A stretch of 21,993 bases of DNA from a bacterium (GTDB lineage: Bacteria > Verrucomicrobiota > Verrucomicrobiia > Limisphaerales > UBA8199), in NCBI GenBank assembly GCA_021784555.1, contig JAJYHY010000119.1:1-21993 (forward strand), written 5' to 3'. This document shows positions 1 to 21,993 of this stretch, piece after piece. The notes below the pieces were generated by a model, which searched no databases, was not told where the DNA came from, and was given only the letters and a program-made list of their open reading frames with translations. Numbering within the stretch: the first letter of the stretch is position 1; each line of letters begins with the position of its first letter. The position numbers were made by a program, and so were the translations under genes.

Positions 1-94
1 CTTTTGCCGCCGCGCCTCCCGCAAGAGGTTGTCCGGTGTCAACACGGCCGGGCGGTGGTAGAGCTTGTCCCGCAACAGAGGAGGCAGCCGCATT

Positions 95-385
95 TCATTC
101 TCCTATGGGCCTTTTACGCCGCAGCCTCAGCCCATAATGCCAGGGCGGCAATGCCACCGGCGGCCCCTCGGCCTCGAGCAGCCCCGTCTGCGCCGCCCAC
201 TCGATAATCTGTTCGGGCCTTGGACGGATTCCCAACACAGGAATCGTGAATGTGCCGTAGCCGCAGCCCAATTCGACCACGTCCTTGAGGCCGGCATCTA
301 TTCTCAGGTGGTCCAGGACCCGCGGCACATCAAAGAGCGTCTCCCAGTAAGCCTCTTCGGGCATTCCGCTTTCACGCAGTTTCAC
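95..385 (-). CDS. Class I SAM-dependent methyltransferase-like fragment (motif I VVELGCGYGTF present); too short (96 aa), probably truncated or frameshifted
   Basis: Glycine-rich motif I (ELGCGYGT) near the N-terminus; no recognisable MTase motifs after it; 4-bp ATGA start/stop overlap with the upstream ORF; no other minus-strand frame continues the fold. Confidence 0.35.
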   Translation of the reverse strand: MKLRESGMPEEAYWETLFDVPRVLDHLRIDAGLKDVVELGCGYGTFTIPVLGIRPRPEQIIEWAAQTGLLEAEGPPVALPPWHYGLRLRRKRPIGE

Positions 386-684
386 GGTCTCGCTTTTAAT
401 CGCTTGGATTCGTTGCCGGCCTGAGACAAAGGCGTTTCAATGTCCCGTTGAAAGTCGGATTTCTCGCGAGCCCCAACGTAGGTTTTTAGAATCTTGCCGT
501 CGCGTCCGACGAGAAACGCCGTCGGAAGGGCTTGAATCCCTCCGTAGGCGGCGGCCACTTGGTCGGTTCCCATCATCACCGGGTAATTAACGCCAACTCG
601 CTGCACGAAGGTCTTCACCTCCGCTATGCTCGCTTCATCCAGCGCGATACCCAGCATCGTAAAGCCCTTCAACACCCGCCTCAT
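382..684 (-). CDS. Thioredoxin-fold protein resembling the C-terminal half of TlpA/ResA thiol-disulfide oxidoreductases, lacking the CXXC half
   Basis: Motifs FVQRVGVNYPV...AAAYGGIQALPTAFLVGRDGKI match the beta3-alpha3-beta4 region of TlpA-like redoxins; no WCxxC motif; ATGA overlap with the rhodanese stop suggests translational coupling. Confidence 0.5.
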   Translation of the reverse strand: MRRVLKGFTMLGIALDEASIAEVKTFVQRVGVNYPVMMGTDQVAAAYGGIQALPTAFLVGRDGKILKTYVGAREKSDFQRDIETPLSQAGNESKRLKARP

Positions 685-1223
685 TGTTGTTCAGCCCCTT
701 TCTCGATGGGAAAGCCTTTCGCGATCCAGTCCTGCCGGAAATTCCTGGGGACATACAACGCCTTGACACTTTTGAATCCCCACCCCTGTGTGGCCCGAAA
801 GGCCGCGCGAATGTTCGGGCACCTCTTCCACGGGCAGCAGCCGCAGTAGAGAACGATCTCCTTGTCTCGCGGAAGCGCCCGCACCGCCCGTTTCAGAGCC
901 TGGAGACCCTTGCGCCTTGACGCCGGTCCGGCGAATTTTGCCCCCACAATGTGGCCGCCCTGGTACAGCACGGGAAACCCCACGCAGACTACCAAGGGTT
1001 TATGGCCTGTCGCCGACGAAAGCAATTTGACAAGTCCTTCGGGGGCGATCAACTGGTTGGCCTGCCACGGGTCGGACGGAAGGATGGGAATTTGGCCGCT
1101 CTGTTTAGGCTGCCCGCTCCAGCACAATGATGCACTCCCTGCGAACACCAGCGCCGTTGCGACGGCTGTCATCCACCGCCGACGGTCAGAAGCCTTTGCC
1201 AGTTTGGGTAACCATTTATTCAT
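681..1223 (-). CDS. Rhodanese-like (sulfurtransferase) domain protein with N-terminal signal/TM segment
   Basis: Hydrophobic N-terminus (AVATALVFAGSA); rhodanese signature ...GHIVGA...EIVLYCGCC.W.R....AAF.A...GF..V..L (active-site Cys loop); 180 aa ORF. Confidence 0.7.
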   Translation of the reverse strand: MNKWLPKLAKASDRRRWMTAVATALVFAGSASLCWSGQPKQSGQIPILPSDPWQANQLIAPEGLVKLLSSATGHKPLVVCVGFPVLYQGGHIVGAKFAGPASRRKGLQALKRAVRALPRDKEIVLYCGCCPWKRCPNIRAAFRATQGWGFKSVKALYVPRNFRQDWIAKGFPIEKGAEQQ

Positions 1224-1539
1224 TTTGCCCTGTTCGTTTGGTTAATCTCATGTCTTGGCATCGAATGTAGCCTATTCTCTCACTGGCGGCCACCCCAACA
1301 AAAATACAACTCGATGAAGCGCCAACCAAATCACAAACAAGCGCCCAGGAAAACAGTCTGCGCCGCCCGGCGCAGACGATGCGGCTCGGTTTGCGAGATC
1401 AAGCGCGACCCAAGACCAAACAGCCAATGCCCCGAAGACGAGGCCGCAGCAACTTCTTCCGGTTCAACCGCCCGGCGCGGCCTCACGTTCCTTTCGACCA
1501 ATCCATTCACAAATCATTCTCTGTCACCACCCGAATCCG

Positions 1540-1711
1540 AAGAAGTGACACGAATTCCACAGTCAGGGTACTCAATGGCAACATTTCGCGGGACGGACGA
1601 TACTTCTTGTTCACATCAAATTGGGGCGCCTACCCGTTGAGCAGGCGGTATCCTGTCAGGAAGGATGTGTGCCTGATCGACTTGGCGACCGCAAACGCCG
1701 CTCGAGGATAG
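1540..1711 (+). pseudogene. Remnant of a PD40/TolB-like beta-propeller repeat protein
   Basis: Short segment ...ISRDGRYFLFTSNWGAYP...DVCLIDLATANA resembles PD40 repeats (SPDGRYLxFTSNRxG / DxYxIDLATG); no complete ORF around it. Confidence 0.25.
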
Positions 1712-1850
1712 GCTCTTGGGTGGGTGACATCCGACCCTGGACGCGCAGATCACTGCCGGCCATGCCTGGACACAGCGCCACCGTTCACTCACTCGCCGCG
1801 GAGAACGTCACCGCGCAGAGGTTTGGACCGAGCGACACTGCTCTTCAAAC

Positions 1851-2063
1851 TTAGCGCTTTCTGGGCGGCGGGCTTCGATTTTGCGCAAGCTCGCTGGATT
1901 TGCTCCAGCCGCCGCCGAGAGCCTTGTAAAGCGCGACTAGGCTCTCCGATATTGTGGTTTGGCTTTGGGCCAGTTGGTCTTGAGCTTGATAGAGCGAACG
2001 TTGGGCATCGAGGACATTGAGGAAATCGGTGAGGCCTTTGGCGTATTGTTCATCGGCAACCCC
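1851..2063 (-). pseudogene. C-terminal ~70 aa fragment of an outer-membrane efflux protein (TolC/OprM/NodT family); rest of gene missing
   Basis: VADEQYAKGLTDFLNVLDAQRSLYQAQDQLAQSQ...LVALYKALGGGW is the characteristic C-terminus of RND-efflux outer-membrane factors; in-frame sequence upstream of it is not OMF-like, and the ArsR-like paralog begins at 2120. Confidence 0.6.
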
Positions 2064-2119
2064 CAAGGCACCGTGCGTCTGCCGCCGCGCGCGACTCGGC
2101 GCAGTAACTCCATTACTTG

Positions 2120-2560
2120 ATGGCCCGTAGCCGCACCTGTCGCGCTTTGGCCAATCGCACCCGGCTCCGCCTGTTCGGATTGCTCGTGCATTAGCCAGAT
2201 CAAACCGTCAGCGCGCTGGCTCGACACTTGAACCTGACGGAGGCGATCGCCAGCCAATACCTTCGCACCTTGGAGGCGCGGGGATTGCTTGCCGTTCGGC
2301 GAACGGGTCGCTGGGTGAAATATCGCCCCGGCGAGGCGCGAGACTCCAACGTGGCAAATCTGGTCGCGGCGATGATTGACACTTTCCGTAGGGAAGCCAA
2401 TCCCGTCGAGACCATCTTCAAGGTGGCCACCGCGTTTACCACCGCGTTTACCCATCCGCGACGGATTGAACTCTTTCGCTTGTTGAACCAGCGACCATGC
2501 GGAAAGGCACAATTGCGCGCTGCGGCGCGCGCAGGCTCATGCGCCCGGCGATGGCATTGA
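2120..2560 (+). pseudogene. Decayed paralog of the tandem winged-HTH ArsR/SmtB-like regulator (copy 1); in-frame TAG at 2192-2194 and divergent C-terminus
   Basis: ATG at 2120 gives MARSRTCRALANRTRLRLFGLLVH*PDQTVSALARHLNLTEAIASQYLRTLEARGLLAVRRTGRWVKYRP...FTHPRRIELFRLLNQRP..., collinear with copy 2 at 9282-9839; TAG aligns with a Gln codon of copy 2. Confidence 0.55.
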
Positions 2561-2569
2561 CGGGGTGGT

Positions 2570-2905
2570 TCATGGTTTCCTGCCCTCAATGCGTTTGATC
2601 TCACGGTCAAAATCCGAGATGTATTCCGCGTCCTGCCTTTGGCGATAGAATTGCTCCGCCTTGCCCCGAAACGAGCCGCAGCAAATCAGCAGCGAATGGC
2701 CGGCGCCGACTTCATCATTCAATTGAGTCAACTGGCGCGCCAGCTCCGGGAGCTGGCCACCCTGAGCCTGAGGCGGATTGCCAGCCGGTTGCGTATGGTC
2801 AGTTGGACTTATCTGTCGAACCTGTTGGGGCGCCCGCAAAGGCGCCTGCCTCATGCCAAAACACACTGCCGCTGTTTCAATAGTGAACTGAACCGTGGCG
2901 ATCAC
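2570..2905 (-). CDS. Hypothetical protein (111 aa), convergent with the ArsR-like pseudogene
   Basis: ORF only; moderately protein-like composition (…LLICCGSFRGKAEQFYRQRQDAEYISDFDREIKRIEG); no recognised domain. Confidence 0.25.
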   Translation of the reverse strand: MIATVQFTIETAAVCFGMRQAPLRAPQQVRQISPTDHTQPAGNPPQAQGGQLPELARQLTQLNDEVGAGHSLLICCGSFRGKAEQFYRQRQDAEYISDFDREIKRIEGRKP

Positions 2906-2956
2906 GGAGAAGACCTATGTCCGGACGACGAGGACCGACTCCACCTATACTTTGAA

Positions 2957-2992
2957 GCTTCCGCGGGTTTCCCTGGGCTTCCGCGGGTTTCA
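2957..2992. repeat. 15-bp direct repeat GCTTCCGCGGGTTTC x2, 21-bp period
   Basis: Exact copies at 2957-2971 and 2978-2992. Confidence 0.6.
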
Positions 2993-3159
2993 GCAGCCTG
3001 CATTATGCGGCAGGGAACAGGGATCTGATCTCTCAGAGGAGGAGGGCGGCTGGAGGCAAGCATAGACGATTGCGAAAAGAATGCGGCGGATTACTGCGGA
3101 TAGCTGCGGGCCACCGCGGCTTACTGGGGATCTCAAGGGCAAAGGCGGGGAAGGGAAGG

Positions 3160-3460
3160 CAGGGAGCGGGAACCGATGTTCAGTTTCCGGGAACCGGCAG
3201 GAAACATTGGACAACCAACAATCAAAGTCCGACAGCCGACATGCACCGTGCGATGGTCAAGGGCAGTGGGAGGGACCTTTGGGGGGCTGGAGCCGTTACG
3301 TCGTTACAAACCGCAAGAACATTGGGTGATCTCGATGTCCAGGTCGTTACGAAAACCGTTACAAGGCGTAACAGAAGGCGTAACAGGCTGATCGGGAACC
3401 GGCCTTCCGCCGTGAAAGGGCTTACCTGGTACTGGCTACCGGTTCCGGGTGACAGCTTGA
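3160..3460. repeat. Cluster of short repeats in non-coding DNA: GGGAACCGG/CCGGTTCCC (4 copies), CGTTAC/GTAACG motifs (6+ copies), tandem AAGGCGTAACAG x2
   Basis: cgggaaccg ~3177, ccgggaaccggcagg ~3187, cgggaaccgg ~3392, ccggttccggg ~3439; ccgttacgtcgttac 3293-3307; gtcgttacg 3343; ccgttacaaggcgtaacagaaggcgtaacag 3355-3386. Confidence 0.5.
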
Positions 3461-4098
3461 ACTGGCGGTGGCCCACGCTCAGCGCGATTCTCCATGCGCG
3501 AATTCTCCGAAAGAGCTTGCAGGTCGAATCGCAACGGGTCGAGACCGGGTTGGTTCAGGTCAGCCTGATCACCGCGGCGAGATCAACCTTTCCTCGAGGT
3601 TCACCGTGCAAGCTCGCTGGCAAGGCACCCGCTTCATGGCAGGCGACGCTTTGGGCGGATTCAACCTGGCGGAGGCGGCCGCTTCCTCCGCCCGCTTTGA
3701 GACCGCCAAGGCGTGCCGCATCCCAGTCGGCAAAAGGCTCGCCATCGGCCGGCTCCGCTTGAGCAGAGGTCGCGAGGTGCAACTTGAATTGGAACAACGT
3801 GCAGTGAGGTGAGGTAGGTCGATTGGCTTCTGGCGCAATGCCTGGACGGTGGGCCAGGGACAGTGACAAAGGCGCAGTTTGACTCGTTCTTCAGGGCAAT
3901 CGCTTGCCAACCGGTTGGCCGCCGGCTAATGTTTAGTCACGGAAACAACCAGTGACGTTGCCGCCTTCGACCGTGGACTTCGTCCGCTCCTGCGCCTTAT
4001 TTTGCTCGGCAAGGCACAGGAGGTGCTGAGCTTTCGCCCTCCGGCGGCGCTGGAAGGTCGTATCGAGTATCTGGCAGAGAAGTCCACCGAAGGCCAAC

Positions 4099-4281
4099 TC
4101 ACTGCAACACCTGGCGGCCCGCCGCAGCCACCAAGCCATTAATCTCCTTGAGCGTGGCCTCATCCACCAGGCTGACGTTGTCGCGCAGGGGGCGGTGGTT
4201 GAATCGCTGGGCCGTCGCGCCCCAGGCGTCCGCCGACACCCCCAGCACGTTTTGCAGCGCGTCTTTTCGCTTTTTCCTCAA
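4099..4281 (-). CDS. Small hypothetical protein (60 aa), TTG start, divergent from the Uma2 gene
   Basis: ORF with plausible -35/-10 (TTGGGC-N16-TAATTT) upstream on the minus strand; no recognised domain. Confidence 0.3.
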   Translation of the reverse strand: MRKKRKDALQNVLGVSADAWGATAQRFNHRPLRDNVSLVDEATLKEINGLVAAAGRQVLQ

Positions 4282-4404
4282 TTTGGGAAAATTAGGCGAG
4301 GATCAGGGATGCCCAATGCTTATTGACAAATGACATTGCGCGGGACGTGGGCGGACCGCGGTCCTTAGCTTGCCGGCAAGGGCCTGCGCGGGTATTCTCC
4401 CTCT

Positions 4405-4962
4405 ATGGCATCCGTGCTTGAAACGGCGGGCTCAATCGACTTCGATGACCAGACGGCATTCAACCTGGCGGTGTGGGAGAAGGTGCTGGCCGATCCTTTT
4501 TTGGCCGGCGTACCTTATCGCGTCGAGACGGACCGCTACGGACAAATCGTCATGACACCCCCACCCGCCCCCGAACATGGAGAGGAACAATTTGGAATCG
4601 GCGAGCTCCTGCATCAACTCCTGCCCGGCGGTCATGTGATCACGGAGTGTCCCGTATCTACGCGCGAAGGGGTGAAGGGCGTGGACGTGGTCTGGATGTC
4701 GAAGGCGCGCCGTCAGGCACAAAGGAGGAAGAAATGCTTCACCAAGGCGCCGGAGATCTGCGTGGAGGTCATCTCCCCCGGCAATACACCGCGTGAATTG
4801 CGGGAGAAAAAGGCGCTTTATTTTGAGGCCGGAGCTAAGGAAGTCTGGTTCTGCCACGGTGATGGACGGATGGAGTTTTTCTTAAGGGCGGCTCCGAAGA
4901 AACCGGGGGTCTCCATCCTCTGTCCCCGTTTCCCGGAGCGGATTCAAATCGACCGGGCGTAG
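4405..4962 (+). CDS. Uma2-family (DUF820) putative restriction-endonuclease-like protein
   Basis: 185 aa; motifs ...VDVVW...KAPEICVEVISPGN...REL.EKKALYFEAGAKEVWF match the PD-(D/E)xK-like core of Uma2/DUF820 proteins. Confidence 0.8.
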   Translation: MASVLETAGSIDFDDQTAFNLAVWEKVLADPFLAGVPYRVETDRYGQIVMTPPPAPEHGEEQFGIGELLHQLLPGGHVITECPVSTREGVKGVDVVWMSKARRQAQRRKKCFTKAPEICVEVISPGNTPRELREKKALYFEAGAKEVWFCHGDGRMEFFLRAAPKKPGVSILCPRFPERIQIDRA

Positions 4963-5032
4963 CAGGGCTTGAGAGGAGTGCCTGGCTGCGGTTTCGCTGC
5001 CCCGCCTCTCTCTCAGCCACAATTTTTTGCCA

Positions 5033-5146
5033 CCATTTTTTTGCCGTAGTCCTTTTTGGGTCTGGTTTTGCCAAGTTAGGATTTCGGGTTTGCCAGGTCC
5101 GGGGGTACTGGCGGGTCCCGTGCGCCATTTTTGGCCGTGTCCTTCC
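5033..5146. repeat. Iteron-like array of TTTTGCC(A/G) direct repeats with A/T tracts upstream of the HTH gene
   Basis: ttttgcca 5036, ttttgccg 5050, ttttgcca 5077, gtttgcca 5098, ttttggccg 5138; spacings 14/27/21/40 bp (about multiples of 7). Confidence 0.45.
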
Positions 5147-5184
5147 TTCTTGCAAAGCGAGGCCCGCTCTTCCAAAGTGGCCCC

Positions 5185-5685
5185 ATGCAATCACACGAGA
5201 TCCTCCGGGAAGTCTTTCAGCAATGCAGCCCCAAGCAGGTGGCGGCCGAGATGGGCCTCTCCCTTTCGATGATCTATAAGTGGGCCGAGCCGCCTGACCC
5301 TCAGGCCGGCAGCGGCAGCACCAACCCGCTGGATCGCGTCGAGGCGCTCCTGCAATGCACCAACGACAAACGATTGGTGCAATGGATATGCGAGCGGGCG
5401 GGCGGCTTTTTCATCCTGAACCCGAAGATGAACCACGCCCACCCGGATTATCTCATCCCAGCCACAAACGAGATCGTGCAGGAGTTCGCCGATTTGCTGG
5501 CGGTGATTGCCAGCGCCGCGGCCGACAACCAGATCACGGAAAAAGAGGCCGAGCAAATCCGCCGCCGATGGGAGGAACTCAAATCGGTTACCGAGACTTT
5601 CGTTGCCTGTTCAGAACTGGGCAACTTCCGCGTCCTCAAAGAAAATCCCCCCGGCGTGAGCCGGGGAGCAACCCGCTCGGCATAG
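5185..5685 (+). CDS. Helix-turn-helix DNA-binding protein, phage CII/CP76-like regulator fold (hypothetical)
   Basis: MQSHEILREVFQQCSPKQVAAEMGLSLSMIYKWAEP is a classic HTH; ORF track start is 5131, but ATG at 5185 sits downstream of the repeat array. Confidence 0.55.
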   Translation: MQSHEILREVFQQCSPKQVAAEMGLSLSMIYKWAEPPDPQAGSGSTNPLDRVEALLQCTNDKRLVQWICERAGGFFILNPKMNHAHPDYLIPATNEIVQEFADLLAVIASAAADNQITEKEAEQIRRRWEELKSVTETFVACSELGNFRVLKENPPGVSRGATRSA

Positions 5686-5695
5686 GCCCAGGCGA

Positions 5696-6715
5696 TTAAG
5701 AACCCTGGCCGGCGTTGAGTTGTACCAGCCAAATATTGCGGTACCGCACTGGGTTGCCATGGTCCTGGAGCTGCAGCGGACCCGTGGCGGTGTTCTTCGG
5801 CTTCTTACCAGGTTCGTAGATGGCGGTCGCGCCCAGAATCGGGCTGTTGTCCTGAATCGTGATGCCATTGAACTTCACGGTGACGCGGGCCTTCTCCCGG
5901 ACCGAGCCGTCCGAGTTCATCCGCGGGGCGTGGAAGGTGATGTCGTAAGTCTGCCAATGCTCGGGAGGCAGGCTGGCGTTGACCAGCGGGCGCCTCTGGT
6001 TGTAGATGGCGCCGCAGTCGCCCATGGATGGCACCAAACCAAAGGAATCGAGCACCTGGATCTCATACATGCCGTTTAGAAACACACCGCTGTTAGCCCG
6101 TTCCTGGCCGAAACGATCCTCCCTCAGCGGCAACCAGAACTCCAGGTGCAACCGGATGTCGCCGAACCTTTGCTTGGTCGTGATCGAACCTTTACCGGGG
6201 ACACATTGCAGGCTGCCGTCGGGCAGGGGCTTCCACGGCCCGCCATTCCAGGCCGAGGTGTCGGGCGGCGTGCCGGGTGTAAAGGGCAGCAGCACCACGG
6301 CGCCGTCTGGCGGCGGGGCGCCTTCGGTGGGCGAAGTGCGCGTCGTTTTCCTCAACGTCAGGCTGACGCCGTAGTAGCCGGGGTCCGCCTGCAACCGGTC
6401 GCCGGAGATCGCGCCATGCCACATATTGGCGTTGGCCCGTCCGAACAGATTAACCCGCCTCCCTTGCCGCACGCCATAGATCACGAATTGCGCGGTTGGC
6501 TGGCCGGACACGAGCGGCTCAGCCTGGATTACCACGCGGTAATAGCCTGGCCCCTCCGGGATAACGTCGGCCGTAGCCTTGGTCGTATGCGACCTGTCGG
6601 CCTGGTAGGTGCCCTGATATTCGCCCATGAAAGGCTCCTGGGCGCGGACCGGTTCAAGCAGTGCCGTCAAACCGGCGGCAATGAATACGCACTTCAGCAG
6701 ATGTGACGTCATCAT
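5696..6715 (-). CDS. DUF1080 (PF06439, 3-keto-disaccharide hydrolase) domain protein with signal peptide
   Basis: N-terminal signal peptide; WKPLPDG...GDIRLHLEF...NSGVFLNGMYEIQVLDS...GAIYNQRRP...EHWQTYDITF...LQLQDHGNPVRYRNIWL matches the DUF1080 concanavalin-like fold signature. Confidence 0.85.
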   Translation of the reverse strand: MMTSHLLKCVFIAAGLTALLEPVRAQEPFMGEYQGTYQADRSHTTKATADVIPEGPGYYRVVIQAEPLVSGQPTAQFVIYGVRQGRRVNLFGRANANMWHGAISGDRLQADPGYYGVSLTLRKTTRTSPTEGAPPPDGAVVLLPFTPGTPPDTSAWNGGPWKPLPDGSLQCVPGKGSITTKQRFGDIRLHLEFWLPLREDRFGQERANSGVFLNGMYEIQVLDSFGLVPSMGDCGAIYNQRRPLVNASLPPEHWQTYDITFHAPRMNSDGSVREKARVTVKFNGITIQDNSPILGATAIYEPGKKPKNTATGPLQLQDHGNPVRYRNIWLVQLNAGQGS

Positions 6716-6938
6716 AGATATTCTTCTGTCTCAATTCTGTCTCAATGTTCCTGAAAACCCAAATTACGCCGGCCGGCCCTCCGGGCGCAAGGCAAGAACG
6801 CTTCCACTGTAGCAGCGCCTCGCTCAACCGCGGCGCTCTCACGAGACGCCGCTCCAGCCAGCGCGGAGCCACGGCCAGTGACAAGATCGTGGCGCCGATT
6901 ACCTGCATCCGGGCAACGGGTCCGTGCCTCCTCGATGC

Positions 6939-7736
6939 TCATGCACCCGTCCCAGAGGGGTTTCGGGGCTTGTGTGAGGTATGCTCGCTGAGATACTGAT
7001 TAAAGCTCTTGGCCAGGGTAACGAAGTCCGATGGCACCATCAGCACGGTCGTGCTGTTGTTTTCCGCCCCCACTTCGGTCACCATCTGCATGCGGCGCAA
7101 TTCCACCGCCACCGGGTTGTTGGCCATTTGCTCGGCGGCGTCTCCCAGCTTCTTGGATGCCTCCAGTTCCGCCTCAGCTTTGATGATGCGCGCCCGCTTT
7201 TCCCGAATGGCCTCCGCCTGCATGGCCATGACCTGTTGCATGGCCTCCGGCAACTCCACGTCCTTCATCTCGAAGCGCTCGACCACAATGCCCCAGGCGG
7301 TTGTGACGTCGGCGATGCTGCCCCGCAGCAGGTCGTTAATCTTGTCGCGCTCCTGCAACACCTCGTCCAGGTCATGCTGGCCGATGATGTTGCGCAGGCT
7401 GGTCAGCGCCAGTTGGTAAACCGCTGCCGCGGAGTCCTTCACGGCAATTATCGATTTGTCCGCTTGCGTGATGTGGTACCAGAGCACGGCATTGACGCGG
7501 ATTGTGACGCTGTCCCGCGTGATGGTCTCCTGCTGTTCGGCGGACACGGTGCGGGTGCGAATATCAATAGTTCTGGAGCGCTCCACGCCCAGGGGGATGA
7601 TCCAGTATAAGCCGGGGCCGCGCAGGCCGGCATAACGCCCCAACCGGAAGACAACGCCACGCTCATATTCCTGGGCGACGCGAAGGCCGGAGAGTAAAAC
7701 CACGACGACGATTCCAGAGATGACCAAGGTTAGCAT
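6939..7736 (-). CDS. SPFH/band-7 (stomatin/slipin-like) membrane protein
   Basis: N-terminal TM helix, then VVFRLGRY...GPGLYWIIP...R..IDIRTRT...ITRDSVTIRVNAVLWY and a coiled-coil C-terminal region typical of the SPFH domain. Confidence 0.9.
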   Translation of the reverse strand: MLTLVISGIVVVVLLSGLRVAQEYERGVVFRLGRYAGLRGPGLYWIIPLGVERSRTIDIRTRTVSAEQQETITRDSVTIRVNAVLWYHITQADKSIIAVKDSAAAVYQLALTSLRNIIGQHDLDEVLQERDKINDLLRGSIADVTTAWGIVVERFEMKDVELPEAMQQVMAMQAEAIREKRARIIKAEAELEASKKLGDAAEQMANNPVAVELRRMQMVTEVGAENNSTTVLMVPSDFVTLAKSFNQYLSEHTSHKPRNPSGTGA

Positions 7737-7836
7737 GGGCTATGCAGTATGCCAAAAAATTAACAGCGGAGCCGCGCCAAAAGCGCCGGCTCGGACCCAT
7801 GATGGCCCTCACATCGTTTTTCTCAACCAAAAAGCG

Positions 7837-8862
7837 TCAGAACGGAACCAGGCAGCCCCGCTCCACCGATTCCTGGGCTTTCAAACACATCCGCACCGAC
7901 CACAGCCCGTCCTCGCCGGTGGCGGCGAGTTTTGCGTTTCCGGACACCGCTTCGGCCACCATGGCAATCTCGTCCGCCAGTTCATACACCTCGCCGGTAA
8001 TTTTCCTCAGCGGGACATCGGTGTGCTTTTCCCCATCGAAATACTTCAGCGAGAATGTGGGATGAAACGTCCGGTCCATCGCCCCGCTCCAACTGGCCCA
8101 GAGGGCGCCGCGCGTGCCAGTGACCTTGGCGACCTGGTGGTGTTCGAACCCGCTCAGCGTTTGCGAAATGACCGCATAAGCGTCCTTGGGGAAATTGACA
8201 ATCGCGCTGAAGTTGTCCTGCAGCTCCGGGTGATCGGGCCGGCGCGCGTTGGCTCGGGCGAAAATGCTCTCGGGCGCTCCCAAACCCGAGAAGTACCACC
8301 GGGCCAGGTCGAAGAAATGTATCGGCTCTTCGAGAATCCAGTTGCCAACCCGCCGGATGTCGTAGCGCCAGCCTTCGCCGCCCGTACGATAGGGATTGCG
8401 CCACAACTCGATGAGCGTGTATTGCGGTTGTCCGATGGCCCCGGCGTCGATCATCTCCTTGACCTTGCCCCAGAGCGAAGAGAGGCGAAATTCGTGGCCG
8501 ATGGCCAGCAGACGGCCCTGTTGCCGCGCGAGGCGGATAAGCTCTTCACAGTCGCTGACCGAAAGGGCCATCGGCTTTTCCAGGAGCAGGTGCTTGCCCG
8601 CGCGCAACACGTCCGCGCCAACCGGGAAATGCAGGTCGGTCGGCAGGACCACGTCCACCACCTCAATATCCGTCCGCGCCAGCAACTCACGGTAATCCGC
8701 CAGCACTGAGGCGTCCGGATGCAGGCGGTGGGACTCGGCCTGATTGGCTGGCGAGCGCACAGCGATCGCGGACAATTCAGCCTGGGCGCACTCGGCAATC
8801 GCGCGCGCGTGATGCCGGCCCCAAGCCCCAAAACCGATGACGCCAAAGCGAACCTTTTTCAT
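7837..8862 (-). CDS. Gfo/Idh/MocA-family NAD(P)-dependent oxidoreductase
   Basis: N-terminal Rossmann motif RFGVIGFGAWGRHHARA, EKPMALS catalytic region, 341 aa; family signature throughout. Confidence 0.9.
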   Translation of the reverse strand: MKKVRFGVIGFGAWGRHHARAIAECAQAELSAIAVRSPANQAESHRLHPDASVLADYRELLARTDIEVVDVVLPTDLHFPVGADVLRAGKHLLLEKPMALSVSDCEELIRLARQQGRLLAIGHEFRLSSLWGKVKEMIDAGAIGQPQYTLIELWRNPYRTGGEGWRYDIRRVGNWILEEPIHFFDLARWYFSGLGAPESIFARANARRPDHPELQDNFSAIVNFPKDAYAVISQTLSGFEHHQVAKVTGTRGALWASWSGAMDRTFHPTFSLKYFDGEKHTDVPLRKITGEVYELADEIAMVAEAVSGNAKLAATGEDGLWSVRMCLKAQESVERGCLVPF

Positions 8863-9253
8863 GATTGATGTGTGGCGGCCGGTCCCAAATCAAAACAACC
8901 GGCATGGTTACATGGGCAAGCGGGATGACGGAGTGCTGGAGTGTTGGGTCTTTCGTCACTCCACCGCTCCGTCCCGAGTGCCCCAATGTTCCGTGCTTCG
9001 GTTTAGTTCGATCGCAGGCCAATTGCAAGCATGGTTGCAAATAGGTCTGATCCTGGCATACGGCCCCTTTGTCCCGCGCTTTTCGCGTACTTTATCCTCG
9101 GCTCTTGGTCGGGAAGCAAAGGGACAAAATGCCCGATAAAGTATGAGATACCCGGCCCGATAAAGCGGGCCTGGGTCGAGATGAATCGCCACGGCCATTG
9201 ACAAAGTCCGCCCCCGCGAACAGCGCCACTTGGCCCCGAGAGCAGCTTGACTC

Positions 9254-9285
9254 GCATGAGCACACCTTGCAAGGTGTGCTCATGC
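9254..9285. promoter_or_regulatory. Perfect 32-bp palindrome GCATGAGCACACCTTGCAAGGTGTGCTCATGC overlapping the ATG of the ArsR-like gene; putative autoregulatory operator
   Basis: Verified self-reverse-complementary by hand; TTGACA/TTGACT -35-like hexamers at ~9200 and ~9249 just upstream; ATG at 9282 lies inside the palindrome. Confidence 0.5.
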
Positions 9286-9839
9286 AACCCGCCCGCCCCG
9301 CTTCAGCCAACCCTCTGGCGCACCGGCCGCGCCTTCGCCACCGCCTTGGGCTCTTCGCTTCGCCGGCGCAGCAACCCGGCCAAACCGTCGGTGCCCTCGC
9401 CCAGTGCGTGCAGGTGCCGCCCGCGCTCGCCAGCCAATATCTGCGTCGGCTCGAAGCGCGGGGATTGCTGAGCGCTGAGCGAGTCGGACGCTGGGTCAAG
9501 TACCGCCCCAGTGAGGCGCCGAACTCCTCAAACTCGAGCGGTTTGGCGGCGGCACTGGCGGCGTCGTTCCGAGGCGAAGCCGGCCCCGTGGAGACCCTCT
9601 TTAAGTTGGCCACCGCCTTCACCCATCCGCGGCGGATTGAACTCCTTGGCCTGCTGCACCGGCGGCCGCACTGAGTGGCCGAGTTGCGAGCGGTGACCAA
9701 AATGTCTTCTCAGGCGTTATCACGTCATCTGCGCAAGCTGGAGAGCCGTGGGTTCATTGCGCGAGCGGCGCAAGGGTATGCCGCGGTCGAGACGTCCACG
9801 GAGGTTGGGCGAGAGATGGCGCGGTTGGCGGTGCGGTAG
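9282..9839 (+). CDS. Tandem winged-HTH ArsR/SmtB-family-like regulator (two HTH units), interrupted by an in-frame TGA at 9672-9674 (possible pseudogene or readthrough)
   Basis: HTH1: LRHRLGLFASP...TVGALAQCVQVPPALASQYLRRLEARGLLSAERVGRWVKYRP. HTH2: FTHPRRIELLGLLHRRPH*VAELRAVTKMSSQALSRHLRKLESRGFIARAAQGYAAVE. Frame stays open through TGA to TAG at 9837-9839 (186 codons); copy 1 has GGA (Gly) one codon from the aligned TGA position. Confidence 0.55.
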
Positions 9840-9845
9840 CCGGGA

Positions 9846-9881
9846 GGGTTTGAGCACACCTTGCAAGGTGTGCTCAAACCC
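9846..9881. promoter_or_regulatory. Perfect 36-bp palindrome GGGTTTGAGCACACCTTGCAAGGTGTGCTCAAACCC immediately 3' of the ArsR-like gene; shares the 24-bp core with the upstream palindrome
   Basis: Hand-verified; core GAGCACACCTTGCAAGGTGTGCTC identical to 9258-9281; as RNA would form a ~16-bp hairpin; a TTTT tract follows 7 nt downstream. Confidence 0.5.
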
Positions 9882-10082
9882 GTTTTGGCTCTGGAGACCC
9901 CAGTTGCCCTAAAATATCCAAACTCCAGCGGAGGTCGCGCGGCGACGACCCTGCCCCATTGAGCTGCTGAACGGGTTACGTCGGCGACGCAGGTTCGGCG
10001 ACCAAATGCCACTAACATTTGGCCACGTGAGTCATTGCGAGGACCGGGTATGCCTGTGTGCCGGAGGCACCTTCGAGAATAG

Positions 10083-10102
10083 CCCAACGTCTTGACGTTG
10101 GG
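10083..10102. promoter_or_regulatory. Perfect 20-bp palindrome CCCAACGTC-TT-GACGTTGGG upstream of the beta-propeller/NagB operon
   Basis: Hand-verified inverted repeat; lies ~160-200 bp upstream of the 10258/10282 start. Confidence 0.35.
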
Positions 10103-10257
10103 TGGGCGCACGGAATGGACCAAGTCCAGACAGGGACGGCCGAAGCCCTGACCAAGACCTCTGCTCACAGCCGCTTCAGCCGTCCCTAACGGGACTTATG
10201 GCTTTTCATCAGATGAATCGCCGCATAGTACCAGGCATGGTTTGACACGGCGCAAAA

Positions 10258-11283
10258 GTGCGGCGTACTCTCACACGGCTAATGAACTTAACTACTGACG
10301 CGGTTTCGGAAGCATTTGCCCGAAGTGAGACCCTTCGGCAACCGGTCGGCGCGGGGCCTGGATATTGGGCGGGCGCGCCGGGGGCTTTCTACGAGGAAAG
10401 CGAGCGCGCGTGGTATCTTACCTACCGGATTCGGCGTCCACGCGGTGTCGCGCCGGACCGGGGCGGGGAGGCGCGAATCGCGCGCTCAACCGATTTGAGG
10501 ATTTGGGAGGATATTTGGTCGGTTACGAAGGACAAGTTTGGCACGGCCTCCATCGAGCGTTGCGCCCTCCGTCGCGGGCCTGATGACCAATGGCGCTACT
10601 TTGTGAGCTATGTCGATCCGGCCGACGGGCGTTGGTGCGTGTCGGTTCTCAGGGCGGCGGAGGTACGGAGGCTCGATGCGGCGCGAGCAACACCGGTCTT
10701 CAAAGCGGCGCCGCTCGGATTGGAAGGCGTCAAGGACCCTTGGATTCTTGAACACCAGGGGAGCCTTTACATGTTCCTCAGTGTCGCCTTGCCCACTTCC
10801 CAAACCACCGCTCAGTCCCACAGCACCTTGGACATCTTTAATACTGGCGAATGTGTCTCGGCCACGGGCTTGGCCACCTCTGGAGATCTGGACGAGTGGC
10901 ATTGGCAAGGAATCGTCTTCAAGCCGGAGGCGAGCGGCTGGGACCGCTATTGCCGTCGCATCGACAGCGTCCTTCCGGAGCAGGGGCAGTTCCTTGCCTT
11001 TTACGACGGGAGCGCCAGCCACGCTGAGAACTACGAAGAAAAGACCGGGCTGGCGGTCTCCGCGGATTTGCGTCAATGGCACACCCTTGCCCCAGACACT
11101 CCGAAGTTCACCAGCAAGGACGGTTCCGGCTGCCTGCGCTACGTGGAGGCGCAAGTTCGGGAGGGTCACGCGCACCTGTTCTTTGAAGTCGCCCGCCCTG
11201 ACGGCGCGCACGAACTGCGCCTGGCTACGCTGCCCGTGAGTTTGCCGGAGGCACGAAAAGCGGGCGAGACCGCCCCAACCTGA
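10258..11283 (+). CDS. 5-bladed beta-propeller glycosidase/phosphorylase-like protein (GH43/GH32/GH130 superfamily-like), hypothetical
   Basis: 341 aa ORF (GTG at 10258; first ATG 10282); repeated WxxxG/DG-rich blade-like segments (DPWILEHQGSLYMF, GLAVSADLRQWH); stop 1 nt before the next gene's ATG. Confidence 0.65.
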   Translation: MRRTLTRLMNLTTDAVSEAFARSETLRQPVGAGPGYWAGAPGAFYEESERAWYLTYRIRRPRGVAPDRGGEARIARSTDLRIWEDIWSVTKDKFGTASIERCALRRGPDDQWRYFVSYVDPADGRWCVSVLRAAEVRRLDAARATPVFKAAPLGLEGVKDPWILEHQGSLYMFLSVALPTSQTTAQSHSTLDIFNTGECVSATGLATSGDLDEWHWQGIVFKPEASGWDRYCRRIDSVLPEQGQFLAFYDGSASHAENYEEKTGLAVSADLRQWHTLAPDTPKFTSKDGSGCLRYVEAQVREGHAHLFFEVARPDGAHELRLATLPVSLPEARKAGETAPT

Positions 11284-11284
11284 C

Positions 11285-12127
11285 ATGTTCCCTCCCTACC
11301 TCGCTATCCCTGCCGCTGAGCTTGGCAAAGGCACGCCGGTAAAGGTCCGCATTGTTGGCGACATGCCATCGCTGGGCCGCGACCTGGCGGATGTCCTCAA
11401 GCAGGAAATCGTAACCGCCAACCGGGAGGGACGCGGCGGCACTTTCATCATTCCGATCGGGCCGGTCGATCAGTATCCCCTCCTGGCGCAAGAGTTGAAC
11501 GAGGAGAAAATCTCCTGCCGTGACGTGGTTTTTATTGGCATGGATGAGTACTTGGATGAGCGCGGCGCCTGGCTGCCGGAGAATCACCCGCTCAGCTTCC
11601 GTGGCCACCTGAACCGGATGTTTTACAGCGTGCTGGAGCCGGCGCTGGCGCCTCCGCCGGAGCACCGAATCTTTCCCGACCCGCATTCGCTCTCCACACT
11701 CCCGAAGCTCATCGCCGAGCGGGGCGGCGTCGATGCTTGTTTCGGCGGCATCGGCATAACCGGTCATCTCGCGTTCAATGAACCGCCGGAGTCAGGTGAC
11801 AAGATGGTGTCGCTGGAGTCCTTTGCGGCGCGGCAAACGCGCGTCCTGGCGCTGAGCCGTGAAACCCGCACTATCAACTCCGTGACCGTCGGCGGGGAGA
11901 TCGCCATTATCCCACAACTCGCCGTTACCGTTGGCATGAAGGAAATTCTGGGGGCCCGGCGCCTGCGCCTCTATTGCAACCGCCCATGGCAAAGCGCCGT
12001 GGTGCGGCGCGCCCTGCACGGTCCCATTAGTCCAGCCTGTCCCGCCTCGCTCATCCGTACGCACGCGGACGCCGTGCTGACTGTGGCCGACTATGTCGCT
12101 GCGCCGCCGGACATCAGGTTGCGATAG
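11285..12127 (+). CDS. Glucosamine-6-phosphate deaminase/isomerase (NagB)-family protein
   Basis: VVFIGMDEY...GGIGITGHLAFNEP matches the NagB/6-phosphogluconolactonase family core (MDEY and GHIAFNEP motifs). Confidence 0.8.
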   Translation: MFPPYLAIPAAELGKGTPVKVRIVGDMPSLGRDLADVLKQEIVTANREGRGGTFIIPIGPVDQYPLLAQELNEEKISCRDVVFIGMDEYLDERGAWLPENHPLSFRGHLNRMFYSVLEPALAPPPEHRIFPDPHSLSTLPKLIAERGGVDACFGGIGITGHLAFNEPPESGDKMVSLESFAARQTRVLALSRETRTINSVTVGGEIAIIPQLAVTVGMKEILGARRLRLYCNRPWQSAVVRRALHGPISPACPASLIRTHADAVLTVADYVAAPPDIRLR

Positions 12128-12278
12128 GCCATGACGTGAAGGGCATGAAGGCCAAAATGTCTTTGTCACGGTGGTCGCCGAGGCGTAAGCTTTTGACATG
12201 AGCGCAACAGTGGAAACACCTGCCGCTGATTTGGGACAGATAATAGTGCGCACTCCGGGGGTTCTGCAAGCGCAAGCC

Positions 12279-13109
12279 TTAAGATTTACTGAGGTCGCGC
12301 AGGAACGCCCACATGGCCTTGAGGTTGCGCGTAGGATAGCGGGCGGTGAAACGCTTGAGCGCGAAGGGCGAGGCGCCCGGCGGGTTTATCCCGGCCGCCG
12401 TCGTACAGGCGCTACGGTAACCGGCCTCGGCAACCAGGTCGCTTACGCGCTGATCCCAGTCGCCATAAGGGTAGCAAAAATGCTCGACCGGAAAGCCGAA
12501 CTTATCCTCAAGGGCCTTCTTGCTCGCGACAATCTCCTCCCGGGCCGCGTCCTCGGAAAGGCGGGTCAGCCAGGGATGGGTTCGAGTGTGGGAGCCGATC
12601 TGCTGTCCAGCAGCCAACCACTCGCGTACCCGGACCTCATCCATGAGGGGCTGGGACACGTCTCCGACCCGTTGCTGCCAGAGATTGGTCTTGCCAAGAA
12701 GGTCTGAGACCAGGAACTGGATGCCGAAGAAATGGTGCTGCGTGAGCACCGGCAAAGCGTGTTCAAATACATCGCGGAATCCATCGTCGAACGTGAGAAA
12801 GACGCTAGGATTGGCATCAGCGGAGCGGGTAAAGATGCTGTCCAGGGGAGGAGCTAAAAAACCGGCGCCCGCCAGTTCCGCCATTTGGGCTGCGAAGAGC
12901 TTTGGGTGGAGATAAAGTCCCTTTAGGCGCGGACGGCTTGGCCGCGGCCCCACATGATGATAAGCGAGAATCGGCCGGCCCCGTGTGAACACCTCACGAA
13001 AAGGAGCGAGCCGGCTATAGTAGCGAGGCAGAGGCGGAGCAGGCTTCAGTGTCCATCCAGGAGATGTCACCAACTCAGTCATGCCTGGACTGTGCCAGCG
13101 GCAGTGCAA
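12279..13109 (-). CDS. Polysaccharide deacetylase (NodB-homology, CE4) family protein
   Basis: LTFDDGFRDVFEHALP (TFDDG motif), conserved His-containing motifs (GSHTRTHPWL), C-terminal HFCYPYGDW; alternative start MTELV at 13082. Confidence 0.85.
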   Translation of the reverse strand: MHCRWHSPGMTELVTSPGWTLKPAPPLPRYYSRLAPFREVFTRGRPILAYHHVGPRPSRPRLKGLYLHPKLFAAQMAELAGAGFLAPPLDSIFTRSADANPSVFLTFDDGFRDVFEHALPVLTQHHFFGIQFLVSDLLGKTNLWQQRVGDVSQPLMDEVRVREWLAAGQQIGSHTRTHPWLTRLSEDAAREEIVASKKALEDKFGFPVEHFCYPYGDWDQRVSDLVAEAGYRSACTTAAGINPPGASPFALKRFTARYPTRNLKAMWAFLRDLSKS

Positions 13110-13180
13110 ACGTCAATGCTCAACGTGATTGGGGCCCTTTTTGCAACGGGTCAGGTCAAGCTGCCAGACGCACGCAATAG

Positions 13181-13244
13181 GAGCGCGGACGCCCTCGTCC
13201 GCGTCGCTGGAAAGCCGCAGTCGCGGACGGGGGCGTCCGCGCTC
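13181..13244. promoter_or_regulatory. Two adjacent hairpin/operator-like palindromes CGCGGACG-N4-CGTCCGCG (13183-13203 and 13222-13241) inside a 14-bp outer inverted repeat GAGCGCGGACGCCC/GGGCGTCCGCGCTC
   Basis: Sits in the divergent intergenic region between the deacetylase (-) and the B12-riboswitch operon (+); centre-to-centre spacing ~40 bp. Confidence 0.4.
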
Positions 13245-13278
13245 TTATCACCAACCTGAGCAGTTACCCATTTTTTTG

Positions 13279-13489
13279 GTAGCCAACGGCACGCCCAGCG
13301 GCTATATAGAAGGCGTTCTTTGAAAGGCAAAGCAAACACAGCCGGGCGTCAGGGAACCCCGTGAAAATCGGGGACGGTTACGCCACTGTAACGGGCTACA
13401 AGCTCCCAAGGCCACTGATCTGTCGATCGGGAAGGCGGGAGCGAGGTTGAAGCCCGGAGTCAGGATATCGGTCTGGCCGTGCTCGTCAT
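13279..13489 (+). ncRNA. Cobalamin (adenosylcobalamin/B12) riboswitch
   Basis: Conserved core elements in order on the + strand: AGGGAA (13350), CCCCGTGAAAATCGGGG, ACGGTTACGCCACTGTAACGGG, B12 box GGCCACTG (13410), GGGAAGGC (13429), 3' AGTCAGGATATCGGTCTGGCC; matches the RF00174 consensus architecture. Confidence 0.8.
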
Positions 13490-13520
13490 GGCCCCGCTCT
13501 ACGGGGTCAGCTTCTCCGTT
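13490..13520 (+). terminator. Candidate expression-platform terminator hairpin (GGCCCCG-ctcta-CGGGGTC) followed by a weak U-rich tract
   Basis: 7-bp GC-rich stem immediately after the riboswitch 3' strand; then agcTTCTCCGTT. Confidence 0.3.
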
Positions 13521-13673
13521 AAAGAGAAGGATGAGGCCAGCCCCGGGCGCGGGTGCGCATGGGGACTTGTCGAATGACTGCCATTCGCCGATTTGCCGGC
13601 GCCGGAAGGCTGCTCCTTTCGGCCCGGCGCTGGTCTCTCAATCGTCAACCGCAGCAAGTATTGAAAGATCAGC

Positions 13674-14693
13674 ATGTTCAAAATCCAGTCGTCCACGCTG
13701 GCCCTGGCCGGCGCTGTACTCGTTTCCACGGTTGCCTCGGCCACTATTTATGCCGCGGGCGTTGACCTCGTTACCGAAGATTTCGCGCAACCACCCTCTA
13801 CTCGAGGCTGGCAGGTCTTTGGCGACACAAACCTGTTCCAATGGAACCAGGCGGGGCAGAACCTCGCCGTCACCTGGGATTCCTCCAAGCCCAATAGCTT
13901 CTTCTATCATCCCCTCGGCAGGATGTTGGACCGGAGCAATGATTTTACGCTGACGTTCGACTTGGTTCTCAATGACATCGCGATTGGAACGGACCCCGGC
14001 ATGCCGGGCACCTTCGAAATCGCCTTGGGTCTCATCAATCTCTCAAAGGCCACCAATACGGATTTCTTGCGTGGCACCGGCTTCAACTCCCCCGACCTGG
14101 CCGAATTCGATTACTTTCCTGATTCAGGCTACGGCGCCACCGTCGCCGCGACGCTCATTTCCGACACCAATGAATTCAACAGCGGCGGCTATGGGTTTCC
14201 GCTCGAGTTGACAACGAATGACCTCTTCCACGTACAGATGCATTTCGATGTCGCGACACAAAGCCTGACGACGACCATGACCCGGAATGGACAGCCGTTC
14301 GGCCCAATTCCTGACGCTTTTCTCGGAACCAACTTCAGCGACTTTCACGTGGATTGCCTGGCCATCAGCAGTTACTCCGATGCCGGGCAGGACCCCGCCT
14401 ACGCCGGTTCCATTCTCGCCCACGGCATCCTCGATAACCTGTCGTTGGGCGTGCCACTTCCGGCAGGGACTCTGACTGGAGGGTTCTCCAGCGGCGGGTT
14501 TGAGGTCCGGTTCGATAGCCTTACTAACTGGCTCTATACGCTTGAACGGACGAAGGATTTCTCGAGTTGGGACGATATTCCACCCGCGGTGAACGGGACT
14601 GGGGGCGAGTTGGAGTTGTCGGATACGAACGGGCCGGCTGGCGCCGCGTTCTATCGCGTCAAAGCCGCGCCGGGCGTGCAGCCTGGCTTGTGA
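13674..14693 (+). CDS. Secreted hypothetical protein with a C-terminal beta-sandwich-like domain ending ...FYRV; first gene downstream of the B12 riboswitch
   Basis: N-terminal signal peptide MFKIQSSTLALAGAVLVSTVASATIYA; 339 aa, Thr/Asn/Gly/Asp-rich; C-terminal ~80 aa pattern FEVRFDSLTNWLYTLERTKDFSSWDDI...GGELELSDTN...AAFYRV seen in many PVC surface proteins; no characterised domain recognised. Confidence 0.75.
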   Translation: MFKIQSSTLALAGAVLVSTVASATIYAAGVDLVTEDFAQPPSTRGWQVFGDTNLFQWNQAGQNLAVTWDSSKPNSFFYHPLGRMLDRSNDFTLTFDLVLNDIAIGTDPGMPGTFEIALGLINLSKATNTDFLRGTGFNSPDLAEFDYFPDSGYGATVAATLISDTNEFNSGGYGFPLELTTNDLFHVQMHFDVATQSLTTTMTRNGQPFGPIPDAFLGTNFSDFHVDCLAISSYSDAGQDPAYAGSILAHGILDNLSLGVPLPAGTLTGGFSSGGFEVRFDSLTNWLYTLERTKDFSSWDDIPPAVNGTGGELELSDTNGPAGAAFYRVKAAPGVQPGL

Positions 14694-14787
14694 ACCGTGA
14701 GGCGCCGCCGTGCCACAACTATATATAGCCTGTCCCAAAACTGCAGGAGAGGAGGTAACGAGTCTCTGTTCCGCTCCAAAAGACCCA

Positions 14788-15597
14788 ATGAATCAGAGCA
14801 AATCGCAAATCGCGGATCGTGAATGCGAGCGGCGCCCGTCCAGTCCACACCCGCCCCGCCCCGCGGCATTCACGCTGGTGGAGTTGCTGGTGGTGGTCGC
14901 GATGATCGGCCTTCTAGCGGCGATGCTTCTGCCGGCGCTGGCTCGGAGCAAGGCCTCGGCGCAACGCGTTAAGTGCCTCAGCAACCTGCGCCAACTGGGA
15001 CTGGCATCCCAGATGTATTGGGATGATAACCGCGGAGACTGTTTCCGTTACGGCGGCGCGGCGACGAATGGCGGACAGCTTTACTGGTTCGGATGGATCG
15101 GCCCCGGGCCTGAAGGCCAACGCGCCTTTGACCCCACGGCGGGCGCCCTCTACCCCTATTTGCGGGGACGGGGAGTGGAGGTTTGTCCCGCCTTCCAGTA
15201 CGACGCTCCGGATGTGAAACTGAAGGCGAGCGGGGCGACTTATGGCTACGGCTACAATCTTTATCTCTCGACGGCGCTTTCAAAGCCGGCGTTCAACATT
15301 GGTTGGCTGCGAGATCCCTGCGGCCGGGCGCTGCTGGCGGATGCGGCGCAAGTCAACACGTGGCAAGCGCCCGCTTCGCCGAGCCATCCGATGCTCGAGG
15401 AGTGGTATTATGTCGACAACAGCACCAACCAGCCAAACGTCCATTTCCGCCACCAACAAAAGGCGCAGGCGGTCTTCTGCGACGGCCACGCGGACGCGCG
15501 AGGATTCGTTCCGGGGTCAATCGACAGCCGTTTGCCCTCCGCCTGTGTCGGACGCCTCAGCCCCGAGATCCTGGCAGGCCGTGATGATGGCCGATGA
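14788..15597 (+). CDS. DUF1559 protein: prepilin-type N-terminal cleavage/methylation domain plus C-terminal H-X9-DG motif
   Basis: [47 protein letters not shown] is a type IV pilin-like N-terminus; C-terminal [13 protein letters not shown] fits H-X9-DG; family hugely expanded in Planctomycetes/Verrucomicrobia. ORF track start is 14710; ATG at 14788 (MNQSKSQ) is more likely. Confidence 0.85.
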
Positions 15598-15687
15598 CCG
15601 GCGAGGCGGCGTTCGGACGAGTGTCTGGAGAGAACCGCGGGCAGGATCTGGCTTCCTCCCGGCGGAAGATTCCGATACAGTCAGGTC

Positions 15688-16767
15688 ATGCAGACTAAAG
15701 CTCCGCTGGGCCGCCATTTTGCCAGTGATAATTACGCCGGGATTTGTCCCGAGGCCTTCGCCGCAATGACCCAGGCCAACCGGGGCCACGAGGTCAGCTA
15801 CGGCGAAGACACGTGGACGGCAAAGGCCGCGGACCTGATTCGGGAGGTGTTCGAGACCGAGTGCGAGGTGTTCTTTGTCTTCAACGGCACCTCGGCCAAC
15901 TCCCTCTCGTTGGCCTCCCTCTGTCAGTCCTACCACAGCATTCTCTGCCACGAGATAGCGCACGTGGAAGGTTCCGAATGCGGTGCGCCGGAGTTCTTTG
16001 CGAATGGGACCAAAGTGTTGCTCCTGCCGGGGGCCGATGGGAAGATTGACCACAAATCAATCGAGCGCGCCGTCAACCGGCGGGCGGACATCCACTTTCC
16101 CAAAGCGCGCGCCCTAAGCCTGACACAGGTGACCGAAGTCGGCACCGCCTATTCACTGGATGAATTGGGCGCCCTGGCCAATGCCGCCCGGCATTTCAAC
16201 CTGCGCATCCAGATGGACGGCGCGCGCTTTGCCAACGCGGTCGCTTCCCTGGGTGTGGCCCCCAAGCAGATCACCTGGCAAGCCGGAGTGGACGTGCTCT
16301 GCTTTGGCGGCAGCAAGAACGGGATTGCGCTGGGAGAAGCGGTGGTGTTTTTCAACCGCGAACTGGCCCAGGAGTTTGATTATCGCTGCAAGCAAGGCGG
16401 GCAACTCGCCTCCAAGATGCGTTTCCTCTCGGCCCCGTGGGTCGGAATGCTCCAGGACGGCGCCTGGCTCCGGCACGCCGCCCATTCCAACGCCATGGCC
16501 AAGCGCCTGGAAGCCGCCATCCGCCCTCTGCCGGGCATCCGGATTTCCTACCCGGTGCAGAGCAACGCGGTGTTCGCCAAAATCCCAGACGCGGTTGTGG
16601 GAGAAATGCACCGGCGGGGCTGGCGGTTCTACACGCGGATCGGCGGGTGGGAGGAGTCGCGGCTGATGTGCAGTTGGGACACGACACCGGAGGATGTCGA
16701 TGCCTTTGCCGCGGACCTCAGAGAGCTTTCGGTCCCTGACCAGGGCGTCGGCGCGCAAGCCAAGTAG
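15688..16767 (+). CDS. ltaE: Low-specificity L-threonine aldolase-like PLP-dependent enzyme (beta-eliminating lyase family)
   Basis: FASDNYAG...YGEDTWTAKAADLIREVFETECEVFFVFNGTSANSLSL and overall length (359 aa) match the LtaE/threonine aldolase family; gene symbol by homology only. Confidence 0.8.
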   Translation: MQTKAPLGRHFASDNYAGICPEAFAAMTQANRGHEVSYGEDTWTAKAADLIREVFETECEVFFVFNGTSANSLSLASLCQSYHSILCHEIAHVEGSECGAPEFFANGTKVLLLPGADGKIDHKSIERAVNRRADIHFPKARALSLTQVTEVGTAYSLDELGALANAARHFNLRIQMDGARFANAVASLGVAPKQITWQAGVDVLCFGGSKNGIALGEAVVFFNRELAQEFDYRCKQGGQLASKMRFLSAPWVGMLQDGAWLRHAAHSNAMAKRLEAAIRPLPGIRISYPVQSNAVFAKIPDAVVGEMHRRGWRFYTRIGGWEESRLMCSWDTTPEDVDAFAADLRELSVPDQGVGAQAK

Positions 16768-16942
16768 GCCCCGGACGCCGGGAGTTCTGAAGGCCTGTTC
16801 TTGAAGATGGCAGCGCGACCGTCCCGGTGGCGGGTTCAAACACTATCTCGGTGTGAGCAGCCAGAGGGACGGCTTGCCCATGCTGCCGGAAAGGTGGGTG
16901 AGGCGGCTGCGCCGGCACGCCTTGATGCTAACGCGTCATCTT

Positions 16943-18490
16943 TCAGGGAGAACGAGCGGTTGTGGACTTAATCCTGGTGAGTTGTTGAGTTTCCGCGTCC
17001 ACCATGCGGGCCGGCAACTCGGGGCGGCACGTGAGCGTGCGTCGCTGGAACGGGCTGGCGAGCAATTTGAACATGTCACTCCTCTTCATGTGCCTGCCAA
17101 AGGAGCGCAAGAGCTGGAGCGTCTTGAGCGGACGTTTTAACAGGCGCGCGGCGAATAGCAGAGCGTAGCCCTGCATGCGCAGGCGATTCACCTCGGCGCC
17201 CGACAAGGCGGTGGGATCAATGTCGGTGCATTTGAACCACTTGTACCAATCCCGTTCGTCGTCGATGATCTCCCGTCGAACGTATTCATCCCAAAGTGGG
17301 GTGCCGCGGTAAGCACACAGGCGATTAAAACCAAAGGTGTCCAAATGCGACCGTGCGGCGAAACGGAAGCTTTCCAGGATGTCATCGGCAGTTTCATCAG
17401 GACATCCAATGACAAAGAAGCCGTGAACGCGGGCAATGCCTTGCCGTTTAGCCTCGCTGACCGCGCGTTGGACCTGGGCGAGGGTCTGCCTCTTTTTGAG
17501 GCGGGTCAGGATTTTCTGCGTGCCGGCTTCCACCCCAAATGCGAGCGCATCGCAGTTGGCCTGGCGCATGAGACTCAGTTGGTCAACCGCAGTGGAATCC
17601 ACCCGCCCCTCGCAGCTCCAGTGAAACCGCAGTTTGCGTTCAATCATGCCGCGGCATATCGCGGTAATTCGCTCCCGGTTAATGAGAAAATGGTCGTCGG
17701 TGAGACAGATTGAACGATAGCCCAGGTCGTTCAACTGCTGCAGTTCGCCCAAGACGTGCTGCGCTGACCGGCTGCGCCACCGGCCTTCGGAAAGGGAAGG
17801 AATGTCGCAATACACGCAGGAGTAGGGACAACCTCTGGAGGTCTGAACCGTGCAGAACTGGTCTAGCGAAAGAACGGCCGGGACGTCCAGCGGCAAGGAC
17901 TCGATGTAATCAACCGGCAGACTGGAACGGTCCGGATAGGGAAAACGGTCCAGGTCCCTGAGCAGCGGACGCGGTGCGTTTTGAACTATCTCGTCTCCGT
18001 TTCGCCAGACCAAACCGGCTACCGCCCCGGGATCGTCGAGGTTGGCCAGGTAGTCCGGCAGCAACTCTTCACCTTCACCCACGCCGACACAATCGATTTG
18101 CGGGCAATCCTGGAGGATCCGGTCCGCGTTCACGGTGGCAAACGGCCCGCCAACGATGACCGGCGTTTTAGGCGCAACCTGCTTCAGGCTCGCCGCCATC
18201 TGCTTGGCCCCCGTGTAGGTGGTCGTGGACAGGAATGAAAGGCCGATGACATCGGGGCGCTCCCTTTGCGTCGCTTGAGCCAGGTGCTCCGATTTCATCC
18301 GCGGGTGGCAGGTATCGAAGAGGCGCACCTGGTGTCCATGCTGGCGAAGGACCGGAGCGAGCGTTTGAATCCCGAGCGGAGGGAATGCCGCGATCTTGGC
18401 GCGACCCCGTTCGCTGGGCAAACGGCCGCGCACCCTGGGAAGCACGCGGCTGAAATTGTCGTCAGCAACGTGAATCAGGAATACATTCAT
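16943..18490 (-). CDS. B12-binding-domain-containing radical SAM protein (class B radical SAM enzyme)
   Basis: N-terminal cobalamin-binding Rossmann-like region (IGLSFLSTTTYTGAKQMA...PVIVGGPFATV); radical SAM CxxxCxxC motif SRGCPYSCVYCDIP; good SD GAAAGG 8 nt before ATG at 18490 (track start 18544 is further upstream in frame). Confidence 0.9.
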   Translation of the reverse strand: MNVFLIHVADDNFSRVLPRVRGRLPSERGRAKIAAFPPLGIQTLAPVLRQHGHQVRLFDTCHPRMKSEHLAQATQRERPDVIGLSFLSTTTYTGAKQMAASLKQVAPKTPVIVGGPFATVNADRILQDCPQIDCVGVGEGEELLPDYLANLDDPGAVAGLVWRNGDEIVQNAPRPLLRDLDRFPYPDRSSLPVDYIESLPLDVPAVLSLDQFCTVQTSRGCPYSCVYCDIPSLSEGRWRSRSAQHVLGELQQLNDLGYRSICLTDDHFLINRERITAICRGMIERKLRFHWSCEGRVDSTAVDQLSLMRQANCDALAFGVEAGTQKILTRLKKRQTLAQVQRAVSEAKRQGIARVHGFFVIGCPDETADDILESFRFAARSHLDTFGFNRLCAYRGTPLWDEYVRREIIDDERDWYKWFKCTDIDPTALSGAEVNRLRMQGYALLFAARLLKRPLKTLQLLRSFGRHMKRSDMFKLLASPFQRRTLTCRPELPARMVDAETQQLTRIKSTTARSP

Positions 18491-18862
18491 AACTGCCTTT
18501 CGTGCCACCGGTCGAATCGAAACCAGCCACCCTGAGGTGAGCATTTCATATCACCATTCATCGTAGTTCAAGGACAAACCGACATTTCGGGGTCTTCCTT
18601 GTTTGCCTGGTCTCTGTGGGTGTCCTGGTTACACTTTGATCGCCGCTGGGATTGCGTAGGCATCCTACATGCGAGGTCAGTTGGTTCGTTCATGCAGGGA
18701 CGCGCTCGTTTTGAGCTTTAGACTGCGACACACCGCGGCCCGTGTCAACGCCTGATTCAACGACGAGGGCGGGCCGGGCGGAAGGCACGGCGCAGGCGCG
18801 ATGTGGCCGGTCCCCCACAGCCCGCCGAAAAGGGGGCAAGCCTCTGCTTGGCCCGAGCACCC

Positions 18863-19810
18863 TCATAAGCCGACGAACTTCATTCCGAAGTGGACCCAAA
18901 GCGGGATGGTGATCAGCCCGGCGATGGAGGTGCTGAGCACAACCCGCAACGCGGTGGCGGGGTCGCCGCCATAATGGCGCGACAACACGATGGGAAAGAC
19001 GGCGGAGGGCATGGCCGCCTCGATGACCATCACCCGCTTCAGTTCGATGGAAGCCGGCAGGTGTTTTGCCAGGAGCAGGAAGAGCATCGGCAGGACGCCT
19101 AACCGAAGCACCAGGGCCGTCGCGATGACCCGTCCGCCGGACTTGGCGTGGAACTCGTGCAGATGGTCGGCGATGACCGCTCCAATGAGAAGGAGCGCCA
19201 TGGGGATGGCGCTCTGGCCGAACCAGTGAAGGATGGTGAGGATAACTCTTGGCAGTTGGGAACTAAGGCCGAGGGCATTGAGGATGAGCGCCAGAGAAAT
19301 GGCCATCAGCGGCGCGTTGATGAGCTTGCGCCAGTCGCGTCCGGGTGTGCCGCCGCTCAAGAGCGCCACTCCGAGGGTCCACAGCCCGATTTCGACCCCG
19401 ACGTTGTGAACGAAAAGCACTCCAACCGTCCCCCTGCCGAACAGCAGCAGGGTCAGAGGCAAGGGGACGTAGCCGTAATTGTAGATGCCCACGGTCACCG
19501 CGAATGTGCCGCGGGCGCGCGCGCCTTTCAGCCCGGCCAGCCGGCGCGCGGCCAGCGCCAGGAGCAGGCCGCAGGCGACCGTCGCGAAGCCAACCAGCGG
19601 CGCGAGCACCAGGTTGCTCCACCGGCTCAAGGCCGGGTTGCCCAACTCCGAGTCCAGAATGAGCGAGGGGTAAAGGACGTTGATGTTCAGGCGCAAGAGG
19701 CTCTGGTCAGCCTCTTCTGTCAGCCAATTCACCTTCCGCAACACCAGCCCCGCGGCCACGGTGCCGAAAACGGGGAGGGCGGCCCCAAGGACTGTCTGGA
19801 ACTCATTCAT
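18863..19810 (-). CDS. AEC-family (auxin efflux carrier / malate-malonate permease-like) membrane transporter
   Basis: 315 aa, ~10 predicted TM helices; N- and C-terminal repeat halves with motifs typical of the PF03547 membrane transport family. Confidence 0.85.
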   Translation of the reverse strand: MNEFQTVLGAALPVFGTVAAGLVLRKVNWLTEEADQSLLRLNINVLYPSLILDSELGNPALSRWSNLVLAPLVGFATVACGLLLALAARRLAGLKGARARGTFAVTVGIYNYGYVPLPLTLLLFGRGTVGVLFVHNVGVEIGLWTLGVALLSGGTPGRDWRKLINAPLMAISLALILNALGLSSQLPRVILTILHWFGQSAIPMALLLIGAVIADHLHEFHAKSGGRVIATALVLRLGVLPMLFLLLAKHLPASIELKRVMVIEAAMPSAVFPIVLSRHYGGDPATALRVVLSTSIAGLITIPLWVHFGMKFVGL

Positions 19811-20130
19811 GCGGGCGGCTCAGGCCGCTGGTTTCACCGGAGAGCAAATGCACAGGGCCTTGGCGGAGAAAGGGTGAACGCCACCGCGCTTAGCGCATGG
19901 GCAACTGCCATTGCAGGAATTGGCCTTGATCAATCTGACCGTTAGCTCCTGAACCGAGCGGTCGGTTTCCAACGGATTTTCGGCCAGCTTTTTCGTGTCC
20001 ATTGAATTGACTTTAATGCAACCAGCCCACTGGCTCAACGGCAAAAACGGGCCTTCCTCACCAGGCGAGAATTTGGGATCAAACGAATCACTTGCCCGGA
20101 CGGCTTCGGCACAGTACCCTCTTGGTTGAC

Positions 20131-21993
20131 GTGAAGAATCGAATTCGTGCGGTCCATAACACCCCAAAACACACAAAGGGGCTTTTTGCCCTCGGAGGCG
20201 CGGCGGTCGTCGCCCTGCTGCTATTAGCCCTGTTTATCCATTATTACGGCAACTGGCTCTGGTTCCAAAACCTGGGGTTCGCGCGGGTCTTCACCACGGT
20301 CTTATGGACGAAGGTCGTGGTGTTTACGCTGTTCTTTTTAGGCTTTGCGGTGTTTGCGGGAGGCAATGTCTTTGCCGCCAGGCGAGGCGGAGGGCCTACC
20401 CGGGTTCCCAGGGCGAGGAGTGCCGACTCGCCGCTCACCATATTGGATGTTGTGTTTCATGAGGACTATGCCTCTTATGCATGGGCCATTATCATTGTGG
20501 TCGTATCGGCTCTGATGGGGCTCAACGCGTCCAGTTCCTGGATGGCTTTTCTGAAGTTCACACACGCGTCGCCATTCGGCGTGGCGGACCCGATCTTTTC
20601 GAAGGACGCCGGGTTTTACGTTTTCCGGTTGCCATTTTACAGCTTTTTGCAGCAATGGTGTTCGCTGGCGGTGGTCCTGACCATTGGCGCGGTGACCCTG
20701 TCCTATTTTCTGGATCAGGCCGTTGGCATCCTGTCGAACCGGTTGTACATCAATTCGAGGGTGAAGGTGCATCTGGCGACGTTGGCTGGACTTTTCGCCT
20801 TGGCGGTGGCGTGGTCCTACCGGCTGAACATGTACAACCTGATGTATTCCAACAGCGGTGTGGCTTACGGCGCCAGTTACTCGGATGTCCACGCCAAGCT
20901 GCCGGCGTATTGGGTTCTGCTGGTCCTGAGCGTTTTGGTAGCCGTTCTGCTGTTGGCCGCGCCTTGGGTGAAGCGATGGAGATGGGTGGTCTATGCGGTG
21001 GGGCTGTACTTTGTGGTGCTCATCGGCCTGTCCTGGATTTATCCGGCCATCGTCGAACAATACGTGGTCAAACCGAATGAACTGGCAAACGAGATGCCGT
21101 ACATACGGAACAACATCAAGTTCACCCGGCTCGGTTATGGCCTCAATAAGGCGCGGGAGGAACCGTTCCGGGTCCGAGGTGGAATGTCATACAATGACAT
21201 CCTCACCAACCAATCCACGATTCACAGCATACGGTTGTGGGACCGCCGTCCGCTAATCCAGACCTATAAGCAACTGCAGGAGATCCGGCTCTACTACGAC
21301 TTCAAGAGTGTCGACGTGGATCGCTATCATTTTGGGAACAACTACATGGAAGTGGCGCTGGCCGGAAGGGAATTGCCCCCAGGCCAGTTGCCGGCGCGCG
21401 CGAGGACGTGGGTCAATACGCACCTGGTTTATACGCACGGATACGGGGTGGTCATGAGCCCGGTCAACGAGGTCACCGAGGACGGCATGCCCAACTTCAT
21501 CGTCCAGAACATACCGCCGCAATCGAGCACTTCCCTGACCATCACGCGTCCGGAGATCTATTACGGAGAGGAGACTGGTGGATTTACCATCGTGCATACA
21601 AGAACCAAGGAATTCGATTACCCCAAGGGCGAGCGCAACGTCTATGCCTCGTATCACGGGAACGGCGGCGTGGAGCTCACCAGCTACTTCCGAAGGCTGG
21701 TTTATAGCCTGCAAATGGGTGACCCGAATATCCTCCTGTCCCGCTATATCACCGGCCAGAGCCGGCTCATGTTCCATCGGATCATTACCGACCGCGACGC
21801 GACCATCGCGCCGTTTCTCTCGTATGACTCGGATCCGTATCTGGTGGTGGGCCAGGACGGCCATCTTTATTGGATTCACGACGCCTACACCACCAGCGGC
21901 ATGTTTCCCTATTCCCAACCGCTGGATCAGAGCCTGGGCCAGAGCGGTATCAATTACATCCGGAACTCGATCAAGGTTGTGATTGACGCCTAC
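20131..21993 (+). CDS. UPF0182-family large membrane protein, 5' partial (runs off the window end; not in the supplied ORF track because it has no stop)
   Basis: Frame 1 is open from GTG 20131 to the window end (~620 codons, hand-translated, no stops); N-terminal multi-TM region; conserved block [26 protein letters not shown] resembles the UPF0182 signature (PNE..E.PYI.RNI.ATR.AYGL). Confidence 0.75.

Follow-up and report, generated by a model that had tools for sequence, protein, structure and literature searches.

Paired long palindromes around a decayed double-domain ArsR-type regulator gene in a Verrucomicrobiota genome: candidate operators of a conserved module

Operators of the ArsR/SmtB family have a general 12-2-12 inverted-repeat architecture. 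The autorepressors of this family, including SmtB, CzrA, CadC and NolR, are homodimers of subunits of approximately 100–120 aa. In Staphylococcus aureus, SarS, SarU and SarY are single chains in which two homologous winged-helix halves mimic a dimer. We know of no gene-bracketing operator pair for these two-domain SarA homologs. In lambda, the OL and OR operators bracket the repressor gene cI. The looping repressors (lambda CI, LacI with O1/O2/O3, GalR with OE/OI) use similar or identical dyads that lie hundreds of bp apart, one over the promoter and the others without promoter function. The ParB-parS, Noc-NBS and MatP-matS systems use small sets of highly conserved palindromic sites that are placed irrespective of gene function, also within coding sequences. 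In REP/RAYT systems, a dispersed palindrome family is associated with a single-copy gene for a Y1 transposase that is flanked by palindrome copies.

The locus described here lies in a window of 21,993 nucleotides from a Limisphaerales genome (Verrucomicrobiota; hereafter the 22-kb window). As in the ArsR/SmtB autorepressors, each half of the encoded protein is a complete ArsR/SmtB fold and a dyad of approximately 26 bp with a free central dinucleotide is found over the gene's own promoter. Unlike in those systems, a single chain carries two domains, the consensus contains no canonical metal-site motifs and no resistance operon lies next to the gene. A second operator copy is always present past the stop codon, and further copies occur elsewhere, including within coding regions. 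The single chain with two winged-helix halves resembles the two-domain SarA homologs, but these belong to the SarA/MarR-like winged-helix subfamily and to a different phylum. The placement of the dyads resembles that in the looping repressors, although looping is conjectural here and the protein family is unrelated.

The two palindromes are, in our judgement and with moderate confidence, the predicted cognate binding sites of the double-domain ArsR-type protein encoded between them, and they would form an operator pair within a dispersed set of sites. If true, this defines a DNA site and a promoter logic for a sizeable uncharacterised regulator family in Verrucomicrobia, a phylum for which hardly any transcription-factor sites are known from experiment. 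A literature search on the motif, tandem ArsR proteins, Verrucomicrobia palindromes and leaderless starts found nothing relevant.

The palindromes and the decayed gene between them

The initial annotation described a regulator gene between two copies of a long perfect palindrome, and direct reading of the sequence confirms this (Table 1). The palindromes are 32 bp (upstream, GCATGAGCACACCTTGCAAGGTGTGCTCATGC) and 36 bp (downstream, GGGTTTGAGCACACCTTGCAAGGTGTGCTCAAACCC). The 24-bp core reported for them is present in two exact copies, but the unit common to both palindromes is 26 bp (TGAGCACACCTTGCAAGGTGTGCTCA, at 9257–9282 and 9851–9876). The 24-mer core has exactly two matches in the window even with three mismatches, compared with 0 of 100 shuffles, and the generalised motif with three mismatches returns the same two sites and no others. 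The next longest perfect palindromes anywhere in the window are 14 bp. A chance origin of the two palindromes is therefore excluded. The 24-bp core also contains a GTG.

The ATG (9282–9284) falls within the right arm of the upstream palindrome, and 6 nt separate the TAG (9837–9839) from the downstream palindrome. A TTTT tract lies 1 nt past the 36-bp palindrome and 7 nt past the 24-bp core. Beyond the shared unit, the palindromes run on for 3 and 5 bp, with differing sequences. These differing extensions, which tell against the operator reading, hint at a role for the hairpin as such or at a template-switch process that makes the palindromes perfect. The downstream palindrome is able to form an RNA hairpin (−45.7 kcal/mol, z −5.7). 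Among the Rfam 15 covariance models, no family matches the palindrome and only chance-level microRNA models touch it.

Table 1. Features of the palindrome-flanked locus and of the second gene copy (window coordinates).
Feature	Position	Strand	Remarks
Upstream palindrome	9254–9285		Proposed auto-operator over promoter and start codon; counterpart in 15/15 modules
Downstream palindrome	9846–9881		Proposed auxiliary site at 3' end; counterpart 1–45 nt past the stop in all modules
−35-like hexamer TTGACT	9247–9252	+	17 bp ahead of CAAGGT
−10-like hexamer CAAGGT	9270–9275	+	Inner right half of palindrome; ends 6 nt ahead of ATG
TTTT tract	9883–9886	+	Terminator-like in this window only; not conserved in other modules
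Pseudogene of tandem ArsR/SmtB-domain regulator	9282–9839	+	+1 frameshift within approximately 9288–9300; frame regained near 9336–9342
Segment with conserved N-terminal motif PPAPLQPTLWRTGRAFA	9289–9339	+	Read in frame 1; the remainder of the gene is in another frame
In-frame TGA	9672–9674	+	Homologs have Thr or Arg there
Second, more decayed copy of same gene family	2132–2545	+	TAG 2192–2194; 12-bp tandem duplication 2429–2452; homology ends at approximately 2545

The gene between the palindromes is a pseudogene with two frameshifts and an in-frame TGA, and the 130-aa "protein" of the window is a fragment of it. The displaced N-terminal segment has 82% identity to residues 3–19 of the homolog P0002 (tblastn) and corresponds to positions 5–20 of the family HMM. 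The Cys that is conserved in the family is missing from this pseudogene. Recoding or selenocysteine insertion at the TGA is rejected on two grounds: there are two frameshifts in the same gene, and the other genes of the window read normally with table 11. The lesions are unlikely to be assembly errors, since a second assembly record (L097) is 100% identical over 9010 bp; both records may stem from the same reads. The closest intact relatives of this gene are P0002 and P0003.

No palindromes are found at the second gene copy by the motif search with three mismatches or by the palindrome scan, and the degenerate copies for which a look at its flanks had been suggested do not appear in either. 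At 9282–9839, the gene is dead and yet neither palindrome has acquired a mismatch, which counts against the operator reading. The dead gene beside still-perfect sites would point to a recent loss, or to sites that an intact paralog at another genomic location maintains.

The double-ArsR protein family and its site-gene-site modules

The protein family comprises approximately 340 clusters at 50% identity, mostly from Verrucomicrobiota. Its members are approximately 187 aa long and contain two ArsR/SmtB domains per chain, not the single domain of a 100–120-aa subunit. The NCBIfam model NF033788 (ArsR/SmtB) scores above its cut-off, with two matched stretches that cover both protein halves. The AF2 model (pLDDT 92.8, pTM 0.87) contains two full alpha1-alpha2-alpha3-alphaR-beta-beta-alpha5 units, and each domain of this predicted model superposes on SmtB, CzrA, NolR or HlyU at approximately 2.1–2.6 Å. 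The family thus has both the ArsR/SmtB winged-helix fold and the profile match. The earlier assignment of the gene to an ArsR-like dimer holds for the ArsR-like part only: the gene is a pseudogene, and the family protein carries both ArsR domains in one chain and is not a conventional dimer subunit. No single chain with two ArsR domains is present in the PDB, where all relatives are single-domain.

The recognition helix of the second domain (A-L-x-R-H-L-x-K-L) is near invariant and that of the first domain is variable. In the consensus of 78 members, judged by inspection, alpha3 lacks a CXC and alpha5 lacks a His/Asp/Glu cluster. A single near-invariant Cys (RTCR) and a single His (FTHPRR) are present. 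Pfam and NCBIfam searches of the flanked gene return winged-helix families only, with no transposase or nuclease domain and no Y1 (HUH) transposase. From the profile match and the model, the protein is predicted to be a DNA binder of the right type. Differing recognition helices in one chain fit a perfect dyad awkwardly, and the two would be reconciled only if a symmetric dimer binds or if both domains read the same half-site.

All 15 of the distinct family loci examined are bracketed by two dyad copies. Some of these loci were found by protein similarity alone (L092–L096, L098–L100 and L104) and the others by DNA pattern (L005, L030, L038, L047, L088 and L090). The loci found by protein similarity, which test the module without bias, are all bracketed by dyads that differ in sequence from those of the window, for example CATACTTTGCAAAGTATG, ATCACACTTC-NN-GAAGTGTGAT and GAGCACACTTC-NN-GAAGTGTGCTC. 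The site sequence varies by lineage, and the two copies at any one locus always agree. The general form of the site is CAYAC-N8-GTRTG with lineage-specific arms. Between the constant shoulders CAYAC...GTRTG, the central dinucleotide of the dyad varies freely (GG, GA, TA or GC among copies), which fits a 12-2-12 operator. Site likeness does not simply follow protein likeness: proteins with 30–36% identity share the 18-mer of the window, and a relative with 52% identity differs in the centre.

The two sites of a module are separated by 594–628 bp, without obvious helical phasing, and by 723 bp in L047. Related species keep the module in a syntenic position (L005 with L090 and L095 with L100), and its neighbours vary between lineages. 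On this sequence comparison, the succession of site, gene and site is a conserved module of the double-ArsR family.

The initial annotation had also raised the idea that the palindromes are the terminal repeats of a small mobile cassette that carried the regulator gene. Such a cassette would move either by transposition or through recombination of its flanking repeats with solo copies. Palindromic repeats are direct and inverted at once, a second, decayed gene copy is present 7 kb away, module neighbours differ between lineages, and solo copies could be footprints or targets. Nevertheless, the immediate flanks (ACTCGCA|...|AACCCG) contain no target-site duplication, no recombinase, transposase or integrase is found among the genes called at 4195–13204 of the window, and no recombinase or transposase is found in the related loci. 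The syntenic modules and the palindrome-free paralog also argue against movement. No regulator-gene remnants are found beside solo copies at an HMM E below 0.01, and the related idea that solo copies are "solo-LTR-like" is rejected on the same ground. In viral contigs, the window-type 18-mer has no match, and the variant type has three bare 18-mers with no arms and no regulator (chance level). We consider a mobile cassette highly improbable.

The upstream and downstream copies

In 9 of 14 upstream copies, TTGAC is present in the gene's direction 15–18 bp before the dyad-proximal hexamer (10 of 15 when L104 is included, as TTGACN). At the same spacing it is found in 0 of 14 upstream copies on the antisense strand, in 0 of 14 downstream copies in either direction and in 1 of 44 solo copies, with a background of 0.39%. 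Of the two copies in a module, the upstream one alone is embedded in promoter elements. In modules with the TTGAC element, the start codon is 12–15 nt from the dyad centre and 6–8 nt past the hexamer. The five modules of 15 that do not contain the element are L005, L090, L038, L047 and L088. In L088, a GGAG ribosome-binding site follows the dyad, so a leaderless reading does not hold for every module.

The −10-like hexamer is a poor match, with 2 of 6 positions matching in the window (A2 and T6 only) and 3 of 6 in relatives, and a strict sigma-70 consensus scan calls no promoter. We infer the −10 role of CAAGGT from the conserved spacing. By its sequence anatomy, the dyad is an inverted repeat over the regulator's own promoter. 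The −35 element at set spacing and the start codon 6–8 nt after the hexamer suggest a leaderless mRNA and autorepression. In the window, the upstream dyad would sit in the gene's own promoter, which would consist of TTGACT, a 17-bp spacer and the weak CAAGGT, with the start codon 6 nt on. The mRNA would probably be leaderless, and protein on the upstream dyad would block RNA polymerase. This would be negative autoregulation of the classical type, on a dyad of the ArsR-type 12-2-12 geometry. The suggestion that the upstream copy is an autoregulatory operator is supported by this anatomy and by its recurrence at all of the related loci. If the reading is correct, the family is directly testable, because the protein, the two sites per locus and the predicted leaderless start are all specified.

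The downstream copy had been put forward as a second operator controlling the next operon or as a strong terminator. In all modules it is found shortly past the stop codon, with no −35 in either direction, and a convergent gene comes next in L005/L090, L092, L093 and L099. The lack of a −35 together with the often convergent next gene argues that, as a general explanation, it is not the operator of the next operon. An antisense promoter from the downstream copy is ruled out by the same lack of a −35 in either direction.

As a terminator, the downstream copy of the window is weakly convincing: it has a 16-pair stem and the tail GTTTTGGCTC. Both copies could nonetheless function as hairpins at the RNA level, the downstream one as an intrinsic terminator or 3' mRNA-stabilising hairpin and the upstream one to terminate or insulate upstream transcription. 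The downstream copy with GTTTTGG is called terminator-like and folds stably, the orthologous solo sites L059 and L081 come after a stop codon and carry T-runs, and T-runs are approximately threefold enriched beside copies (23% versus 8%). However, 11 of 14 modules have no T-tract after the downstream copy, and a T-run is present at 3 of 15 module copies (background 8%). No T-tract accompanies the upstream copy on either strand, and on the promoter reading this copy is mostly upstream of the start site. Moreover, a terminator needs neither perfect self-complementarity through the would-be loop nor conservation of sequence, beyond pairing, at the apex. The T-tract seen in the window does not carry over to a general strong terminator, and we think it very unlikely that RNA hairpins account for the pair. 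For annotation, a long perfect palindrome in these genomes need not be a terminator.

Under the operator reading, the downstream site would belong to the module and not to the neighbouring gene. It would most likely be auxiliary: cooperative binding could loop approximately 600 bp, or the site could serve at the 3' end as a roadblock or insulator. Its transcript would, in addition, fold into a very stable 3' hairpin.

Solo copies elsewhere

Solo copies of the dyad are found in a Limisphaerales MAG (two copies) and in metagenomes (44 unique long copies). In one metagenome, a single arm type is represented at approximately seven or more separate loci. Approximately 19 unique solo hits with a palindrome shorter than 24 bp were left out of the inference as possible chance 18-mer matches; the chance expectation for an 18-mer is roughly 15 in approximately 10^12 bases, where the collection size is our own rough estimate. 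Matches in Nostocoides belong to an actinobacterial palindrome of 48–50 bp that shares the central 20-mer. These are treated as coincidence because no family homolog is present within 8 kb and approximately 0.5 matches are expected by chance in 596 Gb.

The outer arms of the solo copies match the regulator module of the same lineage or sample. One solo copy has an unchanged place in the alignment of orthologs with 34% identity, although it is read in different frames there and has the arms of its own lineage in each. This indicates a constraint on the DNA sequence and not on the encoded protein, and favours the binding-site reading. The solo copies do not have promoter elements, are often 7–60 nt past a stop codon and are sometimes within coding regions. 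The genes beside them share no function (M16 peptidase, gltB, ispH, manC, ruvC, iPGM, thiF, hemE-like and prmA), and their settings are unlike those of a classical regulon, which tells against the operator reading. A handful of other loci per genome would carry this site too, again with the outer arms of the lineage, so the protein probably has a small dispersed site set.

Copies of the core that occur many times independently of the gene had been named as what would refute the initial interpretation in favour of a generic REP-like element. The data go part of the way towards this: solo copies do exist, but they are sparse, their arms match the module of the same lineage or sample, and they have no REP hallmarks. 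A REP-like family would be a selfish or structural palindrome that acts through DNA or RNA hairpins, and the bracketed gene would be an "associated" gene, as RAYT is, and not an autoregulator. In favour of this reading, solo copies are present at many unrelated loci, often right after stop codons and sometimes in frame within coding regions. In some lineages, approximately 110 nt of flank is common to copies (L008 and L045, 86% identity). Single sites have palindromes longer than the family unit, of 32, 36 and as much as 42 bp, the sites are still perfect beside the dead gene, and other REP-like families co-occur in these genomes.

In contrast to REP/RAYT, the flanked gene encodes a DNA-binding protein that has ArsR-type domains only and no catalytic domain, and no GTAG/CGTC tag is seen in the site tables. 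Copy density is low: beyond the two copies of the module, no further copy is found in the 22-kb window (three mismatches) or in five related loci of approximately 14–20 kb. Across proteins that are only 30% identical, conservation of the inner core extends to its sequence and is not limited to pairing. The core is also kept at an orthologous position across orthologs with 34% identity, unlike in fast-evolving REPs, and the upstream copy is in a fixed register to the −35 and start codon. A REP-like origin is unlikely on this evidence.

A chromosome-organising or bridging system is a further alternative that we rate as quite unlikely. In such a system, the protein would bind a few near-invariant dyads to bridge, insulate or organise DNA, as in ParB-parS, Noc-NBS and MatP-matS, and autoregulation would be a side effect. 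The sites are near-perfect, very long for operators and deeply conserved in position and sequence. They are found beside functionally unrelated housekeeping genes and within coding regions. A site pair brackets the gene, as one site in those systems is tied to the binding protein's own gene, and a chain with two DNA-binding domains could in principle bind a pair of duplexes. However, there is no ParB-type domain and no partner ATPase/CTPase or other partition gene beside the modules, ArsR-family proteins are typically simple repressors, and the upstream copy has a clear promoter-operator anatomy.

A broader reading, which we hold as a speculative and doubtful possibility, is that these loci represent an undescribed protein/site system that is widespread in Verrucomicrobiota. 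A single-chain double-ArsR protein would be combined with a near-invariant long dyad (CAYAC-N8-GTRTG with co-evolving arms) that brackets its own gene and is kept at a few chromosomal positions, including coding sequences. Such a system might organise, bridge or insulate DNA or act as a roadblock terminator, with a logic closer to that of ParB-parS, Noc or MatP than to that of a metal-sensing repressor. It would build on the coding-sequence site that has stayed in place while the host protein diverged to 34% identity and its reading frame across the site changed. The site-gene-site geometry and the solo copies at orthologous coding positions suggest that the system may have a role beyond autoregulation.

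Palindromes and gene remnants in the window

In the window, two long perfect palindromes bracket a regulator gene, as the initial annotation had described. Its 24-mer has two exact matches, no others at up to three mismatches and none in 100 shuffles. The generalised motif, with three mismatches allowed, likewise has no further copies in the window. The palindromes share a 26-bp unit, TGAGCACACCTTGCAAGGTGTGCTCA (9257-9282 and 9851-9876), and extend 3 and 5 bp past it, respectively, with differing sequences. The next-longest perfect palindromes in 22 kb are 14 bp. The start codon sits inside the right arm of the upstream palindrome. The stop codon (TAG, 9837-9839) is followed by 6 nt, the downstream palindrome and a TTTT tract (9883-9886).

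Features of the palindrome-bracketed gene and its paralog
Feature	Position	Detail
Upstream perfect palindrome	9254-9285	32 bp; direct sequence inspection
Downstream perfect palindrome	9846-9881	36 bp; direct sequence inspection
In-frame TGA	9672-9674	(+) gene frame
Putative promoter, -35-like TTGACT	9247-9252	17 bp before CAAGGT
Putative promoter, CAAGGT	9270-9275	followed by GTGCTC
Start codon ATG	9282	
Second tandem-ArsR-family pseudogene	2132-2545	TAG 2192-2194; 3' part gone

The gene between the palindromes is a pseudogene. No ORF spans 9282 to 9839. Intact homologs begin with MQP..PLQPTLWRTCRALANRTRLRLF. In the window this motif (9289-9339; 82% identical to residues 3-19 of the homolog P0002) lies in another frame than the rest of the gene, which places a +1 frameshift within the C/G-rich stretch directly 3' of the ATG. 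A second frameshift near 9336-9342 brings the frame back. The decayed gene lacks the near-invariant Cys and some of the first helix. A second public assembly record (L097) is identical across 9010 bp (100%), and the public annotation of the gene is a 130-aa fragment only. Both dyads are still perfect beside this dead gene.

The second pseudogene is more decayed and carries a 12-bp tandem duplication (ACCGCGTTTACC x2, 2429-2452). Two decayed copies inside 7 kb imply more than one family copy in this genome, now or in the past. Degenerate palindromes had been suggested as a possible trace around this paralog, and none were found there by a motif scan with mismatches and a palindrome scan of the window. 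An inverted repeat at 13177-13248 (27-nt arms, 93% complementary, 18-nt loop) is unrelated to the palindromes in sequence. Genes for Uma2 (PF05685; 4405-4962) and Phage_CP76 (PF06892; 5185-5685) lie upstream of the neighbourhood in the L097 gene calls.

The two-domain protein and the site-gene-site module

Intact members of the family are approximately 187 aa. Both halves match NF033788 (ArsR/SmtB) with scores above the curated cut-off, and Pfam matches to MarR_2, HTH_5 and HTH_20 are weaker. An AlphaFold2 model of P0002 from 78 sequences (pLDDT 92.8, pTM 0.87) contains the alpha1-alpha2-alpha3-alphaR-beta-beta-alpha5 unit twice, each time complete, with a linker of about four residues. The single domains superpose on SmtB, CzrA, HlyU, NolR or AntR at about 2.1-2.6 A, and none of the solved chains compared covers the whole two-domain protein. 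An exhaustive profile search yielded 342 clusters at 50% identity (E <= 1e-30); where sources are named, they are Verrucomicrobia or Chthoniobacterales. A literature search on the family and the motif found nothing.

The bracketing was tested in two independent ways, by DNA pattern and by protein, the latter blind to the DNA pattern. The 18-mer CACACCTTGCAAGGTGTG is found in 87 stretches of the metagenome collection. In L005/L051, L030/L080, L038, L088 and L090, paired copies approximately 595-630 bp apart surround a homolog of 30-42% identity. In all loci found through proteins (P0044, P0069, P0038, P0023, P0115, P0066, P0071 and P0004), one dyad is located just 5' of the start and a second 1-45 nt 3' of the stop. 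These dyads differ in sequence, for example CATACTTTG/CAAAGTATG, ATCACACTTC-NN-GAAGTGTGAT and GAGCACACTTC-NN-GAAGTGTGCTC.

Within each of 15 distinct modules (15/15), the upstream and downstream dyads have the same sequence, which differs between lineages. The shoulders CAYAC...GTRTG are constant in the 15 modules, with 8 nt between them; the two positions at the dyad centre are variable (GC, GG, GA, TA). ArsR-type operators have a 12-2-12 geometry, which the dyads share. The closest relative among the loci examined (L104, 52% identity) has the outer arms of the window, TGAGCAC...GTGCTCA, with the ATG in the arm and a different centre. The recognition helix of the second domain (A-L-x-R-H-L-x-K-L) is near-invariant across modules and that of the first domain varies; the parallel with the dyad, where the inner site is invariant and the arms vary, is only suggestive.

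The locus L047, one of those found by DNA pattern, encodes a divergent homolog (718-1458) with dyads at the gene start, the gene end and the inter-domain linker. The internal dyad is translated as NPTPCKVWD, so a dyad flanks each domain-coding half, and it may be a trace of the origin of the tandem gene. L099 has a third dyad, TGGTCACACTTTG/CAAAGTGTGATGA (2927-2953), 144 bp upstream of its promoter-embedded copy. On either side, the L030 module also has a pair of another REP-like palindrome, GGGCGAGCTTSSAAGCTCGCCC (3034-3106, 3865-3936).

Proposed roles of the upstream and downstream copies

In 9 of 14 upstream copies, a -35-like TTGAC is present in the gene direction 15-18 bp 5' of a hexamer (CAAGGT, CAAAGT or GAAAGT) that starts at the dyad centre; including L104, the count is 10/15. 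At this spacing TTGAC is found in 0/14 upstream copies in the antisense direction, 0/14 downstream copies in either direction and 1/44 solo copies, which lie away from any family gene (background 0.39%). In the TTGAC-bearing modules, the start codon is 12-15 nt from the dyad centre and 6-8 nt past the hexamer. The window mRNA would thus be leaderless or nearly so, with its promoter covered by the dyad. A strict consensus scan of the window called no promoter because the dyad-centre hexamer is weak. The TTGAC is missing from five modules that are more distant, among them one with a GGAG ribosome-binding site 3' of the dyad. Read from sequence, the upstream layout has the classical anatomy of a negatively autoregulated gene. 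The 15 modules and the promoter register support the earlier proposal that the upstream copy is the auto-operator of the ArsR-like protein.

A 17-nt motif, GCCACGGCCAKTGACAA, has three window copies at 88-100% identity (9188-9204, 6868-6884, 3853-3869). The copy at 9188, 50 bp upstream of the module, contains a perfect TTGACA. The motif may be a promoter element recognised by a different sigma factor, or its recurrence may be chance.

The downstream copy had been given three possible roles. As an operator for the next operon it is not generally supported: the gene 3' of the module is convergent in L005/L090, L092, L093 and L099, and promoter elements are absent. As a terminator, the window copy is a weak candidate: it was scored as terminator-like, with a 16-pair stem and the tail GTTTTGGCTC, and has an RNA fold of -45.7 kcal/mol. 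A conserved intrinsic terminator is not supported, since a T-run follows 3/15 module copies only (background 8%). Given these two results, the downstream copy is regarded as part of the module. It could act as an auxiliary binding site, either by looping out approximately 600 bp or by serving 3' of the gene as an insulator or roadblock, and once transcribed would also give a stable 3' hairpin. The third role, with the palindromes as ends of a mobile cassette, is most improbable. The immediate flanks show no target duplication, the genes called in 4195-13204 and in the related loci include no recombinase, and related species keep the module in a syntenic place. Viral contigs lack the window-type core; of the variant type they have three matches, all bare 18-mers.

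A sub-threshold Acido-Lenti-1 sRNA match (RF01687) that spans the full model length lies within the 400 bp separating the downstream palindrome from the following gene (10057-10102, - strand; 24.1 bits vs a gathering score of 37; E = 0.007).

Solo copies and the weighing of explanations

Two contigs of a Limisphaerales MAG carry the 20-mer, and neither has a family homolog close to it. The metagenomes contain 63 unique solo copies, 44 of which have a palindrome of at least 24 bp; the shorter ones may be chance. The arm types are ATACTGT/ACAGTAT, GAAAC/GTTTC, AATCC/GGATT, TTTTCT/AGAAAA, AGAGA/TCTCT and GAATTC. In every type except GAATTC, solo arms match module arms from the same lineage or sample. 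One metagenome has about 7 or more loci of one arm type. The dyads are sparse: neither the window nor any of five loci of ~14-20 kb has one outside its module.

The neighbours of solo copies (M16 peptidase, DUF2293, gltB, ispH, manC, an Exo_endo_phos protein, thiF, DUF255, iPGM, a KamA-like protein, ruvC and a URO-D-like protein) show no common functional theme. Many copies are located 7-60 nt 3' of a stop in short tandem intergenic gaps. By position, 12 are tandem, 3 divergent, 1 convergent and 10 "5'-only", a class inflated by contig ends. Others are inside real coding sequence. In two related organisms, the 3' part of prmA contains an in-frame dyad read as FSHTLQGVRK (L076 10683-10700, L052 2912-2929). 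In orthologs from L055 and L015 (34% identity, E = 6e-111), the dyad is at the same aligned position, in different frames (THLARCV vs SHTLQGV) and with the arms of each lineage. The DNA element is therefore constrained more strongly than the encoded protein, and differently. Judged from these alignments, the dyad has long occupied that position, and its arms change together with those of the genome's other copies. The prmA dyad, at a position shared by the two related organisms, precedes by 140 nt an ispH gene that carries a fused HNH domain.

On balance, the encoded protein probably recognises double-stranded dyad DNA sequence-specifically. This reading is favoured by the fixed promoter register of the upstream copy, the perfect correlation within each pair of copies across 15 modules, the 12-2-12 geometry together with the ArsR nature of the protein, and an inner dyad conserved in sequence and not only in pairing. 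A simple regulon is opposed by solo copies without promoter anatomy or functional coherence, some in coding sequence, and by the unusual length and perfection of the dyads. Three alternatives draw on these solo copies and on the long dyads, which in the window extend past the common unit and are still perfect although the gene has decayed. A REP-like or hairpin element family is unlikely, given the low density and deep conservation of the copies, with neither a transposase nor a GTAG/CGTC tag. Chromosome-organising or bridging sites are quite unlikely, and a purely RNA-level hairpin role is very unlikely. A more unusual DNA-organising or roadblock system is conceivable, if doubtful. Compared with known ArsR systems, four features are new: a protein with two domains in a single chain, an unvarying site-gene-site module, a probably leaderless promoter that forms part of the dyad, and solo sites that are dispersed and deeply conserved.

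Two Nostocoides (Actinomycetota) genomes contain a 38-50-bp perfect palindrome (L002 6838-6887, L003 3249-3286) whose central 20 nt equal the window core. This is probably coincidence, because no family homolog is nearby. Upstream of gltB in L010 (12283-12410), a unit of ~75 nt is tandemly duplicated. The first unit has the usual dyad, and the second has, in the same place, a different 28-bp palindrome, TTTCTCACACATTA/TAATGTGTGAGAAA, with the same CACAC/GTGTG shoulders and another centre, which may point to paralogous classes of site. A further, separate repeat, TTCCAA-N3-TTGGAA, does not occur in the window and is abundant in GAAAC- and GAATTC-arm lineages (L020, L025, L034, L044, L053, L054, L073, L084 and others). 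It often forms arrays near gene starts with a 32-bp period and gives pseudo-peptides (FQGLEK or FSKAWK) in spurious ORFs. Two solo copies on one contig (L008 2100-2220, L045 3869-3940) have ~110 nt of left flank in common at 86% identity, so the repeated unit can exceed the palindrome in that lineage.

Follow-up and report, generated by a model that had tools for sequence, protein, structure and literature searches.

The window, meaning the whole stretch of DNA that was analyzed (21,993 nt; GCA_021784555.1 JAJYHY010000119.1:1-21993, with all coordinates counted from its first letter), contains a cobalamin riboswitch followed by three genes on the same (+) strand. The first gene (13674..14693), here named L, encodes a secreted protein of 339 aa with a signal peptide and no match in Pfam or NCBIfam. 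The second gene (14788..15597; independent gene calls), here named P, encodes a prepilin-type, H-X9-DG/DUF1559-like pseudopilin of 269 aa. The third (15688..16767) encodes a threonine-aldolase-like PLP enzyme that matches PF01212 (Beta_elim_lyase) at 204 bits and remains below the NCBIfam threshold for an LtaE equivalog (50.9 vs 312). L and P are separated by 94 nt, or by 16 nt if the alternative GTG start of P at 14710 is used, and a further 90 nt separate P from the third gene. A gene for a B12-binding radical SAM protein (16943-18544, - strand) converges on this array, with 175 nt between its end and that of the third gene. The initial annotation had listed the same three genes downstream of the riboswitch, with gaps of ~90 bp, and had pointed to the absence of BtuBFCD, MetE, and NrdDG. 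Both observations were confirmed, as no homolog of the latter was found among the other major ORFs scanned in the window.

The aptamer was detected by cmscan against Rfam at 13327..13490 on the + strand (RF00174; 72.9 bits vs a gathering threshold of 31.5, E 1.6e-16). The match spans model positions 1-189, i.e., the full length, and the motifs AGGGAA, GTGAAAATC, GCCACTG, and GGGAAGGC were all found in the window sequence. A canonical B12 riboswitch had been proposed on this strand at 13279-13489; its identity, strand, and 3' end agree with the Rfam match, while the 5' end had been placed ~48 nt too far upstream. Given this covariance-model match, we identify the RNA as a cobalamin riboswitch that is predicted to bind its ligand and to repress the downstream genes. 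The 183 nt between the aptamer and the start codon of L, on the same strand, form the expression platform (13491..13673, + strand). It comprises the hairpin H1 (13511-13529; CUUCUC-CGUUAAA-GAGAAG), an invariant GAUGAGGCCAG (13530-13540), the covarying hairpin H3 (13541-13564), and more hairpins as far as the start codon. H1 was kept in 76/76 loci and H3 showed compensatory changes at 10 pairs. The loop of H1 (L13), CG(U)CAA, is complementary to the aptamer loop L5, UUGCG. Covariation support for a putative L5-L13 kissing interaction is suggestive only, with a single independent compensatory event shared by the window and locus L001. In at least 51 of 76 relatives, the platform is closed by a terminator-like stem plus U-tract. 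This U-tract is absent from the window platform, and no intrinsic terminator was detected in the window leader.

The L family comprises at least 1,910 clusters, and its homologs occur in at least 283 species-level genomes; 80 L loci were fetched for comparison. In 75 of these 80 loci, a custom covariance model (R1) detected a riboswitch in front of the L gene. The five misses were truncated contigs, two beginning inside the gene of a further module, X (described below), and three within L or <115 nt upstream of it. Riboswitch and L were located on the same strand in every locus with enough upstream sequence (75/75), and Rfam was positive in all 11 related loci scanned. P was found directly downstream of L in about 68/80 loci, while L occurred without an adjacent P in about 7. 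The expected recurrence of L-type genes and pseudopilins behind B12 riboswitches was thus borne out, and the trio of riboswitch, L, and P recurs across soil and freshwater Verrucomicrobiota.

P carries a class III signal peptide with an N-terminal methylation motif including Glu5 (...PAA/FTLVELLVV), which is recognized by PF07963 (N_methyl, 24.2 bits; cutoff 21.2) and TIGR02532 (19.8; cutoff 16.3), and its N-terminus is similar to those of GspG and PilA. Of the initial description as a DUF1559 pseudopilin-like H-X9-DG protein, the prepilin part is backed by these matches. The remainder scored just below the cutoffs: DUF1559 (PF07596) reached 19.9 vs 23.3 and only across residues 83-106 (~24 residues), and the H-X9-DG family TIGR04294 reached 17.1 vs 19, with the H-X9-DG motif itself readable in the sequence. 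The orthologs of P share 65-73% identity, and PF07596 matches are precomputed for many of them. In 48/70 loci, a candidate start codon of P overlaps the stop codon of L by 4 nt (NTGA), an arrangement that is backed by independent gene calls in locus L082. Judging from this overlap, L and P are apparently translationally coupled in most relatives.

Structural modeling divides L into a ConA/legume-lectin-like jelly roll (residues ~31-262) and a small C-terminal beta-sandwich (~268-333) that ends in FYRV. The predicted fold falls within the ConA-like lectin/glucanase superfamily, of which it is a generic jelly roll. Structurally, it is closest to carbohydrate binders, namely legume lectins, the lectin domain of Staphylococcus Aap, and other carbohydrate-binding jelly rolls, at identities of about 9-14%. 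No lectin family match for L was found in Pfam or NCBIfam; one of 25 members gave Laminin_G_3 at E 0.85. Across the same number of members (25), Pfam returned no DUF4465 match even at E <= 1. A profile of L matched no solved B12 binder in the PDB, and in an hhalign comparison of L against X the signal peptides alone aligned. Pfam, the PDB profile search, and hhalign gave no support for L as a relative of DUF4465/BtuJ or of BtuH, and for L and P alike no sequence or profile similarity to known corrinoid-binding proteins was detectable.

Such similarity was found for X, which is present in 34/80 loci adjacent or fused to L. In about 25 loci, a separate X gene sits between the riboswitch and L, and at least eight loci (species) encode an X-L fusion; stand-alone and fused forms share 45-78% identity. 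An X profile retrieved the BtuG1 H-domain (8blw_B, E 4.6e-5) and BtuH2 (7biz_A, E 0.016) as its top two PDB matches, the identities of which were checked in the original publications (PMC10404256 and PMC8941943, respectively). X of the related loci is hence homologous in sequence and fold to BtuH2 and the BtuG1 H-domain. We compared the B12-contact residues Gln333, Asn399, His476, Tyr510, Trp511, and Trp577 of BtuH2. Asn399 corresponds to the N in FGNAGF, a motif of X; most members keep this residue, and a few have H or S instead. Gln333 falls on a non-conserved position of X, and the other four contacts fall outside the HMM-aligned segments. Stand-alone X is anchored by PEP-CTERM; otherwise X is fused to the N-terminus of L. 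Since these fusions lose the PEP-CTERM anchor and end at the C-terminus like L, L appears to supply its own attachment. More distant members of the X superfamily are mostly PEP-CTERM proteins, two of them with an adjacent beta-propeller, and offered nothing decisive. A tblastn search with X gave no match in the window or in L001. Because the window and about 58% of the loci lack X, the sole module with a B12-binding pedigree is accessory.

In the wider neighborhood (+/-6 kb), clustering of all ORFs of the 80 loci revealed no conserved transporter of the outer or inner membrane. Apart from a divergent ABC exporter, which is unrelated, the synteny that the loci share is limited to housekeeping genes on the opposite strand (glmM, ybbR, cdaA, and folP). 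The large ORFs that follow P encode pullulanase, PilM (in one locus only, L047), and others, none of them conserved. In locus L021, the riboswitch is followed by L, a Cys_rich_CWC/DUF5522 gene, and a gene for a BtuF-like Peripla_BP_2 protein, with no P.

Together, the riboswitch, L, P, and the frequent presence of X point to an undescribed cell-surface device for B12 scavenging. We consider it probable, at roughly 60%, that the window holds, in its smallest version, a module for extracytoplasmic corrinoid scavenging that is repressed by B12 and conserved among subdivision-3 Verrucomicrobiota (Pedosphaera/Limisphaerales), and the L-P pair is best read as its conserved core. From the riboswitch, the initial annotation had suggested that L and/or P capture or handle corrinoids outside the cytoplasm. 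This core idea is strongly supported by the comparative sequence data, i.e., the riboswitch linkage, the L-P pair, X in 34/80 loci, and, in one locus, the BtuF-like gene. The aldolase and radical SAM genes that had accompanied it do not form part of this picture (see below).

From these patterns we infer that corrinoids would be bound by L, P, or X and that L and P may associate physically; the sign of the regulation and the path through the outer membrane given below are likewise putative. At low intracellular cobalamin, the leader would be permissive and L and P would be made, in most relatives by coupled translation. A prepilin peptidase would process P into a carrier that is anchored in the envelope or incorporated into a (pseudo)pilus. 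L, which has no membrane anchor of its own, would ride on P as a lectin-fold effector and help to capture corrinoids or pass them to a transporter encoded elsewhere. X would add a BtuH-type B12-binding domain in about 40% of the relatives, either anchored by PEP-CTERM or fused to the N-terminus of L. With ample cobalamin, the ligand and the L5-L13 kissing loop would stabilize the off state, which in most relatives would end in the terminator-like stem with its U-tract. A bolder and tentative extension, which we regard as possible and not as the likely case, would make P the first pseudopilin of the H-X9-DG/DUF1559 type to which a role can be assigned. In this reading, P would form or cap a pseudopilus "fishing rod", pictured as a retractable or piston-like, type-IV-filament-like structure, that displays L (and X) to import corrinoids through the outer membrane without a TonB-dependent BtuB.

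The closest known counterparts are the surface B12 binders BtuG, BtuH, and BtuJ, all of which are under riboswitch control (PMC13398666). BtuH2 and the H-domain of BtuG1 from Bacteroides thetaiotaomicron are surface-exposed accessory B12-binding proteins controlled by riboswitches (PMC8941943, PMC10404256). X shares with the BtuH B12-binding domain its fold and detectable sequence homology, secretion or surface targeting, and a position directly behind a cobalamin riboswitch, alone or fused and in only some lineages; BtuG1 combines its H-domain with a propeller, where here X is combined with L. Unlike BtuH, X is anchored by PEP-CTERM or fusion to L and not by lipid and a PKD stalk, is unlinked to btuB, btuG, or btuFCD, occurs in Verrucomicrobiota, is absent from the window, and conserves the ligand contacts to an extent that is only partly verifiable. 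No BtuH homologs in Verrucomicrobiota were reported in the literature searched. By analogy with BtuG and BtuJ (DUF4465), the L module would follow the logic of proteins that capture corrinoids outside the cell with high affinity and whose expression is governed by a B12 riboswitch. Members of the BtuJ/DUF4465 family, some of them from PVC bacteria, carry signal peptides and adopt an augmented beta-jellyroll fold (PMC13398666), and L is also a secreted jelly-roll protein, although it matches neither DUF4465 nor the solved BtuJ structures. BtuG, in contrast, folds as a beta-propeller and caps BtuB, a protein with no linked gene here. The cobalamin riboswitch as input and the presumed purpose are also shared with BtuBFCD, as is the BtuF-like gene after L in L021, whereas a TonB-dependent receptor, ABC permease, or ATPase is neither present in the window nor conserved in the 80 neighborhoods.

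A pairing of pilin carrier and lectin effector is found in modular type IV pilins and tip adhesins, such as Streptococcus sanguinis PilC with its ConA-like lectin module, or PilY1 with minor pilins; pilins with a ConA-like lectin/glucanase module as effector have been described (PMC8179133). In distinction to these, L and P are separate polypeptides that seem to be translationally coupled in most loci, P is of the PVC-specific H-X9-DG/DUF1559 type, the unit is controlled by a vitamin riboswitch, and assembly into a filament is putative. As such modular pilins act as adhesins (PMC8179133), the system could mediate adhesion induced by B12 starvation. L would then be a true carbohydrate lectin on a P-containing pilus, binding surfaces or B12-producing partners (algae, cyanobacteria, or other bacteria), and corrinoids would be bound by X only where it is present, or by unlinked proteins. 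The carbohydrate-binding structural neighbors of L, and its lack of similarity to any known B12 binder, agree with this. However, BtuH and BtuJ bind B12 with domains of jelly-roll or galactose-binding-like fold, so that the fold alone is no argument for sugars. The union of L and a BtuH-type domain in one polypeptide in at least eight species, and the BtuF-like gene next to L in L021, fit a corrinoid hand-off better than adhesion, which we therefore consider unlikely.

An alternative role for P within the locus also seems doubtful. P might not be a carrier but a cargo-specific pseudopilin that adapts type II secretion for L (and X), or a periplasmic corrinoid binder at the inner membrane that replaces BtuF, with L being periplasmic. 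The GspG-like N-terminus, the Pfam name SBP_bac_10 for DUF1559, and the Sec signal peptide as the only export signal of L, which requires some outer-membrane route, are in line with these options, and apparent L-P translational coupling would suit any stoichiometric partnership. Against these options, the DUF1559 match of P covers ~24 N-terminal residues below the cutoff. L021, with L and a conventional BtuF-like protein and without P, agrees with a replacement of BtuF by P, yet it is a single case.

That the riboswitch targets the threonine-aldolase-like enzyme, e.g., as a folate-independent source of glycine when B12-dependent methionine synthase stalls, with L and P as passengers, is highly improbable and already largely refuted by the comparative data: although enzymes for B12-independent bypass are a classic kind of riboswitch target, and the gene starts 90 nt after P on the same strand, no terminator being predicted between them in the window, so that it may be co-transcribed with P, it follows P in 1/80 loci (L001, the closest relative, whose L is 83% identical to that of the window) vs a riboswitch-L linkage of 75/75, and in most loci P is followed by a convergent or unrelated gene. 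Because it follows the pair in the window and its nearest relative only, the aldolase stands outside the conserved unit and was rejected as a conserved operon member or riboswitch target; the unit consists of L and P, or of three genes with X, and not of the three first proposed. The convergent B12-dependent radical SAM gene, which had been cited as context, recurs in 0/80 loci. Its position is therefore coincidental, and a link to it was ruled out.

Microbial communities exchange corrinoids as keystone nutrients, and what is understood of the machinery for their extracellular capture comes mainly from gut Bacteroides (BtuG, BtuH, and BtuJ). No prior description of the corrinoid-scavenging module was found in the literature searched (DUF1559, prepilin with cobalamin riboswitch, Verrucomicrobiota with cobalamin and PEP-CTERM, and Pedosphaera/Limisphaera with riboswitch). 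With this locus, the range of BtuH-type B12-binding domains comes to include abundant Verrucomicrobiota of soil and freshwater. It also adds two new families with strict, phylum-wide linkage to B12 riboswitches, a lectin-fold secreted protein (at least 1,910 clusters) and a dedicated pseudopilin, and these proteins are small, soluble, and simple to assay for corrinoid binding. This provides a first concrete, testable functional handle on the large uncharacterized H-X9-DG/DUF1559 prepilin family of PVC bacteria. If P does act as a fishing rod, the DUF1559 paralogs that PVC genomes carry in their hundreds would serve as interchangeable carriers for nutrient capture, each specific for a substrate.

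In an Rfam scan of the window, a cobalamin riboswitch (RF00174) scored 72.9 bits at 13327-13490 on the + strand (E = 1.6e-16; gathering score 31.5 bits), with the covariance model aligned from end to end; no other Rfam family matched anywhere in the window. This confirms the type and strand of the element proposed in the initial annotation; of its bounds (13279-13489), the 3' end held, and the 5' end was ~48 nt too generous. The three same-strand genes predicted downstream were recovered by ORF and domain scans and by independent gene calls, which returned an identical gene set in another assembly of this DNA. The first, L (13674-14693, +), encodes a 339-aa protein with a signal peptide, a ConA/legume-lectin-like jelly roll and a C-terminal beta-sandwich, and belongs to no Pfam or NCBIfam family. 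The second, the pseudopilin P (14788-15597, +; 269 aa in the independent gene calls), scored above the cutoff for PF07963 and slightly under the cutoffs of the DUF1559 and H-X9-DG profiles, with the H-X9-DG motif itself legible in the sequence. It has two candidate starts, GTG at 14710 and ATG at 14788; a strong Shine-Dalgarno-like GGAGAGGAGG (14744-14753), located 35 nt before the annotated ATG, has no start codon at normal spacing. The third is a threonine-aldolase-like gene (15688-16767, +; Beta_elim_lyase, 204 bits), past which the expected B12-binding radical SAM gene runs convergently (16943-18544). No Btu, MetE or Nrd homolog was found among the other major ORFs of the window, in line with the earlier claim that BtuBFCD, MetE and NrdDG are absent. 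Genes at 4405-5685 and 5696-6715 appear unrelated to the riboswitch unit. They encode a putative endonuclease of the Uma2 family, a phage CII-like regulator (PF06892) and a secreted, 3-keto-disaccharide hydrolase-like DUF1080 protein, a second protein with a ConA-like fold.

L belongs to a well-conserved, unannotated family of at least 1,910 clusters (50-60% identity), all of Verrucomicrobiota-type origin (e.g., Pedosphaera, Limisphaerales, 'subdivision 3'). Scanning a single genome for each species yielded at least 283 relatives, the best 80 of which were used for all neighbourhood counts. In all 11 loci tested with Rfam, RF00174 lay upstream of L and on its strand; a covariance model built from these 11 hits found the riboswitch in 75 of the 80. 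Three of the five remaining contigs start inside L or <115 nt upstream of it, and two start inside the gene normally found between riboswitch and L. As all five misses are contig ends, the linkage holds in 75/75 testable loci. Five loci (L017, L020, L043, L063 and L076) carry typical verrucomicrobial X/L/P genes (P and X are treated below) although their MAGs bear the labels Haliangiales, Bifidobacterium, Sulfopaludibacter or Binatia; faulty binning or labelling is a likelier cause than horizontal transfer.

The predicted recurrence of a pilin gene behind L was also borne out. A P ortholog lies directly 3' of L in ~68/80 loci (46-81% identity over nearly the whole length), with about seven of the 80 having L without an adjacent P, and P forms a tight orthologous group in the protein database (65-73% identity). 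In 48/70 loci, an in-frame candidate start of P overlaps the L stop by 4 nt (NTGA), an overlap also present in the independent gene calls of one locus (L082); in the window, a gap of 16 or 94 nt takes its place. The overlap suggests that L and P are translationally coupled, stoichiometric partners. In one locus (L078, 4680-7581), a gene for a 420-aa PEP-CTERM protein precedes a 545-aa ORF in which two lectin-like units form a tandem L-L fusion, and P lies ~1.2 kb further downstream.

The platform 3' of the aptamer (window 13491-13673; loci L001-L080) is highly conserved over ~110 nt. Its first hairpin (window 13511-13529), a CUUCUC/GAGAAG stem closed by a CG(U)CAAA loop, is invariant in 76/76 copies. 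The loop complements L5 (UUGCG) of the aptamer, as in the canonical L5-L13 kissing loop. A G:C to A:U double change in this pairing is shared by the window and its closest relative, L001; as this is one evolutionary event, the covariation is suggestive only. Further 3' follow an invariant GAUGAGGCCAG and a covarying hairpin with 10 compensatory pairs; the platform also holds a GAAUG/CAUUC hairpin and ends, in at least 51/76 loci, in a stem and U-tract resembling an intrinsic terminator. RNAalifold paired GAUGAGGC with the 5' arm of the terminator-like stem, which could be an antiterminator, a pairing that covariation does not test because its bases are invariant. The U-tract is lost in the window and L001, and no intrinsic terminator was detected in the window's own leader. 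From the norm of the riboswitch family, we infer that expression is off when B12 is bound.

While the window has the order riboswitch, L, P, 34/80 loci contain an additional protein, X. It stands either alone between riboswitch and the L-P pair, as a secreted protein of ~265 aa that bears a PEP-CTERM sorting signal (e.g., L006 5173-5982, L026 529-1335, L036 5056-5844), or fused to L in a protein of ~550 aa followed by P (L017, L034, L046, L050, L062, L075, L079 and L080); stand-alone and fused domains are 45-78% identical. X matched no Pfam family except PEP-CTERM. Its own family has at least 907 clusters, and an exhaustive profile search placed it in a wider superfamily (1,763 representatives; 929 representatives at E <= 1e-10). 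Searched against all PDB sequences, its profile gave as top two matches 8blw_B (E = 4.6e-5) and 7biz_A (E = 0.016). The former is Bacteroides thetaiotaomicron BtuG1, in which a BtuH-like B12-binding domain makes up a C-terminal extension of ~250 residues, and the latter is BtuH2 crystallised with cyanocobalamin (PMC10404256, PMC8941943). The matched segments fall within these B12-binding domains. The equivalent of BtuH2 contact Asn399 (N of FGNAGF) is mostly conserved in X, that of Gln333 is not, and the other contacts lie outside the alignable segments. X is a remote homolog of the BtuH-type B12-binding domain. L has a Sec signal peptide and neither lipobox nor PEP-CTERM signal, and the X-L fusions have lost the PEP-CTERM anchor of X and end like L. 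This points to an attachment of L's own, for which the coupled pilin P is the obvious candidate.

Several loci show further associations. In L082, exosortase EpsH and EpsI genes (18549-20220) lie ~7 kb from the X-L-P genes, whose X has a PEP-CTERM signal. On a short contig (L021, 1313-2796), the same strand holds, behind riboswitch and L, genes for a Cys_rich_CWC/DUF5522 protein and for a Peripla_BP_2 protein resembling BtuF, a further link to B12 transport. P is absent here, and L may be connected in another way to a conventional ABC importer. In two X-superfamily representatives (P0447, P0471), X-like domains adjoin, or were called together with, PQQ/BamB-like beta-propellers, and in L037 such a propeller gene (3980-5317) lies 3' of P. 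The pairing recalls the propeller and H-domain of BtuG1, but nothing here is B12-specific.

Together, these data favour, with a probability of roughly 0.6, a B12-repressed extracytoplasmic corrinoid-scavenging module. P would serve as pilin-type carrier or anchor, L as lectin-fold effector or adaptor, and X, in many lineages, as accessory BtuH-type binder, and corrinoids would be passed to an unlinked transporter. That L is a true glycan lectin for starvation-induced adhesion would suit its fold, and we consider this improbable in view of its fusions to X and, in L021, of the BtuF-like gene behind it. Jelly-roll or galactose-binding-like domains of BtuH and BtuJ can bind B12 tightly, PVC bacteria included (PMC13398666). 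P carries Glu5 in a class III signal peptide and resembles GspG and PilA at its N-terminus. It may instead be a secretion-specific pseudopilin or a periplasmic binder, a reading to which we give similarly low credence. For the combination of a pilin carrier and a ConA-like lectin effector, there is a precedent in modular pilins (PMC8179133). One locus (L047, 8023-10077) has a PilM-type (PF11104) pilus assembly gene on the same strand, starting 212 nt downstream of P; as a single case, this may be chance. The aldolase, initially counted as third member of the unit, is very improbable as the real riboswitch target and largely refuted by the comparison, since among the 80 loci it occurs behind P in L001 alone, where L is 83% identical to that of the window.

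The genes for the radical SAM enzyme, the deacetylase and Mem_trans that neighbour the unit in the window were found again in none of the 80 loci; elsewhere P is followed by unrelated or convergent genes (glmM-ybbR-cdaA-folP; a pullulanase; PilM once). The proposed scavenging module would work much as the Bacteroides accessory systems BtuG, BtuH and BtuJ do, although neither L nor P is a member of those families and BtuB and BtuFCD genes are not linked to it. In the literature searched, BtuH homologs were reported from Bacteroidetes and three Firmicutes only, and we found there no report of X-type homologs in Verrucomicrobiota and no description of the L/P/X riboswitch module in that phylum. 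A pseudopilus-based device for both corrinoid capture and import is a possible, rather doubtful, extension; if true, it would be the first function assigned to the DUF1559/H-X9-DG family.

Follow-up and report, generated by a model that had tools for sequence, protein, structure and literature searches.

Competition for vitamin B12 shapes microbial communities. Accessory proteins that capture the vitamin are, to our knowledge, known almost only from gut Bacteroides (BtuG, BtuH, BtuJ and BtuK). BtuG is a seven-bladed beta-propeller lipoprotein of the Bacteroides surface that is encoded beside btuB and caps BtuB; a negatively charged surface of BtuG2 is reported to attract cobalamin (PMC13616437). 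BtuH (PDB 7BIZ; H-domain of BtuG1, 8BLW) is a surface-anchored accessory in riboswitch-controlled loci, optional in that about 40% of Bacteroidetes loci have it, and BtuG1 is a fusion of BtuG with it (PMC8941943, PMC10404256). Its anchor is that of a lipoprotein with PKD stalk domains, and the contact residues in BtuH2 are Y510, W511, W577, H476, N399 and Q333. BtuJ, or DUF4465 (PF14717), is an augmented beta-jellyroll with a signal peptide that binds B12 through loops; Bacteroides BtuJ1 and BtuJ2 are encoded in riboswitch-controlled loci, and DUF4465 is also found in Verrucomicrobia and Planctomycetes, including Coraliomargarita D5EK51 and Haloferula proteins (PMC13398666).

The locus that we compare with these systems lies in the window, by which we mean the whole stretch of 21,993 nucleotides that was analysed (contig JAJYHY010000119.1, Verrucomicrobiota). 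A cobalamin riboswitch precedes the gene for a protein of 339 amino acids, here called T339, which is followed by the gene for a DUF1559 protein. Our main reading, to which we assign as a whole a probability of about 0.5, is that T339 would be exported and would form the constant part of an operon with which Verrucomicrobiota scavenge corrinoids (the vitamin B12 family). The features of the locus are as follows:

13327..13490, + strand: cobalamin riboswitch aptamer, Rfam RF00174 (cmscan 72.9 bits, E=1.6e-16, full model 1-189)
13491..13673, + strand: structured leader (expression platform) from aptamer to start codon (RNA fold; 3' end conserved across loci)
13630..13641, + strand: 5' arm CUGGUCUCUCAA of a conserved helix, nearly invariant in 63 loci with the leader motif
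13661..13672, + strand: 3' arm UUGAAAGAUCAG, ending 1 nt before the AUG; presumed sequestered translation-initiation region
13674..14693, + strand: T339 ORF, 339 aa, ATG to stop included (ORF analysis; ENA gene call)
13674..13757, + strand: signal peptide region, aa 1-28, probable cleavage after A-S-A23 (sequence features; pLDDT <50 for residues 1-27)
13758..14459, + strand: predicted L-type-lectin/ConA-like beta-jelly-roll domain, aa 29-262
14469..14672, + strand: predicted C-terminal beta-sandwich module, aa 266-333, ending in FYRV (seven AF2 strands; motif conserved; module recurs elsewhere)
14788..15597, + strand: protein of 269 aa with a prepilin-type N-terminal helix and DUF1559/H-X9-DG (Pfam N_methyl, DUF1559; NCBIfam GspG/PilA N-terminus, HX9DG)

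The score of the window aptamer compares with a gathering score of 31.5 for RF00174. The T339 start codon is 184 nt 3' of the aptamer and no other ORF lies between, so T339 is the first ORF after the riboswitch, as an earlier note on this DNA had stated; its further claim that T339 is the primary riboswitch target is supported within the window. The ORF is intact, and the same protein is given by an independent ENA gene call on the identical sequence. Homologues fall into over 1,900 clusters. Each bears the name 'hypothetical', and those that are identified come without exception from Verrucomicrobiota, the carriers being soil, peat and freshwater or lake members. An aptamer lies upstream of T339 homologues at 11 of 11 loci searched with Rfam, on the same strand at 75 of 76 testable related loci searched with an nhmmer profile, and also upstream of all four divergent tandem-domain variants of T339. 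The sole apparent exception (L047) is a partial gene at a contig start, encoding the BtuH-like protein X described below, and it lacks a riboswitch because its leader falls off the contig end. With 75/76 loci and 4/4 variants, the B12 link is far stronger than the window alone shows, and it is highly likely that T339 is a component of a riboswitch-repressed corrinoid-acquisition operon.

The leader suggests how such repression may be exerted. The RNA fold of 13485-13690 has a free energy of -93.4 kcal/mol (z=-4.28 vs shuffles), and no intrinsic-terminator-like site was found in the T339 leader. The arms CUGGUCUCUCAA and UUGAAAGAUCAG bracket a variable hairpin directly 5' of the AUG, and the helix that they form is present in the MFE fold of the window, where it covers the 12 nt before the AUG. 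RNAalifold predicts 10 pairs between the arms in 40 loci, with G.U to G-C changes in three loci and double changes at only one pair; covariation support is thin because the helix is almost invariant. In 63 leaders, whose first ORF is either T339 or X, A[A/G]GA[U/C]CAG is followed after 1-7 nt by the start codon, the two being nearly always AAGAUCAG and AUG. The motif is found in at least 120 metagenome stretches as well, in a census biased toward known loci by a search motif that was derived from them. In 7 of 113 metagenome stretches, at loci apart from T339, the same leader, which is specific to this lineage, stands upstream of BtuB-like receptors, one of which has TonB-B12 as its best family (332 bits); ORFs downstream of the receptor in L129 have no informative Pfam match. 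Pairing of the GAUCAG before the start codon with a CUGAUC of the aptamer P6 hairpin was considered and dropped, since the hairpin sequence is not conserved and the conserved partner is CUGGUCUCUCAA, further 3'. By analogy with cobalamin riboswitches in general, we assume that T339 expression is shut off when B12 is plentiful.

The protein appears to be made for export. Its N-terminus reads MFKIQSSTLALAGAVLVSTVASA up to the probable cleavage point, with T following, and combines a basic n-region with a hydrophobic core and an A-x-A site; residues 1-27 are disordered in the AlphaFold model, in which the fold starts at residue 29. The signal peptide proposed in the earlier note is thus borne out by sequence features and model, and residue counts confirm the Thr/Ser/Asn/Gly/Asp-rich composition noted there (G 10.6, T 9.4, S 8.0, D 8.0 and N 5.3%). 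The signal peptide contains no cysteine and has no lipobox, no membrane anchor was found by sequence or Pfam, and there is neither a PEP-CTERM profile match nor a PEP motif, hydrophobic helix or basic tail at the C-terminal end, which reads ...FYRVKAAPGVQPGL. A Sec signal peptide without lipobox, PEP-CTERM or membrane anchor would suit a released, hemophore-like extracellular scavenger of B12, for which the DUF1559 pseudopilin would serve as a type II secretion-like exporter of T339 and not in uptake. The strongly acidic character of T339 (D+E 36 vs K+R 13), which recalls the cobalamin-attracting negative surface of BtuG2 (PMC13616437), would suit it too, as would the GspG/PilA-type N-terminus of the partner. 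We nevertheless consider a released scavenger improbable, given how the partner gene varies between loci.

The partner, for which the ENA gene call gives the same start (ATG 14788), has an ortholog directly after T339 at about 70 of 80 loci (about 88%). With the DUF1559 prepilin-like proteins of Planctomycetes and Verrucomicrobia it shares an N-terminal methylation motif, the DUF1559 start and an H-X9-DG tail, and only its N-terminal helix matches solved pilins. We know of no function for the DUF1559/H-X9-DG family, and the papers that a literature search found on it do not mention cobalamin. Unlike the family at large, the partner of T339 is under riboswitch control, and in some cases a signal-less BtuF-like domain or a Cys-rich CWC domain is fused to it. 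At 12-14 loci the pseudopilin-like protein carries such a CWC or BtuF-like domain as a long in-frame cytoplasmic N-terminal extension, with no internal Met before the FTLIELL motif. Such an extension does not fit a processed pseudopilin of a secretion system, and it suggests a part in uptake or hand-over instead. Against a released scavenger also stand about nine T339 loci at which the pilin-like gene is missing altogether, and the lack of other T2SS genes in the operon. Extended operons carry Peripla_BP_2 (BtuF-like), CWC/DUF5522 and TonB-dependent receptor genes; a CWC gene is also found inside a Sulfurospirillum corrinoid biosynthesis cluster (PMC7755780). A TonB-dependent receptor is near T339 at only 1 of 85 genome and variant loci (L083), and the operon of the window has no gene for such a receptor or another transporter.

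The earlier note called the fold of T339 unknown, which structural search corrects. As modelled, T339 is an L-type-lectin/ConA-like jelly roll with a C-terminal Ig-like domain, the two-sheet topology of the jelly roll being superposable on legume lectins. Neither Pfam nor NCBIfam gives a match at E<=0.1, in line with the earlier statement that no Pfam family could be assigned, and phmmer and family-profile searches against PDB sequences found nothing. Structural search ranks carbohydrate-binding lectins and the lectin domains of surface adhesins from Gram-positive bacteria (Aap, SraP, YwfG, Pls) highest, and Aap has a similar order, a lectin domain and then an Ig-like domain. Identity to L-type lectins and these domains is only 10-15%, with no sequence-level relationship, and the genomic context of T339 is B12 and not adhesion. 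Within the family, loops are as conserved as strands (0.685 vs 0.682), a YSDAGQD loop has a conservation score of 0.92, the conserved loops lie at residues 127-141, 149-155, 205-214 and 234-246, and some variants carry the jelly roll duplicated in tandem.

The same fold is common to GH16 glucanases and PL7/PL14 lyases, and other neighbours in the window are sugar-related (a NagB-like gene, a polysaccharide deacetylase and a 3-keto-disaccharide hydrolase). T339 could on these grounds be a surface adhesin or glycan-active protein unrelated to corrinoid acquisition and expressed under B12 starvation, for example in a lifestyle switch. This is very improbable, since the sugar-related neighbours are not conserved across T339 loci, while the partners that are conserved (riboswitch, BtuH-like X, DUF1559 protein) are only B12-related or lack an assigned function, and since fusion of T339 to a BtuH-like domain would be hard to explain. 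A GH16 or lyase enzyme was rejected because the catalytic motif is incomplete: the GH16-like conserved strand has the residues E144-F-D146-Y-F-P149, some members have N in place of D146, and the third catalytic Glu of the GH16 E-x-D-x-x-E motif is missing. Homology to an enzyme family and a lack of B12 context were what the earlier note thought would tell against a corrinoid role; no enzyme family is matched by Pfam, NCBIfam, phmmer or PDB profile search, and B12-related context is pervasive.

The C-terminal module is not confined to the family. An alignment of 35 T339 sequences has W286, Y288 and W299 throughout, and L290, G308 and F326-Y327-R328-V329 in at least 90% of sequences or in all. 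A phmmer search of 1.84 billion representatives with the last 76 aa gave 281 matches at E<=1e-3, mostly family members. Large fn3, DUF11 or MBG proteins contain the module 4-11 times in tandem, and a GH3 enzyme and a giant RCC1/LamG/cadherin protein each carry one copy of it at the C-terminus. Its presence in tandem or single copies in unrelated multi-domain proteins marks it as a recurring module, and alignment and search uphold the earlier suggestion that the C-terminal motif recurs in other proteins. A sorting signal of the PEP-CTERM or T9SS type was rejected for this end of T339, there being no profile match and the module occurring also as internal tandem repeats.

Comparison with the Bacteroides proteins turns on a second protein. 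Protein X is related to the BtuH B12-binding domain in structure and, weakly, in sequence, and like BtuH it is a surface-anchored accessory of riboswitch-controlled loci, the anchor being a PEP-CTERM/exosortase-type tail in place of a lipoprotein with stalk domains. X is present at 31 of 81 loci, at 24 as a separate gene and at 7 fused to T339, and 38% of related loci have it as their first ORF behind the riboswitch; this parallels the pattern of BtuH and BtuG. At about 60% of loci T339 has no X in its operon, and no X gene was found in the window. Literature searches on BtuH with Verrucomicrobia and on riboswitches with PEP-CTERM found nothing relevant. The relation to the BtuH domain makes X a better-supported corrinoid binder than T339. 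The earlier note had proposed T339 as the best candidate; the B12-linked context on which it relied stands, and the ranking does not, because X is the better supported and comes first at 38% of loci.

T339 itself has no detectable likeness in sequence, and none among its top-ranked structural matches, to BtuG, BtuH, BtuJ, BtuK, BtuF or other known B12 binders. The suggestion in the earlier note of a BtuG- or BtuH-like protein fails on structural search, which shows no propeller and no BtuH match: 7BIZ and 8BLW are missing from the structural matches of T339, and it is X that has a domain of the BtuH type. T339 resembles BtuG in being exported, riboswitch-controlled and a constant accessory of a B12 locus; it differs in its predicted jelly-roll and Ig-like architecture, in the lack of a lipobox and in an operon without btuB. 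It resembles BtuJ as a beta-jelly-roll protein with a signal peptide, but it has no match to PF14717 at E<=0.1 and its family profile no PDB sequence match; BtuJ is absent among the top structural matches listed for T339, and a weak generic jelly-roll likeness is possible.

X also bears on a further explanation, in which T339 would be a lectin-type anchor or adaptor in the B12 operon. It would bind a glycan, either the envelope polysaccharide of its own cell or that of a B12 producer nearby, or else one of its protein partners (X, the DUF1559 protein, the receptor), and would thereby keep in position the actual corrinoid binders, which would be X, the DUF1559 domain or BtuB. A PEP-CTERM tail is found on 18 of about 24 stand-alone X proteins and on none of the fusions, so that X lacks its anchor precisely in the fusions with T339, as though T339 took over the attachment. 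An adaptor would also accord with best matches that are true lectins and adhesin lectin domains of similar lectin-plus-Ig-like layout, with a C-terminal module that is generic and found on many unrelated secreted proteins, and with X being already a credible binder. Yet at the many loci without X, the window among them, T339 would have nothing obvious to hold; the tandem jelly-roll variants recall the two binding sites of BtuG1 more than an anchor; and identity to lectins is low. We regard an adaptor as the most serious competitor, though a tentative one that falls well short of an even chance.

The main reading, a scavenging component, rests on T339 being very probably part of an undescribed B12-scavenging system, since the riboswitch lies upstream in related genomes and T339 often adjoins or is fused to the BtuH-like domain. 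Low B12 would open the leader, and T339 would be translated and exported. Its conserved loop face, in the periplasm or at the cell surface, would bind a corrinoid or receive one from X where X is present, and would pass it to a BtuB-like receptor and/or the membrane-anchored DUF1559 partner. T339 would then stand to X as BtuG stands to BtuH in Bacteroides, on a different fold. Direct corrinoid binding by T339 is plausible, with the odds about balanced, from strict co-regulation, fusion with the BtuH-like domain and analogy; a precedent is that beta-sandwich/jelly-roll scaffolds already bind B12 in BtuJ/DUF4465, proteins of Verrucomicrobia among them (PMC13398666). That T339 founds a new class of corrinoid binders on an L-type-lectin scaffold and forms, with the DUF1559 protein, a new envelope-spanning route of B12 import in Verrucomicrobia is a stronger claim, and we think it rather unlikely.

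The novelty lies in a family of more than 1,900 clusters, none of them annotated, whose members are linked to a B12 riboswitch in Verrucomicrobia that abound in soil, peat and lakes. The parts differ from those of Bacteroides: one protein has a predicted lectin fold, a BtuH-like domain is carried by a PEP-CTERM anchor, and a third protein, with DUF1559, is pseudopilin-like. Should T339 prove to bind corrinoids, the known B12 binders would gain a further fold, and B12 capture possibly a new scaffold. Were the DUF1559 partner to act in uptake, one of the largest uncharacterised families of Planctomycetes and Verrucomicrobia would gain its first functional handle.

Several other neighbours were considered as partners and set aside. 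Two genes of the window, one threonine-aldolase-like and one for a B12-binding radical SAM protein, recur only in the closest relative or nowhere. Malate dehydrogenase upstream and three opposite-strand genes downstream (glmM, a cdaA-like gene and folP) represent housekeeping synteny; antisense ORFs of these four neighbours gave rise to spurious clusters.

T339, the exported 339-residue protein, is encoded by an intact ORF, and the same protein is predicted on the ENA copy of the contig. The features of the region are:

13327-13490, forward strand: full-length cobalamin riboswitch aptamer (Rfam, 72.9 bits against a gathering score of 31.5)
13626-13676, forward: leader element, with the same motif as in 63 genome loci
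13630-13641 paired with 13661-13672, forward: conserved leader helix in the window RNA fold
13674-14693, forward: T339
14788-15597, forward: prepilin-like DUF1559/H-X9-DG protein, directly after T339
15688-16767, forward: PLP-dependent Beta_elim_lyase/threonine-aldolase-like gene, 91 nt after the DUF1559 gene
16943-18544, reverse: B12-binding-domain radical SAM enzyme (533 aa), convergent to the operon

The aptamer is the sole Rfam family detected across the whole window. T339 starts 184 nt 3' of it with no intervening feature, and is thus the first ORF after the riboswitch, as the earlier note had stated. The N-terminus, MFKIQSSTLALAGAVLVSTVASA followed by T, has the appearance of a Sec-type signal peptide without a lipobox, and residues 1-27 are unstructured in the AlphaFold model, both consistent with the signal peptide proposed in that note. 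The Thr/Ser/Asn/Gly/Asp-rich composition was borne out, the protein being strongly acidic as well, and the failure to assign a Pfam family was upheld by searches of Pfam, NCBIfam and PDB sequences, which gave no match. A second 339-aa ORF (5696-6715, reverse strand) has a 3-keto-disaccharide hydrolase (DUF1080) domain and did not match T339 when BLAST was run for the family; the equal length is a coincidence.

Relatives of T339 form at least 1,910 protein clusters (E <= 1e-3). Among those listed, none has a Pfam domain and every one with a name is "hypothetical"; where a source is identified, it belongs to the Verrucomicrobiota (Pedosphaera, Limisphaerales and others) and comes from soil, peat, a lake or groundwater. 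GTDB species genomes hold 298 loci encoding a relative, of which the best 80 were compared. In all 11 loci tested with Rfam, a cobalamin aptamer lies 5' of the gene on its own strand, and an nhmmer profile built from these aptamers detects one in 75 of the 76 loci with sufficient 5' sequence. The single exception (L047) lacks a detected aptamer because its contig begins within an upstream gene, X, so that the leader is off the contig. The aptamer is also present in four of four divergent variants with a tandem jelly roll (P0003, P0011, P0029 and P0055); no T339 homolog without a riboswitch was found among the testable loci and these variants. Some aptamers (L005:5443-5626, L046:4609-4830 and L013:4840-5042) have 40-90 nt insertions in the hairpin after the conserved GCCACUG box and are conserved outside it.

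The final 50-100 nt 5' of the start codon consist of CGCGCUGGUCUCUCAA, a variable hairpin, UUGAAAGAUCAG, 2-7 nt and the AUG. This element is almost invariant in sequence, and occurs in the 63 genome loci and in at least 120 metagenome stretches (L086-L205). RNAalifold on 40 loci joins the CGCGCUGGUCUCUCAA and UUGAAAGAUCAG blocks by 10 pairs, with weak covariation (the G.U pair is G-C in three loci, and one flanking pair has double changes). The window leader, conserved helix included, has a folding energy far lower than that of shuffled controls (z = -4.28), and the search for an intrinsic terminator in it was negative. The design is identical with T339 or X as first gene, which links the riboswitch to the point where translation of the first cistron begins. 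From known cobalamin riboswitches we infer, by analogy, ligand dependence and an OFF direction.

Scanned for exact matches to the leader pattern, metagenome contigs gave at least 120 stretches, 113 of them evaluable, in which the first ORF is T339-like (about 74), X or an X-T339 fusion (about 31), a TonB-dependent receptor (7) or other (1), a census biased by the derivation of the motif from T339 loci. The receptors (L129, reverse strand, about 10377-12285; L155, L126, L089, L114, L137 and L160) have 612-635 aa and match the TonB-B12 (BtuB) model best; a complete one of 635 aa matches it over its full length (332 bits, E = 5.8e-99, under the equivalog cut-off). A CWC gene follows the receptor gene of L155. 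Since such receptors lie behind the same leader, the lineage seems to have, at another locus, a BtuB-like outer-membrane receptor under this control. The leader is a putative lineage-specific riboswitch expression platform common to T339, X and BtuB-like receptors.

The earlier note had considered the fold unknown. AlphaFold2, given a 35-sequence alignment, predicts a confident all-beta structure (pLDDT 85.4, pTM 0.76), for which the top Foldseek matches are legume lectins and the L-type lectin domains of the Gram-positive adhesins Aap, SraP, YwfG and Pls (E about 1e-7). By this ranking the fold is a known, generic one, and T339 resembles L-type lectins at the level of fold only. The main rival reading, that T339 is a lectin-type anchor or adaptor holding the real binders, is in keeping with this fold, and we regard it as less likely than not; that T339 is an unrelated adhesin or enzyme is very improbable beside the riboswitch linkage. 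Mean column identity is about equal in loops (0.685) and strands (0.682), and the most conserved segment is the loop YSDAGQD (234-240; 0.92), as would be expected of a conserved, loop-built site for a ligand or partner. A GH16-type enzyme is unlikely, since the strand matching the GH16 catalytic strand by sequence pattern (E-F-D-Y-F-P) lacks the third acidic residue; T339 falls outside that family.

Residues 266-333 form a small sandwich of seven strands in the model, and the C-terminal pattern W..Y.L...W...G...FYRV is kept throughout the family. When the last 76 residues were compared with 1.84 billion representative proteins, this module turned up in unrelated proteins, in agreement with the recurrence noticed earlier. 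Large fn3, DUF11 and MBG proteins have 4-11 copies of it in tandem; a GH3 enzyme and an RCC1/LamG/cadherin giant each have one terminal copy.

Beyond synteny, conservation is confined to two neighbours, the DUF1559 protein and X. Of 81 loci, 24 have X as a separate gene between riboswitch and T339, and 7 more have it as an N-terminal fusion to T339 (38% adjoining or fused); the window has no X gene. Examples are:

L041:5187-5981 (forward), L006:5173-5982, L037:5056-5844: separate X
L048:1788-3452, L017:1063-2838: X as the N-terminal half

X has about 265 aa, a predicted signal peptide and a family of 1,152 clusters, for which the sole NCBI name is "PEP-CTERM sorting domain-containing protein"; of about 24 stand-alone copies 18 have a PEP-CTERM tail, which all the fusions lack. 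Sequence comparison alone matches the X profile to the H-domain region of BtuG1 (E = 1.4e-4), and X is related to the Bacteroides BtuH B12-binding domain in structure and, weakly, in sequence. This is the domain by which BtuH2 binds B12, with picomolar affinity. About 40% of Bacteroidetes B12 loci have BtuH as an optional accessory, and in BtuG1 the two proteins, BtuH and BtuG, are fused (PMC8941943, PMC10404256).

The DUF1559 protein is encoded directly 3' of T339 in about 70 of 80 loci and is absent in about 9. In 12-14 of the 80 its ORF starts with an in-frame, Cys-rich CWC domain, with no Met between that domain and the FTLIELL motif; in two of the tandem-variant loci (L084, L085) a signal-less BtuF-like Peripla_BP_2 domain replaces CWC before the FTLIELL helix. 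The fusions include:

L009:6990-7952, L033:4082-5071, L073:6888-7913, L079:5688-6764, L085:8858-10555, L084:8613-10316: CWC or BtuF-like domain fused to DUF1559

Either domain is an odd "leader" for a prepilin. The fusions suggest a bitopic inner-membrane protein, with the N-domain probably cytoplasmic and the DUF1559 domain periplasmic. A hemophore-like released scavenger with pseudopilin-assisted export, which the prepilin-like partner brings to mind, is improbable beside such a topology. A cysteine-rich CWC protein is listed within the Sulfurospirillum corrinoid biosynthesis cluster (PMC7755780).

Tandem variants (P0003, P0011, P0022, P0024, P0029, P0050 and P0055; L082-L085) have two lectin-like domains and one C-terminal module, and are located in longer operons. 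Their conserved loop has two versions, SYSDAGQDP...LAHG and the shorter SYQDDGFGD...[LF]A[HQ]G, which may represent two ligand specificities. In L082 the riboswitch is followed by a 303-aa ORF without a family match, the tandem T339, a Cys-rich CWC/DUF5522 protein, a BtuF/TroA-like Peripla_BP_2 protein without signal peptide, and DUF1559; directly after the last, an Rfam Acido-Lenti-1 small RNA match (9767-9812, forward) scores 42 bits against a gathering score of 37. L083 lies amid a NikR C-terminal domain gene, a NicO nickel/cobalt transporter and a TonB-dependent receptor (5203-5559, reverse; 8286-9395, reverse; 9433-11601, forward), which hints at a cobalt or nickel link. A Dph6-like ATP pyrophosphatase (PF01902) is encoded downstream of T339 in the riboswitch-controlled operons of L084 (7819-8421), L085 (7924-8661), L028 (2807-3535) and L070 (7812-8540); we know of no role for it in B12 metabolism.

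We conclude that T339 is very probably (about 0.85) a dedicated component of corrinoid acquisition; the odds that it binds corrinoid itself are about even. Directly evidenced are riboswitch, leader, export signal, fold, conserved loops and strict co-regulation, together with fusion or adjacency to a BtuH-like domain and association with BtuF-like, CWC and BtuB-like genes. At low B12 the operon would be translated and T339 exported; it would then bind corrinoid, or receive it from X, and hand it on to the receptor and/or the DUF1559 partner, T339 standing to X as BtuG to BtuH on another scaffold. The BtuG- or BtuH-like similarity that the earlier note proposed to look for was not found in T339 itself: unlike BtuG it has no propeller, lipobox or adjacent btuB, it does not belong with BtuH, and the lack of a PF14717 match sets it apart from BtuJ/DUF4465. 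Its nearest functional likeness is to the Bacteroides accessory B12-capture proteins. Riboswitch-controlled accessory corrinoid-acquisition proteins are a known kind, and what is new is the folds, anchors and partners; the literature searched yielded no link of DUF1559, PEP-CTERM proteins or BtuH-like domains to Verrucomicrobia B12. The family is large, strictly B12-linked and easily tested, and the operon offers a first handle on DUF1559.

The radical SAM enzyme is a B12 consumer beside putative scavenging genes; it was not found adjoining T339 in other loci, so the adjacency may be coincidence. The Beta_elim_lyase gene may be co-transcribed with the DUF1559 gene; L001, the closest relative (93% identity), is the one other locus that has it.
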